NCBI GenBank assembly: GCA_965199755.1
Contig: CBDASZ010000001.1
Span: 1-64,000, forward strand
Direction of reading: 5' to 3'
DNA from: an uncultured candidatus Porisulfidus sp.
GTDB lineage: Bacteria > Pseudomonadota > Gammaproteobacteria > Poriferisulfidales > Poriferisulfidaceae
Length of the DNA: 64,000 nt
This document shows positions 1 through 64,000 of the stretch, in pieces (positions within the stretch are counted from its first letter, which is position 1; every line of letters starts with the position of its first letter). The notes beneath the pieces are model-generated. The model was not told where the DNA came from and ran no database searches. It was given only the letters and a program-made list of their open reading frames with translations. The position numbers and the translations under genes are program-made.

Positions 1-142
1 TCAGGGCGCGCCGGCGCCCCTGCAGGCGCTCAATTTCGGCATCAAGGTTGACCAAACCATCGTCACTGGCGTGGCGCAGATCGCGGATCTTTGCTTCCAG
101 TTCGGCGATCGGCTGCTCAAAGTCAAGAAAATCAGGGTTCAT
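1..142 (-). CDS. accA: Acetyl-CoA carboxylase carboxyltransferase alpha subunit, 5' part (runs off window edge)
   Basis: Minus strand from ATG at 142 reads [19 protein letters not shown], the AccA N-terminal signature. It has an ATGA overlap with the dnaE stop and follows the conserved dnaE-accA order. Confidence 0.93.
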
Positions 143-3100
143 GAGGAGGCGGCATCACTGCGCACGTACAAGATGTCCACTGATTTTACTCCTGATACCT
201 GAGAGAACGCCCCCATCGCCTCCTGATGCGGCGCAATCCCCCACTCCTCACCCAGCATCCAGCTGCGCACACCACTCTTCGGCCCGCTCCAGTCGACCCG
301 CACCGCGCACTTGCCCGGATGTTGCCGCAACACCTCGCGCACAGCGTTGACCGTGCCCTCATCACTGTCCGCCGCCAGCGTCACACAGACCTGATGCGCC
401 CAGCGGCGCATTTCCTCCAGCGTGAAAAACGATGCCCGCGACTGGGTCCGAATGCGCACCCGCTCACCGCGCTCTTCCTGCTGCATGCTCAACCGGGCCT
501 CCCCCTCCACAATAAGCAAGGTGCCGCACTGCAAGTCACTGGCGTATTCGGTCTCTTCGGTGACCACCTCTAGACGCCCGCTGTCATCTTCCAGTTCAAT
601 AAACATCACTTGGCGGTTACGGGCGCGGCGGGTGCTGACCACAATACCTGCCACCCGCATTTGATGACGACTGCGGCGATTGGCGCTGTGGCATCGCTCA
701 GCGGCCTGCGCCAGCGTCTGCGGAACCACTTGGCGCACCTGTTTGCAATACAGGTCAAACGGGTGACCGCTAAAGTAAAACCCCAGTGCTTCACGCTCTC
801 TCTCCAGCTGCTCGGCCGGTGCGTATTCCTCAATGCGCTCACGCGCGGTGGCACCGTTGGACGAGTCTCCCGCATCAAACAGATATTCCTGCCCGGCCTG
901 CTGATCGACCTGAAAGCGCAAGCCCTGCTGGCGCACTTCCTTGACCGCTTCCGCCATACTGCGCCGACTCTCGCCGAAACTGTCTAACGCACCCGCATGG
1001 ATCAGCACGCGCAAGTCTTTCTCCACCGCGTCGCGCGAACTCAGGCGCTGGCACAACTCCTCCAGACTACCGAACGGCTCCTCGCCGCGCTCGGCGACCA
1101 GACGCTGCACCAAACCGTGCCCGATCCCCTTGATCGCACCCAGCCCATATCGGATCACGCCCTCCTCCGGCACGCTGAAGTCATAGCCTGAATGATTGAT
1201 GTCCGGCCCCAGCACGGTCAACTCCAGAGACCGCGCCTCCTGACACAACAGCGCCAGCTTGTCAGTAGAATCGCGCTCACTGTTCATCGCGGCCGCCATG
1301 AACGCATCCGGGTAGTGCGCCTTGAACCAGGCGGTCTGGTAGGTCAGCATGGCGTAGGCCATGGAGTGCGACTTGTTGAAGCCGTACTCGGCGAACTCCT
1401 GCATCAGATCGAAGACTTGTCGGGCTTCGTATTGCTTCAGGCCGTGCGCCACCGCACCCTTCTCGAAACGCTCGCGCTGTTTGGCCATTTCTTCCGGCTT
1501 CTTCTTGCCCATGGCGCGGCGCAGCAGATCGGATTCGCCCAGTGAATAACCTGCCACGTCACGCGCGATGCGCATGACCTGCTCCTGATACAGCATCACG
1601 CCGAAGGTCTCCTCCAGCGCACCTTCCAGGTCCGGGTGCAGATACTGCACTTTGGAAGGGTCGCGCCGACACTGGATGTACTTCTCATCCATCTTCGAGT
1701 TCAGCGGGCCGGGCCGATACAGCGCCAGCAATACCCCAATATCCTCAAAACGATCCGGCTGCAGCCGCTGCACCAGATCGCGCATGCCCGGCGACTCCAG
1801 TTGAAACACCGCCGTAGTCTTGGCCTGCTTCATCAGGCCGTAGGCCGCGGCATCATCCAGCGGCAGATCCTCCAGTTGCAACGCTTCCTCGCCGTGCTCG
1901 ACACGGCGCGTGTTGACGATGCCGAGGCACTGATGCAGTACCGTCAGCGTGCGCAAGGCCAGAAAATCAAACTTGGTCAAACCGATCTGCTCAATGTCAC
2001 CCATGTCGTACTGCGTGATCGCCACTTCCGGCTGACGCGGCTCGAAATAAAGCGGTGAGTACTCCAGTAGCGAGCCCGGCGCGATGACCACACCGGCGGC
2101 ATGACGCGACGCATTGCGCACGATGCCCTCCAATTGCTGCGCGAGTTCGTACAGATGCGCTCCGGTCGGCTCATTCGGGTTGGTCACCAGTGCGCGAAAA
2201 TCGTCCGATTCCTTGTACGCCTCACGCAACGTGATATCCAGTTGATTCGGCACGCTGCGCGCCAGACGGTCGCAAAAGCCGTACGGGGCGCCAATCGCCC
2301 GACCGACGTCGCGAATCACCGCCTTCGCCGACATCGTGCCGTAGGTGATGATCTGCGCAACACTATCAGCGCCGTAGCGCTCACGGACGTAATCAATCAC
2401 CCGGTCCCGGTTCCGGTTGCAGAAGTCAATGTCAAAGTCCGGCATGCTGACGCGATCAGGGTTGAGGAAGCGCTCAAACAACAACCCGTAGCGCAAGGGA
2501 TCCAGTTGTGTGATCTCCAAGGCATACGCCACCAGCGAGCCCGCGCCGGAACCACGCCCGGGGCCGACTGGCACCTCATGGCGTCGCGCCCACGCGACGA
2601 AGTCCGCCACAATCACGAAGTAACCGCTGAAGCCAGTCTTGTGAATGACGCCAAGTTCGTAGTCCAGTCGGGCGTGATACTCCTCCTCCGAGGCCGCCAG
2701 TTGCGACAACTCCTGCAAGTGCTGCAGGCGCTGCTGCAAGCCCTCGCCGGCCAGATGATCAAGATGATCGTCCATGCTTTCACCATTCGGAGTCGGATAG
2801 GCCGGCAGTAGAGTGCGGCCCAGCTCCAGCGTGCAGGTGCAGCGTTGCGCGATGTGCGCCGCGTTCTCCAGCAAGGCATCAGGATAATCCCGAAACGCCT
2901 CGCGCATTAAACCCTCGTCGCGCAGGTACTGTTCCTTGCTGTATTCACTAATGCGCCCGGCGGCGTTGATCTGCTGCTGGCTGCGAATGCACACGCGCAC
3001 CTCGTGCGCTTCATAATCCGTGCTCGCCAGAAACCGTACGTCATTGCTCGCCACCATCGGCAAGGAACGCGCATGCGCGTATTCCATCGCGCGATGCAGG

Positions 3101-3624
3101 TAGTCATCCTCATGCGCACGATCGGTGCGGCTCACCTCCAGATAAAAACGCCCGTCAAAATGCTGCTGCCAGTAATCCAGTGCACGCGCCGCCTGCGCAT
3201 GGTTGCCGCTCAATACCGCCTGCCCGATATCACCGGCCAAACCGCCGGACAGCACGATCAATCCCTCATTGTGCGCTGACAGATTCTCGCGTGAAATGCC
3301 GCAAGCGCCATGGCGATAAAAGTCGCTGAGCAAGGTGCACAGGTTGCGGTAGCCGACCTCGTTCTGACACAACAGCACGGCGCGGGCCGTGCCGGCGTCG
3401 CGCTCCGCAGGCAATTCCAGATCAATGTCGGCACCCAATATGGGCTTGATGCCATGCGCCCACGCAGCACGGTAGAACTTGACGGCGGCGAACAGATTGT
3501 TGCGATCGGTCAGCGCCACCGCTGGCATGCCCAGCTCCGAAACCCGCTGCATCAGCGGCTCAATGCGCACCAGTCCGTCGTCCAGCGAATATTCGGTATG
3601 CACATGCAGGTGTACGAAGCTCAT
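139..3624 (-). CDS. dnaE: DNA polymerase III alpha subunit
   Basis: [14 protein letters not shown] start, [21 protein letters not shown] catalytic motif, YGFNKSH. Start placed at ATG 3624, which overlaps the rnhB stop. Confidence 0.97.
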
Positions 3625-4235
3625 ACTGTGCATCTCTCGGCCGCGGCGCGCACCGGCGCGTAACTCAAACGATGATGCGGACACGGCCCGTGGGTATTCA
3701 GCAATTCCAGATGCAAGGGCGTGGGATAACCCTTGTGCTTCTCAAAACGATAGCGCGGCTCCCATTCGCTGCATTGGCGCATCCAGGCATCCCGCGCCTC
3801 CTTGGCCAGTATCGAGGCGGCGCTGATACAGGCCACCTGGGCGTCACCGCCGATAATCACGGTCGCCGGATGAATCGAGTCCGGGCAGTGATCGCCATCC
3901 ACCAGCACGTGATCAAGCGGCCCCGACAGACGCCCCATCGCTTCCGCCATGGCATGCAGACTGGCTTGCAACACATTGATGCGATCGACCTCCGAGGCCG
4001 ACACAAATGCCACCGCAAAAGAGCGCGCCTGCGCGCGAATCTGCACCGCCATGCGCGCCCGCGCCGTCGGCGTGAGTTTCTTGGAATCCGTCAACCCTGG
4101 AACGCAATACTCTTTCGGCAAGATCACCGCGGCGGCCGCCACCGGCCCCGCCAGCGCGCCGCGCCCGGCCTCGTCGACTCCCGCCACCTTGGAGAAATCA
4201 GGATTCGTAGCCAAAAATTTCTGCAGCGCAGTCAT
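3621..4235 (-). CDS. rnhB: Ribonuclease HII
   Basis: AGVDEAGRG, DSKKL, ISAASILAK, HKGYPT motifs; lies upstream of dnaE. Confidence 0.96.
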   Translation of the reverse strand: MTALQKFLATNPDFSKVAGVDEAGRGALAGPVAAAAVILPKEYCVPGLTDSKKLTPTARARMAVQIRAQARSFAVAFVSASEVDRINVLQASLHAMAEAMGRLSGPLDHVLVDGDHCPDSIHPATVIIGGDAQVACISAASILAKEARDAWMRQCSEWEPRYRFEKHKGYPTPLHLELLNTHGPCPHHRLSYAPVRAAAERCTV

Positions 4236-4541
4236 GAGGGTCAGACTCGGAGGAAGAGCAGAACAGCAGCAATGGCAGGCATTTTACTGATGATGAAAAG
4301 GGGATAGGTAAGTAGTTGAATTTTTGGAATTTTCTGAAATCGCTTTAGAAAATGACAGTCTTTTCTCACACAGAATGAGTAGGAAATAACGACGGGAGTC
4401 GCGTAAATCACCCTGAATGTGACACTTATCCATCCTCGTTTTCTTCACGGCCCTGGCCGCACCGCAAGTTGCGCGCACACAGCCGAATAGCGACAGTCTT
4501 TATACTATGTTCCGTCCGCGCACTACCTGGCTATCGCCCCT

Positions 4542-5489
4542 GTGGCCTCTCCACTTCGCACTGCCGTCATTGGTGTCGGCTATCTCGGTCGCTTTCACGC
4601 ACAGAAATACGCCGAACTCAACGATTGCGAATTAATTGGCGTCGCCGATGTCGATGACGCACGACTTCAGGAAGTCAGCACCGAACTGGGCGTCGCGGGC
4701 ACCTCAGATTACTCCTCATTAATTAACCAGGCAGATGCGGTTAGCATTGTCGCGCCGACGCGCGAACACTACGCCATCGCCCAAGCCTGTCTGATGGCCG
4801 ATTGTCATGTCCTGATCGAGAAGCCCTTCACCTCTTCTGTGCGCGAAGCCAGTGAACTGGTCGAACTGGCGCAATCGCGCAATCTGGTGCTGCAAGTCGG
4901 ATTGCTGGAACGCTTCAACGCCGCGTTCAGTGCATTAATGCACGGCCTCAACGCGCCGCGATTTCTGGAAGTACATCGGCTCGCCCCGTGGAATGCACGC
5001 GGTGCTGAAATTGATGTCACCCTCGATTTGATGATCCACGATCTTGACCTGACCCTGACCCTAGTCGGCGAGGACCCGGTGGAGATTCGCGCAAGCGGTG
5101 CCGCGGTCATTGGTGACACGCTGGATCTGGCCAATGTGCGTCTGGAGTTTCCCGGCGGCTGTGTCGCCAACGTCACCGCCTCGCGCTTAAGCCGCCGTCA
5201 GGAACGGCGTATGCGGGTGTTTCAGGAGCAATCCTGCTACGCGCTCGACCTGCTGGAGCGGCGTCTGGACATCTACCAGTTACGACCCGGCGACGGCGAT
5301 CCTGAAGAGCGCCTGAGCCACACCCCGGAGACATTCGAGGAAACCGACTCGCTGCGTGAGGAGATTCGGCATTTTCTCAACTGCGCCCGAAACGACAGCA
5401 TCCCCCTGGTCAGCGGTGCCGACGGCCTGCGCGCCCTGCGCGTCGCCCTTGAAGTCGGCGAGCGCATGCGTCAGGATACGCCGTCATGA
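4542..5489 (+). CDS. gnnA: Gfo/Idh/MocA NAD-dependent oxidoreductase, probable UDP-GlcNAc 3-dehydrogenase GnnA
   Basis: GVGYLGRFHA Rossmann motif, EKP, LERFN, DLMIHD motifs; coupled to a DegT aminotransferase and lpxB. Confidence 0.8.
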   Translation: MASPLRTAVIGVGYLGRFHAQKYAELNDCELIGVADVDDARLQEVSTELGVAGTSDYSSLINQADAVSIVAPTREHYAIAQACLMADCHVLIEKPFTSSVREASELVELAQSRNLVLQVGLLERFNAAFSALMHGLNAPRFLEVHRLAPWNARGAEIDVTLDLMIHDLDLTLTLVGEDPVEIRASGAAVIGDTLDLANVRLEFPGGCVANVTASRLSRRQERRMRVFQEQSCYALDLLERRLDIYQLRPGDGDPEERLSHTPETFEETDSLREEIRHFLNCARNDSIPLVSGADGLRALRVALEVGERMRQDTPS

Positions 5490-6583
5490 GTGCTCCGATC
5501 CCGATTCTGGACCTGACCGCGCAGTACGAAACCTTGCGCGAAGAGACCGAAGCCGCCGCCACCCGTGTGTTGCGAAGCGGCCGCTATGTTCTGGGCCCGG
5601 AGGTTGAGGCCTTTGAGACCGAACTGGCCGACTACCTCGGCGCGGCGCATGCCGTCAGTTGTGCGTCTGGCACCGATGCGTTGCAACTGGCCATCCACGC
5701 GCTGGACATTGGGCCGGGCGATCAGGTGCTGGTGCCCTCCTTCACCTTCGCGGCACCCGCCGAAGCGGTCGCACTCGCCGGTGCCGAACCCGTATTCGTC
5801 GACATTGATGCGAACAGTTTTCTGCTGGACATTGAGGGCTGCCGCAAAGCGATGAACTCCAAAGTTCGCGCCGCCATCATGGTGCATCTGTTCGGACGCC
5901 CTGCACCTATGGACGCCTTGCGCGAAGCGCTCGGCGATGACGTCGCCATTATTGAAGACTGCGCACAATGTTTCGGCGCGGAAACCGCAGGGCAGAAACT
6001 TGGCAGCATTGGCAAGCTCGGCTGTTTCAGTTTTTTCCCCAGCAAAAATCTCGGTGCCTGCGGCGACGGCGGCGCGCTGGTCACACAGGACGCGACGCTG
6101 GCAACACGGCTGCGCGCACTGCGCAATCATGGCTCCACTCAAATGTACCACTACGATATTCTGGGACGCAACAGCCGACTGGATGAACTGCAAGCGGCGA
6201 TTCTGCGCATCAAACTCGCCCATGTGGATGACTGGAATCGCGCACGCGGAGAGGTCGCACAGCAATACGACACGGCTTTGCGCGAGTTCGCCTCCTGCCA
6301 ACTCCCGGAACTGATCCCCGGACATGTCTGGCACCAGTACACGCTAACCACCCCACATCGCGATCCCCTGATGCAGCAGTTGCAGGCGGATGGCATTGAC
6401 AGCCGCATTTACTATCCCCTGCCGCTGCACCACCAAAAAGCCTACGCGCGCTGGGCTCCCGAACAACCTCTGCCCAACGTCGAACGGGTCTGCGCCGAAT
6501 GCTTGTCGCTGCCGATGTTCCCGGAATTGCGCACCGATCAGATCGAGCACATTCGCGGCAGTTTTGCCCGTGCCGCGCTCTGA
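5486..6583 (+). CDS. gnnB: DegT/DnrJ/EryC1 PLP aminotransferase, probable GnnB
   Basis: SGTDAL, IEDCAQ, FSFFPSKNLG (PLP lysine), NSRLDELQAA; ATGA overlap with gnnA. Confidence 0.8.
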   Translation: MSAPIPILDLTAQYETLREETEAAATRVLRSGRYVLGPEVEAFETELADYLGAAHAVSCASGTDALQLAIHALDIGPGDQVLVPSFTFAAPAEAVALAGAEPVFVDIDANSFLLDIEGCRKAMNSKVRAAIMVHLFGRPAPMDALREALGDDVAIIEDCAQCFGAETAGQKLGSIGKLGCFSFFPSKNLGACGDGGALVTQDATLATRLRALRNHGSTQMYHYDILGRNSRLDELQAAILRIKLAHVDDWNRARGEVAQQYDTALREFASCQLPELIPGHVWHQYTLTTPHRDPLMQQLQADGIDSRIYYPLPLHHQKAYARWAPEQPLPNVERVCAECLSLPMFPELRTDQIEHIRGSFARAAL

Positions 6584-7730
6584 CCCCCTGCAGCTGATGC
6601 TGGTTGCCGGGGAGGCTTCCGGCGATCGTTACGCGGCTGATCTGGTCGCGGAGCTGCGCCGCCGCCACCCGGACTGGCGATATTGCGGCATGGGGAGCGT
6701 CACCTCTCGTGAGGCCAACATTGAAGTGTTGGCGGACTCCACCAGACTGGCCGTGGTCGGCCTCATCGAAGTGCTCCGCCACTACCCGGAAATCCACGCG
6801 GCGATGCGCATGCTTCGCGCCGCATTGCGCGTGCGTCGCCCTGACTTGCTGATCCTGATCGACTACCCGGAGTTCAATCTGCGGCTAGCGCGATTTGCTC
6901 GCGCTCTGGGCATTCCGACCTTGTTCTACGTCAGCCCGCAACTGTGGGCATGGCGCGCCGGGCGGGTGCGAAAGATTCGCCGCCACATCAGTCACATGGC
7001 CGTGATCCTGCCGTTTGAGGAAGAGTTCTATCGACAGCATGGCGTGCCCGTCACTTACACCGGACACCCGCTCAGCGGATGCGCACAGGCCCGAGAGGAG
7101 GCGGATGTGCTGCGAGAGCGCTGGCAACTCGACGCCGAGCGGCCTGTCATCGGTCTGTTCCCCGGCTCACGGTTGAGCGAACTGGACCAACTGCTGCCAG
7201 TCTGTGTTGAGGCGGTGCAGGAACTGCGCAACCACCCGTCCGCGCCTCAGTTCGTGCTGGCCGCGGCACCCGGAATTGAGGCCGAGGAATACGCCGCCCG
7301 ACTGCCACAGGACAGCCCCATTCACTACATTCGTGACGACATTTACAACACCATGAGTGTCTGCACGATGGCGATGGCCGCATCTGGCACCATCACATTG
7401 CAGCTCGCACTGATGCGGGTGCCATTTTGCATGATGTACCGAATGTCTCCGCTGACCTACGCCGCCGCGCGCGCACTGGTGCGCATCAAGCACTACTGTC
7501 TGCCGAATATCATCACCGGGCAAGCACTGGTTCCTGAGTTGATCCAGTCTCAGGCCAACGGTGCCGCAGTCGCGGAAGTGTTGCGTTCCTGGCTTGAGCG
7601 AAGCGAGTCTCTGGAAGCCGTGCGTACCCAGCTACAGACCGTGCAGGAACGTCTCGGTCCGTCACTGGGCATGACGCGCTTGGCTGACTGCGTGGAAGAG
7701 CTACTGGAGAAGTCCGAAACCACTGCTTGA
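6570..7730 (+). CDS. lpxB: Lipid-A-disaccharide synthase
   Basis: AGEASGD, IDYPEFN, YVSPQLWAWR, ILPFE, PGSR, SGT motifs. Start is GTG 6570 (overlapping the gnnB end) or ATG 6597. Confidence 0.95.
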   Translation: MPRSDPLQLMLVAGEASGDRYAADLVAELRRRHPDWRYCGMGSVTSREANIEVLADSTRLAVVGLIEVLRHYPEIHAAMRMLRAALRVRRPDLLILIDYPEFNLRLARFARALGIPTLFYVSPQLWAWRAGRVRKIRRHISHMAVILPFEEEFYRQHGVPVTYTGHPLSGCAQAREEADVLRERWQLDAERPVIGLFPGSRLSELDQLLPVCVEAVQELRNHPSAPQFVLAAAPGIEAEEYAARLPQDSPIHYIRDDIYNTMSVCTMAMAASGTITLQLALMRVPFCMMYRMSPLTYAAARALVRIKHYCLPNIITGQALVPELIQSQANGAAVAEVLRSWLERSESLEAVRTQLQTVQERLGPSLGMTRLADCVEELLEKSETTA

Positions 7731-7825
7731 AAGCCCGCGACGCACTCCACATCACGCCGCCTTCCGCAAGTGTCATGTAGAATGGGCATCTATCTGCACT
7801 GTTCTTCATTCACCCCGACCCGTTC

Positions 7826-8155
7826 ATGTTTTTCAAGAAAAAGCCTAAAAATTTCACGTGCACCATTGCCAATACCGGCGAGACCTTCACGGTGCCGGGC
7901 AAAGTCAACTTGCTGCAGGCGGCCCTGAACGCCGGCATCAAATGGCCATGCGACTGCAAAGTGGGCAGTTGCGGCACCTGCCGCTGCATCCTCAAGGAGG
8001 GCCAAGTCAAAGCCCTGCAGGATTTCGCGTATATTCTGGACGGCGACATGCTGAAAGAGGGCTATGTGCTGGCGTGCCAGTCACAGCTCAAGAGTGATCT
8101 GGTGGTGGAAGTTGATTTTGAGCAGGGTGCTGTAGAGAACCTGAAACTCGTCTGA
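7826..8155 (+). CDS. Stand-alone plant-type [2Fe-2S] ferredoxin (XylA-like ferredoxin module)
   Basis: C-x4-C-x2-C motif (DCKVGSCGTC) plus the LACQ fourth ligand. Confidence 0.88.
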   Translation: MFFKKKPKNFTCTIANTGETFTVPGKVNLLQAALNAGIKWPCDCKVGSCGTCRCILKEGQVKALQDFAYILDGDMLKEGYVLACQSQLKSDLVVEVDFEQGAVENLKLV

Positions 8156-8173
8156 TACGCCCAGCAGACTGTC

Positions 8174-8362
8174 GTGATTGTCTGTTCCTGCGCCAGTCTC
8201 ACCGAACAGGATTTACGCGAGGCGATTGAACGCCTCAAGCAGGCCGGCAAGAAACCCACAGTCAACTCGATTTATCGGGAACTTAACAAGCAAGCCCGTT
8301 GCGGGAATTGCCTGCCTTTGGTGCGTCCTCTCGTCCGAGAATTCGGCGACACTAAAACCTGA
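8174..8362 (+). CDS. bfd: Bacterioferritin-associated ferredoxin
   Basis: 62 aa with MIVCSC...CGNC (CxC...CxxC), directly upstream of bfr. Confidence 0.88.
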   Translation: MIVCSCASLTEQDLREAIERLKQAGKKPTVNSIYRELNKQARCGNCLPLVRPLVREFGDTKT

Positions 8363-8371
8363 CCATTTTGG

Positions 8372-8380
8372 TGCTACAAT
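8372..8380 (+). promoter_or_regulatory. Candidate extended -10 promoter element for bfr
   Basis: TGcTACAAT about 35 nt upstream of the bfr ATG. Confidence 0.35.
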
Positions 8381-8415
8381 CATAACAGCCATTTATATTG
8401 CCCTACAGAAATATC

Positions 8416-8898
8416 ATGCAAGGTGATCCTGCCGTCATCGAATGTCTGAACCGAAGTCTGGCAAGTGAGCTGCGCTCCATCAATCAGTACTGGCTGCACT
8501 ACCGCATGCTGGAAGATTGGGGGTTTGACAAACTTGCGGCCAAGGCACGCGAAGAATCCATGGGCGAGATGGTCCATGCGGATCATTTCGTCGAGCGCAT
8601 CCTTTTCTTGGGCGGACTTCCAAACCTGCAGACCCTGGATCCCCTGCGCATTGGTCAAAATATCCGGGAGGTCTTGGAATGCGATCTGGCCGCGGAAGTA
8701 GAGGCACGGACAATGTATCAGGAAAATCGCCGGGTCTGCGACAAGGCCGCGGACTATGCGTCAATGACTCTGTTCGATACATTGATCGCGGAAGAAGAAG
8801 GTCATATTGATTTTCTGGAAACACAACTCAAACTGGTTGATGAGCTGGGCATGGAACGCTACAGCTTGCTACAGGCTTCAGGATCGGAGCAAGCATGA
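8416..8898 (+). CDS. bfr: Bacterioferritin
   Basis: MQGD N-terminus, INQYWLH, EESMGEMVHAD (ferroxidase residues and heme-ligand Met region), EEEGHIDFLETQL. Confidence 0.96.
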   Translation: MQGDPAVIECLNRSLASELRSINQYWLHYRMLEDWGFDKLAAKAREESMGEMVHADHFVERILFLGGLPNLQTLDPLRIGQNIREVLECDLAAEVEARTMYQENRRVCDKAADYASMTLFDTLIAEEEGHIDFLETQLKLVDELGMERYSLLQASGSEQA

Positions 8899-8978
8899 AC
8901 TAAGGAGAAACCTCACGAAATAAAACTCGCTCACCAAAAATCGCTCTTTTGTGAATCTTTCTGATACCGCACAGTATA

Positions 8979-9081
8979 TGGGTGCGGTCATGCTTTTGAG
9001 ACGGGATTGCCCGGGTACTCCATCTACTGCTTGGGCGGCACCGTCTCGACCCTCGCTTCGCATGGCCGCACCTACTTTTTT
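8979..9081 (+). ncRNA. Candidate structured RNA or long imperfect hairpin with U-tract (unidentified)
   Basis: Nested stems TGGGTGCGGTCATGC/GCATGGCCGCACCTA, GAGACGG/CCGTCTC and TTGCCCGGGTA/TGCTTGGGCGG, with G-U pairs valid on the + strand, followed by CTTTTTT. Confidence 0.4.
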
Positions 9082-9189
9082 CAGTTTGGCACCAAGACAA
9101 TAACTTCCCGACGGCCTATAAAGCCGTTGAATTCATTTCCTTAATTTTGATTACGCAAGCCACGGAGACAAACGCATGAACACCGTTAG

Positions 9190-9443
9190 TCAGAAAAACT
9201 TCACCACACTTAAGATGACGCCTATGGAGACGACGTGTCCTGCCCAGTACAATTTGAACAGGTCGTCTTTCATCGCTCGCATCTCATCTTTCAACTCATC
9301 CCTCAAAGTGCTAAGTCCATCGTTCAGGTCTGATCGAGTGACCAGATCTTTTGTGACCTCTTGAGTCCCGGTCACAAGCGCTTCCGCTTGTTTTTCGAGA
9401 ATCCGGCATTTTCGCATTTCTTTGAAGCGTCTAACGTATCCAT
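9190..9443 (-). pseudogene. DUF1640/CCDC90-like coiled-coil protein with C-terminal TM helix, frameshifted
   Basis: SD AAGGAGG 8 nt before ATG 9443 gives MDTLDASKKCENAGFSK. The continuation KQAEAL...LVTRSDL...VVSIGVILSVVKFF is in another frame, with the shift at or near an A5 run (plus-strand T5 at 9391-9395). Confidence 0.65.
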
Positions 9444-9566
9444 AAGGTTTTCCTCCTTGGAAATCTTTCCTTAAAGCTTGGGGAAAAGTAAGGTTAATGT
9501 GTTGCAGCTCCAGATTACGGTACAGCGTAACACCTCCCGCGCCCTCCATCAAAAACACCTTATTCT

Positions 9567-10907
9567 TCAATCACGTACAAACTCCAATCGCTGCCCCATA
9601 GCCTCTGGCGCAACCTTTCCGTCAGCATAAGCCAGATTGCCGGACACCCAAGTGCGCTCAATGCGGGCGTGCAACTCCTGCCCCTCAAACGCAGACCAGC
9701 CGCACTGGTGCAAAACCTCTTCGTTGCGGACCATCCACGCCCCGGACAAGTCCACCAACGCAAGATCTGCGAAATACCCTTCGCGCAGAAATCCCCTCTC
9801 ACGAACGCCATAGCACAAGGCCGGAGCATGCGCCACCTTGTGCACCGCGTGCGGCAATTCCAGCACACCCTGATGCACCAGTTCCAGCACCATCGGCAAG
9901 GCATGCTGCGTAAACGGCAACCCGGCCGCCACCTGTCGGTAGTCACCTTCCTTCTCTGACAGCAGGTGCGGCGCGTGATCTGTTGCGATGACGTCAATAC
10001 GATCCTCCAGCACGGCGGCACGTAGCGCATCGCGGTCCGTTTGCTCCTTGATCGACGGGTTGCACATGATGCGGGTGCCGTGTTGCGCGTAATCCTCTTT
10101 TGAAAACACCATATGGTGCACGCAGACTTCCGCGGTGATGCGCTTGTCAGTGACCGGCCCCGGTGCGAACTGCGCCAGTTCCTCAGCCGTGGTCAGATGC
10201 AGCACATGCAACCGCGCGTCAAACTTGCGCGCCAGCTCCACGGCCTTGGAGGAAGAGGCCCAACACGCCTCGCGGCTTCGGATCTGCACATGACATTCGA
10301 TCGGTATCTGTTCACCATAGCGTGCGACATGCCGCTCCAGTTCCTCCTCAATCATCGGCGTATCTTCACAATGCGTCGCGATCAGCACCGGCGATTCAGC
10401 AAACATACCTTCAAGCGTGACCGGATCGTCTACCAGCATATTGCCGGTAGAGGCACCCATAAAGATTTTCAGTCCGCAGACCTGTGTCGGATCAAGTCGC
10501 TGGACTTCCTCCAGATTGTCATTGCTCGCGCCGAAATAAAATGCATAGTTGGTGTGCATGGCCCCTTCGGCGCGCGCGATCTTTTCCTGCAGGCGTTCAC
10601 GTGTGATCACCGGCGGCTTGTTGTTGGGCATGTCCATGACACTGGTCGTGCCGCCCGCAACCGAGGCGCGGGATTCCGAACGAAAGGTGGCCTTGTGCGG
10701 CTGGCCCGGCTCACGGAAATGCACCTGACCGTCGATCATGCCCGGCAGCAGATGCAGCCCGGCCGCGTCAATCACTTCATCAGCCTCTTCATGCGCAAGG
10801 TCGGAGCCGATTTTCTCGATACGCTCATTGCGAATGAGCAGATCCGTTTCAAACACTCGTCCTTCATTGACGGCAGTGGCATTGACGATTAGACAACTCT
10901 CGGACAT
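9567..10907 (-). CDS. pyrC: Dihydroorotase (amidohydrolase superfamily)
   Basis: PGMIDGQVHFREPG, DMPN, KIFMGASTG, HCED, ATDHAPH motifs. Confidence 0.85.
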   Translation of the reverse strand: MSESCLIVNATAVNEGRVFETDLLIRNERIEKIGSDLAHEEADEVIDAAGLHLLPGMIDGQVHFREPGQPHKATFRSESRASVAGGTTSVMDMPNNKPPVITRERLQEKIARAEGAMHTNYAFYFGASNDNLEEVQRLDPTQVCGLKIFMGASTGNMLVDDPVTLEGMFAESPVLIATHCEDTPMIEEELERHVARYGEQIPIECHVQIRSREACWASSSKAVELARKFDARLHVLHLTTAEELAQFAPGPVTDKRITAEVCVHHMVFSKEDYAQHGTRIMCNPSIKEQTDRDALRAAVLEDRIDVIATDHAPHLLSEKEGDYRQVAAGLPFTQHALPMVLELVHQGVLELPHAVHKVAHAPALCYGVRERGFLREGYFADLALVDLSGAWMVRNEEVLHQCGWSAFEGQELHARIERTWVSGNLAYADGKVAPEAMGQRLEFVRD

Positions 10908-10962
10908 GGTGCTACTCTGCGGGGAAGTGAGTCACATTTTAGGGCACAGCCACAGACCGACA

Positions 10963-10991
10963 CTGACCGGCGCACTGCCCTTGAGTAAAAT
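10963..10991 (+). promoter_or_regulatory. Candidate sigma70 promoter for tRNA-Gly and the downstream operon
   Basis: CTGACC-N17-TAAAAT ending 11 nt before the tRNA. Confidence 0.4.
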
Positions 10992-11002
10992 TCCAATCCC
11001 GC

Positions 11003-11076
11003 GCGGGCGTAGTTCAATGGTAGAACTTCAGCTTCCCAAGCTGATAACGAGGGTTCGATTCCCTTCGCCCGCTCCA
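11003..11076 (+). tRNA. tRNA-Gly (anticodon CCC)
   Basis: GCGGGCG acceptor stem pairing with CGCCCGC, anticodon arm TCAGC-TTCCCAA-GCTGA, GGTTCGATT T-loop, encoded CCA. Confidence 0.97.
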
Positions 11077-11089
11077 GCGCAACCGTTTT

Positions 11090-12187
11090 ATGACCGACAC
11101 CACCGACGCCCTTGAGTTGACCGAAGCCGAAGCCTTTATGCGCAGCGTACTGCAGCGCGTGGCCACCGGCCCGGAGTACAGCAAGGATCTGCCGCAGGAA
11201 GAAGCGCGCCGCGCCCTCGCCCTGATTCTGGATGAGGAGGTCGACGACGTGCAGGCCGGCATCTATATGATCGCATTGCGCATGAAGCGTGAGACGCTGG
11301 AAGAAAACATCGGCTCCCTGCAAGCCTTGCTCGACCGAACCCAGCGCGTCACCGCCAATGTCCCGGAAGTGATCGACATTGCGGAGCCTTACGACGGCTT
11401 TTTGCGCAACTTGTTGATGGGTGCCTTTCTGCCAGCGGTTCTGGCCGCCTGCGGCAAACCGGCACTGTGTCACGGTGTCTCCTCAGTCGGCCCCAAGTTC
11501 GGTGCCACCGCCCGTCAGGTACTGACCGCCTGCGGCATGGCCCCGGAGCGCCCGGTGGCAACGGTCGCCGCCCAACTGGAAGACCCCAACTGCGGCTGGG
11601 GTTATGTTGACCAGTCGCAATTCTGCCCCAAATTGCATGCCCTGCAAACTTTTCGCACTCGTATTGTCAAGCGCCCGGTGCTCACTACCGTGGAAGTGCT
11701 GCTATCGCCCATCCGCGGACAGGATGCCACCCATTTCGTCACCGGCTACGTGCACAAGCCCTACCCACCCGTCTACGCGCATCTGGCGCGCGCCACACCA
11801 TTTGACTCCGCGCTGCTCGTGCGCGGCGTGGAAGGCGGGGTATTTCCGTCGCTGCGTCAGGCCGGTCGCGCCTACGGTTTTCACGGCTCCGAGCCGGAAA
11901 CCCTGTGGGAGTTCCACGCGCAACAGTTGGGGTACGAACATGACTGCCGCGCCGCGCCATTGCCGGAATCAGACATGGAGGCCGACGCCATCGCACAAGC
12001 CGCCGCCGATGCCGGGCGCGCCGCGCTTGATGATCAAGTGGGTCCCGCGCGCGACAGTCTGCTGTACGCCGCGACCTTGATTCTCGCGCATTTGCATCGT
12101 GACCGCGACCTCTCGAAACACTTTCCAACCGCGCAGGACGCCATTGCCAGCGGTCGCGCCCGTACCGCCTTTGAGGCCGCCTTATGA
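11090..12187 (+). CDS. Anthranilate-phosphoribosyltransferase-like (glycosyltransferase family 3, YbiB/TrpD2-like) protein
   Basis: TrpD-like N-terminal helical domain (QAGIYMIALRMKRET), PYDG, GYVHKPYP and RGVEG. It lacks the canonical TrpD GTGGD motif. Confidence 0.75.
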   Translation: MTDTTDALELTEAEAFMRSVLQRVATGPEYSKDLPQEEARRALALILDEEVDDVQAGIYMIALRMKRETLEENIGSLQALLDRTQRVTANVPEVIDIAEPYDGFLRNLLMGAFLPAVLAACGKPALCHGVSSVGPKFGATARQVLTACGMAPERPVATVAAQLEDPNCGWGYVDQSQFCPKLHALQTFRTRIVKRPVLTTVEVLLSPIRGQDATHFVTGYVHKPYPPVYAHLARATPFDSALLVRGVEGGVFPSLRQAGRAYGFHGSEPETLWEFHAQQLGYEHDCRAAPLPESDMEADAIAQAAADAGRAALDDQVGPARDSLLYAATLILAHLHRDRDLSKHFPTAQDAIASGRARTAFEAAL

Positions 12188-12612
12188 ACAACGATGCCAT
12201 CGATCTGGATTTACAAAGCGGGATCGCGGCCTTCGCGGCCAAGCATTTCGCGCAAGCGCACAAGTTGCTGACGCCGCTGGCGGAAGCGGGCGAGCCGGAA
12301 GCGCAGTACCGCTGCGCGATTATGTGCCAAAACGGTCTGGGCTGCGTGGTCGATGAGGCGCGCGCCTTCACCTGGATGACGGCGGCCGCCGAGGCCGGCT
12401 TGTCGCTCGCGCAACATGGACTGGGATTCATGTACATGGAAGGCGAATGCACCGCCGCTGATGGTGCGAAAGCGGTGCACTGGTTCGAGCAAGCCGCCGC
12501 GCAAGGACTGATCGGCTCACTGACCACGCTGGCGATGATGTACGAGGAAGGCAAATTGATCCCACAGGACGTGGAACGCGCCCGCGAACTCTACCGCCAG
12601 GCAGGATTCTGA
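12184..12612 (+). CDS. Sel1-repeat (TPR-like) protein
   Basis: Three repeats of the type AQY..AIM...G.G...D...A..W...AA..G; no signal peptide. Confidence 0.88.
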   Translation: MNNDAIDLDLQSGIAAFAAKHFAQAHKLLTPLAEAGEPEAQYRCAIMCQNGLGCVVDEARAFTWMTAAAEAGLSLAQHGLGFMYMEGECTAADGAKAVHWFEQAAAQGLIGSLTTLAMMYEEGKLIPQDVERARELYRQAGF

Positions 12613-12616
12613 CATC

Positions 12617-13660
12617 ATGCGCCCCTCACAACTCAGCCGTATTCTGGAAGAAGAGTTCCGCAGCGCCACGCGCGGCATTCACACACCGGTGATGATCTGG
12701 GGGCCTCCAGGCGTCGGCAAATCACAGATTGTCGCGCAGATCGCAGCGCGGCACGATGCGGTGATGATTGATATCCGACTGTCGCAGATGGAGCCGAGCG
12801 ATCTGCGCGGGATTCCCTTTCGCACGGATGACGTGGTGGACTGGGCGGTCCCGGCGATGCTGCCGAATGCAAAACGCCACGGCGCATCCGGCATCCTGTT
12901 TCTCGACGAGATCACCTCGGCCGCACCGACCGTATCCGCGGCCGCCTACCAACTGATTCTGGACCGCCAGCTCGGCCACTATCAGGTACCCGAAGGCTGG
13001 GTGATTTTTGCCGCGGGCAACCGTCAGGGCGATCGCGGCATCAGTTATGTCATGCCAGCGCCACTGGCCAATCGCTTTTCGCATTTTGAGATTGAACCGA
13101 ATCTGGATGACTGGGTGCGCTGGGCGGTCGCGCAACAGATCGACGAGCGCGTGATCGGTTTTCTGCGTCTGCGCCCGGAATTGCTGTTCGACTTCGATGC
13201 TGAACACAATCCCACCGCCTTCGCGTCACCACGCTCCTGGGAGTTCGCCCATCGCGCACTGCAGAAATTCGACGGCGACACCGTACTGGTGGAAGCCCTG
13301 CAAGCCTGTATCGGCCCGGCCGCGGGCATGCAATTGCACGCCTTCGTACAACACGCGGCGGAATTGCCGGATCTGGATGAGATTCTGGCCGGCAAAGCGG
13401 TGCCACCGCCGGATTCCGTCGATCTGCAATACGCCATTGCAGCGGCGCTGGTCAGCCGCGCCGTACGCGCTGCCGGACAAGAGCAGCTAACGGAAGTGTT
13501 GGGGCCGATTCTGAATTACGCCAGTCAATTGCCGCAACGCGAAGTCGGCGTGATGCTGGTCTGCGATCTGTTGCGCTGCGTCGGGCAGGAACAGGTGTTT
13601 GCCGCGCCGGAGTTTCAGCCCTGGGCCGAACAGGTGGCGGATCTGCTGCTGTACGAATAA
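12617..13660 (+). CDS. MoxR-related AAA+ ATPase
   Basis: Walker A GPPGVGKS, Walker B ILFLDE, AAGN sensor I, LANRF arginine finger, SPRSW sensor II. Confidence 0.9.
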   Translation: MRPSQLSRILEEEFRSATRGIHTPVMIWGPPGVGKSQIVAQIAARHDAVMIDIRLSQMEPSDLRGIPFRTDDVVDWAVPAMLPNAKRHGASGILFLDEITSAAPTVSAAAYQLILDRQLGHYQVPEGWVIFAAGNRQGDRGISYVMPAPLANRFSHFEIEPNLDDWVRWAVAQQIDERVIGFLRLRPELLFDFDAEHNPTAFASPRSWEFAHRALQKFDGDTVLVEALQACIGPAAGMQLHAFVQHAAELPDLDEILAGKAVPPPDSVDLQYAIAAALVSRAVRAAGQEQLTEVLGPILNYASQLPQREVGVMLVCDLLRCVGQEQVFAAPEFQPWAEQVADLLLYE

Positions 13661-14793
13661 TGCCGCAGGCGAAGGATCCGGCCAGTCGACTGGCGCAAGC
13701 GCGCGCCCGGCTGGTGTTGGATCGCCCCTTTCTGGGCTCTTTGGTGCTGCAGTTGCCGCTGGTGGAAGCTGGCGACTGGTGTCATAGCACCGCCACGGAC
13801 GCTCGGCGTCTGTACTACAGCCCCCCTTACATCGACAGCCTCAGCAATGCGGAGGTCCAGTCCGTGCTGTGCCATGAGATGCTGCATTGCGCCCTGCTGC
13901 ATCTGATGCGCCGTGGTCGCCGCTCGCGCAAACGCTGGGATGTGGCCTGCGATTACGCGGTCAACCATCTGTTACTTGCCGAAGGCATGGTGCTACCGCA
14001 AGGCGCGCTGCACCAGCCGCTGTTCGCCAACATGACGGCGGAAGAAATTTATCCGTGCCTCGACGAGATGGAAGATCAGCGCCCTCAGGATCTGCATCTA
14101 TACAACGGCGCGCCGGCAGAGGCGGACGCTTCGGAAGCAACACCGCAAGAGGCTTCAATACAACCGGACGCCTTGGCGTCCACATGGCAAGCGCGTGTTG
14201 CGCGGGCGCTGGATTCGGCGCGGCAGCATGGCCAGTTGTCGGCATCGTTCGCACGCCACCTCTCACCGCAGCTCAATCCGCGACTGCCGTGGCGGCATCT
14301 GCTCTCGCGGCACGCCAGACAATGCGCCCGCGATGACTACAGTTATCTGCGCCCGTCCACGCGGCGCGAAGGTCCGGCCATTTATCCGCGTCTGAGTACG
14401 CGGGCGATCGATATGGTTGCCGCGCTGGATGTCAGCGGCTCACTCTCCGAATCCGAAATCAGCGAATTCCTCGATGAGGTCAGTGCCATCAAGGGGGCCT
14501 TGCGCGCACGCATCACGCTGCTCGCTTGTGACCGGGAACTGCAAGGAGATCGCCCGCAGGTGTTCGAACCCTGGGAGCCGCTGCGAATGCCGCCAAGCAT
14601 CACTGGCGGTGGCGGCACCTCGTTTTTCCCGGTGTTTGACTGGGTCTCCCGACAGGATCACCCGCCGAATCTGCTGATCTATTTCACCGACGCCAAAGGT
14701 GCCTGCCCGAAGACCGCGCCGCCCTATCCGGTGCTGTGGCTGGTCAAAGGCCGCGGCCAGTTGCCGTGGGGCGAACGCATCCAGTTGAACTGA
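13660..14793 (+). CDS. Putative metallopeptidase (HExxH) plus VWA-like domain protein (DUF2201-like)
   Basis: TATD, HEMLH, WDVACDYAVN, MIDAS-like DVSGS, GGGGTSF and IYFTD motifs; TAATG overlap with the ATPase stop. Confidence 0.85.
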   Translation: MPQAKDPASRLAQARARLVLDRPFLGSLVLQLPLVEAGDWCHSTATDARRLYYSPPYIDSLSNAEVQSVLCHEMLHCALLHLMRRGRRSRKRWDVACDYAVNHLLLAEGMVLPQGALHQPLFANMTAEEIYPCLDEMEDQRPQDLHLYNGAPAEADASEATPQEASIQPDALASTWQARVARALDSARQHGQLSASFARHLSPQLNPRLPWRHLLSRHARQCARDDYSYLRPSTRREGPAIYPRLSTRAIDMVAALDVSGSLSESEISEFLDEVSAIKGALRARITLLACDRELQGDRPQVFEPWEPLRMPPSITGGGGTSFFPVFDWVSRQDHPPNLLIYFTDAKGACPKTAPPYPVLWLVKGRGQLPWGERIQLN

Positions 14794-14797
14794 CTCC

Positions 14798-15868
14798 ATG
14801 CTGAGCGAACCCGACCTGCTGCGCCTCAATGTATTGATGAGTCAGTCGCTTGAAGCGGTGCGCATCGACGAAGGCCGCATGCAACTCGAAGCGCTGACAT
14901 CGCAGGGGGAAGCGCAGGTGCCCTTGCACCCCAGTGGGCGCACTGGGGCTTATCTCAAGGAAGTGCGCGCATGGCTGTCCACACACGTACTCGGCTCACC
15001 GGGCGGTTACCCGCTGTATATCCGGCGCTGGACACGCATGGGTCAGGCGCGTGATGGCTCGCTGGAGAAACTGCTGCTGTTGGGCGACCCGGAAGCGGTC
15101 GCCGCCGTCGTGCACGCACCGGGACTCACGGAGGAGTTGGCGCGGCGCGCCTGGTGGGTGGATCCGCACGCCGAACATGCACGCCGAATGCTGGAGCACC
15201 CGGACATTGCCGGCAGTCCGTTTGGTGAGGATCTGGTCGCATTTCTGCTTGAGTTTCTGCCGTTTGAGGAAGAGCCGCGCAACGTGGTGGCCTCGCTGTG
15301 TCAAATGCTGCGCTACGGCCATCTCGACGAAGAGCACCAGATGGAATTGTGGCGACGCGCACAGCGACAATCCGCTTACGCCGCGGGGTTTCTGACCGCC
15401 GGCAGCCACTGTCTCCCGCTCGAACGCGATGCGCATTCACGCCTTCAAGGCCAAGATCATCCCGGTGTGCTGTGGGGACGCCTGTCGTCGGTGCTGGAAG
15501 CGCACGGGCAGAACTTTTTCGCCACCGCACGCATGGCATTGAAGCGCCCGCCGAATCAGGATGTCACAGTGGCGATTTTCAACGCCATCGGCACCGGCTG
15601 CGCCTTGCCGGGTCTGAACGCTTGCCCGCGCAGTTTCGAGGAGATCGAAACACAGGTGCGAGAGATTGAGCGATCTGAAGACTGGGAGGAGGATTCCGAA
15701 TGGCAGGACATGCGACATTCACTATTGTGTCTGGCGCACGTCAGCGAAAGCCTGCTGGATCCGATTTTTGGCATCACCGATGCGGTTGGCTCCGTAATGC
15801 GCAAGCGCATTGAGCCTGTGGTGAAACCCTTGCTCGCGCACCTCGACACCCTGCTGGACGATGCGTGA
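14798..15868 (+). CDS. dsrS: DsrS-like protein (reverse dissimilatory sulfite reductase accessory)
   Basis: LRLNVL...RIDE...VLGSPGGYP...RRWTRMGQAR...LLLLG.PEAV...ELARRAWW and C-terminal DA.GS.MRKRIEP, recognised from recall of DsrS sequences. Confidence 0.8.
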   Translation: MLSEPDLLRLNVLMSQSLEAVRIDEGRMQLEALTSQGEAQVPLHPSGRTGAYLKEVRAWLSTHVLGSPGGYPLYIRRWTRMGQARDGSLEKLLLLGDPEAVAAVVHAPGLTEELARRAWWVDPHAEHARRMLEHPDIAGSPFGEDLVAFLLEFLPFEEEPRNVVASLCQMLRYGHLDEEHQMELWRRAQRQSAYAAGFLTAGSHCLPLERDAHSRLQGQDHPGVLWGRLSSVLEAHGQNFFATARMALKRPPNQDVTVAIFNAIGTGCALPGLNACPRSFEEIETQVREIERSEDWEEDSEWQDMRHSLLCLAHVSESLLDPIFGITDAVGSVMRKRIEPVVKPLLAHLDTLLDDA

Positions 15869-16709
15869 AGATCTGCGCATGACGTTGCCGAACGGGCGCA
15901 TGCTGGCGTACGCCGAGTACGGCGACGCGACGGGCTGGCCGGTCTTTTGCATTCACGGCACACCGGGCTCACGGCATTTGTATGCGGTTGCTGATGAGTC
16001 GGCGCGGACGCAACGACTGCGCCTGATCGCGCCGGACCGACCGGGCTTTGGTGACTCTGATGATTGTCCCGACTGGGGATTCACCGAAATCGCCGACGAC
16101 CTTGCGCAACTTGCCGCACATCTGGAGATTGAACGGTTTTCTGTGCTGGGCTTCTCCGGGGGCGGCCCCTACGCGGCTTATGCCGCACGGGCCTTGGCAC
16201 CACGGGTCGCTCGCCTCGTTCTGCTAAGCGCCTACGCGCCCGGCGAACGCGCTGGCCTCGCGCAACAGATCATGATGAGTCTGGGGCGGCTCAGTCCCTC
16301 CGCCATGCGGCTCACCTCTCAGGCGATCGCCTCTATACCCATGTCTCTGGCGAAGCGAATCATCTGCGTGGGCGTCAACCGCAGTGATCAGAAGATTACC
16401 CAAAATCCGCAAATTCGTGACAGTCTGACCGTGGGCCTGCAGGCCGTGCGCAATAATCCGTATGGCGTCGTGGCGGAAGCGCAGTTGTTCGCGCGACCTT
16501 GGCAACTGCCGGAAATCACGCACCCGGACCCGCCCGTGTGGATCTGGCACGGTCTGGAGGATCGCATCGTGTCCGTGCGCGCCGCGTTGCACTATGCTCG
16601 CGTCTTCACACGCGCGCGTCTCACGCTACTGCCAGGCACCGGACATTACTGGGGGCTGGAGCATGTCGATCAGGTGCTCGATGTGCTGCGTTATGATGAA
16701 GGAAGCTGA
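15861..16709 (+). CDS. Alpha/beta fold hydrolase
   Basis: HGTPGS, DRPGFG, GFSGG nucleophile elbow, WHGLED, GH. Confidence 0.88.
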   Translation: MREDLRMTLPNGRMLAYAEYGDATGWPVFCIHGTPGSRHLYAVADESARTQRLRLIAPDRPGFGDSDDCPDWGFTEIADDLAQLAAHLEIERFSVLGFSGGGPYAAYAARALAPRVARLVLLSAYAPGERAGLAQQIMMSLGRLSPSAMRLTSQAIASIPMSLAKRIICVGVNRSDQKITQNPQIRDSLTVGLQAVRNNPYGVVAEAQLFARPWQLPEITHPDPPVWIWHGLEDRIVSVRAALHYARVFTRARLTLLPGTGHYWGLEHVDQVLDVLRYDEGS

Positions 16710-16722
16710 TACAGAGAAGTTC

Positions 16723-17220
16723 ATGCGTCAATTGATTCTTGTGCGGCACGCCAAATCCGACCGCAGTGACTGGTCGCTTTCCGATGTGGAACGACCGCTG
16801 GCACCGCGCGGGGTACGCGACGCGCCGGACATGGCGCAGCGACTGGCGGGACTGCAAGACGGATTGGATGCGATATACAGTTCGGTAGCGCGCCGCGCGA
16901 TGGAGACGGCGGAATATTTCGCGCAGACCTTTGATATTGCCGCCTCAGACCTGCATTTGCGCCATGATCTGTATACTTTTTCGCCGTACGACCTGGTACA
17001 GGCTCTGGGTGAACTGGATGATGCGTTTACGCGCATTGCCGTGTTCGGACACAACCCCGCTATCAGCGGCGCTTCGTCCTATCTGGGGGATACGGATCTG
17101 GGCGATCTGCCAACTTGCGCCGTCGTCAGGCTGCAGGTTGATACAAAATCATGGAAGACGCTGGCACCGCGCGCATGTACGCTGCTTGAGGTCGATACGC
17201 CCAAGCGGTCGGCAGGATAA
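16723..17220 (+). CDS. sixA: SixA-type phosphohistidine phosphatase
   Basis: LILVRHAKS, RPL..RG, SVARRA.ET and GHNP motifs; possible alternative start at 16693. Confidence 0.8.
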   Translation: MRQLILVRHAKSDRSDWSLSDVERPLAPRGVRDAPDMAQRLAGLQDGLDAIYSSVARRAMETAEYFAQTFDIAASDLHLRHDLYTFSPYDLVQALGELDDAFTRIAVFGHNPAISGASSYLGDTDLGDLPTCAVVRLQVDTKSWKTLAPRACTLLEVDTPKRSAG

Positions 17221-17331
17221 CAGCCCCATACTGACAGGAGAGAAAAACCAAGTACAGGGCTGTCCCTAAACGAAAGAGCGGATCTAACGGATCACTGACC
17301 CGCCCCTCAAAACCGGAAGTAATACTGCTGC

Positions 17332-19650
17332 CTAGAACGAGTTCTCCATGCGCAGGCCAATCATGGCAGTGCGCTCCTTGTTCGGGCGCGCACCATACGG
17401 CTGGCGCGCTACGATATCTTCCTGATCAGTCAGGTTGGATACCCGCGCAATCAGCGTGATATTGCTGCCGATGCGGTAACTCGCGCTGACATCAATCGTG
17501 AAACTCGATTCTGTCTTGTTGAAGTTGTCACACGGGGATTTCACGCAAGTCTCATCGACATAGTTGCCGCTGACATTCAGCGTCCAGTCGGATGCCTCCA
17601 GACCCAGGCCCAGGCGGAGCTGGTGCTCCGGGATATAGGGAATGGCATCGCCCTTGGACACCGTGCCGAAGAAGTCCGACTCAAAGTCCGTATCAAACTC
17701 GGTATCCATATACGTGTAGGTAATCGACAGCGGCATCAGCAATGATTCGCTCACGGCAAAATCCGTGGTTATCAAGGCTTCCAGCCCTTGCACCGTCGCG
17801 GCGTCCCCGTTGAACGCATCTCCCACCGTGCAACTCGCACCAGACGACGCGGTGCATTCGCCGATCAGGTTCTTGTAGTCGCTGTAGAAACCGATGATTT
17901 CTCCCTGTAACTGGTGGTTGGCATAACGGAAGCCGAATTCGTAGTTGTCCGCCTTCTCCTCGTCAACGCCAGGCGCATTGCTCGGCGCGCTAAACCCCTT
18001 GTGGTAACCAGCCAGCAGCGACAGGCTGTCGCTGGCCTGATACATCATGCCAAAGCCCGGCAGCCAGACTTCTGTTTTGTTCTCGCGCCCGTCCCGATAG
18101 ACTCCGCGATCACTCATCGGCTGAGCATCCGTGCATTTGCTTTTCTCCGTCGGGTCCACGCTCACGGGATTCGCGCAAAACCGGGAACGCTTCTGGTCAA
18201 TGTCTTCATAGCGCACACCGGGCGTGACCACCCAGTCGCCCCATTCAATCCGGTCGTACAGATAGATCGCGATGGCCTCGGCCTCCTGCAGCCGGTTATT
18301 CGCCGCGGAATGTCCCGTGGTGCCCTGGTCTTCCAGTACCAGCCGACCGTTGATTTGGGTATAGGCGTCCAGACGCTGGATGCGATCTTCCTCATCTTCG
18401 TGGTAGCGAACACCGAATTGCAATTCGTGCGACGCAGGACCCGTCTCCAGATCCCAATCGAACACTGCTTGCACGCCGCGCGAGAAGTACTCGCGCTCAT
18501 TGGCTTTCAACTGAATGCCGCCAGCTTCCGTATCCCGTGTCCCATCCAGAATTTCCTTGGCCTGTTCCGGGGTGAGGCAGACATCGCCTTCGCAAATATC
18601 CTTGCCCCGGTTGATTTTGTCGATCACACCGCCCCAACTCTGCTTCTTGAAAGTGTCCGCGTTGGTGGTGCCGGTGATGTCCAGACCTTCTGTCTTGTAC
18701 CAGTTGCGATAGTGCTCGTTGTTGTAGACCGTCACAGACAAGCTCGCCGTATCGCTCGTCTGGAACCGGTAGGTGAGAATCTGCTGATCGTGCTGGGTTC
18801 TGATTCCATCCAGCGCTGATAAGCCGTAGCGTCGATACGGGTCAGCGCGAAAATCCGTCTCGGTCAGTCCCATGTAGCTTTGGTTGGAACCTTGGTCCGC
18901 CACATGAAATTTCAGATCCACGGAGTGGCGCGAATTGGAGGGCGCGTAACTCATTTTGAGCATGTAATCCTGAAGACTCAGACCGGTATTCGTGGTGTTG
19001 TTATCGACATTCTGGAAGCCGTCCGAACCCCACTGATGCGTCTCCACCAAAAATCCGACGCCACTGTCCGAAGTCCCGCCCGCGTAACCGTGCATGCGAT
19101 AGTCGGAATCCCCGCCGATCTCTGTCATGATCTGGCTTTTCATGTCCTGCGGTATGGGCGTGGAAATCATATTGAACGCGCCACCGATGGTGTACGGACC
19201 TTGCGTGATCGCCGCGGGGCCTTTCAGCACCTCAATGGCGTGCATGCGCCCGGCGGTCGGGAAGTAATAGGCAGCAGGCGCTGAATACGGTGCCGGAGCG
19301 ACCAGCACATTGTCTTCCAGCAAGGTGATGCGGCTGCTGCGCTCGGTGGCGACGCCGCGAATGCTGATATTGGGACGCAACCCGTAGCCGTCTTCAAGTT
19401 GCACGGAGACTCCAGGCACCTGACGCACAATATCCTGAGTGTCGGCATAGTTGAATTTGAGCAACTCCTCCGAACTGATGTAATGCGCCGAACCGGTCAT
19501 CTCCTGAGCGCCCGACATGCCATGCACGATCATGACTTCCGGTGACGGCGAATCGTCTTCCTCGGTCATCGCTGGCCCATACGCCAACATCCCCAGTAAG
19601 CTCGCTCCCGCATATATCGTGGTGGCCCTAATGTGTTTATAAAAATTCAT
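17332..19650 (-). CDS. TonB-dependent outer-membrane receptor (FecA-like, iron uptake)
   Basis: Signal peptide, plug domain (EDGYGLRPNISIRG...IEVLKGP...GG), beta-barrel, terminal Phe; Fur box upstream. Confidence 0.92.
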   Translation of the reverse strand: MNFYKHIRATTIYAGASLLGMLAYGPAMTEEDDSPSPEVMIVHGMSGAQEMTGSAHYISSEELLKFNYADTQDIVRQVPGVSVQLEDGYGLRPNISIRGVATERSSRITLLEDNVLVAPAPYSAPAAYYFPTAGRMHAIEVLKGPAAITQGPYTIGGAFNMISTPIPQDMKSQIMTEIGGDSDYRMHGYAGGTSDSGVGFLVETHQWGSDGFQNVDNNTTNTGLSLQDYMLKMSYAPSNSRHSVDLKFHVADQGSNQSYMGLTETDFRADPYRRYGLSALDGIRTQHDQQILTYRFQTSDTASLSVTVYNNEHYRNWYKTEGLDITGTTNADTFKKQSWGGVIDKINRGKDICEGDVCLTPEQAKEILDGTRDTEAGGIQLKANEREYFSRGVQAVFDWDLETGPASHELQFGVRYHEDEEDRIQRLDAYTQINGRLVLEDQGTTGHSAANNRLQEAEAIAIYLYDRIEWGDWVVTPGVRYEDIDQKRSRFCANPVSVDPTEKSKCTDAQPMSDRGVYRDGRENKTEVWLPGFGMMYQASDSLSLLAGYHKGFSAPSNAPGVDEEKADNYEFGFRYANHQLQGEIIGFYSDYKNLIGECTASSGASCTVGDAFNGDAATVQGLEALITTDFAVSESLLMPLSITYTYMDTEFDTDFESDFFGTVSKGDAIPYIPEHQLRLGLGLEASDWTLNVSGNYVDETCVKSPCDNFNKTESSFTIDVSASYRIGSNITLIARVSNLTDQEDIVARQPYGARPNKERTAMIGLRMENSF

Positions 19651-19718
19651 TTCAATCCCTGTTGTTTGCGGTAATCTCCACAGGCCATCACTAGCATGCG
19701 CCGGAGAAATCGTGCCAT

Positions 19719-19747
19719 ATTATAATGATAATCATTCTCATTTTCAA
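19719..19747 (-). promoter_or_regulatory. Sigma70 promoter overlapped by a Fur box
   Basis: Minus strand TTGAAA-N17-TATAAT. Positions 19721-19739 read TATAATGATAATCATTCTC, matching the Fur consensus GATAATGATAATCATTATC at 17/19. Confidence 0.88.
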
Positions 19748-19818
19748 GTACTGCATTTCCTCATTGAAATTTAACTTTGAAAGGATTGAAAATCGGGGCA
19801 TCGCCCCGTCTCTTTCAC

Positions 19819-20430
19819 TTAAGATTTGCCTTCAATACCTTGTCGCAAACGCTCGATATTGTCCCAGTGACGCCACACCACCAGCGCGCCGAGCACCCCA
19901 CCCACGGTTACAGAATACACACCGCCCAATGCGGTAAAAGCATACAGCGGCAACACCGCGGCCGCGGCAATGGACGCGATCGAAACCAGCCGGTACAACG
20001 CATACGCCACCGCCCAGGTCGCGGCCCACAAGGCAAACAAATACGGACTTGCCACCAACAGAACTCCGGCCAAGGTCGCCACCCCCTTACCGCCGCGGAA
20101 TCTATGAAACACCGGCCACATATGCCCGCACACCGCGCCGAGCGCGGCGAGCAGCGCGAACTCCGCCGCCAGCGCCGGACACACCTCAGAGGCCAGCCAC
20201 ACCGCCAGCGCGCCCTTGCCGGCATCGCCTGCCAACACCAGCGCAGCCAGATATTTGCTGTGCGTCACGCGTAGCATGTTGGTCGCGCCCGGATTGCCGG
20301 AGCCAGACTCTCGCGGACTCTGCAGACCGCACAACTTGCTTATAATCAGAGCACTGTTGATCGAGCCGAGCAAATAAGCGCCCAGCGCCACGGCCACACC
20401 TGAAAACAGTAGTCCTGTTCCGTCACACAT
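19819..20430 (-). CDS. plsY: Glycerol-3-phosphate acyltransferase PlsY
   Basis: YLLGS, GSGNPGATN, D.GKG, GH.WP...F.GGKGVAT, RH..NI.RL motifs; start uncertain. Confidence 0.95.
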   Translation of the reverse strand: MCDGTGLLFSGVAVALGAYLLGSINSALIISKLCGLQSPRESGSGNPGATNMLRVTHSKYLAALVLAGDAGKGALAVWLASEVCPALAAEFALLAALGAVCGHMWPVFHRFRGGKGVATLAGVLLVASPYLFALWAATWAVAYALYRLVSIASIAAAAVLPLYAFTALGGVYSVTVGGVLGALVVWRHWDNIERLRQGIEGKS

Positions 20431-21160
20431 GGATTCCCCCAACGCTGAAGCGACCCCTGTTGTCTTGATTCATGGATTCGGATTCGGCTCGGCTGTGTGG
20501 GCCCCTCTCACCACGCAATTGCCCGCCGATTATACGCCCCGCCTGATTGACCTGCCCGGCCACGCTGAACCACCGCTCCACAGCCACCCGTCGGTTTATG
20601 ACACCCTGCGCGACTACCAAAACGCCCACTGGGTCGGCTGGTCCATGGGCGGCCTGATCGCGCTCGCAGCCCTCGAAAACGGCATCACAACGCGCTCACT
20701 CAGCCTGCTGGCTGCACTGCCGCGCATGGTGGAGACCCATGACTGGCCCTGCGCAATCGAGCGCAGCGCCTTTGAGGCGTTCCGCACCCGCCTGCAGGCG
20801 GATACTGATGACGGACTGCGCCATTTCACGGCGCTGATTACGCACGGCGAGCCTGACGGCGCGCACGTGCGCCAGTACCTGCAACGCATTACACCACCCA
20901 ATGCGGATACACTGTGTTGGGAGCTGGGGTTTCTGGGTCACTCAGACTTTCGTGAGTACTGGGCCGGCTGCGATGTGCCGCGACAGATTGTTTTGGGCGC
21001 GCATGACGCGCTGATCACTCCAGAGGCCCCCGCCTGCGTACGCGCACTCGGACCCGATATCCCGATCACCGTGCTGGAGGAGGCGGGACACGCGCTGCCG
21101 CTGTCGCAACCCGAACGCTGCGCCGAAGTGCTGCAGTCCTTCTGGAACACCATGCCATGA
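20429..21160 (+). CDS. bioH: Pimeloyl-ACP methyl ester esterase
   Basis: LIHGFG, DLPGH, GWSMGG, AGHA motifs; coupled to bioC. Confidence 0.82.
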   Translation: MDSPNAEATPVVLIHGFGFGSAVWAPLTTQLPADYTPRLIDLPGHAEPPLHSHPSVYDTLRDYQNAHWVGWSMGGLIALAALENGITTRSLSLLAALPRMVETHDWPCAIERSAFEAFRTRLQADTDDGLRHFTALITHGEPDGAHVRQYLQRITPPNADTLCWELGFLGHSDFREYWAGCDVPRQIVLGAHDALITPEAPACVRALGPDIPITVLEEAGHALPLSQPERCAEVLQSFWNTMP

Positions 21161-22002
21161 GTGAATCCTTCCCGCAAAGGCAAGCGCGTCTGCGCCGCGG
21201 TTTCGACCGTGCGGCAGAGCACTACGATCACTACGCCGCCATCCAACAGGATATCGCCGAACAGTTGCTGACGCGACTCAGCTTCATACACCTGCAACCC
21301 CAATGCGTGCTGGACCTCGGTGCCGGCACCGGCTTTAGCACCCAACAACTGCAGCAGAGCTACCCGGAAGCGCAGGTGATCGCGGTGGATTTCTCACAGG
21401 CCATGCTGCTGCAGGCCCGCCATGCGAACACTATCCCCAATGCGGTTGCCGCTGACATTTTCTGTCTGCCGCTGGCGAATGACAGCGTTGATCTGGTCTT
21501 CTCCAGTTCCACCTTGCAGTGGTGCGAACCGCTGGAGTTGGTACTCGAAGAAATCGCCCGCATCCTGCGCCCTGATGGTCTGCTAATGTTCTCCAGTTAC
21601 GGCCCGGACACCCTGCAGGAGTTGCGCGACGCGCAACAAGTAGCCGGCATTCAGTACGGAGTCAACACTTTTCGCGACATGCACCCGATCGGCGATTTGC
21701 TGCTGGCCCAGGGCTACCGCGACCCGGTGCTGGATACGGAACGTCTGGATGTCTCCTACGCATCGGTCGAGCAATTAATGCGGGAATTGCGCGGCATCGG
21801 TTCCAGCCGCATGGAAATCGGCGAAGAACCCAATATGACCCGCCAACAGTGGCAGAGCGTGCGCGAGGCCTATCCCGTCGATGAAGACGGGCGCATTCAC
21901 ACGACCTACGAGATCATTTACGGCCATGCGCTGGCCGCACCTGAGGCGACTTTGGCACCCTCCCCGGAGGACAACGTCCACCCCCTGAAGCACTGGCCCT
22001 GA
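21157..22002 (+). CDS. bioC: Malonyl-ACP O-methyltransferase
   Basis: F.RAA..YD..A..Q, LDLGAGTG, LQWC, GPDTLQEL, F.DMH.IGD, TYEIIYG. Confidence 0.9.
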   Translation: MSESFPQRQARLRRGFDRAAEHYDHYAAIQQDIAEQLLTRLSFIHLQPQCVLDLGAGTGFSTQQLQQSYPEAQVIAVDFSQAMLLQARHANTIPNAVAADIFCLPLANDSVDLVFSSSTLQWCEPLELVLEEIARILRPDGLLMFSSYGPDTLQELRDAQQVAGIQYGVNTFRDMHPIGDLLLAQGYRDPVLDTERLDVSYASVEQLMRELRGIGSSRMEIGEEPNMTRQQWQSVREAYPVDEDGRIHTTYEIIYGHALAAPEATLAPSPEDNVHPLKHWP

Positions 22003-22006
22003 GCGA

Positions 22007-22846
22007 CTACGCCGAAGGGGAAACGGCGCGCCCGGATAATCCGTCCAGCAGGCGCGCCCAGTCATAGTCGCGGTCCCCGACCGCCATAAATGAAGGATTA
22101 AGCAGGCTCGCCTTGCGGTTGTAGCGCAAGGGGTGTAACTGCCAGTCGATCAGCGCACCACCCGCTTCCTCGACAATGCACTGCGCGGCCGCGGTGTCCC
22201 ACTCGGATGTGGGGCCGTAGCGCGGATACAGATCAAGGCTGCCTTCGGCCACGCGGCAGCTTTTGAGAGAACTGCCGATGCGCCGCTCCTGCCAAGCACC
22301 AAGACGCTCCAGCAGGGAACGGATCTGCGCACCGGCGTAGTGATGACGCGCCGCGACGGTGAACGAAGCATCCTGCGGTGCGGTGCGCGCGGCAATCGCG
22401 CAGTCCGCCTCACCTTCCTCACAGCGGAACGCGCCGCCGCCGAGATGAGCGTGATAGCCCAGACCCAGCGCCGGGACACCGATCACGCCGAGCACCGGCT
22501 GCTGCTCGTGAATCAGCGCGATGTTGACGGTGAACTCCGGTGAACCCTTAAGCAGTTCGCGCGTCCCGTCCAGAGGATCGACCAGCCAGTAGGTCTGCCA
22601 CTGCCGGCGCGTCTGCCACGCCACCGGTTCCGCCTCCTCCGACACCAGCGGCCAGCCTTCGGCAATCTTCGGCAAGCCGGCGGCAATGCACTCATGCGCA
22701 ACCAGATCAGCCGTGGTCACCGGCGAGCCGTCGGGTTTCTCGAACACTTCATAGCCGGACTCGCACTCTTCCAGAATGCGGTGGCCTGCCTCCTCCGCCA
22801 GCAGGCGCACCTGCGGCAGTATTTCGGCCAACTTTCCCACGTCCAT
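22007..22846 (-). CDS. cysQ: 3'(2'),5'-bisphosphate nucleotidase
   Basis: SPVT.AD, SEE, WLVDPLDGT, EFTVNIALI, GSSLK, EWDTAA motifs. Confidence 0.93.
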   Translation of the reverse strand: MDVGKLAEILPQVRLLAEEAGHRILEECESGYEVFEKPDGSPVTTADLVAHECIAAGLPKIAEGWPLVSEEAEPVAWQTRRQWQTYWLVDPLDGTRELLKGSPEFTVNIALIHEQQPVLGVIGVPALGLGYHAHLGGGAFRCEEGEADCAIAARTAPQDASFTVAARHHYAGAQIRSLLERLGAWQERRIGSSLKSCRVAEGSLDLYPRYGPTSEWDTAAAQCIVEEAGGALIDWQLHPLRYNRKASLLNPSFMAVGDRDYDWARLLDGLSGRAVSPSA

Positions 22847-22943
22847 GATGCGCCTTTTGTTTGTGTGCTATCCGTCAGCAATTCTATATGTTCCGCGCCC
22901 CTATGCCCCATAATAGAGCTACCGATGTTGCATTCACAACCTG

Positions 22944-23486
22944 ATGGCACTGCTTGACGTTTTGCGATTTCCCGACCCGCGCCTGCGCGTGGTCGCCGAT
23001 CCGGTAGAGGAAGTCACCGACGATACGCGCGCGATCGTCGCTGATATGCTTGAGACCATGTACGACGAGTACGGCATTGGTCTGGCCGCCATTCAGGTCA
23101 ACATTCCGCAGCGCATCGTGGTTATGGACCTGAGCGAGAAATGCAATGAGCCGATGTGCCTGATCAACCCGGAGATCACCGAGCGTGAGGGCGAGCGAAA
23201 AAACGAGGAAGGCTGCCTGTCGGTGCCGGAGTTCACGGCCCAAGTTCCCCGTTCGGAGCGCATTCACTGCACGGCTCTAAATGAACGCGGCGAATCCGTA
23301 GAACTGGAGGCGGATGGCCTGCTGGCGGTGTGCATCCAGCATGAAATCGATCATCTCAACGGCAAGTTGTTCATTGACTACCTGTCGCCGCTGAAACGCG
23401 AGCGCCTCGCTGAGCGACTGCGCAAACTGGCGCGCAGCGGACAACTCCCCAAACGCGAACGACGCCCGCAATACGCCGCGGGCTGA
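22944..23486 (+). CDS. def: Peptide deformylase
   Basis: GIGLAA.Q, EGCLS, QHEIDHL. Confidence 0.97.
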
Positions 23487-23511
23487 GCACCCGCACGCTT
23501 CGGGGCCTGCC

Positions 23512-24435
23512 ATGCGGTTGATCTTCGCCGGCAGCGGTTCTTTCGGCGCTACCATACTCGACGCGCTGCACAACAGCGCGCACGAAATAACACAGGTGCT
23601 GTCACAGCCGGATCGCCCCGCCGGACGGCGCATGCGACTCACCGCGACGTTTTGCGCGGCGCAGGCCCACAAATACAAGCTGCCGCTACTGCAACCGGCA
23701 CGTCTTGATGAAGATGCCTTGGATGCGTTGCGCGCAAACGACTCGGAGGTATTCGTGGTCGCCGACTTCGGCCAGTTGATCCCGGCCTCCTGGCTGGATC
23801 TATGCCCCAGCGGCACACTCAACGTGCATCCCTCGCTGTTGCCGCGCTGGCGCGGTGCCGCACCCATCGCCCGCGCCATTGAAGCCGGTGAGACTGAGAG
23901 CGGGTGCACCCTCATGCTGATGAATGAGCAACTGGATGCCGGCGATATTCTGCGCCAGCAGTCCATCGCCTTCGCCGCCGATGAGACCAGCGCCAGCGCC
24001 CACGTGAAACTCGCCGCGCTCGGTGCTGATATGCTGTTGCGCTATCTGGATGACTTCCCCGTCGATCACCCCGACCGCGTCGCGCAAGACGAAGATCAAG
24101 TCTGTTTCGCGCCGGCCCTGAGCAAAACCGAAGCTGCGCTCAACTGGCAGCAGGACGCCGAGCGGCTCGCCTGCAAGATTCGAGCCTTCAATCCGCAGCC
24201 GGTCGCCACCGCCCGCTGCGGCGATGAGGTGTTGCGGCTATGGCAGGCGCACGCGAGCGATCAGGAGCATTCCGAGACACCCGGCACAGTGGTGCGCAGC
24301 AGTATAGAGGGCATTTTCGTCGCCTGCGGCTCAGGCATGTTGTGTATCACTGAATTGCAGCGTCCGGGCGGTCGCCGCCTATCCGCGCAAGTGTTCTGCA
24401 ATGCCCGGCGCTTGGACGGCCTGCGCCTGAGCTGA
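23512..24435 (+). CDS. fmt: Methionyl-tRNA formyltransferase
   Basis: QPDRPAGR, NVHPSLLPRWRGAAP, LDAGD; follows def. Confidence 0.95.
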   Translation: MRLIFAGSGSFGATILDALHNSAHEITQVLSQPDRPAGRRMRLTATFCAAQAHKYKLPLLQPARLDEDALDALRANDSEVFVVADFGQLIPASWLDLCPSGTLNVHPSLLPRWRGAAPIARAIEAGETESGCTLMLMNEQLDAGDILRQQSIAFAADETSASAHVKLAALGADMLLRYLDDFPVDHPDRVAQDEDQVCFAPALSKTEAALNWQQDAERLACKIRAFNPQPVATARCGDEVLRLWQAHASDQEHSETPGTVVRSSIEGIFVACGSGMLCITELQRPGGRRLSAQVFCNARRLDGLRLS

Positions 24436-24459
24436 GCACATTGGTTACACTGAACGGCC

Positions 24460-25014
24460 ATGAATTGTCGCCCACTCCCATGCTTGTTGCTATGCGCCGC
24501 CGCAGTATTGCCCTCTGCCGCGCTGGCGGAACTCAAACTGGAGCAGCTGACGGTGAAGTCCGCCGCGCAAACGGTATTGCTGGGTCTCGACTTCGCCGTG
24601 CACGACCCGCACTCCAAAATCGCCAACGCCCTGGCGCGCGGGGAGGTCTGGCTGGAGGTCGAAATCCGCCTGTTGCGCCCGCACTGGCTGTGGCGCGACG
24701 ACGTGCTCGGACGGTTGGTGCTGTTGCGCACCCTGAGCTACAACCCGCTGCAGCAGCGCTATCGCATCCAGCATACGCATCATGCCGAACACCACCATGC
24801 GCCACATCTTGAGGCCGCATTGGCACGGTTACTGCGCTTCGATGATATCCCCGCGACGCGACTGGACTGGCTGCCCGAACACGCCGGCGACTACCGCGGC
24901 GATATTCGCGCCCGGCTGTACGCCAATCCGCTGCCGCTGACCCCCATGCTGGAACCGCTTCACGCACACGCCCTCGACTGGCGCAGCCCCCCTGTGCTAT
25001 GGATGCTTCCCTGA
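24460..25014 (+). CDS. Exported DUF4390-like protein
   Basis: Signal peptide, LSYNPL...Y and C-terminal W..P; occupies the usual position upstream of an NtrY-like kinase. Confidence 0.65.
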   Translation: MNCRPLPCLLLCAAAVLPSAALAELKLEQLTVKSAAQTVLLGLDFAVHDPHSKIANALARGEVWLEVEIRLLRPHWLWRDDVLGRLVLLRTLSYNPLQQRYRIQHTHHAEHHHAPHLEAALARLLRFDDIPATRLDWLPEHAGDYRGDIRARLYANPLPLTPMLEPLHAHALDWRSPPVLWMLP

Positions 25015-27275
25015 AACGCTCGGGGCAAAGCCTGCTGCCGATCATCGGCATGTTCCTGCTGCTGACCGCCTCCTTGGCGATCATGGCGGAGGCGACGCAG
25101 AGTTCCGGGCACTTTCATCGCTGGCAATGGTGGGTCGCCGGCATCAACGGCGCGCTCGGTCTGATTTTGCTGTTCATGTTCGGCAACGGCCTGCGCCAGT
25201 TGATCCGCAAACGCAAGCACAAAGAAAGCGGCTCGCGGCTGTCGCTGCGCATGACCGCGCTGGTCAGCGGTTTCACGTTGCTGCCGATCTCAATGGTGTT
25301 CGGATTCTCGGTGTGGCTGATCTATAGCGGCATCGACAGCTGGTTCGACGTCGGAGTAGACAACGCGCTCAACAAGGCGATGGAACTGAGCCGCTCCTCA
25401 GTGGATCTGCAAATGCGGCAACTGCGCGTGCAGGTCGAGCGCATGATGCGCGAGCCGCTGAATGCCGATGATTACGAAGAGACCGCTGTGCGCATCAATG
25501 ACCTGGTGACCAACAGCGGCGCGCTTGAGGCGATTTTACTGGACTCCGACAACACGATTCTGGCCTCACAGGGCGCCGAAGCGAGCATCCTGCCGGACTT
25601 GCCCGACGAAAGCGACAGAGCCGACGGCGAAGACCTCGGTCAAGTGGATGTGGATGTGGAGTTGGTCGATGTGGAACTGGTGGAGGTGCCTGACATCCTG
25701 CCGGATCTGCCGAGCGAAGCGCAGCTGCAATTGCTGCAGGAAAGCGGTGTCTACATGCGTCAGGACGAGCACTCCGAACATGGTGCCGTGATCCGCATTC
25801 TGCTGCAGGTGCCCGCCGAAGACCGTGACTTGCCGCTGGTGCTGCAAACCCTGTTCCCGATCTCCGAGCACCTGCTGAGTCTGGCCGGTAGCGTCGAGGC
25901 GGCCGCGGCCATTTATCAGCGCTTGCTGGAATTGCGCGTACCGCTTAAATACAACCTGACTTTCGTGCTGTCACTGGCGTTGTTGCTGGGACTGTTGTTC
26001 GTGTTCTGGGCGGCGCTATATACCGCGCAAATCATTCTGGCACCGATCCCGGAGCTGGCGCGCGGCATTGACGCGGTGGCGGAAGGCAATTACACCGATC
26101 GCCTGCCGGTCGGCCCGGATGACGAACTGGCGCAGTTGTCGCACTCCTTCAACGACATGATCAGCCGGCTGGCGCAGGCCCGCTACATCGCGGAAACCCA
26201 ACGCAGCACCATTGAAGATCAGCGCGCCTACCTGCACACCGTGCTGAACCACCAAAGTTCCGGCGTGATCAGCGTCGATCACACCGGGCGGCTTAAAACC
26301 GCCAACCGCGCCGCGGAAACCATTCTGGACCTGAACCTTGACTCCTATCAGGGCCAGTCCATCGACGCGCTGCGCGAAGCGCACCCCAAGTTCGAGCCGC
26401 TGTGGAACCTGATCACACGACAACTGCACGAACAGACCGAACTGGAGCAGCAGTTGCAGTTGCGCTACGGCCAGCAGTTCCTGCATTGCCAAGGCGCGCT
26501 TCTGCCCAAAGATGCCGGCTGCGTGGTGGTGTTCGCGGACTCTACAGACTTGCTACAGGCGCAGCGGCTTGCGACCTGGGGCGAAGTCGCGCGACGACTC
26601 GCGCACGAAATCAAGAATCCCCTCACACCCATCCGTCTGTCGGCGGAGCGGGTGCAGCGCCGCCTGCAACCGGAACTCGACGACGAGGACGCCGACATGC
26701 TGCAGCGCGCCACCCAGACCATCGTGCGACAGGTCGATTCCATCAAGGCCATGATTGATGACTTCAGCGCCTACGCTTCCAGCCGCTCGGTGCTGGAACT
26801 GACCCAACTCAACGATCTGGTCGCCGAAGTGCGCGAGTTGTACCTGGGCCACAGCGAAGCCTGCAGCATGGAGGTCGCTTTGCATGAGTCGGGCGTATGG
26901 GTCAAAGCGGATCCGGTGCGCATCCGTCAACTGCTACACAACCTGATTAAAAATGCGCTGGAAGCGCAAAGCGCACAGGAGCAAGGCTCGGTGGTGGTGC
27001 GCACCACGGTGGAGAACGACATGGCCGTGCTGCACGTGGAGGATTCGGGGCCCGGCTTCAGCGACGAGATCATCGGGCGCGTGTTTGAGCCGTACATCAC
27101 CACCAAACCGCACGGCAATGGGCTGGGACTGGCGGTCGTCGAGCGCATTGTCGAGGATCACCACGGCAATATTCGCGTATACAATAATCCGCAAGGGGGC
27201 GGCTGTGTTGAAGTGCAGATTCCACTGTCCGCCGACCCCGCCGATCCCCCCTCCGCCGCACAGGCTGCAGAATGA
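24999..27275 (+). CDS. NtrY-like sensor histidine kinase (HAMP-PAS-HisKA-HATPase)
   Basis: IDSWFD, HAMP DEL..L..SFN.M, H-box VARRLAHEIKNPLTPI, N/G boxes NLIKNA, D.GPG, GLGL. Confidence 0.9.
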   Translation: MDASLKRSGQSLLPIIGMFLLLTASLAIMAEATQSSGHFHRWQWWVAGINGALGLILLFMFGNGLRQLIRKRKHKESGSRLSLRMTALVSGFTLLPISMVFGFSVWLIYSGIDSWFDVGVDNALNKAMELSRSSVDLQMRQLRVQVERMMREPLNADDYEETAVRINDLVTNSGALEAILLDSDNTILASQGAEASILPDLPDESDRADGEDLGQVDVDVELVDVELVEVPDILPDLPSEAQLQLLQESGVYMRQDEHSEHGAVIRILLQVPAEDRDLPLVLQTLFPISEHLLSLAGSVEAAAAIYQRLLELRVPLKYNLTFVLSLALLLGLLFVFWAALYTAQIILAPIPELARGIDAVAEGNYTDRLPVGPDDELAQLSHSFNDMISRLAQARYIAETQRSTIEDQRAYLHTVLNHQSSGVISVDHTGRLKTANRAAETILDLNLDSYQGQSIDALREAHPKFEPLWNLITRQLHEQTELEQQLQLRYGQQFLHCQGALLPKDAGCVVVFADSTDLLQAQRLATWGEVARRLAHEIKNPLTPIRLSAERVQRRLQPELDDEDADMLQRATQTIVRQVDSIKAMIDDFSAYASSRSVLELTQLNDLVAEVRELYLGHSEACSMEVALHESGVWVKADPVRIRQLLHNLIKNALEAQSAQEQGSVVVRTTVENDMAVLHVEDSGPGFSDEIIGRVFEPYITTKPHGNGLGLAVVERIVEDHHGNIRVYNNPQGGGCVEVQIPLSADPADPPSAAQAAE
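25586..25713 (+). repeat. Imperfect direct repeat 108 bp apart, flanking a low-complexity GTGGAT-type segment inside the kinase gene
   Basis: CATCCTGCCGGACTTGCC at 25586 and CATCCTGCCGGATCTGCC at 25694 (ILPDLP twice); GTGGATGTGGATGTGGAG lies between them. Confidence 0.75.
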
Positions 27276-28621
27276 CGCACGAAACCATTCTGATCGTTGA
27301 TGATGAACCCGATATTCGGGATCAACTCTCCGACATTCTCTCTGATCAGGGCTATCATGTACTGCAGGCCGGGGAGGCCGCGCAAGCCCGCGCGCTGGCG
27401 CGTCAGCACGTGCTGGATCTGGTGCTGCTGGATATCTGGATGCCGGGCGAGGACGGCATGAGTCTGCTCAAGTCCTGGTGCCGCGACGGTGAAGAGTTCC
27501 AGATTCTGATGATTTCCGGCCATGGCAATATTGAGACCGCGGTCGAGGCGACCAAACTCGGTGCCTGGGATTTTCTGGAAAAGCCCTTCTCCATTGACAA
27601 GATTCTGCTGAGCGTGGAGCGCGCGCTGGACTACCAACGTGTGCTGCAGCGCAACATCACCCTCAGCCGCAGCCACGCCGCCAGTGAGCAACTAATCGGC
27701 AGTTCCTCTCAGATGCAGCAGGTATCCGAACAGGCGCAACGGCTCGGCGGCGATGACGCGCCAGTGCTGCTGTGGGGCGAAATTGGCTGCGAATTTCAAG
27801 CGGTGGCCCAGCAAATTCACCTGCACAGCAACCGCAAGCAGCGCCTGCTAGTGGACGCCAGCGGTGCGAATATGGAGGAGCGTCTGCTGCACGATCAGGA
27901 TGAACGGCGACACTCCCTGTTGCTGGAGGCGCGCGACAGCACACTGTTTCTGAACCCGCTGACGCAACTGGAGCTGGACACCCAAAAGCGGCTGATGTCG
28001 ATTTTCATCAACGGCCACATGCTGCGCGATGACGACACCGTGATTCCGATCACGGCCCGGCTCATCGCCGCCATCCACCAGCGCCCTGAAGATGCCGAGC
28101 AGCATGGCCTGATCGAACCGAAAGTTGCCGGCTGGCTGGCCGCCAATACCTTGTCCATTCCGCCACTGCGCGAACGGCTGCAGGATCTGCCGGAACTGGT
28201 CGCGCACTATGTGGACTATTACTGCTCTCGGGAAGATCTGCCACGGCGGCAGTTCCCGGATACCATCATCGGTCTACTGCGCCAGTACCCGTGGCCGCGC
28301 AATGTGCAGGAACTTCGCGAACTGATCTACCAGTTGCTCAACGACAGCGAAGGCGATGACGTGAGCGAGGAAGAGGTCACCGCTGCCTTGCAGGCGAGCG
28401 CGTCCGGCGTCAATTGCAGTCCGAAGCACCTCCTCAACATTCTTGAGGCTCCTTACAATGAGGCGCGCAAGGAGTTTGAACAGATTTACTACCAGTTTCA
28501 TCTTCGCAACAGCGACGGGCGCGTGAAGGCGCTGACGCAAAGCACCGGCATGGAGCGCAGTTATCTGTACCGCAAGCTTCGCAGTCTGGGCCTGGAAATA
28601 AAGCAGCAACCCGCGGATTGA
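27272..28621 (+). CDS. NtrX-like response regulator (REC, degenerate AAA+, Fis-type HTH)
   Basis: IVDDE, LDIWMPG.DG, SGHG.IETAV, FLEKP, PPLRER, WPRNV.EL, GMERSYLYRKL. Confidence 0.88.
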   Translation: MTHETILIVDDEPDIRDQLSDILSDQGYHVLQAGEAAQARALARQHVLDLVLLDIWMPGEDGMSLLKSWCRDGEEFQILMISGHGNIETAVEATKLGAWDFLEKPFSIDKILLSVERALDYQRVLQRNITLSRSHAASEQLIGSSSQMQQVSEQAQRLGGDDAPVLLWGEIGCEFQAVAQQIHLHSNRKQRLLVDASGANMEERLLHDQDERRHSLLLEARDSTLFLNPLTQLELDTQKRLMSIFINGHMLRDDDTVIPITARLIAAIHQRPEDAEQHGLIEPKVAGWLAANTLSIPPLRERLQDLPELVAHYVDYYCSREDLPRRQFPDTIIGLLRQYPWPRNVQELRELIYQLLNDSEGDDVSEEEVTAALQASASGVNCSPKHLLNILEAPYNEARKEFEQIYYQFHLRNSDGRVKALTQSTGMERSYLYRKLRSLGLEIKQQPAD

Positions 28622-28637
28622 GGCGCAGCCACTTCCT

Positions 28638-30002
28638 ATGCAAATTATCATTCTTGGTGCCGGACAAATCGGAAGCGCACTGGCTTTGGGTCTGGCGCGT
28701 GAAAACCATGACATCACGCTGATCGATCTCAAAGAGCAGCGGCTGAAGAACGTTGAGCAGCATGAGGATCTTCGCACCCTCAGTGGCAACGGCGCGCATC
28801 CGGTCATGCTGGAGAGCGCTGGCATTGAAGACGCCGACATGCTGGTCGCCCTGACCGAAAGCGACGAAGTCAACATGGTCGCCTGCCGCATTGCCGGCGA
28901 ACGCTACAACACCACGCGCTGCATCGCGCGCGTGCGCTCCTCGGAATACCTCAAAAAAGAAGACCTCGACATGACTGAACTCATGTCGATCGACCTGCTG
29001 ATCAGCCCTGAAATGATCGCGGCGAGACACGTGGAGCGGCTGGTGCGCCGCCCCGGTGCCCTGCATTCGGTCGAGTTCTTCGACGGTCGAGCCGAACTGG
29101 TCGCGGTGCGCATCCAGCCTGGCGCGCCGGCGGCCGGACGCACACTGGGCAATCTTTATGCCGAACTTTCTGATACGCAAATGTATGTCGCCGCGGTGTA
29201 CCGCGATGAGCAACTAATGCATCTCGATGAGGAAATCCGCCTGCGCGCGCACGATGAAATGTTTGTGCTGGCACCAAAAGAACAGATTGAAAGCATCGTG
29301 CATCAAACGCGCACCCATCTACATCCGATTCGACATATTCTGATCGCCGGCGGCGGCAACGTCGGGTTCAGCGTCGCTTCACAACTGGAGCACACGCATC
29401 ACATCAAATTGATCGAGCACGATGAGCAGCGCGCGCGCTATCTGTCGACGCATCTGGAAAAGACCTTGGTCATTCAGGGCAATGCCTACGACGAACGTCT
29501 GATGCTGAACGAAAACATCCGCGAAATGGACATCTTCTGCGCGCTGACCAACAATGAAGAAGCGAATGTGCTGGCCGCCATGGAGGCGCGCCGCCTTGGC
29601 GCGGACACCACACTGGCTCTGGTTAATCGACCCAGTTATATTGCCTTGGTGACCCGTTCCATTGATATCGCGATCTCGCGCCAGCAGGATACCCTGAGCG
29701 AGTTACTTGCGTATATCCGCCGCGGCGAAGTGCTGGCGGCCCACTCCCTGCATCGCGGCAGCGCCGAAGCGCTCGAAGTCCGGGCCAAGGACACCTCCCC
29801 GATCACGGAGAAACCCTGCGGCAAGTTGAAGTTCCCGGAAGGAGTGGACATCGCCGCGCTGCTACACGAAGACGAACTGGTGTTCCCGAATCCTGCCACG
29901 CGCGTGCAGCCGGGAGACCGCGTCATCATGTTTGTGTCGAACAAACGCCGGATGCGTGAACTGGAGAAACTGTTCCAGGTCAGCGCCACTTTTCTGGGAT
30001 AA
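28638..30002 (+). CDS. trkA: Trk potassium uptake NAD-binding subunit
   Basis: Two RCK domains (GAGQIG, GGGNVG), ISPE, C-terminal EKLFQV. Confidence 0.95.
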   Translation: MQIIILGAGQIGSALALGLARENHDITLIDLKEQRLKNVEQHEDLRTLSGNGAHPVMLESAGIEDADMLVALTESDEVNMVACRIAGERYNTTRCIARVRSSEYLKKEDLDMTELMSIDLLISPEMIAARHVERLVRRPGALHSVEFFDGRAELVAVRIQPGAPAAGRTLGNLYAELSDTQMYVAAVYRDEQLMHLDEEIRLRAHDEMFVLAPKEQIESIVHQTRTHLHPIRHILIAGGGNVGFSVASQLEHTHHIKLIEHDEQRARYLSTHLEKTLVIQGNAYDERLMLNENIREMDIFCALTNNEEANVLAAMEARRLGADTTLALVNRPSYIALVTRSIDIAISRQQDTLSELLAYIRRGEVLAAHSLHRGSAEALEVRAKDTSPITEKPCGKLKFPEGVDIAALLHEDELVFPNPATRVQPGDRVIMFVSNKRRMRELEKLFQVSATFLG

Positions 30003-30008
30003 GCCGTC

Positions 30009-31553
30009 ATGCCGATTCAGTTCCGGGTTGTCCAGCGCCTGCTCGGCTACCTGCTGACGGCGTTCAGCCTAACTATGCTGCCTGCCCTGAGCGTCAGTCT
30101 GGCGCTCGACGACGGCGAAGCATTCGCGTTTCTGTACGCCTTCTTTCTGCTGTTTCTGATGGGCACCGCGCTGTGGGCGCACGCCGCGCACCGCGCACCG
30201 CGCACCCAAGCCTTGCGCTTGCGCGACGGCTTCATTGTGGTGGCGCTGTTCTGGCTGGGACTGGGTATGGCCGGCTCCATTCCCCTGTATGTCTCACCCA
30301 CCCTCAATCTCAGCGGCTCCGATGCGATCTTCGAGGCGGTCTCCGGGCTGACCACCACCGGAGCGACCGTACTCACCGGCCTCGATGCACTGCCACCTTC
30401 CCTGCTGTTCTATCGGCAATTCCTGCAGTGGGTCGGCGGCCTCGGCATCATCGTGCTCGCCGTCGCCATCCTGCCGCTGGTCGGCGGCGGCATGCAACTG
30501 TATTACGCTGAAGCGCCGCACGGGTTGGCCGAACGCCGCCTGACACCGCGCATCACGCAAACGGCCAAGGCATTGTGGTACCTGTATTTGACGCTGACGG
30601 TGGCCTGCGGTCTGGCCTTCTGGGGCGCGGGCATGAGCTGGCTAGACGCGGCCGGGCATGCGTTTTCCACCATTGCTATTGGTGGATTCTCAACGCATGA
30701 TGCGAACCTGGGCTACTTCGACAGCACGCTGATCGAGGCGATCGCCATCGTGTTCATGCTGCTCGCCGGTGCCAGTTTCGGACTACATTATCTGGCGATC
30801 AGCCAGTTTTCAGCACATTTCCGCCGCGAAGAAGACGGTGCCTATCACCTGAGGCTCAACAACCGAACGTTGAGCACCTGCGTCAAGCGCAGTTTCGGTG
30901 CTTATCTGAAAGACGGAGAGTTTCGTGGCTATATTGCAATCCTGATTATCATCGCCGTCATCTGCATCGGCTACCTGTGGCTGGTTGACTTTCACGATAA
31001 TCCCTCAGACACCCTGCGGCACGGCCTGTTTCATGTGGTCTCTATCGCGACCACCACCGGCTACACCACTACCGGTTACGCCCTCTGGCCCGCGTTCGCC
31101 TCCACGCTCCTGCTGACTACCTGCTTTGTCGGCGGCTGCGCCGGCTCCACCGGGGGCGGCATGAAAGTGGTTCGGTTCCTGCTCTTGATTCGCCACGGAC
31201 GACGCGAATTGCTGCGCATCATTCACCCGACCGCACAGTTGGCCGTGCGCCTGGGCAACCGCACCATTTCTCCCGCAGCGCTGCAGGCGGTGTGGGGATT
31301 CTTCGCCATGTACATCGCGGCATTCGTCATCCTGATGCTACTGATGATGATGACCGGCGTGGATCACCTGACCGCATTTTCAGCGGTTGCAGCCACGCTG
31401 AACAATCTGGGTCCGGGGCTTGGCGATGTGGCGGATAACTATGCGTCCGTCACCGATGCGGGCAAGGCGATTTTGTGCCTGAGCATGCTGCTCGGACGAC
31501 TCGAAGTCTTCACTCTTTTGATCATTATGACGCCAGCATTCTGGCGGCGCTGA
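30009..31553 (+). CDS. trkH: Trk potassium uptake membrane subunit
   Basis: FEAVSGLTTTGAT, GGLGIIV, IGGFS, TTTGY, GGCAGSTGGG.K, NNLGPG, GRLE. Confidence 0.95.
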   Translation: MPIQFRVVQRLLGYLLTAFSLTMLPALSVSLALDDGEAFAFLYAFFLLFLMGTALWAHAAHRAPRTQALRLRDGFIVVALFWLGLGMAGSIPLYVSPTLNLSGSDAIFEAVSGLTTTGATVLTGLDALPPSLLFYRQFLQWVGGLGIIVLAVAILPLVGGGMQLYYAEAPHGLAERRLTPRITQTAKALWYLYLTLTVACGLAFWGAGMSWLDAAGHAFSTIAIGGFSTHDANLGYFDSTLIEAIAIVFMLLAGASFGLHYLAISQFSAHFRREEDGAYHLRLNNRTLSTCVKRSFGAYLKDGEFRGYIAILIIIAVICIGYLWLVDFHDNPSDTLRHGLFHVVSIATTTGYTTTGYALWPAFASTLLLTTCFVGGCAGSTGGGMKVVRFLLLIRHGRRELLRIIHPTAQLAVRLGNRTISPAALQAVWGFFAMYIAAFVILMLLMMMTGVDHLTAFSAVAATLNNLGPGLGDVADNYASVTDAGKAILCLSMLLGRLEVFTLLIIMTPAFWRR

Positions 31554-31556
31554 TCG

Positions 31557-32367
31557 TCAGTCCAGAACAGCACTCAGGTCCTCACACAGAGGATCTTCAA
31601 TTACACATTTCCCTGTCAGATAACAGCACAGGGCTGCAGGATAGCAACGCAACGCTTGATTACCTTCCATAGATACCTGTTCAAACTTTGTGCGAGTAGT
31701 GCAGAACGCCTCCATCTTTAGATGCTTGGCATAAAGGTCTTCAAGGCATGTTGTTCCTTGCGGGATGAGAGAATCTTGTCCGACCATTTCACTTCCACGC
31801 ACCATTGGGGTTTTTGAGTAGGAGCAAGACGCACCAGATCCACCTCACCTCCCTGCCAACGCGCATAGTGAAACTTCAGACCACTATGAAACCACTGCGC
31901 GAAAATGGCCGTTTCAACCAGCGCGCCGATCTTTTCGGGATTTTCAGACACAGTACCGAACAACGCCGCATACAGCGATGGGTTGGTGACATACACCTTG
32001 AACCTGTGGACCCGCTTGAAATGGCGGGCGTTCTCATCAATACGATGCATCACCGCGATCAAAAACGAGGCCTCAAGGAACTCCAGATACCGTTTTACTG
32101 TCTCTTTGCTGACCCCTGATTCCTGGGACAAGTCCTGCAGGGAAACCTCCTGTCCTGTATTGAAGGCCATGATGAGGAAGAACCTCCACAATTCCTGTGT
32201 GTCCTGAATCCCGTACAGACTCGGCATATCGCGTACAAGCACTTTGTCCAGAACGTCGCGCGCCACAAAACACGCATCTCGTGTTCCGCAACCCCGCCAG
32301 AAAACAACTCCGGCGCTTTTTTCAACACATTCAATATTTCCGGGAACCCTCCCTGATTCAGGTACAT
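31557..32367 (-). pseudogene. AAA_14/DUF4143-type ATP-binding protein, 5'-truncated and frameshifted
   Basis: YLNQGGFPE, then DKVL.RD.P..YGI.D...YLE.SFL...K.Y..NP...GALVET...EVD...EVKW, then a C-terminal tail, split over three ORFs; no Walker A region. Confidence 0.75.
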
Positions 32368-32374
32368 TTTTAGA

Positions 32375-32477
32375 AATAAGAAGAGAGCGCTATTCTTATT
32401 TATTTTTATTTCAATTCACAATAGTTGTCAACCACTTATTTTTATGAAATTAATAAGAAAGGTGTGCCTTCCTTATT
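32375..32477. promoter_or_regulatory. Two AATAAG-N14-CTTATT palindromes flanking an IHF-like site
   Basis: Palindromes at 32375-32400 and 32452-32477; TGTCAACCACTTA at 32426-32438 is one mismatch from WATCAANNNNTTR. Confidence 0.4.
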
Positions 32478-32634
32478 TTGCTATTTTTAGTCCCCTCTTC
32501 GATAATTTATTGGCGCGCAGTAAAGATCGCTCTGCACGTCTCCGGGAAAACTCTAAATGCTGCGTATTTCTATCAACCCTGAACTCTTCCGGCTTATATA
32601 ATTTAGGCACCTTACTCACCTGCCACTGACACGC

Positions 32635-33055
32635 ATGAAAGCCTCGCTCACAACATTCATCGTGGCACTCTGCCTGCTTCCCTCTGCGGCCTTCGCCCAA
32701 AACATTCAGCCGGCCTTGATATACGGCGAAGGCACTTTAGATTGTGTCAAGATGGACCGGTCATTCAACCAACTCGCTTATGAAGGTGCCATGCGGTTTG
32801 CAAGCGAGGCTGGCATTAATTTCGCCGAGTATGCGGTTCCTGATCCATCAGTACGCGAAACCGTCATCCGCGGGGCCGCTCAAAATGCCACCATTGTCAT
32901 CACCCTCGGCTTCTCACATGCCGAAGCCATAAGTACCATCGCCCAGGAATTCCCGGACGTTCAGTTTGTGCTGGTAGATGCCGTGGTGGCCTTGCCCAAT
33001 GTCCGCTCAATCCTGTTCGATGAGCCTGAGGGCTCCTTTCTGGTCGGCATGGCGT
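32635..33055 (+). pseudogene. BMP-family ABC transporter substrate-binding protein, 3'-truncated
   Basis: Signal peptide, DRSFNQ.AY.G, GFS, DAVV.LPNV.S..F.E.EGSFLVG; similarity ends at about residue 140 of an expected ~330. Confidence 0.75.
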
Positions 33056-33710
33056 CTGGAATGGCGACACCTACAATTTCCGGCTGGGCGTGGACTGGTC
33101 AGCCGCAGACTTTCTGGCGGGAGGGGCCATTGGTTTCGGAGAAGGCGAAGTCACGCACGAAGACCATGATGGCCTCGGCGATCTGAAGAGTAGTCTGGGC
33201 ATGAGTTTGATCTCGTTCGGCGTCAGTCGCGCCATCACGACCTGGGGAAATGCGGAAATCCACCTGAAGGGCGACGCGCTGGCAGCGCGCATGGATCTGG
33301 ATAATCCGGAAAACATCCCCGGCATGCCGGATCGGGTCGATACCAGCTGCTTTCGGCTGGAACTGGAAGGCCGCTGGGAGGAAACGCTGGATTCCGTTGC
33401 CACCATGGAGCGCAACATCACGCTCAGCGCTCGCAAAGACGGCGGCGATGTCGATGTGGGTACCGGCATGGAACTGGACGGGCAGCTGAATTACATCGAC
33501 GCGGCGCGCGGCATGGAAGCGAGCGTGCAGGCGCGGACCTTATTCGGTGAGAACAGTTACCACGAGTGGGGCTTGGGCGGCATGCTCCGTTTCGCGCCGC
33601 AAGGGACTTCCTCCGGTTTATCCGTCACACTAAATCTGGACTGGGGCACCTCCAGGAACGACTTTGGTCTCTTTCTGCAACTCCAGTATCGACCCTCGCT
33701 ACTACCCTAA
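33056..33710 (+). pseudogene. Fragment of an autotransporter-like beta-barrel domain
   Basis: WNGDTYNFRLGVDW...LKGDA...RLELEG...RKDGGDVDVGTGMEL...ARTL...EWG...GLSVTLNLDWG amphipathic beta strands; no start or passenger domain. Confidence 0.6.
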
Positions 33711-33719
33711 GCACTAACG

Positions 33720-33734
33720 GCCCCCTGCGGGGGC
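33720..33734 (+). terminator. GC hairpin, possible terminator
   Basis: GCCCCC-TGC-GGGGGC followed by ATTCATTT (poor U-tract). Confidence 0.3.
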
Positions 33735-33757
33735 ATTCATTTAGTCTCTGTTCCCTG

Positions 33758-34324
33758 ATGCCTCGCCTGTCCCAACACTGGAACCAACGTGAAGCGCCAC
33801 GTACCGCGAGTCAGACTGCGAGCGCGCTGTCCGTCAACATCTGGCGTCTGGCCAGTGACGGCCTGCTGAAACTGGAAAACGAGGGCTTTGAGACCGAGAC
33901 CTGGTCGCAGCGCCTCGACGTTATCGGGCATTTCTCCATCTTCGCCGCGCATCTGGTCGACCGCACCGCGCAACAGCACCTCGACGGTGACGCGCGACAG
34001 AAACTGCTCACCGCGCTGATCCAGCATCTGGCCACACTAATGCAGGACAACCGCCTGCAGGCGGATGGCGAAGGCGCGCATGACGCCGCCTTCATCGCGC
34101 AGTTCAATAGCTGGTCAGAACGCTACGCGCCGTGCGACTGGTCGGAGCAGGAAGGTCCGGGATTCAGTTTGTGCCGCGAACTCGGCGATGCCGTCGCCGC
34201 GTGCATGGGCGCGCACGACAATGCGTGGATCGCCACGTATGTCATTGATCGGGAAGCACCGAGACTGGCCAAAGCCTTGGCGTGCAGTCTGCGCAATTTG
34301 ATGCCGGCGCGCAAGCCCGGCTGA
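33758..34324 (+). CDS. Conserved hypothetical protein
   Basis: 188-aa helical ORF (IWRLA...LENEGF.T....QRLDV...HLVDR...GP.F...R.LG...WI...V.D.EAP). It resembles, from recall, a family seen in thiotrophic Proteobacteria. Start moved to ATG 33758. Confidence 0.7.
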   Translation: MPRLSQHWNQREAPRTASQTASALSVNIWRLASDGLLKLENEGFETETWSQRLDVIGHFSIFAAHLVDRTAQQHLDGDARQKLLTALIQHLATLMQDNRLQADGEGAHDAAFIAQFNSWSERYAPCDWSEQEGPGFSLCRELGDAVAACMGAHDNAWIATYVIDREAPRLAKALACSLRNLMPARKPG

Positions 34325-34327
34325 GAT

Positions 34328-34528
34328 TCAGGACGCGGCCTTCCAGTTCTCGAAGTTGCCGACTTCCTTTTCCTGCCCGTCCTCGTAACCCGCAGTATAG
34401 GCGTCCGTGACACGCTGCTCTTCACGCTCCGGGTGTCCAAGATAGCCGCCTTGCCAGCCCAGAATGTACTCCGGGTCCACACCCATCTCTTCCATGCGTG
34501 AGGTAGCGTCGCGATAGGTTTGATCCAT
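34328..34528 (-). CDS. Alvin_2107-family small protein (sulfur globule oxidation associated)
   Basis: 66 aa ME.MGVDPEYI.GWQGGYL..P.REEQRV..AY.AGY.DG, recognised from recall. Confidence 0.75.
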   Translation of the reverse strand: MDQTYRDATSRMEEMGVDPEYILGWQGGYLGHPEREEQRVTDAYTAGYEDGQEKEVGNFENWKAAS

Positions 34529-34605
34529 GAAGTGCTCTTCTATGCTTGATTTGAATTGCGCATTTTATAGCACAGCGAAAACTGCCCTGGCTAAAATACA
34601 CCGCC

Positions 34606-34920
34606 ATGTCCTCCCGTATTGGCCTGTGGGTCTATTCCGCACTGTTCGCCATCGGTGCCCTGCTGGTACTGATCTATCTCGCCCTGTTCGACAATCCACC
34701 TTATCCGCCGGTGCTCCCGGTTGCCTACTGGTTCTCCCTGCTGTGCTATATCGGAGTCCTCTGGTTGTTGCGCGCGCTGGCTCGCGGGGAACGTAATCGC
34801 AGACAGATCCCGCTTGCGATCGGCATCACCGCCATCATCACGCTGAGTCTGCATCTGGCCGGCCACGTCGGCGAGCAACAGCGTCAGGCGGAACTGCAGC
34901 AACGCCATCTCACCGACTAG
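34606..34920 (+). CDS. Hypothetical three-TM membrane protein
   Basis: Three hydrophobic segments; fills the gap and ends 4 nt before cysS. Confidence 0.65.
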   Translation: MSSRIGLWVYSALFAIGALLVLIYLALFDNPPYPPVLPVAYWFSLLCYIGVLWLLRALARGERNRRQIPLAIGITAIITLSLHLAGHVGEQQRQAELQQRHLTD

Positions 34921-34924
34921 TCTG

Positions 34925-36298
34925 ATGCTTCACTTGCACGACACGCTGGCGCAGGAAAAGCGCCTTTTCGAGCCGCTTGATTCGCAGCAGGTGACCCTGT
35001 ATGTGTGCGGCCCCACCGTCTACGATCACATCCATATCGGCAATGCCCGACCACTGATCGTCTTCGACGTGCTCGCGCGCGTGCTGCGCGCGCACTACCC
35101 AAAGGTGCGCTATGCCCGCAATCTGACTGACATTGACGACAAGATTCTGGACCGCGCGGCCGAGCAGGGCTGCAGTTTTGACGAACTGACCGAGCGCTAC
35201 ATTCAAGCGTTTCACGAGGTCTGCGCGGCGCTGGGAGGACTGGAGGTTGACATTGAGCCGCGCGCCACCGAGACCATCCCGGGGATGCTACGAATGATCC
35301 AGACTCTGCTGGATTCCGGCCACGCATATGAGGCCGAGGGACATGTGCTGTTCGCGGTCGGCTCTTGCGACGATTATGGCGCGCTGTCGCATCGTCGTCT
35401 GGAAGACATGCGCGCCGGTGCGCGCGTGGATGTCGCCGACTACAAACGCGACCCCGGCGACTTTGTGCTGTGGAAGCCTTCCAGTTCGGAGCAGCCCGGC
35501 TGGGACAGTCCCTACGGACGCGGTCGCCCCGGCTGGCATCTGGAATGCTCCTGCATGATCGACGAACATCTCGGCGGCACCATCGACATTCACGGCGGCG
35601 GCCAGGATCTGATCTTTCCGCACCACGAAAATGAACGCGCGCAAAGTCTCTGCGCGCATCCGGGCGAGGAGTTCGTGCGCCACTGGATGCACAACGGCTA
35701 CGTCACCGTCGACGGCGAGAAGATGGCCAAGTCCGTCGGCAACGTCCGACAGGTGCGCGACCTGCTGCGCGAACATCCGGGCGAGGTGCTGCGCTTCGCG
35801 TTGCTGAGCGCGCATTACCGCAAACCCCTGAACTGGACCGACGCCTTGCTGAAGCAGGCGCGCCAGAGTCTGGACCGGCTGTATCGGGCTTGGCAGGAGG
35901 CCGAAGCGCCGCAAGCGGAGGGAGCCGCGCCCGATGGCGCGCTGATGGCGGCACTGGACGATGATCTCAACACCCCGCTGGCGCTGCAGTGCCTGCAACA
36001 TGAAGCCAACGTCTTGCAGCATCTGGAGGGTACCGCGCGCGAGGAGGCCGCGCGGCGACTGCACGCCGGCGCTGATCTGCTAGGCTTGATGCGTCAGGAG
36101 GCATCCGCGTGGTTTCACACCAGCAATACTGACGATGCGCTGGATGATGCGAGCATTGAGGAGCAGCTGCGCGAGCGAACCGAGGCGCGCACGCGCGGTG
36201 ATTACGCCGAAGCCGATCGCATTCGCGACCAGTTGCTGGAAGCTGGCGTGGTGGTCGAAGACCTGGCCGACGGCAGTCACTGGCGCCGCATCAGGTAG
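34925..36298 (+). CDS. cysS: Cysteine--tRNA ligase
   Basis: YVCGPTVY..HIGN, DFVLWK, GRPGWHLEC, DIHGGG.DL.FPHHENE, KMAKS. Confidence 0.97.
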   Translation: MLHLHDTLAQEKRLFEPLDSQQVTLYVCGPTVYDHIHIGNARPLIVFDVLARVLRAHYPKVRYARNLTDIDDKILDRAAEQGCSFDELTERYIQAFHEVCAALGGLEVDIEPRATETIPGMLRMIQTLLDSGHAYEAEGHVLFAVGSCDDYGALSHRRLEDMRAGARVDVADYKRDPGDFVLWKPSSSEQPGWDSPYGRGRPGWHLECSCMIDEHLGGTIDIHGGGQDLIFPHHENERAQSLCAHPGEEFVRHWMHNGYVTVDGEKMAKSVGNVRQVRDLLREHPGEVLRFALLSAHYRKPLNWTDALLKQARQSLDRLYRAWQEAEAPQAEGAAPDGALMAALDDDLNTPLALQCLQHEANVLQHLEGTAREEAARRLHAGADLLGLMRQEASAWFHTSNTDDALDDASIEEQLRERTEARTRGDYAEADRIRDQLLEAGVVVEDLADGSHWRRIR

Positions 36299-36331
36299 AC
36301 TGAACCCTGGTTATCGACCCCCTTGTAGCTT

Positions 36332-36802
36332 ATGTCTTCATTATTTGCCACCCGCGTCAGTGTCGAACAGGTCGAGGAAGGCGACCAGTTGGCACCAAAA
36401 TTCGACGAACATGGCCTGATCCCAGTCGTCACGACCGACTATGAGACCGGCGAATTGCTGATGCACGCCTACCAAAACGCAGAAGCTCTGGAGAACACCA
36501 TCCGCAGCGGTGAGGCCTGGTACTACAGCCGCAGCCGCGATTGCCTGTGGCACAAGGGCGCAACCAGCGGTCTGGTGCAGAAAGTGCGTGAACTGCGCAT
36601 TGATGATGATCAGGACACCGTTTGGCTGCGGGTGACCGTGGCACAGTCCGGTGCCAGCTGCCATGTCGGCTACCGCTCATGCTTTTACCGCCGCGTGCCG
36701 TTTGGCGAGGCGGCCGGCGGCTCGTTGGAATGTCTGGAGCGCGAAAAGACCTTTGATCCCAAGGAAGTCTACGGGGACGCGGAGAACCCCACGCAACTGT
36801 AA
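36332..36802 (+). CDS. hisI: Phosphoribosyl-AMP cyclohydrolase
   Basis: [38 protein letters not shown]. Confidence 0.93.
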
Positions 36803-36811
36803 CTGAACACC

Positions 36812-39800
36812 ATGGTCGCAGTGGCCCGACAACTGTGGACGCGAAACTTCACGCCGTTTTTTATTGTTCAGCTCACCGGTGCTTATAACGACAACGTCTT
36901 TCGCAACGCGCTAGTCGCCCTGCTCACATTTCGGGTGGTCGACCTCGCCGGCTTCGGCAGCGCCGAGTTAATCGCCGCCAGTGCTGGCATCTTCATTCTG
37001 CCGTTCCTGCTGTTTTCCGCCACCGGCGGCACGCTGGCGGATCGCTTCCCGCGCCACACGCTGATTCGCTACATCAAACTCGCCGAAGTCGTACTGATGG
37101 CGCTCACCTGGCTCGGCTTCGTACTTGAATCGATTGGCTTTCTGTTCGCCATTCTGTTTCTGACCGGCCTGCAATCAGCCTTGTTCGGCCCGATCAAATA
37201 CGCCATCCTGCCCAGCCTGCTCTCTCCCCAAAACCTGTTAATCGGCAATGCCTGGGTGGCCGCCGGCACCTTCGCCACCATTCTCGCCGGCACTTTATGC
37301 GGCACCCTGCTGATGGCGGTCGATGGCGCAGTGCACTGGGTGCCGAGCCTGCTGGTGCTGTTCGCCGCCATCGGCTACGCCAGCAGCCGATACATCCCGA
37401 CGCAAACCCCAGCCGGTGCCAGTTCCAAGGATCCGCTCAATCCAATTCATGCGACCGGACACATTCTGCACGTCGGTCTGGCGCAGCGACCGCTGGCCTG
37501 GCTGATCGTCGCCATCAGCGGTTTTTGGATGCTCGGCGTCGGCGTCCTCACGCAGCTACCGGTGCTAGTGCGCGACTCACTCGGCGGCGATGAGGTGGCG
37601 CTGGCGATGGCACTGGGTATTTTCAGTCTGGGGGTCGGACTCGGAGCTCTGCTGTGCAATCTGTGCCTGCGCGGACGCTCGCATCCGCGCCTCGCGCCGG
37701 CAGCGGCTCTGCTGATAGCGGTCGGGTTTTGGCTGCTGGCCCAGGTCGAGCCAGTCACCGCCGAAGGGGTTTACGGACTGCTGGAGACACCGCAAGGCCA
37801 GTACGCCAGCGCGGCTCTGCTGTTTCTGGCTATAGCCGGCGGGTTTTACATCGTGCCTCTGTACGCGCTGCTGCAGCAACGTGCCGAAAACGCGCAGCGC
37901 GCCAGAGTCATCGCCTGCAACAACATTGTCAACGCTCTGGCCATGGCGCTGGCCTCCGGCATAACCATCATGATCTACCAGTCCGGCGGCACCATTGAAA
38001 CGCTGTGGCTGAGCTTGGCCATCTTCACTGCCGTCGGCGGCATCGTGCTGCTCAACTTCACCGGCGGCAGCCTGCGCCGGCTGTTGCTGCGGCCTTTCAT
38101 ACAACTGGAAACCTGCGATAAATGGGACCTGCCGCACGGCTGTCTGGTGTTCACGCGCCATGCGAATCGCGCGACCGTCTGGGCACTGGCCGCCACCCTT
38201 CAGGGTCGCCTTGAGATCCACGCCCCAGCCTCCATGCCCCGGCCCGGAATACTGGCGCGATTCGTGATCTTCAAACATCGGGACACCAGCAGCAATGACG
38301 TGCAGAGACCGTCGCCTGATGCACGCAGCCGCGCCGCCATCATCCTGCCGGACCCGGAACACCCGGAATTGCTGCTGACGCTCATGCGCCGCACGTGCGC
38401 TCACGCGACGCATCCCATCGCGGTCGCCAGTGTCAGTGGACCCGCCCGACGCGGCCTGCTTCGCCGCCCGCACATTCGGGTGCATGTTCAGAAATGCACA
38501 CTGCCGCCGCACTCAGAGGACGAGGACGTGGCACAGACGGCGCGGCGTGAATCCTATGTAGTCTACGACAGCTTATGCGCGGCCGAATACCGCGTACGCG
38601 AGCGTGATGAAAGCACCTTGCAATCCGTATATGCCGCGGCGAAACGCTACGGCATGGGCCAGACGGTGCTGGATGATCAGAGTCGCAAACTGAACTACCG
38701 GGACTTGCTGCGCGCGATTCAAGCCATGGCGCTGCTGCTGTGCCGCGCCGTGCCACAGGAAGAGGATACGGTGGGCGTGTTGCTGCCCAACGTCGCCACC
38801 ACACCGATTGTGTTTCTGGGCTTGCACGCGGCAGCGCGGACTCCTGTCATGCTGAATTACACCGCCGGCAATGACAATGTGCGCAGCGCCTGCAATACCG
38901 CGCAACTGCGCTACGTGCTGAGCTCGCGCCAGTTCATCGAGAAAGCCGAACTACAATCTTTGGCTGAGGCCGTGGAGGGCCAATGCACCGTAGTGTATCT
39001 CGAGGATCTGGTGCCGCAACTTACGCTCGGACTCAAACTGCGCGCCGCATGGCGCGCCCTGCACCCGCCACAGGCCACGCCCGTCAACGAAACGGCCGTG
39101 GTGCTGTTTACATCGGGCTCCGAAGGCCATCCCAAGGGCGTGGTGCTCAGCCACCGCAACCTGCAACGCAACCGATGCCAGGTGGAATCGATACTGGACT
39201 TTACATCGCGCGATCGCGTACTTCTATCACTACCGCTGTATCACTCATTCGCACTGGGTGTCGGCTTGCTGATGCCGCTGACGCTCGGCATGCGCTGCCT
39301 GCTGTACCCCAGCCCGCTGCACTACAAGCAGATCCCGAATCTGATTCAGAGCCACGAGATCACCATTTTCTTCTCCACAGATACGTTTTTGAATAATTAC
39401 GCCCAGCACGCCAGCAAGACGCACTTCCAGAGCCTGCGCCTGTTAATCGCCGGAGCGGAACCGCTCAAGCCTAGCACCCACGAACTCTGGAAGACACGCT
39501 TCGGCGTTGACATCTGTCAAGGCTACGGCGTCACCGAAACCTCACCGGCGGTCAGCGCCAACACCCCGATCTGCGCCCACCCCGAATCCGTCGGACGGCT
39601 GATGCCGGCGCAGGAAGCGCGGCTGGCACCTCTTGAAGGCGACGATACGCCGGATCGCGGCCGCCTGATGCTGCGCGGCCCCAATGTGATGCGCGGCTAC
39701 TGGATGCCGGACGCGCCACGGGTCCTGGTACCGCCACCGGATGGCTGGCATGACACCGGCGACATCGCCGAGTTTGATGCCATTGGTTTTCTGTACTTGC

Positions 39801-40126
39801 GTGGACGCGCCAAGCGCTTCGCCAAAATCGGCGGCGAGATGGTGTCGCTGGCGCACGTCGAGCAAAAAGTCGCCGAAGCATGGACGCAATACGCGCATCA
39901 TGTCTGCGCGGTGCGCCACTCCAACCGCGGCGAAACGCTGGTGCTTCTGACAACCCACCCGCAGCCGGATCACAGTGAATTGCGGGAGGAGTTGCGGGAG
40001 AAAGGCTTGTCCAACCTGGCCCATCCGCGCCACCTGCTGTCGGTTGAAGAACTGCCGCTGCTCGGCAGTGGCAAAGTGGATTTGCGCCGCGCCCAGGAAC
40101 TGGCGCAATCGGTGGTGCTAGACTAG
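36812..40126 (+). CDS. aas: Aas-like fusion: LplT-type MFS transporter, degenerate acyltransferase, acyl-ACP synthetase (AMP-binding)
   Basis: GAYNDN..RN, FILPF.LFS, FGPIKY (MFS); FTSGSEG.PKG, GYG.TE, DTGD, GRAKRFAKIGGE, GSGK (adenylation). Confidence 0.85.
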   Translation: MVAVARQLWTRNFTPFFIVQLTGAYNDNVFRNALVALLTFRVVDLAGFGSAELIAASAGIFILPFLLFSATGGTLADRFPRHTLIRYIKLAEVVLMALTWLGFVLESIGFLFAILFLTGLQSALFGPIKYAILPSLLSPQNLLIGNAWVAAGTFATILAGTLCGTLLMAVDGAVHWVPSLLVLFAAIGYASSRYIPTQTPAGASSKDPLNPIHATGHILHVGLAQRPLAWLIVAISGFWMLGVGVLTQLPVLVRDSLGGDEVALAMALGIFSLGVGLGALLCNLCLRGRSHPRLAPAAALLIAVGFWLLAQVEPVTAEGVYGLLETPQGQYASAALLFLAIAGGFYIVPLYALLQQRAENAQRARVIACNNIVNALAMALASGITIMIYQSGGTIETLWLSLAIFTAVGGIVLLNFTGGSLRRLLLRPFIQLETCDKWDLPHGCLVFTRHANRATVWALAATLQGRLEIHAPASMPRPGILARFVIFKHRDTSSNDVQRPSPDARSRAAIILPDPEHPELLLTLMRRTCAHATHPIAVASVSGPARRGLLRRPHIRVHVQKCTLPPHSEDEDVAQTARRESYVVYDSLCAAEYRVRERDESTLQSVYAAAKRYGMGQTVLDDQSRKLNYRDLLRAIQAMALLLCRAVPQEEDTVGVLLPNVATTPIVFLGLHAAARTPVMLNYTAGNDNVRSACNTAQLRYVLSSRQFIEKAELQSLAEAVEGQCTVVYLEDLVPQLTLGLKLRAAWRALHPPQATPVNETAVVLFTSGSEGHPKGVVLSHRNLQRNRCQVESILDFTSRDRVLLSLPLYHSFALGVGLLMPLTLGMRCLLYPSPLHYKQIPNLIQSHEITIFFSTDTFLNNYAQHASKTHFQSLRLLIAGAEPLKPSTHELWKTRFGVDICQGYGVTETSPAVSANTPICAHPESVGRLMPAQEARLAPLEGDDTPDRGRLMLRGPNVMRGYWMPDAPRVLVPPPDGWHDTGDIAEFDAIGFLYLRGRAKRFAKIGGEMVSLAHVEQKVAEAWTQYAHHVCAVRHSNRGETLVLLTTHPQPDHSELREELREKGLSNLAHPRHLLSVEELPLLGSGKVDLRRAQELAQSVVLD

Positions 40127-40176
40127 GGGAATAATCGGAGCAGGAAATCAACCTGCGGGAGTTTTCGCACTCGACC

Positions 40177-41685
40177 ATGCTTGGGAAAACTTTTGAGCCA
40201 TCATTCGATCTGTTCGTGATCGCAATGGATGTGCTGGCGTCCGCCTTTCTGCTGTTTATTGGCAGTTTGCTGTTGCTGGCGATGGTGATGTACATCAGCG
40301 ATGTCACCCAGACCCGGCATGCGGTACGGCGCAACTATCCCGTCATCGGGCGCTTTCGCTACCTGTTCGAACATCTGGGCGAATTCTTCCGGCAATATTT
40401 CTTCGCCATGGACCGCGAAGAGATGCCCTTCAACCGTGCACAGCGCTCATGGGTGTACCGCGCCAGCAAGAACCTCAACGACACCGTGCCGTTCGGCTCC
40501 ACCCGCGACCTGACCCGCCCCGGCGGCATCCTGTTCGTCAACGCCCCTTATCCGGACCCGCCTAATACCGACCCGGTCGATCCGCAAGTAATCGGCCCGG
40601 ACTGCGAACAGCCGTATGAGACCGATCATTTCTTTCACATCTCCGGCATGAGTTACGGTGCCATCTCGAAAGTGGCCGTGCAGGCGCTGTCGCACGGGGC
40701 GGCGAAAGCGGGCTGCTGGCTCAACACCGGCGAAGGCGGCGTCTCCCCATATCATCTTGAAGGCGGCGCGGATCTGGTGGTTCAGATCGGCACAGCGAAA
40801 TACGGCGTGCGCGACGAGCAGGGAAATTTCTCTATGGACCGGCTCCAGGAACTCGCCGAGCTCCCGCAAGTGCGCATGTTCGAGATCAAATTGTCACAAG
40901 GTGCCAAACCCGGCAAGGGCGGGTTGCTGCCAGCCTCCAAGGTGAGTGCCGAAGTCGCGCGCATCCGCAACATCCCGGAGGGGAAAAGTTCCGTCAGCCC
41001 CAGCCGCCACGCCGAAATCCGCAATGCCGATGAGTTGCTTGACATGGTCGCGCTGATTCGCGAAACCACCGGGCGTCCGGTCGGCTTCAAGGCCGTGCTC
41101 GGCTCCGAGCAGGCGGCGGATGAGTGGGTGGAAGCGATCCTCCGGCGCGGGACCGCATCCGCCCCGGACTTTATCACCATCGATGGCGGCGACGGCGGCT
41201 CTGGCGCAGCCCCCATGCCGCTGATTGATTCGGTGGGCCTGCCATTGCGTGAAAGCTTGCCAATGCTGACTGACCGGCTTGCGCAAAGCGGCCTCAACAA
41301 GCGCATACAGGTGATTGCTTCCGGCAAGTTGATTACGCCGATGGACGCCGCGTGGGCCTTGTGTCTGGGTGCGAATTTTGTGAACTCGGCGCGCGCCTTC
41401 ATGTTCGCACTCGGCTGCATTCAGGCCTTACAATGCGACCGCAATACCTGCCCGACCGGGGTCACCACCCACAACCCTCAATTGCAGCAAGGACTCAACC
41501 CGCAAAACAAGACCAATCGCGTCGCGCATTTGTCCGCCAATATGGAAGCGCAAGTGGAAATGATCGCGCATTCCTGCGGCATCAGTTCGTCGCGCCATTT
41601 CGACCGCTCTCACGCACGGGTGGTGCAGCCTGGTGGGCTTAGCATATCACTCGAAACGCTGTACACCAACAACCGGGCCGCATAA
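40177..41685 (+). CDS. FMN-binding glutamate synthase family protein with N-terminal TM helix
   Basis: ISGMSYGA, NTGEGG, EIKLSQGAKPGKGG, DG.DGG.GAAP, CIQALQCDRNTCP Fe-S motif. Confidence 0.9.
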   Translation: MLGKTFEPSFDLFVIAMDVLASAFLLFIGSLLLLAMVMYISDVTQTRHAVRRNYPVIGRFRYLFEHLGEFFRQYFFAMDREEMPFNRAQRSWVYRASKNLNDTVPFGSTRDLTRPGGILFVNAPYPDPPNTDPVDPQVIGPDCEQPYETDHFFHISGMSYGAISKVAVQALSHGAAKAGCWLNTGEGGVSPYHLEGGADLVVQIGTAKYGVRDEQGNFSMDRLQELAELPQVRMFEIKLSQGAKPGKGGLLPASKVSAEVARIRNIPEGKSSVSPSRHAEIRNADELLDMVALIRETTGRPVGFKAVLGSEQAADEWVEAILRRGTASAPDFITIDGGDGGSGAAPMPLIDSVGLPLRESLPMLTDRLAQSGLNKRIQVIASGKLITPMDAAWALCLGANFVNSARAFMFALGCIQALQCDRNTCPTGVTTHNPQLQQGLNPQNKTNRVAHLSANMEAQVEMIAHSCGISSSRHFDRSHARVVQPGGLSISLETLYTNNRAA

Positions 41686-41687
41686 AC

Positions 41688-42932
41688 ATGATCCTCGGTT
41701 CCGCCCTGTTTATCGTCGCTGTCTTGCTGGTGCTCGGTCTGCTGCTGCGGCCACTGGCCAACCGTCTGCTGCTGCCCTTCGAGGCGCTGCTGCTGGCGCT
41801 CGGCTTCGCCTTCGGCAGCCTTTACGTCGACGCCCAGCAACTCGGCATTGAGCCTGATGTACTGCGCACCTTGGTGTTCTACGTGGTGCTGCCAGTGCTG
41901 ATCTTCTCCACCGCCTACAGTATCAATGCGCCGCAACTGGCGCGCAATCTGCTGAGTCTGCTGATTCTGGCCGTGCCGGTGGCGCTTATCTCGCTAGCAT
42001 TGAGCAGTGTGCTGATCTACTACGGTATCGGGCATCCGAGCGGCTTCCCCTGGCTCGCCGCGCTACTCACCGGCACCATGCTGATGGCCACCGACAACCG
42101 TGCGCTGCGACACACCTTCGAGCATCTGGGCCTGTCGGATGAATTGCGGGTGCTTATCAACGGCGAGGATCTGCTCAACAACGCCACCAGCATCGTGCTG
42201 TTCACCTTGATTTTGGGCTTCGCCACACAAGGCATGCCGACGCCGAGCCAGGTGATGGGCTTTCTGGTCTGGAACGTACTCGGAGGCATCCTCATCGGGT
42301 TGATACTGGGTTTCATCGCGCTGGTCTTTCTGCGGATGCGCAAGCCTGAAACGGTCGAGCGCGCCATCCTGACCGTGCTGGTTGCCCATTTGTCCTATCT
42401 GGTGGCCGATCAGTTGCTGGGGGCCTCCGGGGTGCTGTCGGTGCTGATTGCCGCTTTGATCATGGGCCGCACCATGCACGAGGATCTGTACGCCGCGCAC
42501 GATGACTTCGTCGATGAGTTCTGGCATCTGAGCGCCAGTTTGTCAGGCTACCTGCTGTATGTGGTTCTGGGTCTGCTGATTACGTTGGATCTGAACCTGT
42601 TTAGCGATCGCTGGCTGGCGATTTTGATTGGTGCCGGTGCCGTCGTGCTGGCGCGCATTGTCGGACTGGCGGTGATCATGCCGATTCTGGTCCAGCGCCA
42701 CAGCCATCTGATCGACGTCGCCCACCACAACATCCTGTTCTTCACCGGGACGCGCGGCGCGGTGACGCTCGGTCTGGCACTGAGTGTGCCGCCGGATCTG
42801 GAGTATTACTGGACCATTGAGGCGATCGGGTTTGGGGTCGTGCTGCTGACCCTGCTGGCGCAAGCGCCCTTCCTGGAATTGTTCCGCAAGAAGAAAAAAA
42901 ACGGTCTCGAAACTGATCCCACAGGAACCTGA
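41688..42932 (+). CDS. CPA1-family cation:proton antiporter
   Basis: About 12 TM segments, LP.LIF, ATD, GE.LLN, SGV, RGAVTL.LAL. Confidence 0.85.
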   Translation: MILGSALFIVAVLLVLGLLLRPLANRLLLPFEALLLALGFAFGSLYVDAQQLGIEPDVLRTLVFYVVLPVLIFSTAYSINAPQLARNLLSLLILAVPVALISLALSSVLIYYGIGHPSGFPWLAALLTGTMLMATDNRALRHTFEHLGLSDELRVLINGEDLLNNATSIVLFTLILGFATQGMPTPSQVMGFLVWNVLGGILIGLILGFIALVFLRMRKPETVERAILTVLVAHLSYLVADQLLGASGVLSVLIAALIMGRTMHEDLYAAHDDFVDEFWHLSASLSGYLLYVVLGLLITLDLNLFSDRWLAILIGAGAVVLARIVGLAVIMPILVQRHSHLIDVAHHNILFFTGTRGAVTLGLALSVPPDLEYYWTIEAIGFGVVLLTLLAQAPFLELFRKKKKNGLETDPTGT

Positions 42933-42998
42933 GCCATCACGCTTGGGCAGTTTCTCCGTTAATTCCCTATAATTAGACTCCGCATAGGGGGCCAAACA

Positions 42999-43481
42999 GT
43001 GGAGCTGGCTTTAAAACAACGGCTGCTGGGTGCCGTAGTCCTGATTTCCATCGGCATCATTGTGATTCCGATGCTCCTCGACACCACGCCGCAGGAACCC
43101 GTCGCACCGCTGGCGACCACTCAGGTCGAGCAGCTGACTTTCACGCACCAGTCACTGCCGGAGGCATTGCCGTCGGAAGTTCAGGAAGTGTTCCCGGAAC
43201 AGGACCCGCTCACCGCATCCAGTGATGAACGGCGCGAGAAATGGTTTGTGCAGGTCGGATTGTTCGCCGATCAAGGCAACGCGAAAAAACTGCAGGTACG
43301 CATGAAGGAAGCGGGCTATCGCTCCGAGTTGGTCGCACAAGAGCGCGACGGCAAACAAATGCAACTGGTCTGGGTAGGCCCCTACTACTCGCAGTCTGAA
43401 GCGGAACATGTGCTGCAGGGAATCAAGAAGAAAGCCGCACTGACGGACGCACATAAGGGCTGGGTCGTCAAACAACTGTGA
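42999..43481 (+). CDS. dedD: SPOR-domain cell division protein DedD
   Basis: LKQRLLGA.VL N-terminal anchor, SPOR W.VQVG.F...VGP; upstream of cvpA-purF. Confidence 0.82.
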   Translation: MELALKQRLLGAVVLISIGIIVIPMLLDTTPQEPVAPLATTQVEQLTFTHQSLPEALPSEVQEVFPEQDPLTASSDERREKWFVQVGLFADQGNAKKLQVRMKEAGYRSELVAQERDGKQMQLVWVGPYYSQSEAEHVLQGIKKKAALTDAHKGWVVKQL

Positions 43482-44029
43482 GCGTTCTTGGGGCGACCAT
43501 TCTGGACGTGGTGATCACGGCCATCCTCCTGATTTCCGGGACCCTGAGTTGGGTGCGCGGCTTTGCGGAAGAACTGGTGACCCTGCTGTGCTGGGCGCTG
43601 GCGCTGTTCGTCGGCATTCAGTTCGCCGAATTTGGCGCGCAATTCATCCCTGAGTCCTGGGACACGGTCAGCATCGGCGGGCGGCACTACGGACTGAGTG
43701 AGTTTCACACGCTGTTCGCCGGTTTTGTGCTGGTGCTGATCACCTTCATTCTGGCCTCACAACTGCACCGACTGCTCGACCCCCTGATGCAAAACAATAT
43801 CATGCGCCGCGGCAACCGCGCGATCGGCTTTGTATTCGGACTGGTGCGCGGCAGTGTCGTAGTACTGATGCTGGTGCTGATTCTCGGCACCACCACGGTG
43901 CCGCAATCCGGCTTCTGGCAGGAATCCCAACTGATCCCGTACTTCGTCGGTGCCGCGCAGCACATCATCGACTGGATGCCGGAAAGCTGGCACCATTATT
44001 TCCACTACCCCGCGGCCACGGCGGTATAA
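43478..44029 (+). CDS. cvpA: CvpA family membrane protein
   Basis: RGF..E, R..G..FG..RG, W.ES motifs; between dedD and purF. Confidence 0.9.
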   Translation: MSVLGATILDVVITAILLISGTLSWVRGFAEELVTLLCWALALFVGIQFAEFGAQFIPESWDTVSIGGRHYGLSEFHTLFAGFVLVLITFILASQLHRLLDPLMQNNIMRRGNRAIGFVFGLVRGSVVVLMLVLILGTTTVPQSGFWQESQLIPYFVGAAQHIIDWMPESWHHYFHYPAATAV

Positions 44030-44040
44030 CGGAGACCCTT

Positions 44041-45510
44041 ATGTGCGGACTGATTGGCATCGCCGGGCACTCACCGGCGGCGGAACCCCTCCACGAAGGA
44101 CTCACCGTGCTGCAGCACCGCGGTCAAGACGCCGCTGGACTGACCACCTACGACGGACAAGACCACTTCCATGAGGTGCGCGGCAATGGACTGATCCGCG
44201 ATGTATTCCGCGGCAAGAAAATGTCGCGCCTGAAGGGCAATATCGGCATCGGTCACTTGCGCTATCCGACCGCCGGCACCGAAAAGTCCGAAGAAGCGCA
44301 GCCGCTGTATGTCAATTCGCCCTACGGCATCGCGCTGGCCCACAACGGCAATCTAATCAACACTCGCGAACTGCGGCTGGAGTTGTTCCGTGAAGACCGT
44401 CGCCACATCAACACCGAATCCGACTCCGAAATTCTGCTGAATGTGCTGGCGCATGAATTGCTGGAGCAGCCTGAGCCGCAGTCGAATGATCCGCAGAGTG
44501 TTTTCCGCGCCGTCAGTGCCGTCAATCGCCGCTGCACCGGTGCCTACGCTGCGGTCTGCCTGATCGCGGGCTGGGGCATTTTGGCCTTCCGCGACCCGCA
44601 CGGCATCCGCCCGCTGGTGTACGGCAAGCGCGAGACCGAGCACGGCCCGGAGCATATGGTGGCATCGGAAAGCGTCGCCCTCGACATGCTGGGATTCACG
44701 CTGGAACGTGATCTGTATCCGGGCGAAGCCATACTGCTGGGCCTTGATGGCAGCGTGCACAGTGAGATCTGCGGTACGGCGCAAAACCATACGCCATGCA
44801 TCTTCGAGTATGTGTATTTCGCGCGACCGGATTCCGTGATGAATGGCATTTCGGTGCAGCGCTCGCGCATGCGCATGGGCAAGCGGCTGGCCAACCGGAT
44901 CCTGCGCGAATGGCCTGACCACGACATCGATGTGGTGATTCCGATCCCCGACACCAGCCGCACGGCGGCGCTGGAGATGGCTTACCGACTGAACCGGCCG
45001 TATCGGGAAGGCTTCATCAAGAATCGCTACATTGGCCGCACCTTCATCATGCCGGAATCCACCATGCGCCGCCAGTCCGTGCGCCGCAAACTTAACCCGA
45101 TTCGCAACGAATACGAAGGCACCAATGTACTGCTGGTCGATGATTCCATCGTGCGTGGCACCACCTCGCGCGAAATCGTGCAAATGGCGCGCGACGCCGG
45201 TGCCAACAAGGTGTATTTCTCATCCGCATCACCGCCGATCCGCTACCCGAACATTTACGGCATCGATATGCCCACCGCCAAGGAATTGATCGCGCATGAT
45301 CGCAGTACACAGGAAGTATGTGACGCCATTGGCGCGGACCGGCTGATTTATCAGGATCATGCGGATCTGATCGCGGCGGTTCAGGAAGGTAATCCGGAAT
45401 TGCAGCACTTCGACAGTTCTGTGTTCACTGGCGAATACATCACCGGCATCCCCGACGGATACCTTGATGAACTGGAACAGTATCGAGGCGCACGCGAACG
45501 TGCCACCTGA
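44041..45510 (+). CDS. purF: Amidophosphoribosyltransferase
   Basis: MCG N-terminus, LQHRGQD, HNGNL, CIFEYVYFARPDS, VDDSIVRGTT. Confidence 0.97.
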   Translation: MCGLIGIAGHSPAAEPLHEGLTVLQHRGQDAAGLTTYDGQDHFHEVRGNGLIRDVFRGKKMSRLKGNIGIGHLRYPTAGTEKSEEAQPLYVNSPYGIALAHNGNLINTRELRLELFREDRRHINTESDSEILLNVLAHELLEQPEPQSNDPQSVFRAVSAVNRRCTGAYAAVCLIAGWGILAFRDPHGIRPLVYGKRETEHGPEHMVASESVALDMLGFTLERDLYPGEAILLGLDGSVHSEICGTAQNHTPCIFEYVYFARPDSVMNGISVQRSRMRMGKRLANRILREWPDHDIDVVIPIPDTSRTAALEMAYRLNRPYREGFIKNRYIGRTFIMPESTMRRQSVRRKLNPIRNEYEGTNVLLVDDSIVRGTTSREIVQMARDAGANKVYFSSASPPIRYPNIYGIDMPTAKELIAHDRSTQEVCDAIGADRLIYQDHADLIAAVQEGNPELQHFDSSVFTGEYITGIPDGYLDELEQYRGARERAT

Positions 45511-45514
45511 AACC

Positions 45515-46087
45515 ATGAGTACGGCTGCTGAAATCACCTCCATTGAAGAGGAAGATCTGGTACACGCGCGCGAAGCCTGCGCACGTTTCCCGCAGTGCCA
45601 CCACCATCCTGTCTGCATCATCAGCGTACGCGACCAGGTGATGAAACTGGTGGAGGACGATCAAATCGTGCAAACCTATCCGGTCTCCACATCCCGTTAC
45701 GGCACCGGCGCTGAAGTCGACAGCTTCAAAACCCCGACTGGTGCGCACCGCATCGCCGAGCGCATCGGTGACGGCGTGCCGCTGCATACGATTTTCCGCG
45801 CCCGCGTGGCGCAACCTGAAATCGCTGAAGTGGAGATGCGCCCGCACCGCACCAAAGAAGATTGCATCACCACGCGCATCTTGTGGCTCGATGGACTGGA
45901 GCCCGGTCGCAATCAGGGCGGTGATGTGGACTCCAAGGAGCGCTTCATTTATATTCACGGCACCCATGAAGAAGGATTGCTCGGACAAGCCGCTTCAGTC
46001 GGCTGCATTCGTATGAGCGCCACCGATGTGGCGGAGTTGTTTGACCGGGTCCAGGTCGGAACCCTCGTGCTGATTCTGCCCACATGA
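45515..46087 (+). CDS. YkuD/ErfK-family L,D-transpeptidase
   Basis: YPVSTS, TP.G.H, IYIHGT...S.GCIRM catalytic His/Cys. Confidence 0.88.
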   Translation: MSTAAEITSIEEEDLVHAREACARFPQCHHHPVCIISVRDQVMKLVEDDQIVQTYPVSTSRYGTGAEVDSFKTPTGAHRIAERIGDGVPLHTIFRARVAQPEIAEVEMRPHRTKEDCITTRILWLDGLEPGRNQGGDVDSKERFIYIHGTHEEGLLGQAASVGCIRMSATDVAELFDRVQVGTLVLILPT

Positions 46088-47328
46088 GCGGTCTGGAGAA
46101 ACGGCGGGCGCATCGCGCCGCGATGCTGCGTGACATTTTGGATGCCGCCATCGCGCGGGTCCGCGGCGACAGCGCGGTGCAGGAATGGCTCAAGGCCCAT
46201 CCGGAAGCGGGCGGCGATCACTTGATCGCCATCGGCAAGGCCGCCTCGGCGATGGCCCGCGGTGCCTTGCAGGAAAGAGACTTCGTCCGTGGCCTTGTCA
46301 TCACCAAGCACGACCATCTGGAAACGGATCTGGAGGGTGCCGCGCATATTGACTGTCTGGAATCCGATCACCCGGTGCCGGGTAGCGCTAGTCTGGAAGC
46401 CGGCCAACGACTGCTGGAATTTCTGGAGAAAGCGCCTGCGGATGCTTCGTTTCTGATCTTGATTTCAGGCGGCGCTTCAAGTCTGGTCGAGGCGCTTGCC
46501 CCGGGACTGGAACTTGATGATCTGCGTCGACTCACCGACCACTTGCTGAGCGAGGGACTGGACATAGCCCAGATGAACGCGGTGCGCCGTTCTATTTCGC
46601 GCATTAAGGGCGGACGACTGACGCATTATCTCAATGGACGCAAGACTATTGCGCTAATGATCTCTGACGTGCCCGAGAATGACCCGGCTGTGATCGGCTC
46701 CGGCCCGGTGACGCCGGAACCGGATACCACGCTTCCCGACGCGCTCAGTGCCTCCACGCTTGAAATTCTGGAGAAAGCGCAGCGTATACGCGCGCCTGAT
46801 GCTAGTGCTTTTTCCAATCTGCAATCCTATATCGTTGCAACACTCGGAGACGCCAAGCTGGCGGCGATGGATTATGCGTATGAGCTGGACTACTCGGTGA
46901 CCGCATATCCGCGATTTCTGGAAGGCGACGCGGAAGAGATCGGCTTGGCCTTGGCGCGACAGCTGAATGATTCATTCGCTGGCATTCATATCTGGGGCGG
47001 AGAGACCACTGTGCGGCTTCCCGAAAACCCAGGCCGCGGCGGGCGCAACCAGCATTTGGCGCTGGCAGCGGCCCAATTACTGGATGGTTATCGGCGCGTG
47101 GGGCTGTTGGCCTGCGGCACCGACGGCACCGATGGACCAACCGAAGATGCTGGCGGCGTGGTGGACGGCCACACTCTGAATTCTGGCCGGGAATTGGGCA
47201 TGGATGCGCACGATTACCTTGCACGCGCCGACGCAGGCACCTATCTGGACGGCGTCGGTGGACTGGTGACTACCGGTCCCACAGGCACCAATGTTATGGA
47301 TCTGGTGGTTGCGATCAAAGAGCACTAG
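46084..47328 (+). CDS. Glycerate kinase type 2 / TtuD (DUF4147-MOFRL) family
   Basis: AIGKAA, HPVP, LISGGASSL, KGG.L, ISDV, GGETTV, GRGGRNQ, GTDG.DG, TGTNVMD. Confidence 0.9.
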   Translation: MSGLEKRRAHRAAMLRDILDAAIARVRGDSAVQEWLKAHPEAGGDHLIAIGKAASAMARGALQERDFVRGLVITKHDHLETDLEGAAHIDCLESDHPVPGSASLEAGQRLLEFLEKAPADASFLILISGGASSLVEALAPGLELDDLRRLTDHLLSEGLDIAQMNAVRRSISRIKGGRLTHYLNGRKTIALMISDVPENDPAVIGSGPVTPEPDTTLPDALSASTLEILEKAQRIRAPDASAFSNLQSYIVATLGDAKLAAMDYAYELDYSVTAYPRFLEGDAEEIGLALARQLNDSFAGIHIWGGETTVRLPENPGRGGRNQHLALAAAQLLDGYRRVGLLACGTDGTDGPTEDAGGVVDGHTLNSGRELGMDAHDYLARADAGTYLDGVGGLVTTGPTGTNVMDLVVAIKEH

Positions 47329-47389
47329 ACGCACAAGCATTGCAGCATACCATTAATGTTGATGTTATTTTTTACATCAAAGACAACCT

Positions 47390-47950
47390 TCATGAGTTGC
47401 ATAGCCCTGTGGCATGGGGAAAATAAATATCCATATCAGGATCGCCTTCTGCCCAACCCTGCAGCCTTAGGTGCTGATCCCCTTGAATGATGGCAATAGC
47501 CCCATCTTCATTTTTCGAGAAACAAAGAACTTCTTCCGGCTCCATGCAATTCATAACTCTCATAGATTGAGTCACCAGCAGAATTTGTGCATCATAGAGG
47601 GAATTGAGCGATTGACAGACGTAATGCACTTCCATAGGGTGAATGCCATTTTCGGGGTCTTCTCAAATCGCAACTTCTTCTTCAAGTGCTTCGGAATTTC
47701 AAGCTCCACGGCCAACTCAAAACCCTTTGACACATCGGAACGTTGCCACACCAAATCCTGAAAATTATCCGTCCGCTTCCTTCCAGCCGCCTCCAATCCA
47801 TCAGATACGAGATCACCCAAGAAAGTTACGACATCCAGTAAGTGTGCTTTTTCCGCTTGCGTTCAGCCCCACCATGGCATGAAAAGAGCCCAACGCCACA
47901 TCCACATAACGCAGACAGCAGTAATTCAGGGCTTGAATTCGAGTAATCAT
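47390..47950 (-). pseudogene. ABC/RecF-like AAA ATPase remnant (MADS Mad3-like), frameshifted and internally deleted
   Basis: ATG 47950 MITRIQALNYCCLRYV...VGLNASGKST (Walker A); shift to LDVVTFLGDLVSDG...FQDLVW...FELAVE; shift to EDPENGIHP (Walker B/D-loop)...YDAQILLVTQS...VLCF.K.EDGA. Confidence 0.75.
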
Positions 47951-47976
47951 GATTCAAATGCAACTCTGGCAGCTGA

Positions 47977-48705
47977 TCAAGTCCCCTGTTGCGACACTGC
48001 CCGCACACCGGAAGCATCCGCCACCAGCCAACTGCCTTGCTCGTACCAGTCGCCAAGCACCACGCGCATAGCCTGTGCACCATCCAAGTCAAACTGATGC
48101 ACGGCGGGCCGATGCGTATGACCGTGAATTAGCTGCCGCACTCCAAACTCCCGCATGACCTGACACACGGCCTGTTCGTTGACATCCATGATCTGCATCG
48201 ACTTGCTGGCTACGGCCTGCGCGCTGACTTCACGCAAACGATTCGCCATGTGCTCCCGAACCCACCGCGGCAAAGCCCGGATCAGCATACGGCTTGCCGG
48301 ATGACGGATGCGGCGGCGGTAGTTCTGGTAGGCGACATCATCCGTACACAGCAAATCCCCGTGCTCCAGCAACGTCGGCGTGCCGTAGAGATCCACCACC
48401 TGTCTTTGCGGCAACAGCGCTATACCCGAACGCCGTGCGAATGCTTTCCCCAGCAGAAAATCACGGTTGCCGTGCAGAAAATGCACCGTAACCCCGCTTT
48501 GCGTCAGTTCCCGCAACGCCGCCAGCGCGTCTTCCAATCCTTGCGCGCGATCGTCATCGCCAATCCAGGACTCGAACAAGTCTCCCAGAATGTACAAAGC
48601 CTCGGCACCGCGCGCCTCAGTGCGCAGAAAATCCTCAAACGCGGCAATTAAAGCCGGACGCTGCGCATCCAGGTGCAGATCTGCGATAAACAGAGAATAT
48701 GACAT
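47977..48705 (-). CDS. lpxH: UDP-2,3-diacylglucosamine hydrolase
   Basis: IADLHL, GDLFE.WIGDD, HGNRDF, HGD.LCTDD, HGHTHRP, LGDW. Confidence 0.95.
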   Translation of the reverse strand: MSYSLFIADLHLDAQRPALIAAFEDFLRTEARGAEALYILGDLFESWIGDDDRAQGLEDALAALRELTQSGVTVHFLHGNRDFLLGKAFARRSGIALLPQRQVVDLYGTPTLLEHGDLLCTDDVAYQNYRRRIRHPASRMLIRALPRWVREHMANRLREVSAQAVASKSMQIMDVNEQAVCQVMREFGVRQLIHGHTHRPAVHQFDLDGAQAMRVVLGDWYEQGSWLVADASGVRAVSQQGT

Positions 48706-48852
48706 TGCAACAGGGATCCGGCCCAACAGGCTCGTTGTAGAATTATAGGGGGAGGTCTTGCAAAGTCCTCTCCAGCTCCCCATATCTGTATGTGTAGGCG
48801 CTGTTTCTGTTATCCTTAAGCAGCCACGCACAACGTTTGGGCGGCGAAACTT

Positions 48853-50781
48853 ATGAACAACATGCTCAAGAACCTGATTTTGTGGATCGCCATCGCCGCG
48901 GTGATGATGTCGGTCTTCAACAATTTCGCGCCAATCACGCAACCGCCAATCCAGTTGAGCTACTCGGACTTCATTGTCAGCATCAAGTCCGGCCAGATTC
49001 GCGAAGTCAACATCGACCCGGATGAGCGCACCATTACAGGCACCTTCCTGGACGGGCGCGACTTCACTACCACTGCGCTGCCTGACCCCAAATTAATGGA
49101 CGACCTGCTGGCGAACAACGTGGTGGTCGCCGGCGAGCCGCGCAAGCAGCGCTCGTTGCTGATGGAAATTCTGATCAGCTGGTTTCCACTGTTGTTACTG
49201 GTCGGCGTGTGGATCTTCTTCATGCGGCAGATGCAAGGCGGCGGACAAGGCCGCGGTGCGCTGTCTTTCGGCAAGAGCCGCGCGCGACTAACTTCCGAGG
49301 ATCAAAACAAGGTCACCTTCGCTGATGTCGCCGGTATTGAAGAGGCCAAAGAAGAAGTTCAAGAGCTGGTCGAGTTTCTGCGCGATCCTGAAAAGTTCCA
49401 GAAACTGGGCGGCAAAATTCCACGCGGCGTATTGATGGTCGGCTCCCCCGGCACCGGCAAAACCTTGCTGGCGCGCGCCATCGCGGGCGAGGCCAAGGTT
49501 CCGTTCTTCAGCATTTCCGGCTCGGACTTCGTTGAGATGTTCGTTGGCGTAGGTGCCTCCCGTGTGCGCGACATGTTCAATCAGGCCAAAAAGCATGGCC
49601 CCAGCATCATCTTCATCGACGAGATCGACGCAGTGGGACGGCATCGCGGTGCCGGACTTGGCGGCGGGCATGACGAACGCGAGCAGACGCTAAACCAGTT
49701 GCTGGTAGAAATGGACGGCTTTGCGGGCAATGAAGGCACCATTGTGATCGCCGCGACCAACCGCCCGGATGTACTGGATCCGGCCTTGTTGCGACCCGGC
49801 CGCTTTGATCGCCAGGTGGTGGTGCCGCTGCCTGACATTCGTGGCCGCGAGAAAATCCTGAACGTACATATGCGTCCAGTACCTACGCACAAGGATGTGG
49901 ATGCCCAAGTCATCGCGCGCGGCACACCGGGATTCTCCGGCGCGGACCTTGCCAATCTGGTCAATGAGGCCGCCTTGTTCGCCGCGCGAAAAAACAAGAA
50001 AAAAGTCGAGATGAGCGACTTTGAAATAGCCAAGGACAAAATCATGATGGGTTCGGAGCGGCGCTCCATGGTGATGAGCGAGGACGAGAAGAAACTCACC
50101 GCCTATCACGAATCCGGTCATGCCATCATCGGGCGCATCGTGCCTGATCACGATCCGGTGCACAAGGTCACCATCATCCCGCGCGGACGGGCGCTTGGAG
50201 TGACCATGTTTCTGCCGGAAGATGACCGCTACAGCAATACGCGCCAGCGGCTCAACAGCCAGATCTGCACGCTGTACGGCGGCCGTCTCGCTGAAGAGAT
50301 CATTTTCGGCGAGGAGCACGTGACTACCGGTGCGCAAAACGATATTGAGCGCGCGACGGATCTGGCGCGCAATATGGTGACCAAATGGGGCTTGTCAGGC
50401 AAACTCGGCCCGCTCGCCTACAGCGAGGAAGACAGTGAAGTGTTTCTGGGACATTCGGTGACCCGACACAAGACCATGTCGGACCGCACCGCACGCGCCA
50501 TTGACGAAGAGATCCGCCACATTATCGAGTCCAACTACGAGCGGGCACGCACTATCCTGCAGGACAATATGGAAAAACTGCATGTCATGGCGAGCGCGCT
50601 GATGAAATACGAAACCATTGACAGCGAGCAGATCAAGGAGATCATGGAAGGCAATCCAGTCAGCCCGCCCGCCGGGTGGGACGACGACTCGACCGGATCG
50701 GACGGCGACGCCCCTTCCTCGGAACAACCTGAAACGGCGGACACCGACACCCCCATCGGCAAGACGGCGGAACAGTATTAG
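48853..50781 (+). CDS. ftsH: ATP-dependent zinc metalloprotease FtsH
   Basis: Two TMs, [26 protein letters not shown]. Confidence 0.98.
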
Positions 50782-50803
50782 GCGCTGACGCCGGAAGTCG
50801 GCC

Positions 50804-52138
50804 ATGCCCCGCAAGCATTTCGGTACCGACGGCATCCGCGGGCAGGTCGGACACGCGCCGATGACCCCGGATTTCGTGCTGCAACTCGGCTGGGCGATCG
50901 GTCAGGTGCTCGGCGCGCAGGACAATTCCCCCAAAATTCTGGTTGGCAAAGACACGCGCCAGTCCGGCTACATGTTTGAGTCGGCGCTGGAGGCCGGATT
51001 GTCCGCTGCCGGCGTCAATGTGCTGCTGCTCGGCCCGCAGCCAACCCCGGCGATCTCCTATCTGACACGTGAACTCGGCGGCTGCGCCGGCATTGTCGTA
51101 TCCGCCTCGCACAACCCGCATCACGACAACGGCATCAAGATTTTCGGCGCGGACGGCTTCAAGTTGCCGGACGCGGTGGAGCAGGAGATTGAAGCCTGTC
51201 TGGAACGCCCCCTCACCATTCAGCCGGAATCCCTGCCTGGCAAGGCGCGCCGCGTCGTGGATGCCACAGAACGCTACCTGGAATTTTGCAAAAGCACCGT
51301 GGCTTCGGATTTTCGACTGGACGGTATGAAACTTTTGGTGGACTGCGCACACGGTGCCGGCTATCAACTGGCCCCTCAGTTGTTTCGCGATCTGGGCGCT
51401 GAAGTCATCGCGCTCGGTATCGATCCTGACGGGGTCAACATCAATGACGGCTGCGGATCAACCGTCCCGGAGTACGCCCAAGCGCAGGCGCGGAAACAGC
51501 AGGCGGACCTGGCAGTGATTATGGATGGGGATGGGGACCGACTGCTGATGATCGACGAACAGGGAGAGATTGCGGACGGCGATGACTTGCTTTATGTGAT
51601 TGCGCGCTCGCGGCAGCAGCAAGACTGCCTGAATGGCGGGGTTGTTGGCACATTGATGAGCAATCTGGGACTGGAGCAGGCGCTGCAGCGATGTGACATC
51701 CCGTTCGTGCGCGCCGCGGTGGGCGATCGCTACGTGCAGGAGCAACTACGCGAGCGCAACTGGCAGATTGGCGGGGAAACTTCGGGGCATCTGATTTGCC
51801 GCGACCGCTGCTGGGCCGGCTGTGCGCTAATTGCGGCATTGCAGGTCTTGGAGGCTTTGCAGATCCTGCGCGCGCCGCTGTCTGAAATTCGCGCCGAGAT
51901 CCACAAGTACCCGCAGGTCATGATTAATGTGCGATGCGATAACGGCCAAGGCATCAGTGATGCGGCCAAAGCGGCTGTCGCAGATGCCGAGCGCACCCTG
52001 AACGCGCAAGGGCGCGTATTGCTGCGGCCTTCCGGGACCGAACCGGTCATGCGGGTGATGGTGGAAGGCGAAGACGCGACGATGATCAATCATCTGGCAC
52101 AGGACATCGCGGCCTCTATCAATACTGAAAACGGATGA
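50804..52138 (+). CDS. glmM: Phosphoglucosamine mutase
   Basis: FGTDGIRG, SASHNP, DGDGDR, VGDRYV, RPSGTEP. Confidence 0.96.
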   Translation: MPRKHFGTDGIRGQVGHAPMTPDFVLQLGWAIGQVLGAQDNSPKILVGKDTRQSGYMFESALEAGLSAAGVNVLLLGPQPTPAISYLTRELGGCAGIVVSASHNPHHDNGIKIFGADGFKLPDAVEQEIEACLERPLTIQPESLPGKARRVVDATERYLEFCKSTVASDFRLDGMKLLVDCAHGAGYQLAPQLFRDLGAEVIALGIDPDGVNINDGCGSTVPEYAQAQARKQQADLAVIMDGDGDRLLMIDEQGEIADGDDLLYVIARSRQQQDCLNGGVVGTLMSNLGLEQALQRCDIPFVRAAVGDRYVQEQLRERNWQIGGETSGHLICRDRCWAGCALIAALQVLEALQILRAPLSEIRAEIHKYPQVMINVRCDNGQGISDAAKAAVADAERTLNAQGRVLLRPSGTEPVMRVMVEGEDATMINHLAQDIAASINTENG

Positions 52139-52202
52139 TTACTGCAGGTGCTTTGACCTGCCCTTATAATTCGCGCCGCGTTTATTCTTAAGTTTTACTG
52201 TT

Positions 52203-52973
52203 ATGCCTCGGCCCACTGTTATCGCTGGCAACTGGAAGATGCACGGCGATCGCGCTAGTGCGCGCGCGCTTGCGCAGACGGTGGTCGCGGGCGCGGGTGA
52301 GGCACCGGATTGCGAGATCCTGCTGTGCCCGCCATACGTACACCTTTTGGACGTGCTGGAAGCAACAAAGAACAGCCCCGTCGGTGTCGGCGCGCAGAAT
52401 GTATGCGATCAGACCCAAGGGGCGTATACCGGGGAAATTTCAGTTGGCATGCTGACCGAATGCGGCTGTGACGCGGTAATCATCGGCCATTCGGAACGCC
52501 GCCATGTCTATGGCGAATCGGATGAACTCATTGGCCGGAAATTCGCCCTGCTGCACCAATCTGCTCAGGAGAACCCCGACACGCCCCGCGCGATTCTGTG
52601 TGTTGGTGAGACTTTGGAAGAACGAGAAGCCGGACAGACTTTGGATGTTATCCGGGCCCAGTTGCAGCCTGCGTTGGATTGTCCTGAGGCCTTTCCTCGG
52701 GCGTGGATTGCTTACGAGCCGGTCTGGGCCATCGGCACCGGCGTGGCCGCGACTCCTGATATGGCGCAGGAAGTCCACGCGGCCATCCGTCAGGAAATGA
52801 CGGATGCGTTCGGTTCGATTGCCGATGAAGTCATCGTGCTGTACGGCGGCAGCGTCAAGCCCGACAATGCGGGCGAGTTGTTTCCCATGCCTGACATCGA
52901 CGGCGGTTTGATCGGCGGTGCCTCACTGGATGCCGACTCATTCCTTTCAATTTGTGAAAACGTGCGAAAATAG
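52203..52973 (+). CDS. tpiA: Triosephosphate isomerase
   Basis: AGNWKM, GHSERR, AYEPVWAIGTG, YGGSV, GGASL. Confidence 0.98.
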   Translation: MPRPTVIAGNWKMHGDRASARALAQTVVAGAGEAPDCEILLCPPYVHLLDVLEATKNSPVGVGAQNVCDQTQGAYTGEISVGMLTECGCDAVIIGHSERRHVYGESDELIGRKFALLHQSAQENPDTPRAILCVGETLEEREAGQTLDVIRAQLQPALDCPEAFPRAWIAYEPVWAIGTGVAATPDMAQEVHAAIRQEMTDAFGSIADEVIVLYGGSVKPDNAGELFPMPDIDGGLIGGASLDADSFLSICENVRK

Positions 52974-52979
52974 CCGCCC

Positions 52980-53342
52980 ATGCTGTATACCACCCTGATC
53001 ATTACGGCGGTTATTCTGTCCATCGCCATTATTGGCCTGGTACTGATCCAGCACGGCCGCGGTGCCGACACCGGCGCGGCTTTTGGCGGCGGCGCGTCCG
53101 GCTCTGTGTTTGGCTCGCGCGGCAACGCGACCTTTCTGAGTCGAGTGACGGCCGTGGCGGTCGCCTTGTTCTTCGCGAATTGTCTGGCGCTTGCCTGGGT
53201 GGTCAAAAACACGCCGACCGAAGACAGCCTGATGCGACAAAACGCTGCTGAAGTCGCACCGCAGAGTGTGGACCCGCTTCCTGTGCCGGATGAGGCACCC
53301 GTAGCGCCAGAACCTGATCCGCTCGCGGACATTCCTGAGTAA
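52980..53342 (+). CDS. secG: Preprotein translocase subunit SecG
   Basis: LIQ.GRGAD.GA.FGGGAS.S.FGS; lies between tpiA and tRNA-Leu. Confidence 0.95.
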   Translation: MLYTTLIITAVILSIAIIGLVLIQHGRGADTGAAFGGGASGSVFGSRGNATFLSRVTAVAVALFFANCLALAWVVKNTPTEDSLMRQNAAEVAPQSVDPLPVPDEAPVAPEPDPLADIPE

Positions 53343-53382
53343 CAAAGCGGCCTTTGCGATAATACTAAAAAAGCAACACGCT

Positions 53383-53468
53383 GCCGATGTGGTGGAATCT
53401 GGTAGACACGCTGTCTTGAGGGGGCAGTGGCGCAAGCCGTGCCGGTTCGAGTCCGGCCATCGGCACCA
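53383..53468 (+). tRNA. tRNA-Leu (anticodon GAG)
   Basis: GCCGATG/CATCGGC acceptor stem, CTGTC-TTGAGGG-GGCAG anticodon arm, long variable arm, GGTTCGAGT, encoded CCA. Confidence 0.96.
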
Positions 53469-53497
53469 TCCCACACCGATCCGACTTGGGCGCGGAT

Positions 53498-56400
53498 ATG
53501 GCTGAAGCGAACAACTTTCTTGACCCGGGCAAGCATGCTCTGGTGTCCGCCTCTGCCGGAACCGGCAAGACTTGGACGCTCACTGCGCGCATTCTGCGTC
53601 TGCTTCTGGAAGGTGCATCGCCCGACTCCATACTGGCGATCACGTACACACGCGCCGCAGCTGCGGAGATTCGCCAGCGCCTCACGCAGCGCATGGACGA
53701 ATGGCTGCATCTGGATGACGCACAGCTGGATCAGAAACTGCAGGAACTGAAAATCCCGAACCCGGACGCCGCCATGCGCGCCGAAGCGCGGCAACTGTTC
53801 GAGCGCGTGCAATTCTCCGAACACGGCCTCTACATCTCCACCTTCCATTCCTTCTTCCATGACCTGCTGGCACGGTTTCCGCTGGAAGGCGAAGTGCCAA
53901 AGGATTTCCAGATTCCCACCAAGGAACAATCGTCCAAAATCCTGAAACAGGCCATTGATCAGACCCTTCAGGACGCCGAACGGGAACCTGACGGAACAGT
54001 CGCGAAGGCCCTTGATCAAGCCATCGCGCGGTTCGGCTGGAACACCGTGCTGGAGGGATTTTTCCCTGGGATCAAGGAGAAAATACTGGAATGGACGGCA
54101 TTTGACCGGGATCGCTCCATCGATGATCATCGCCGCCATCTGTATGAGGAGGTGTTCGAGATCGAAGACGGCCCAGTTGAGGAAACTTCCACGTATGTAA
54201 TCACCGCGGACATGGATGATAAAAATCTGCGGCAGTTGGCTGATTTAATGGAGCGGCTCGGTGGGAAAATCCGCACCGAAAAAGCGGAGAGAATTCGTGA
54301 CGCGCTGGTCAATGACAGCCATAACATGGAGCGATTCGCACACGCGATTTGCATGGCATTACATTCACAGCAGGGAAGCGGTGATATCAACAAAAGGCTA
54401 CACGCCCCTAAAAGCGCGAACCTGCCCAGCGCAGAAGTCGCAGAATATGAAAAACTCCTCATATATTACGCAACAGCCTCAAAAGAACTGCACAACGAAT
54501 ATCGTCGGCGCAAGAACTGCGAGTTCAATCTGGCCTGCTATACCCTGATTCGGCAATTTGCCAAGCACTACCGCCAGATCAAACGCAGTCAAGGCGTGCT
54601 TGAATATGATGACCTGCAGGAATCCGCACATCATATGCTGACGGAGGGAGCCAACACGCGCGGCACCCTCGAGTGGGTCCAGATCAAGCTCGGCCAGAGT
54701 TTCCGGCATATCCTGATTGATGAGTTTCAGGACACCGACCTGATGTCCTGGCATACGGTGCACGCCTTATTTGAGGCTCTACGGGAAGGGAATGAAGACG
54801 ACACTGAATTTATTGTCGGCGATGTCAAGCAGTCGATTTATCAATGGCGGCGCGCCAAGCCAGCCGTTTTGCAAAAAGCGCGGGAGTACTTTGAAGACGA
54901 CCACGCCGCGATCGGTTCTCTGGATCTGTCGTACCGCTCGGCACCAGCAATTCTGGAATTTGTCAATGCCTGGAATGCGAGACTTGAGCAGACCGAAGAC
55001 ATGGCAGGCTTGCCCGGTTTTCAGGAACACACCACCCACTGGAAGGATCTTTATGGCCGCGTCGAATTGCTTCCGCTGATTGAGAAACCAGAGAAAGAAG
55101 CCGCAGCTGAACAGGCACCAATGCGCAACCCTCTGAAGCAGCCCCGGGAAGCCGAGAGTGAGGTCAAACACCCCGATTTGATCGCGCAGGCGATCGCCCG
55201 ACATCTGCACGACACGATCATCGGCAATGCCGTCATTCAGGATCGCGGCTCGGATGGTCAGGAAGTGCATCGTCATGCCCGTTACAGCGACGTCATGATT
55301 CTGGTGCGTCGGCGCACCTCCGTGCGCAATCTGGAACGCGCTTTGTCTGAGTTGAATATTCCCTTCGCCCGCCAGTCGCGCCAGACCTTGTTACAGGCTC
55401 TGGAGATCAGCGATCTGCTCGCAGTACTGAAGTTCCTGCTGAATCCCGCGGACAATCTGAGTCTCGCGCATGTGCTGCGCTCTCCTCTGTATGGTGCCAG
55501 CAACGAGGATTTGATCAGGCTGGCGCTTGATTATTCAGACATTACTGACTGGAGCAAACGCCTGTCGCACTACGCCGACGCGCATTCAGATGATGGCGAT
55601 GATCCGTTGTGCCGGGCGGAGCGTCAGTTGCGCGCATGGCGGCATTGGGCAGATCGTATCCCCACGCATGACTTACTGGATCAGATCTACCATGAAGGCG
55701 AAGTGCTGGAGCGTTATCGCAGCATCTGGGAAGGCGATCGGGGCCAGCAGGCGGCGCACAATTTGATCCGCTTCATGGAACTCGCGCTGGAACTCAACAG
55801 CGGGCGCTATCCCAGTCTGACCTTCTTCGTGCACTATGTCGAAGGTATGCGGGTAGGAACCATCGAAGGCGCTGACGCCCCGGACATGATCGCCGTCGGC
55901 AGCCCGGAGCAGGAAGATCGGGTCCGCATCCAAACCGTGCATGCTGCCAAGGGTCTGGAGTCGCCGATCGTTATTTATGCCGAAATGTCGAACCGCACGC
56001 GCGGGGATCGCGCAAGCGATATTCTGATGGAGTGGCCGATTGAGGAAGCGCGCCCCACCCGCTTTCTGATTAATCCGGGGAACAGAGATGACGACACGGT
56101 CAGTGAGGCCCATCGCGAACAGAAAAAAGAACAGGGGGCGCAAGAGCAGCGCAATGTGGACTACGTCGCCTTCACGCGCGCCCGGCAGTATCTGGTGCTG
56201 TACTTCCCGGATGGCGACTATCGCGAACTGCTGCAAGAAAGCATTGGCGACTGCGGCGGGCAAGAGTTAGCCGATCCAGACCAGAGCGATGTAGGACCGA
56301 TCTGGCGCTATGAATCCCAGATACAGCAGGAGGCGCAAACCTTGCCGACACCGGATGTGCCCGCGCTGGAGCAAGCCGACCAGTTGCTGTTGCAGCGCCC

Positions 56401-56947
56401 GCCCCGCACGAAGGAATCAGCCTCTTCGGGCAGCGCGGGCGAGACGGCGAAACGCCACACCCCGCAAGTTCGCGGCACCACCATTCACCGCTTGCTGGAA
56501 GTGTTGAGCGCGGGTGAGCCGACAGCAGCGGAGCTTGCCAGAATCGCCCGGAAATGCCACCGAACCCCTGAGGATGCGGAGTTTCTTGAGTGGCTTGATG
56601 AAGCCCGGATGGTGCGAGAAGACCCTGAATTGGCCGAGGTCTTTCAGCCCGAACCCGAAACGCGCGTCCACGTTGAAGTGCCGGTGCTGCTCGACAACGC
56701 CAGTGGTGGCGAGAGCTACGGGCGCATTGACCGGTTGCTGGTGTCAGACACGGAGGCGTGGATTATTGACTTCAAGTCGAACCGCCCGGCCAATGAGGAT
56801 GAACTGGCGCAGATAGCCGCAGACTATCAGGATCAGATGCAACGTTACGCGCGCTGCATTCGCCACATCTACCCGAAGCACGATATTCGCTGCTCGCTAC
56901 TGTTTACGGCGAGCCGCACCCTGCATGCTCTGGCCGTCGCCGTCTAG
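53498..56947 (+). CDS. addA: AddA/RecB-type UvrD helicase with C-terminal PD-(D/E)XK nuclease
   Basis: ASAGTGKT, DEFQDT, VGDVKQSIY.WR, T.HAAKGLE, YVA.TRA, GT.IH, GRIDRL...IIDFKS...Q..RY. Confidence 0.85.
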   Translation: MAEANNFLDPGKHALVSASAGTGKTWTLTARILRLLLEGASPDSILAITYTRAAAAEIRQRLTQRMDEWLHLDDAQLDQKLQELKIPNPDAAMRAEARQLFERVQFSEHGLYISTFHSFFHDLLARFPLEGEVPKDFQIPTKEQSSKILKQAIDQTLQDAEREPDGTVAKALDQAIARFGWNTVLEGFFPGIKEKILEWTAFDRDRSIDDHRRHLYEEVFEIEDGPVEETSTYVITADMDDKNLRQLADLMERLGGKIRTEKAERIRDALVNDSHNMERFAHAICMALHSQQGSGDINKRLHAPKSANLPSAEVAEYEKLLIYYATASKELHNEYRRRKNCEFNLACYTLIRQFAKHYRQIKRSQGVLEYDDLQESAHHMLTEGANTRGTLEWVQIKLGQSFRHILIDEFQDTDLMSWHTVHALFEALREGNEDDTEFIVGDVKQSIYQWRRAKPAVLQKAREYFEDDHAAIGSLDLSYRSAPAILEFVNAWNARLEQTEDMAGLPGFQEHTTHWKDLYGRVELLPLIEKPEKEAAAEQAPMRNPLKQPREAESEVKHPDLIAQAIARHLHDTIIGNAVIQDRGSDGQEVHRHARYSDVMILVRRRTSVRNLERALSELNIPFARQSRQTLLQALEISDLLAVLKFLLNPADNLSLAHVLRSPLYGASNEDLIRLALDYSDITDWSKRLSHYADAHSDDGDDPLCRAERQLRAWRHWADRIPTHDLLDQIYHEGEVLERYRSIWEGDRGQQAAHNLIRFMELALELNSGRYPSLTFFVHYVEGMRVGTIEGADAPDMIAVGSPEQEDRVRIQTVHAAKGLESPIVIYAEMSNRTRGDRASDILMEWPIEEARPTRFLINPGNRDDDTVSEAHREQKKEQGAQEQRNVDYVAFTRARQYLVLYFPDGDYRELLQESIGDCGGQELADPDQSDVGPIWRYESQIQQEAQTLPTPDVPALEQADQLLLQRPPRTKESASSGSAGETAKRHTPQVRGTTIHRLLEVLSAGEPTAAELARIARKCHRTPEDAEFLEWLDEARMVREDPELAEVFQPEPETRVHVEVPVLLDNASGGESYGRIDRLLVSDTEAWIIDFKSNRPANEDELAQIAADYQDQMQRYARCIRHIYPKHDIRCSLLFTASRTLHALAVAV

Positions 56948-57699
56948 CCTCCGCTGGCTTCGAGTTCCGCCAGCAATTCATCCGGCGGGCGATAGCCGCG
57001 CACCAGCGTGCCGTCCGGCAGGAAAATCGACGGCGTCGAGCCGATTCCGATACGTTCCACCAGATCCATGTGCTCCAGCACCGGGTTGGCGCACTGCCGC
57101 TCTTCAATAGGCTGCAATCTCTTGGCGGCCGTCAAAGCCGCGCGCGAATCGTCGGCGCACCAGACGCTCACCGAAGTGCGATAACTGTCACTGTCTGCGC
57201 CCGCACGCGGATAAAACAGATAGCGCACTTCCACGCCGCGCCGCCCAAGTGCGTCGATATGTTCGTGAAACTCGCGGCAATACGGACACTCAATGTCCGT
57301 GATCACCGTCACATAATACTTGCGCTCCTGCGCCGGAAACACCACCATTTTGTCGGTGCCGTAGTCTTCCAGCATCTGCGCGCGCGACGCGTTGCGCACC
57401 TCATCCGTCAGATTGCGCATCTGGTTCAGATCGTAGAGTTCGGTATGGCGCATCAGGTAGCGCCCATCGTCAGTGATGTATAGCACCTCACCACCGTAAA
57501 CCGCCTCAAACAAGCCCGGCACCGGTGCCGCGCGCACGGCATCCGGCACATAATCGGGGAACAGCTTTACGAGACGCTCGCGAATCTGATCGGCGGACAC
57601 GGATTCGCCCGCTATGCTGGAACCTGCGAGCAACGCGCTCAGCAATCCCGCGCTAACCGCGCGGATGATGGGTCTGGTGTAGTGTCTTGAGTTCATCAT
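56944..57699 (-). CDS. dsbC: Thiol:disulfide isomerase DsbC
   Basis: Signal peptide, TD.ECPYC, YPRAG, STP cis-Pro loop, GY.P; downstream of xerD. Confidence 0.92.
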   Translation of the reverse strand: MMNSRHYTRPIIRAVSAGLLSALLAGSSIAGESVSADQIRERLVKLFPDYVPDAVRAAPVPGLFEAVYGGEVLYITDDGRYLMRHTELYDLNQMRNLTDEVRNASRAQMLEDYGTDKMVVFPAQERKYYVTVITDIECPYCREFHEHIDALGRRGVEVRYLFYPRAGADSDSYRTSVSVWCADDSRAALTAAKRLQPIEERQCANPVLEHMDLVERIGIGSTPSIFLPDGTLVRGYRPPDELLAELEASGG

Positions 57700-58546
57700 G
57701 TGCCAGGTGGGTATAAATCTGCGTGGTGCCTAAATCGCTGTGGCCGAGCAGCATCTGGACGACCCGAAGGTCCGCGCCATGGTTCAGCAAATGGGTGGCG
57801 AATGCGTGACGCAGGGTGTGTGGAGAAAAGGGTTGGGCGATATCGGCCGTACGCGCCAATTTTCGCAGATTTTGCCAGAAAGCTTGTCTGGACATCGCCC
57901 GCCCACGCCGCGTCACGAACAGATCCTCGCTGGAAGCGCGACCTTTCATCAGGATTGGGCGGCTATCGCGCAAATATTGTTCCAGCCAATCGGTCGCGCA
58001 TTCGCCGAACGGCACCAGACGCTCCTTGGCACCCTTGCCGGTCAAGCGCAATACAGCCGCCTTGAGATCCACCTGCCCGCGTTGCAACGACACTAGTTCG
58101 CTGACGCGCAAGCCGCAGGCATACATCAATTCCAGCATGGCGCGATCGCGCAGGCCGTAAGCGGTCTCGCAATTCGGAGCAGCCAGCAGACGCTCGACTT
58201 CCTTCTCGCTGAGCACCGAGGGCAGATGCCGCGGCAGCTTGGGCGAGAACACCCGCTCGCAAGGATCGTCTGTGCGCAAGCCGCGACGTTTGGCGTAGCG
58301 ATAAAAGGTGCGGATAGCCGACAGGGCGCGCGCCACACTCGACGCGCTCAGATCCTCGCGCAGCCGCACAGCCAGATACGACTGCAAGGTGCTGGAGTCC
58401 GCTGTCAGCAACGCGTTGTTCGCATCCTCAAGCCAGCGCGCATAGGCTTCGAGGTCGGTGCGGTAGGACTGCAACGTGGCGTGCGCCAGTCCTCGTTCCG
58501 CCCAACTGCTGTCGAGAAACGCGTCAATGGTGCTGCCATCAGACAT
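57653..58546 (-). CDS. xerD: Site-specific tyrosine recombinase XerD
   Basis: RDRAMLELMYACGLRVSEL, GKG.KER, SPHTLRHAFATHL, LGHSD..TTQIYTH, HHPRG; conserved xerD-dsbC order. Confidence 0.95.
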   Translation of the reverse strand: MSDGSTIDAFLDSSWAERGLAHATLQSYRTDLEAYARWLEDANNALLTADSSTLQSYLAVRLREDLSASSVARALSAIRTFYRYAKRRGLRTDDPCERVFSPKLPRHLPSVLSEKEVERLLAAPNCETAYGLRDRAMLELMYACGLRVSELVSLQRGQVDLKAAVLRLTGKGAKERLVPFGECATDWLEQYLRDSRPILMKGRASSEDLFVTRRGRAMSRQAFWQNLRKLARTADIAQPFSPHTLRHAFATHLLNHGADLRVVQMLLGHSDLGTTQIYTHLAHDELKTLHQTHHPRG

Positions 58547-58596
58547 GGCAGCAGTATACTTCACCCTCAAAGCCGCAAACACATCCAACGAACACC

Positions 58597-59010
58597 ATGA
58601 ACCCGGTCAGCCTATGGCAGCGATTTGCCTGCCTGTTCTACGACAGCATCGTACTGGTGGCGATCTGGTGGGGCGCGAGCCTGCCGTTCGGCATGGTGGA
58701 CTTGACCGTGCCAGGCTCAGCGGAACGCATCACCTATTACGTCTATCTGACCACCATCGGCGTACTGTATTTCGTGTTGTGCTGGTGTCGCCGTGGCGCG
58801 ACACTCGGCATGCGTGCCTGGAGAATCCACATCACCACCCGTGACGGAAACCCGGTGCGCTGGGAGGCGGCGCTGATCCGCGCACTGGGCGGGATCGTGT
58901 CAGCGGCCTGTTTCGGCTTGGGATTCTTCTGGTGCCTGTTCAGCGCCCGGCGACAATGCTGGCATGACGCATGGAGCGCCACCGAGCTGTCACGCGCCGC
59001 AGCGGATTGA
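58597..59010 (+). CDS. RDD family membrane protein
   Basis: R.A...YD, G.TLGM.AW, WHD..S.T. Confidence 0.88.
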   Translation: MNPVSLWQRFACLFYDSIVLVAIWWGASLPFGMVDLTVPGSAERITYYVYLTTIGVLYFVLCWCRRGATLGMRAWRIHITTRDGNPVRWEAALIRALGGIVSAACFGLGFFWCLFSARRQCWHDAWSATELSRAAAD

Positions 59011-60124
59011 ACTGCCGCAACACCAGTATGCCCGCCGCCAACAGCAACAACAGCACCAGCGGCAGAAATGCCGCCACCCATGCCGGGTATCCCAACACCA
59101 TGCCGAGATGCGCGAATATGCGGTTAAATACATAAATACCAATACCGCTGATGACCCCGACAAAAATGTGCTGACCCAAGCCGCCGCCACGCGATTGCGT
59201 CAACGCGAACGGCAACGTCAGCAACAACACCACGATACAGGACAAGGGTGTGGCGATACGCTGCCAACGCGCGAACCGATAAGCCCGCAAATCAAGCGGA
59301 GCGTCTGCGAAATACTGCAAATAGCGATGCAAACGCATCAGCGACATCTCATTCGCCGGCAGCAGCATGAGTTCCAGCACCTGCGGCGGCGGCAAAAACG
59401 CGGCGGCCTGTTGCGCGTGATGCTGCTGCTCAACGGTGCCATCTTCCTGCAGCACGCTTTCACGCACGTCCTGCATCTGCCAGCCCTCCTCGGAGAAATA
59501 CGCGGTGCGCGCGTACAAACTGCGGCGCAGTAGCTGGTCTTCGTCCAGCCGGTAGACCAGAATATCGTTGATTCGATCACCGCCGACGCCACGGCGAAGG
59601 TGGATGAAGTTCTGCTCCTCGCGCAGCCATAAACCACGGCTGTTGTGTGACTGCGACTGATGCGCGTGCTTGATGTCCCAGCCCGCTTCAACTCCAGGCG
59701 GTGCCACAATCTCACCAATGAAAATCGTCACCGCCGCCATCACCAGCCCCAGACCAAACAGCAGCGGGGCCAATCGTCGCGCGCCAAAATTGGTGCTGCG
59801 CAGTGCCGTCATCTCATTGTCCGCCACCAGTTGGCCAAGCCCCAGCAGGCTGCCTACAAACACGCACACCGGCAACACTTCGTAGGCGCGTTGCGGCGTG
59901 CCTAAAGCGATGACCTGCAACGCTTGCGCGAAACTGTAGCCTTCAGGATTCACATAGCGCACTTCGTCAATGAAATCGATCAGTGTCAGCAACACCACCA
60001 CGGTCAACAGCACCCCGCCGATCATCAACAGCAGGCGGGAACTCAGATACCACAGCAGAATATGCGAAGACGGCGTCCACCATGAGGCCATGCGCCGCAA
60101 GCGGTCTTGCAGGGCAGTCATCAT
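58940..60124 (-). CDS. lptG: LPS export permease LptG
   Basis: LG.L...NE.TALR, GLW.R, six TMs with beta-jellyroll; ATGA overlap with lptF. Confidence 0.88.
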   Translation of the reverse strand: MMTALQDRLRRMASWWTPSSHILLWYLSSRLLLMIGGVLLTVVVLLTLIDFIDEVRYVNPEGYSFAQALQVIALGTPQRAYEVLPVCVFVGSLLGLGQLVADNEMTALRSTNFGARRLAPLLFGLGLVMAAVTIFIGEIVAPPGVEAGWDIKHAHQSQSHNSRGLWLREEQNFIHLRRGVGGDRINDILVYRLDEDQLLRRSLYARTAYFSEEGWQMQDVRESVLQEDGTVEQQHHAQQAAAFLPPPQVLELMLLPANEMSLMRLHRYLQYFADAPLDLRAYRFARWQRIATPLSCIVVLLLTLPFALTQSRGGGLGQHIFVGVISGIGIYVFNRIFAHLGMVLGYPAWVAAFLPLVLLLLLAAGILVLRQFNPLRRVTARWRSMRHASIVAGR

Positions 60125-61212
60125 GCGTCTCCGAAGCGATGCCAACGCAGTTGGTGTCGCCGGTGCCAGTAAAACAGTGCCGCGACCGCGCCAGCCATCA
60201 GCACATGCACCCACCAGACCCCGGCCCACACCGCCCAGTTGCCGCTGCGCACCTGTGAGGTCGCCATGAGCTGCAGCTGGGCATATCCGAGATAGATCAA
60301 GACGGCATAGACGACGCCGGCATATTTACCCTGACGCACGGACTGGCGCGCCAGCAACAAGGCCAGCACCAGCACCAGCAGCAAGGATATGGGAAGTGAC
60401 AAGCGCCATTGCAATTCGCCTGCCGCTGCCGACGAATCAGCATCCAGCAACTGCCCCAGCGTCATATACTTGGGACTGCTCCAGGCATGTTCCGGGACCG
60501 CCACGTCTATGCGCAGCCGATGCCGCTCATAAGACATGCTACTAAGGTCGGCGTCGCCCGGCCAGCCGCTGTAGCGGTGGCCGTGTTCAAAGTCCAGGAG
60601 ATACTGCTGCTGCGTCTCGTTCAAATGCCGACGCACCCGCTCCGCGGTCTCAATGTGTACCTGCTGCGTTTGCGGATCGTAGATGGCAAAAAACACGTCT
60701 TCCGCCACGTCCTCCGCCGCCCGCCCCGCGTACATGGCCCACTTGCCATCCTGCGTCTGCACAAAGCGCCCGCCGACGGCAAGACCAATGCCGGATTCCA
60801 GCCGTGCCTGGTGGTGCGAGATTTCGGCCTGTTGCGACAACTGCGGCGTCACGAACAACACCATGACCGCCAGCAATGCAGATAGCGGAATCCCCAGTAC
60901 GAACAGCACTTGTAGCAGACGCCGCTCGGAATAGCCACAGAAATGCAGCGAGGTAATCTCGTTGCCGCGATACAACTGTCCCAGCGCAAGGACCGCGGAC
61001 AACAACACCAGAAACGGCATCAGGTGTACAAAGTACGCAAACAGTTTGTTCAGCAGCAAACTCGATACCAGACCGCCGGAGAACTTGCCTTCCATCACGT
61101 AGCCCAACTGCTGCATCAGCAGTTTGCTTGCGATCAGCAGCAACAACACCACGGTCACGGCAAACGTGGTGCGCAGGATTTCACGAATCAGATAGCGATC
61201 AAGTAGCAGCAT
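60121..61212 (-). CDS. lptF: LPS export permease LptF
   Basis: LDRYLIRE, LG.LY..NE, G.RY.G.PG, ELQWRLS.P, WWVH; divergent from pepA. Confidence 0.9.
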   Translation of the reverse strand: MLLLDRYLIREILRTTFAVTVVLLLLIASKLLMQQLGYVMEGKFSGGLVSSLLLNKLFAYFVHLMPFLVLLSAVLALGQLYRGNEITSLHFCGYSERRLLQVLFVLGIPLSALLAVMVLFVTPQLSQQAEISHHQARLESGIGLAVGGRFVQTQDGKWAMYAGRAAEDVAEDVFFAIYDPQTQQVHIETAERVRRHLNETQQQYLLDFEHGHRYSGWPGDADLSSMSYERHRLRIDVAVPEHAWSSPKYMTLGQLLDADSSAAAGELQWRLSLPISLLLVLVLALLLARQSVRQGKYAGVVYAVLIYLGYAQLQLMATSQVRSGNWAVWAGVWWVHVLMAGAVAALFYWHRRHQLRWHRFGDA

Positions 61213-61272
61213 TCGCGGCAGGTGATTTGTTAGAATTTCCCGTTTAATTATCCGACATTCAAAAACTGTCCC

Positions 61273-62766
61273 ATGAAATTTACGCTAACTCGCCAAAGCG
61301 GCGAGAAAATATCCTGCGATTGTCTGGTCGTCGGAGTCTACAAGGATGGAAAAATGACCGCCGACGCAAAGGCGGTTAATCGCGCCAGCGGCGGCGTGAT
61401 TGGGGACATCGTGAAGCGCGAAGCCACGGCTACCTCCGTCGGCAGTCTGAGTGCGCTGCACTCACCGCGCAAAGTGGCCGCCTCACGGGTGCTGGTGCTC
61501 GGTCTGGGTGATCCTGAAAAACTTGATGCGCGACGCGCCGTGCGCGCGCTGGAGCGCCTCGCGGGCGCACTGGCCTCCGGCAACACCGGCCGCGCCGCCA
61601 TTGCCACCGCGGGCATTGAAGTACAAGGACATAGCAACCGCTGGCTGCACCGGCAGCTGGCGATGAAACTGGAAGCCGCGACCTATCAGTACCGCGAAAC
61701 CAAACCTTCCGCCAAAACCCGCAAGACCCCGCTTCGCTCAGTGCGGGTGCTTGCCGGCTCCTCAAGCGCGGGGCTGCGCGACGCTCTGGAACAGGGCCGC
61801 GCCATCGCGGACGGACAAGCGCTGACACGCCGACTCGGCGATCTGCCGCCGAATCGCTGCACCCCGGAATATCTGGCGCGACAGGCGCGGGTGCTGGCGC
61901 GCGGCGACAAACGATTCAAGGTCACTGTGCTGGGTCCGGCGGAATTGAAGAAACGGCGCATGGGCGCATTGCTGGCGGTCTCTCAAGGCAGTGACATTCC
62001 GCCGCGCATGGTTGTGATTGAGTATCGCGGCGCGAGCGCAAACGCGCGTCCGCCTATCGCTCTGGTCGGTAAAGGCGTGACTTTCGACACTGGCGGTATC
62101 TCGATCAAGCCGAGCCACGCCATGGATGAGATGAAGTACGACATGAGCGGCGCGGGCAGCGTGCTGGGGACGTTATCGGCCTGCGCGCAATTGAATCTGC
62201 CGCAGCGACTGATCGGCGTCATCCCGACGGTGGAGAACATGCCCGGCGGGCACGCCACCCGACCCGGCGACGTGGTCACCAGCGCTTCCGGGCAGACCGT
62301 GGAAATTCTCAACACCGACGCCGAAGGCCGACTGATTCTGTGCGATGCCTTGCATCATGCACGCCGCTTCAAGCCACGGATTATTCTTGACATCGCCACC
62401 TTGACCGGTGCCTGCGTCGCGGCGCTGGGACACCATGCCTCCGGTGTCTTCAGCAAACACCCCGAACTGCAGCAGCAACTTGTCGAGGCCGGTGAGGAAG
62501 CCTGGGATCGGGTCTGGCCGCTACCGCTGTGGGACGATTATCAGTCGGAACTCGACAGCAATTTTGCCGACATCGCGAATATCGGCTCGCGCTACGCCGG
62601 TGCCACCACGGCCGCCTGCTTTTTGTCCCGGTTCACCGGAAACGTGCCGTGGGCGCATCTGGATATTGCCGGCACCGCCTGGAATACCGGCAAGAAGAAA
62701 GGCGCGACCGGACGACCGGTACCGTTGCTGGTGAGCTTCCTGATGCGCGACGCCGCGGGCACCTGA
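61273..62766 (+). CDS. pepA: Leucyl aminopeptidase
   Basis: VGKGVTFDTGG, MKYDM, NTDAEGRL, HLDIAG, GATGRPV. Confidence 0.96.
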   Translation: MKFTLTRQSGEKISCDCLVVGVYKDGKMTADAKAVNRASGGVIGDIVKREATATSVGSLSALHSPRKVAASRVLVLGLGDPEKLDARRAVRALERLAGALASGNTGRAAIATAGIEVQGHSNRWLHRQLAMKLEAATYQYRETKPSAKTRKTPLRSVRVLAGSSSAGLRDALEQGRAIADGQALTRRLGDLPPNRCTPEYLARQARVLARGDKRFKVTVLGPAELKKRRMGALLAVSQGSDIPPRMVVIEYRGASANARPPIALVGKGVTFDTGGISIKPSHAMDEMKYDMSGAGSVLGTLSACAQLNLPQRLIGVIPTVENMPGGHATRPGDVVTSASGQTVEILNTDAEGRLILCDALHHARRFKPRIILDIATLTGACVAALGHHASGVFSKHPELQQQLVEAGEEAWDRVWPLPLWDDYQSELDSNFADIANIGSRYAGATTAACFLSRFTGNVPWAHLDIAGTAWNTGKKKGATGRPVPLLVSFLMRDAAGT

Positions 62767-62770
62767 GATC

Positions 62771-63190
62771 ATGGCCGGCGTGCATTTCTATATTCTGAAA
62801 GGCGGCAACCGAGAACGCGCCGCCTGCCAACTGGCTGAACGCGCAGTCGCGCAAGGGCATCAGGTGCATATCCGCACGGCTGACGCGCAGGCCACTGAAG
62901 CACTGGACGCCTTGCTGTGGGTGTTTCGGGATCAGGCTTTTCTGCCGCACAGCGTCGGTGCCTCAGACACACCGCACACGCCAGTTAGCATCCATGAGCA
63001 ATGGCTGCCTGATGATCGCGACCTGCTGATTAATCTGGCGGTAGATGTGCTGGAGGACTTCTCCTCCTTTGCCAAAGTTGCGGAAGTGGTGGGACCGGAT
63101 GATCAATCAAAATCGCAAGGCCGTAAACGCTTCCGGGCCTATAAAGAGCATGGCGTCGAGCCTCAACACGAGGTCCTCAAGACCTCCTGA
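62771..63190 (+). CDS. holC: DNA polymerase III chi subunit
   Basis: FYIL, AC.L, LD.LLW....AFLPH, GR.RFR.Y; between pepA and valS. Confidence 0.92.
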
Positions 63191-63219
63191 AGCCGCCGCA
63201 AGCGCCACAGGACAGGCGC

Positions 63220-64000
63220 ATGGACAAAAGTTACGAACCTGAACGCATTGAAGCCTTCTGGCGGCAACGCTGGGAGGAATCCGGCGCATTCGCGCCGCGC
63301 GAGGACGGCGAGTCTTTTTGCATCATGCTGCCACCACCGAACGTCACCGGCACGCTGCACATGGGGCATGCGTTTCAGGACACCTTAATGGACGTCCTTA
63401 CGCGCTGGCGGCGCATGCAAGGGCGCGCGGCCTTGTGGCAACCCGGCACCGACCACGCCGGCATCGCCACACAGATGGTGGTGGAGCGCCGTCTGGAACG
63501 TGAGGGACGCTCGCGCAAGGAACTCGGACGAGACGCCTTCATTGACGAAGTCTGGCGCTGGAAACAGGAATCCGGCGGACGCATAACCGCGCAGTTGCGC
63601 CGCCTTGGTGCCTCGGTGGACTGGACGCGCGAGCGCTTCACCATGGACGAGGACCTGTCTGAGGCGGTGCGCGAAGTGTTCGTGCGCCTGTATGAGGAGG
63701 ACTTGATTTATCGCGGCAAGCGACTGGTCAACTGGGATCCGGTGCTGCACACGGCACTATCGGATCTGGAAGTGATCTCCACCGAAGAGGACGGCCACTT
63801 GTGGCATCTGCGCTATCCGGTCAATGGCAGCGACGCGCATCTGGTGGTCGCCACCACCCGCCCTGAAACCATGCTGGGAGACACTGCGGTCGCCGTGCAC
63901 CCTGAGGATGCGCGCTATCAGCAATGGGTCGGGCAGACCGTACGTCTACCACTCGCCGAGCGCGACATTCCGATCGTGGCGGATGATTATGTGAACCCGG
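63220..64000 (+). CDS. valS: Valine--tRNA ligase, 5' part (runs off window edge)
   Basis: ATG 63220 MDKSYEP..IE...[14 protein letters not shown]...[11 protein letters not shown]...[11 protein letters not shown]. Confidence 0.96.

Follow-up and report, generated by a model that had tools for sequence, protein, structure and literature searches.

A putative dsrS gene in the 1.39 Mb genome of a sulfur oxidiser lies directly behind genes for an AAA+ ATPase and a VWA protein, which raises the question whether these three genes belong together and whether they serve the Dsr system. The dsr operon of the same genome is on the same contig (at about 285-297 kb). We analysed a stretch of 64,000 nucleotides (the window), in which seven plus-strand ORFs stand in a row at 11090-17220, directly 3′ of a tRNA-Gly gene (Table 1). 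The ORF coordinates confirm the same-strand row described in the first-pass annotation, and also its tight packing with no junction longer than 13 nt: gene 1 begins 13 nt beyond the tRNA, and the junctions are, in order, a 4-nt overlap, a 4-nt gap, a 1-nt overlap, a 4-nt gap, an 8-nt overlap and a 13-nt gap. The start of gene 7 is most likely the ATG at 16723 (MRQLILVRHAKS...). A single sigma-70-like promoter match was obtained in 10500-17800 as against an average of 2.1 in shuffled sequences, and therefore there is no enrichment. The window had been said to hold no core dsr genes, and indeed none was found at E ≤ 1e-3 by tblastn with 13 proteins from the genome's own dsr region.

Table 1. Features of the gene row, with positions in the window.
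Feature	Position	Strand	Remarks
Sigma-70-like promoter match	10963-10991	+	CTGACC-17-TAAAAT, 9/12; consensus match only; just 5′ of tRNA
tRNA-Gly (anticodon CCC)	11003-11076	+	ARAGORN
Gene 1, TrpD2/YbiB-like	11090-12187	+	365 aa; loosely associated neighbour, not core
Gene 2, Sel1-repeat protein	12184-12612	+	142 aa; rDsr-associated in its own right
Gene 3, AAA_5 ATPase (CbbQ/NorQ/midasin-like, MoxR sensu lato)	12617-13660	+	347 aa; core
Gene 4, DUF2201 peptidase-like/VWA protein	13660-14793	+	377 aa; core
Gene 5, DsrS orthologue (by sequence)	14798-15868	+	356 aa; core
Gene 6, alpha/beta hydrolase	15861-16709	+	282 aa; lineage-specific add-on
Gene 7, SixA-like histidine phosphatase	16723-17220	+	165 aa from ATG 16723; lineage-specific add-on

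On HMM checking, genes 1-4, 6 and 7 matched domain families, whereas gene 5 had no match to any Pfam or NCBIfam family in the profile search. NCBI gives the name DsrS to relatives that are 44-45% identical to it (E about 1e-89), and its nearest Atlas cluster is the 'Sulfur oxidation protein DsrS family' (score 0.97). Also, in two loci (L105 and L107) the homologues follow dsrN and the IscA-like dsrR and close complete dsr operons, which is the dsrN-dsrR-dsrS order of A. vinosum as given in table 9 of PMC10892978. The names, the cluster and the position of the relatives uphold the original assignment, and judged by its sequence the protein is a DsrS orthologue. The predicted structure (pLDDT 93, pTM 0.89) has a small N-terminal helix and a three-stranded sheet followed by an all-helical solenoid, for which structure comparison gave generic helical-repeat proteins only. 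The orthologue alignment shows an invariant loop SPGGYP...RWTRMGQA (67-84) and an invariant LPFEE (154-158), with no conserved Cys or His and no conserved porphyrin- or metal-binding motif.

The gene order was compared in the loci of the closest 80 of 406 DsrS relatives from other genomes, a set biased towards the gene order of the window, and DUF2201 was directly 5′ of DsrS in 72 of these 80. Therefore the arrangement is not a matter of chance. An AAA gene was detected in 64 of the same 80 loci; in 8 of the remaining 16 the contig ends inside the DUF2201 match or ~300 nt at most 5′ of it. DsrS is nearly always co-inherited with the AAA+ ATPase and the DUF2201 VWA partner, so that its coupling to such a pair, as claimed in the first-pass annotation, holds also across genomes: among 401 sampled genomes of one class, in which related genomes are not independent, 108 carry DsrS, 114 carry DUF2201 and 106 carry both. 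The 121 DsrB-positive genomes divide into 96 with both genes, 23 with neither, 2 with DsrS alone and none with DUF2201 alone. One of the two with DsrS alone (G076) lacks the pair, and its DsrS is truncated and contains a stop codon; the other (G367) is a 330-contig draft with an intact DsrS, in which profile searches gave no match for AAA or DUF2201. The same searches found neither gene in G284 and G369. Six genera (g29, g102, g154, g197, g215 and g228) each have one DsrB-positive species with both DsrS and DUF2201 and one with neither, and in g102 and g215 the species with both carries them at unlinked places. Among the 23 DsrB-positive genomes without the trio are G187 and G347, of 1.1 Mb each, so that rDsr as such can do without the module. 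When 111 genomes were drawn across the phylum, none from outside the class proved DsrS-positive, and this draw therefore has no power.

Such tight joint inheritance of DsrS, ATPase and VWA partner suggests a single helper machine for sulfur-oxidising enzymes. A module is supported by what the genes encode, by their conserved motifs and their order, and by their being present or absent together, and we consider it probable that the three proteins form one functional unit serving the oxidative (reverse) Dsr system. The ATPase scores 36.5 bits with AAA_5 (cut-off 22), and among solved chains it comes closest to midasin, NorQ and CbbQ, the similarity to NorQ and CbbQ being weak (E 0.003-0.009). 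In the orthologue alignment (mean column identity 78%), the Walker A (GPPGxGKS; G29, P31, G32, G34, K35 and S36) and Walker B (D97/E98) residues and N135 are invariant in all 58 sequences, and where DsrS is located elsewhere the ATPase gene still adjoins DUF2201 in 19 of 20 loci. The partner protein matches DUF2201_N (153 bits) and the VWA-like DUF2201 (80 bits). It has an N-terminal HExxH peptidase-like domain, an acidic disordered linker and a C-terminal VWA domain with MIDAS, the C-terminal part of its structure model (pLDDT 77.5) matching integrin I/VWA domains (Foldseek probability 1.00, best E 7e-4). HEMLH (72-76) and DVSGS (257-261) are intact in the window protein as first reported, and so are the ATPase motifs.

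The HExxH domain allows for proteolytic control, in which it would be an active zinc peptidase, the ATPase would unfold DsrS or a Dsr protein, and the cut would set the level of the pathway. The window protein retains the HEMLH motif and the downstream His (H81), as do 49 of 65 orthologues, H76, H81, C41, C77 and C97 are invariant, and besides the DUF2201_N match a SprT-like model reaches 24.6 bits, slightly below its cut-off of 25.6. However, position 72 is His in 49 and position 73 Glu in 50 of the 65; in 16 orthologues one or both of these residues, the first His and the catalytic Glu of the motif, are replaced (KQ in 14, QQ in 1 and RE in 1), yet all 65 of 65 retain the MIDAS residues D257, S259, S261, T320 and D344. 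This pattern speaks against a conserved proteolytic activity, and in that sense the peptidase part of the earlier proposal is doubtful. Moreover, all 16 altered loci keep DsrS directly 3′ of DUF2201; catalysis is therefore dispensable for gene cohesion, at least in those lineages. We regard proteolytic control as unlikely.

The three genes are not always neighbours. At least 51 of the 108 DsrS-positive genomes have DsrS and DUF2201 within 3 kb of each other. In 8 the two share a contig but are far apart, and in 49 either they are on separate contigs or the place of DUF2201 is not listed, which makes 57 unlinked cases including the unlisted ones. In G318, a single contig of 1.5 Mb, DsrS, AAA and DUF2201 are all kept, at three distant places. 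These cases would suit DsrS and the AAA/VWA pair being parallel accessories that share a lifestyle (e.g. stored sulfur), with which they are gained and lost, while having different targets and no contact; the contact is in any case inferred, and Sel1 is an example of another gene that tracks rDsr. But DsrS and DUF2201 are coupled more tightly to each other (106 genomes shared, 2 and 8 unshared) than DsrS is to DsrB (98 shared, 10 and 23 unshared) or DUF2201 to DsrB (96 shared, 18 and 25 unshared), the pair-less G076 has only the truncated DsrS, and in one family the pair is placed exactly between dsrR and dsrS. In G380 one strand reads dsrABEFHCMKL..OPN-dsrR-AAA-DUF2201-dsrS. Parallel accessories are accordingly given a small probability.

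The trio may otherwise act in a process outside Dsr, such as persulfide trafficking or a stress response, and merely be common in the same organisms. Genome G167, 100% complete in 40 contigs, contains the entire five-gene cluster and, close to it, a DsrC-like gene, but searches for DsrA and DsrB in this genome gave no match. In L034, L036 and L059, DsrS sits within one same row of seven ORFs (rluC-like, HAD, sppA, DsrS, 179 aa, egtB and egtD by scan of L036). Also, AAA-DUF2201 pairs at 35-42% identity are present in genomes with neither DsrS nor DsrB, flanked by housekeeping genes; the AAA-DUF2201 family is therefore not Dsr-specific. Against this, DsrB was not found in just 10 of the 108 DsrS-positive genomes, 7 of them less than 90% complete, and a recheck of such genomes found DsrA in 2 of 5, so that DsrB or DsrA is found in 100 of 108. 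The genes are embedded in the dsr operon in two families and DsrS is at the canonical operon end in others; in G240, DUF2201, DsrS and dsrA are contiguous on the same strand. A role outside Dsr is quite improbable.

The first-pass annotation had put five genes into the system, and their co-occurrence supports the DsrS/AAA/DUF2201 part, whereas Sel1 and the TrpD-like gene are not specific to the trio. Gene 1 scores 47 bits with Glycos_trans_3N, 65.7 with TIGR01245 (cut-off 199) and 94.7 with the YbiB model (cut-off 185), and among solved structures YbiB is the closest to it (E 2e-13). Where the true TrpD, encoded elsewhere in the genome (C2:367142-368101, 377 bits), has GTGGDG and KHGNR, gene 1 has EPYDGF and CHGVS in the alignment; on sequence grounds it is a TrpD2/YbiB-like paralogue of anthranilate phosphoribosyltransferase. 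Like E. coli YbiB (TrpD2 family) it has the TrpD fold without the phosphoribosyl-pyrophosphate motifs of TrpD; it differs in falling below the YbiB equivalog cut-off and in a distribution that is partly Dsr-tied. Its membership in the module was not borne out, as only 51 of the 108 DsrS-positive genomes have it and 28 of its 89 hosts among the 401 genomes have neither DsrS nor DsrB. Gene 2 (Sel1, 85 bits, 3 repeats) has no obvious signal peptide on inspection by eye. Its orthologue (E ≤ 1e-30) is present in 92 of 107 DsrS-positive genomes, in 1 of 30 tested without DsrS and DsrB, and in 17 of the 23 DsrB-positive genomes without DsrS and DUF2201. It therefore tracks rDsr in general, which speaks against a dedicated scaffold. 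In the loci compared (the best 80 of 406), the hydrolase gene (Abhydrolase_1, 74 bits) follows DsrS in L003-L015 alone, which are the 13 closest, and the SixA-like gene (His_Phos_1, 39.5 bits; TIGR00249 sixA, 43.4 bits, below the cut-off of 74.5) is in 13 of these 13 and in 0 of 87 other loci searched, in line with the suggestion that both are later add-ons.

As to physical binding, direction of action and target, which we infer, the module may by analogy work like the known MoxR-type AAA+/VWA pairs (CbbQ-CbbO, NorQ-NorD). The ATPase ring would be the source of mechanical work, and the VWA protein would couple to it and grip an acidic residue of the partner through its invariant MIDAS metal site. 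DsrS, with its helical repeats, could be the specificity adaptor or the first client, bringing a Dsr component (candidates are DsrAB, DsrL and DsrC) to the motor. Rather than regulated proteolysis, the result would be that a complex is assembled, a cofactor matured or a stalled complex released. In this reading Sel1 is a separate rDsr-associated helper and the TrpD2-like gene a frequent but optional neighbour, and the hydrolase and SixA-like genes were gained in this symbiont lineage. No published link between DsrS and AAA+/VWA genes was found in the literature searched, so the description of the system as new stands to that extent.

Among known systems, the DsrS of A. vinosum (Alvin_1265) is of the same family by name and by the position of relatives after dsrN-dsrR, rather than by direct sequence comparison. 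The family surveyed here is nearly confined to rDsr genomes, a trait shared with it; the present gene differs in lying ~270 kb off the dsr operon, behind an AAA/VWA pair. Grimm et al. (2010) reportedly found a slower oxidation of stored sulfur as the DsrS phenotype and suggested a post-transcriptional role. CbbQ-CbbO is a Rubisco activase and NorQ-NorD serves nitric oxide reductase maturation, both being AAA+/VWA pairs. As in these, an AAA_5-type gene, with NorQ and CbbQ among its nearest solved relatives, adjoins a VWA gene with a complete MIDAS, and the pair is tied to one enzyme system. The ATPase has 347 aa as against 268-270 aa in NorQ and 281 and 380 aa in CbbQ-family chains. The VWA protein is short (377 aa) and carries a HExxH peptidase-like domain, which CbbO and NorD are not known to have, and these pairs have no counterpart to the third conserved partner, DsrS. 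RavA-ViaA, CoxD-CoxE, BchI-BchD and CobS-CobT also pair an AAA+ motor with a VWA/MIDAS protein, and each acts on a single enzyme or cofactor, their likeness to the present pair being one of make-up and not of sequence membership. In the chelatases BchI-BchD and CobS-CobT a third, substrate-binding subunit completes the machine, a three-part make-up that by analogy the DsrS/AAA/VWA trio may resemble, although DsrS, at 356 aa with helical repeats and without a conserved porphyrin- or metal-binding motif, is unlike the large chelatase subunits.

The genome that carries the window measures 1.39 Mb in four contigs and is 98.9% complete, and its closest public relatives by DsrS are the sponge-associated 'Candidatus Porisulfidus' genomes. 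Gene calls, domain scans and searches bear out, as written in the first-pass annotation, a row of seven forward-strand genes in a window that lacks dsr genes, since the gene coordinates, the domains, the single copy of each gene in its own genome and the placing of the dsr operon elsewhere on the contig all agree with it. The row starts 13 bases past tRNA-Gly(CCC), and its junctions lie between 8 nt of overlap and a gap of 13 nt, given the ATG start of the last gene listed in the table. By Pfam and NCBIfam the genes encode, in order, a TrpD-fold protein (gene 1), a Sel1 protein, an AAA_5 ATPase, a protein with DUF2201_N and DUF2201, a 356-aa protein that matches no model of either collection (gene 5), an alpha/beta hydrolase and a His_Phos_1 protein (gene 7). 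A search for dsr genes in the 64-kb window found none; the organism's own operon lies on the same contig and holds DsrA (616 bits), DsrB (534 bits), DsrEFH, DsrC, a DsrL-like protein and a DsrN-like amidase. The dsrN-like gene is followed directly by a 437-aa ORF for which Pfam and NCBIfam gave no match, and no clear copy of dsrR was seen beside that gene. The genes that flank the row have no relation to sulfur. Contigs of two metatranscriptome runs hold pieces of four of the genes (TrpD-like, Sel1, DUF2201, hydrolase), each 150-330 nt long, and one of them crosses the TrpD-like/Sel1 junction; we read them, weakly, as presence in an RNA library only, where DNA carry-over is possible, and they do not show a single transcript.

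Coordinates of the window features and of loci in other genomes (G, sampled genome; L, fetched locus; C, contig number)
Feature	Location	Strand	Remark
Ferritin-like protein	window 8398-8898		flank
Amidohydrolase	window 9567-10907	-	just before tRNA
tRNA-Gly(CCC)	window 11003-11076		
tRNA-Gly and seven-gene row	window 11003-17220	+	
Metatranscriptome matches	window 11766-12530, 13994-14281, 16022-16237		
Sel1 gene	window 12184-12612	+	gene 2
DUF2201 gene	window 13660-14793	+	gene 4
DsrS gene	window 14798-15868	+	gene 5
SixA-like gene, start ATG	window 16723	+	gene 7
TonB-dependent receptor	window 17332-19650	-	just after row
437-aa ORF	L083 3729-5042 = C1:283728-285041	-	own genome
Own dsr operon	~285-297 kb		same contig as row
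Sel1 orthologue	G187:C2:303001-303402		
Sel1 orthologue	G347:C6:73072-73473		
Sel1 gene, DsrS remnant	L117 7443-8532		L117 = G076:C9:124000-140000
Row of seven ORFs with DsrS	L036 7369-13984		
Cluster in G167	L109 = G167:C40:258000-276000		

The naming of gene 5 as DsrS, already made in the first-pass annotation, is upheld by three lines, namely named relatives, position at the operon end and near confinement to genomes with the oxidative (reverse) Dsr sulfur-oxidation system (rDsr); by sequence comparison with its relatives, gene 5 is predicted to be the orthologue of DsrS of Allochromatium vinosum. Three proteins that NCBI names DsrS (P0085, P0091 and P0118) are 44-45% identical to it (E about 1e-89), most of the other named relatives among the 120 matches listed are called 'hypothetical protein', and the nearest Atlas cluster is the 'Sulfur oxidation protein DsrS family' (score 0.97). 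At two fetched loci a complete dsrABEFHCMKL..OPN row ends with the homologue, which is 42% identical to gene 5 in L105 and 40% in L107. Between dsrN and DsrS of L105, the one of these gaps that was scanned, there is an IscA-like ORF of 111 aa, so that the order there is the dsrN-dsrR-dsrS order of the A. vinosum operon end as table 9 of PMC10892978 gives it. As for confinement, 98 of the 108 DsrS-positive genomes in our sample have DsrB and two more have DsrA.

The DsrS model (pLDDT 93, pTM 0.89) begins with a short helix and three strands and continues as an all-helical solenoid. Foldseek found no match to it in the PDB at E<=0.001, and the best hits of a wide VIA-align search, to designed and natural helical repeats, reached Z 8.0, which by the tool's own description is usual for helical proteins; the modelled fold appears to have generic helical-repeat neighbours only, with no enzyme-like fold to be named. 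The orthologues share an invariant SPGGYP...RWTRMGQA loop and an acidic LPFEE stretch, and no Cys or His is invariant among them. Judged by model and alignment, DsrS is probably made as a binding or adaptor protein rather than as an enzyme, and it is a speculation of ours that the LPFEE stretch could serve as a MIDAS ligand.

The ATPase scores 36.5 bits with AAA_5 (cut-off 22), its GPPGxGKS (Walker A) and DE (Walker B) motifs are invariant in 58 of 58 orthologues at a column identity of 78%, and among solved structures midasin AAA modules, NorQ and CbbQ come nearest to it. It reaches 18 bits with AAA_3, the model of MoxR proper, against a cut-off of 27, and is therefore not a MoxR in the strict sense. 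The DUF2201 protein is modelled (pLDDT 77.5) as a helical domain at the N-terminus and a VWA-like domain at the C-terminus, joined by an acidic, disordered linker, and our search for solved relatives by sequence found none. The C-terminal domain (80 bits) resembles integrin I/VWA domains when its model is compared (Foldseek probability 1.00, best E 7e-4, TM (target) 0.41-0.49), and the MIDAS site (D257, S259, S261, T320, D344) is invariant in all 65 orthologues. The linker (residues about 135-170), of low confidence and variable length, lies between the peptidase-like and VWA domains and is the reason why tblastn splits many orthologues in two. It may be noted that DUF2201_N is described as a 'putative' peptidase domain, and that the SprT-like model falls at 24.6 bits with a cut-off of 25.6. 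Maturation or proteolytic control of the rDsr pathway had been proposed earlier as the role of the module. The window protein does have the HExxH motif; still, H72 and/or E73 are replaced in 16 of the 65 orthologues (KQ in 14, QQ in 1, RE in 1), so that HExxH is not conserved across the orthologous group, and all 16 of these loci keep DsrS directly downstream. With the catalytic residues missing from a quarter of the orthologues, regulated proteolysis is less likely as the conserved function of the module. The 15 orthologues with Gln for Glu (the 14 KQ and the one QQ) all belong to the L016-L063 group of loci and may have one shared origin.

Joint presence was scored in an even draw of 401 genomes from the same class only as the window organism, with DsrB scored in 400. 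DsrS was found in 108 and a DUF2201 relative in 114 of the 401, the two together in 106, and DsrB in 121 of 400; among the DsrB-positive genomes 96 have both, 23 have neither, 2 have DsrS alone and none has DUF2201 alone. The coupling of DsrS to the AAA/VWA (DUF2201) pair is supported by this for the sampled genomes. DsrS without DUF2201 is seen only in G076 and in G367, a 330-contig draft with an intact DsrS alone. G076 has DsrB, and neither AAA nor DUF2201 was found in it; what is left of its DsrS, behind an intact Sel1 gene, covers only residues 164-352 and has one stop codon, which looks like decay after loss of the partners. DUF2201 without DsrS occurs in eight genomes. One of these (G251, 72% complete) has an orthologue-level match with AAA beside it, and the other seven, among them G308, which is flagged unpublished, have weak matches (E 1e-11 to 1e-69; 35-42% identity in the three fetched). 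For paralogous AAA-DUF2201 pairs in genomes without DsrS and DsrB no third partner was seen; their flanks are yidC-mnmE and a response regulator in one setting, an integrase and acs in the other. When 111 genomes drawn at phylum level were searched with the DsrS profile, matches came only from G000 and one gammaproteobacterium, which has no weight for or against the coupling outside the class. DsrS, the ATPase and the DUF2201 protein (hereafter the trio) are accessory, as 23 of the 121 rDsr genomes do without them, which fits the dsrS phenotype that Grimm et al. 2010 reportedly found to be mild and non-essential.

Physical linkage is looser than joint presence. DsrS and DUF2201 lie within 3 kb of each other in at least 51 of the 108 genomes and are apart or on different contigs in 57, among the matches listed. 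The ATPase gene adjoins DUF2201 at 19 of 20 unlinked DUF2201 loci; G318 (a single contig of 1.5 Mb) has its AAA orthologue (E 3e-184) away from DUF2201, so that all three genes are kept there at three distant places. The neighbours of the 20 unlinked pairs are lineage-specific genes only (HDOD, NUDIX, thioredoxin, GGDEF, M48 peptidase), as called with a crude ORF caller that is noisy in GC-rich DNA. Since related genomes are not independent, contrasts were sought within genera. In six genera (g29, g102, g154, g197, g215, g228) one DsrB-positive species has both genes and another has neither, and in g102 and g215 the two genes are unlinked in the positive species, so that their joint absence is not explicable by a single deletion or one missing contig. 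Profile searches of the negative species G284 (100% complete) and G369 (97%) found neither AAA nor DUF2201. Both states of the trio are seen in ten families. These within-genus contrasts are the strongest argument that the genes depend on one another, beyond a dependence on rDsr alone.

In some genomes the trio is embedded in or close to the dsr operon. On a single strand, G380 has dsrABEFHCMKL..OPN, an IscA-like dsrR, AAA, DUF2201 and DsrS; G231, of the same family, also has DUF2201 directly upstream of DsrS, at ~13 kb from dsrB, and in G012 the DsrS-dsrB distance is similar, with the DUF2201 position not among the matches listed. DUF2201, DsrS and dsrA are consecutive on one strand in G240, and G188 and G200 have TrpD-like, Sel1 and DsrS genes 8-10 kb upstream of dsrA with the AAA-DUF2201 pair elsewhere. 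In G275 and G019, whose dsr operons are arranged as in A. vinosum, the AAA and DUF2201 genes are at a distance from the operon, and the same is expected of the A. vinosum orthologues. A neighbour survey by tblastn with the window proteins covered the 80 closest of 406 DsrS-encoding stretches and, these loci being nearest relatives, overstates how common the window gene order is. Here DUF2201 is directly upstream of DsrS at 72 loci and AAA is collinear with it at 64; at 8 of the 16 loci without an AAA match the contig ends inside the DUF2201 match or within ~300 nt upstream. Sel1 is near DsrS at 57 of the 80 and the TrpD-like gene at 39 (same strand in the 13 closest only, divergent in the other 26). 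The hydrolase is confined to the 13 closest of the 80 loci searched, and the SixA-like gene to the same 13, nowhere else among 100 loci, which agrees with the suggestion that the two are later add-ons. Gene 7, which has an RHA motif, belongs to the His_Phos_1 superfamily (39.5 bits, cut-off 21.7) and stays below the threshold of the SixA model TIGR00249 (43.4 bits, cut-off 74.5). L035 and L075 show the order TrpD-like, Sel1, DsrS with no AAA or DUF2201 between. At L034, L036 and L059, DsrS sits within the same row of seven ORF sizes; as scanned at L036, it comprises rluC-like, HAD phosphatase and sppA-like S49 peptidase genes, DsrS, a 179-aa protein matching no family directly after it, and EgtB-like and EgtD-like (ergothioneine) genes.

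The Sel1 protein (85.1 bits against the Pfam cut-off of 30.7, three repeats) had been taken for a dedicated scaffold of the AAA+/VWA machine, and this part does not stand. With orthologues accepted at E<=1e-30 (paralogues score 1e-20 or worse) and G308, G039, G141, G296 and G395 left out, Sel1 is present in 92 of 107 DsrS-positive genomes, in 17 of the 23 DsrB-positive genomes without the trio, including the 1.1-Mb genomes G187 and G347, and in 1 of 30 tested genomes that lack DsrS and DsrB alike; it therefore tracks rDsr as a whole and is no dedicated part of the trio. In G187 and G347 dsrA and the TrpD-like gene are no more than ~16 kb away from it. The latter was also counted as a part of the proposed accessory system. 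At the same threshold of E<=1e-30 the TrpD-like gene is found in 89 of the 401 genomes, in 51 of 108 DsrS-positive and 57 of 121 DsrB-positive ones, but also in 28 with neither DsrS nor DsrB (three of them, G039, G141 and G296, flagged unpublished), and we place it outside the core, as a neighbour that is often there. Gene 1 fails as TrpD itself (TIGR01245 about 65 bits against a cut-off of 199, with 377 bits for the organism's true trpD) and as a TrpD2/YbiB equivalog (94.7 bits against 185; PRK07394 144 against 287). The GTGGD and KHGN motifs of TrpD are substrate-binding, and gene 1 has other residues where the organism's own true TrpD has GTGGDG and KHGNR. Among solved structures it comes closest to YbiB, and by these scores and motifs gene 1 is a TrpD paralogue of a subfamily separate from YbiB.

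Among the weak points of reading the trio as one module are G367 with DsrS alone, the sample of one class, AAA-DUF2201 pairs of lower similarity that exist outside Dsr organisms, and a cluster without DsrAB found. The last is G167, rated 100% complete, which has the TrpD-like, Sel1, AAA, DUF2201 and DsrS genes with a DsrC-like gene nearby, and in which searches for DsrA and DsrB found neither; either the assembly misses its dsr operon or the module does not need DsrAB to be present. Complex prediction for the DUF2201 protein with DsrS, both given as alignments, scored 0.00 with the mark at 0.32 and is uninformative either way. As a separate observation, eight genomes (G113, G176, G202, G214, G272, G312, G346, G355) have two full-length DsrB copies each, at different places, with 73-86% identity to the query; the Sulfurifustis paper likewise describes a second dsrAB that is not in the operon.

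We class the trio as a probable AAA+/VWA remodelling pair, from a family so far uncharacterised, to which DsrS is added as a new and specific third partner. DsrS has been counted among the dsr genes since the first description of the operon. The A. vinosum genome paper calls its function unresolved, and other passages in the literature likewise list it only as a dsr gene of that kind. A literature search for a link of DsrS or rDsr to an AAA+/VWA pair or to this Sel1 protein found none in a coverage that lacks most subscription journals and all supplements, so that an earlier mention elsewhere is possible. For the DUF2201 family the trio is a first physiological context, and the Sel1 gene, which even genomes of 1.1 Mb retain, joins the rDsr-linked genes that had gone unrecognised. 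The near-perfect joint presence and absence, together with the insertion of the pair between dsrR and dsrS in one family, leads to a short list of experiments in genetically tractable organisms.

MoxR-type AAA+/VWA pairs include CbbQ-CbbO, NorQ-NorD, RavA-ViaA, CoxD-CoxE and the chelatase pairs. By analogy with them, the predicted ATPase ring and the VWA protein would most likely act as motor and adaptor, DsrS would give the pair its Dsr specificity as adaptor or first client, and a Dsr component would be matured, loaded with its cofactor or freed from a jam. A bolder version, which we put forward tentatively and hold to be rather unlikely as it stands, is a 'Dsr activase' in which DsrS, as the substrate-recognition subunit of a three-part AAA+/VWA motor, would seize DsrAB or DsrAB-DsrC and either insert or repair the siroamide/iron-sulfur cofactor or remove a stalled DsrC. 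If true, this would be the first biochemical role for DsrS, and the 'Dsr activase' would keep the reverse sulfite reductase running much as CbbQO does with Rubisco.
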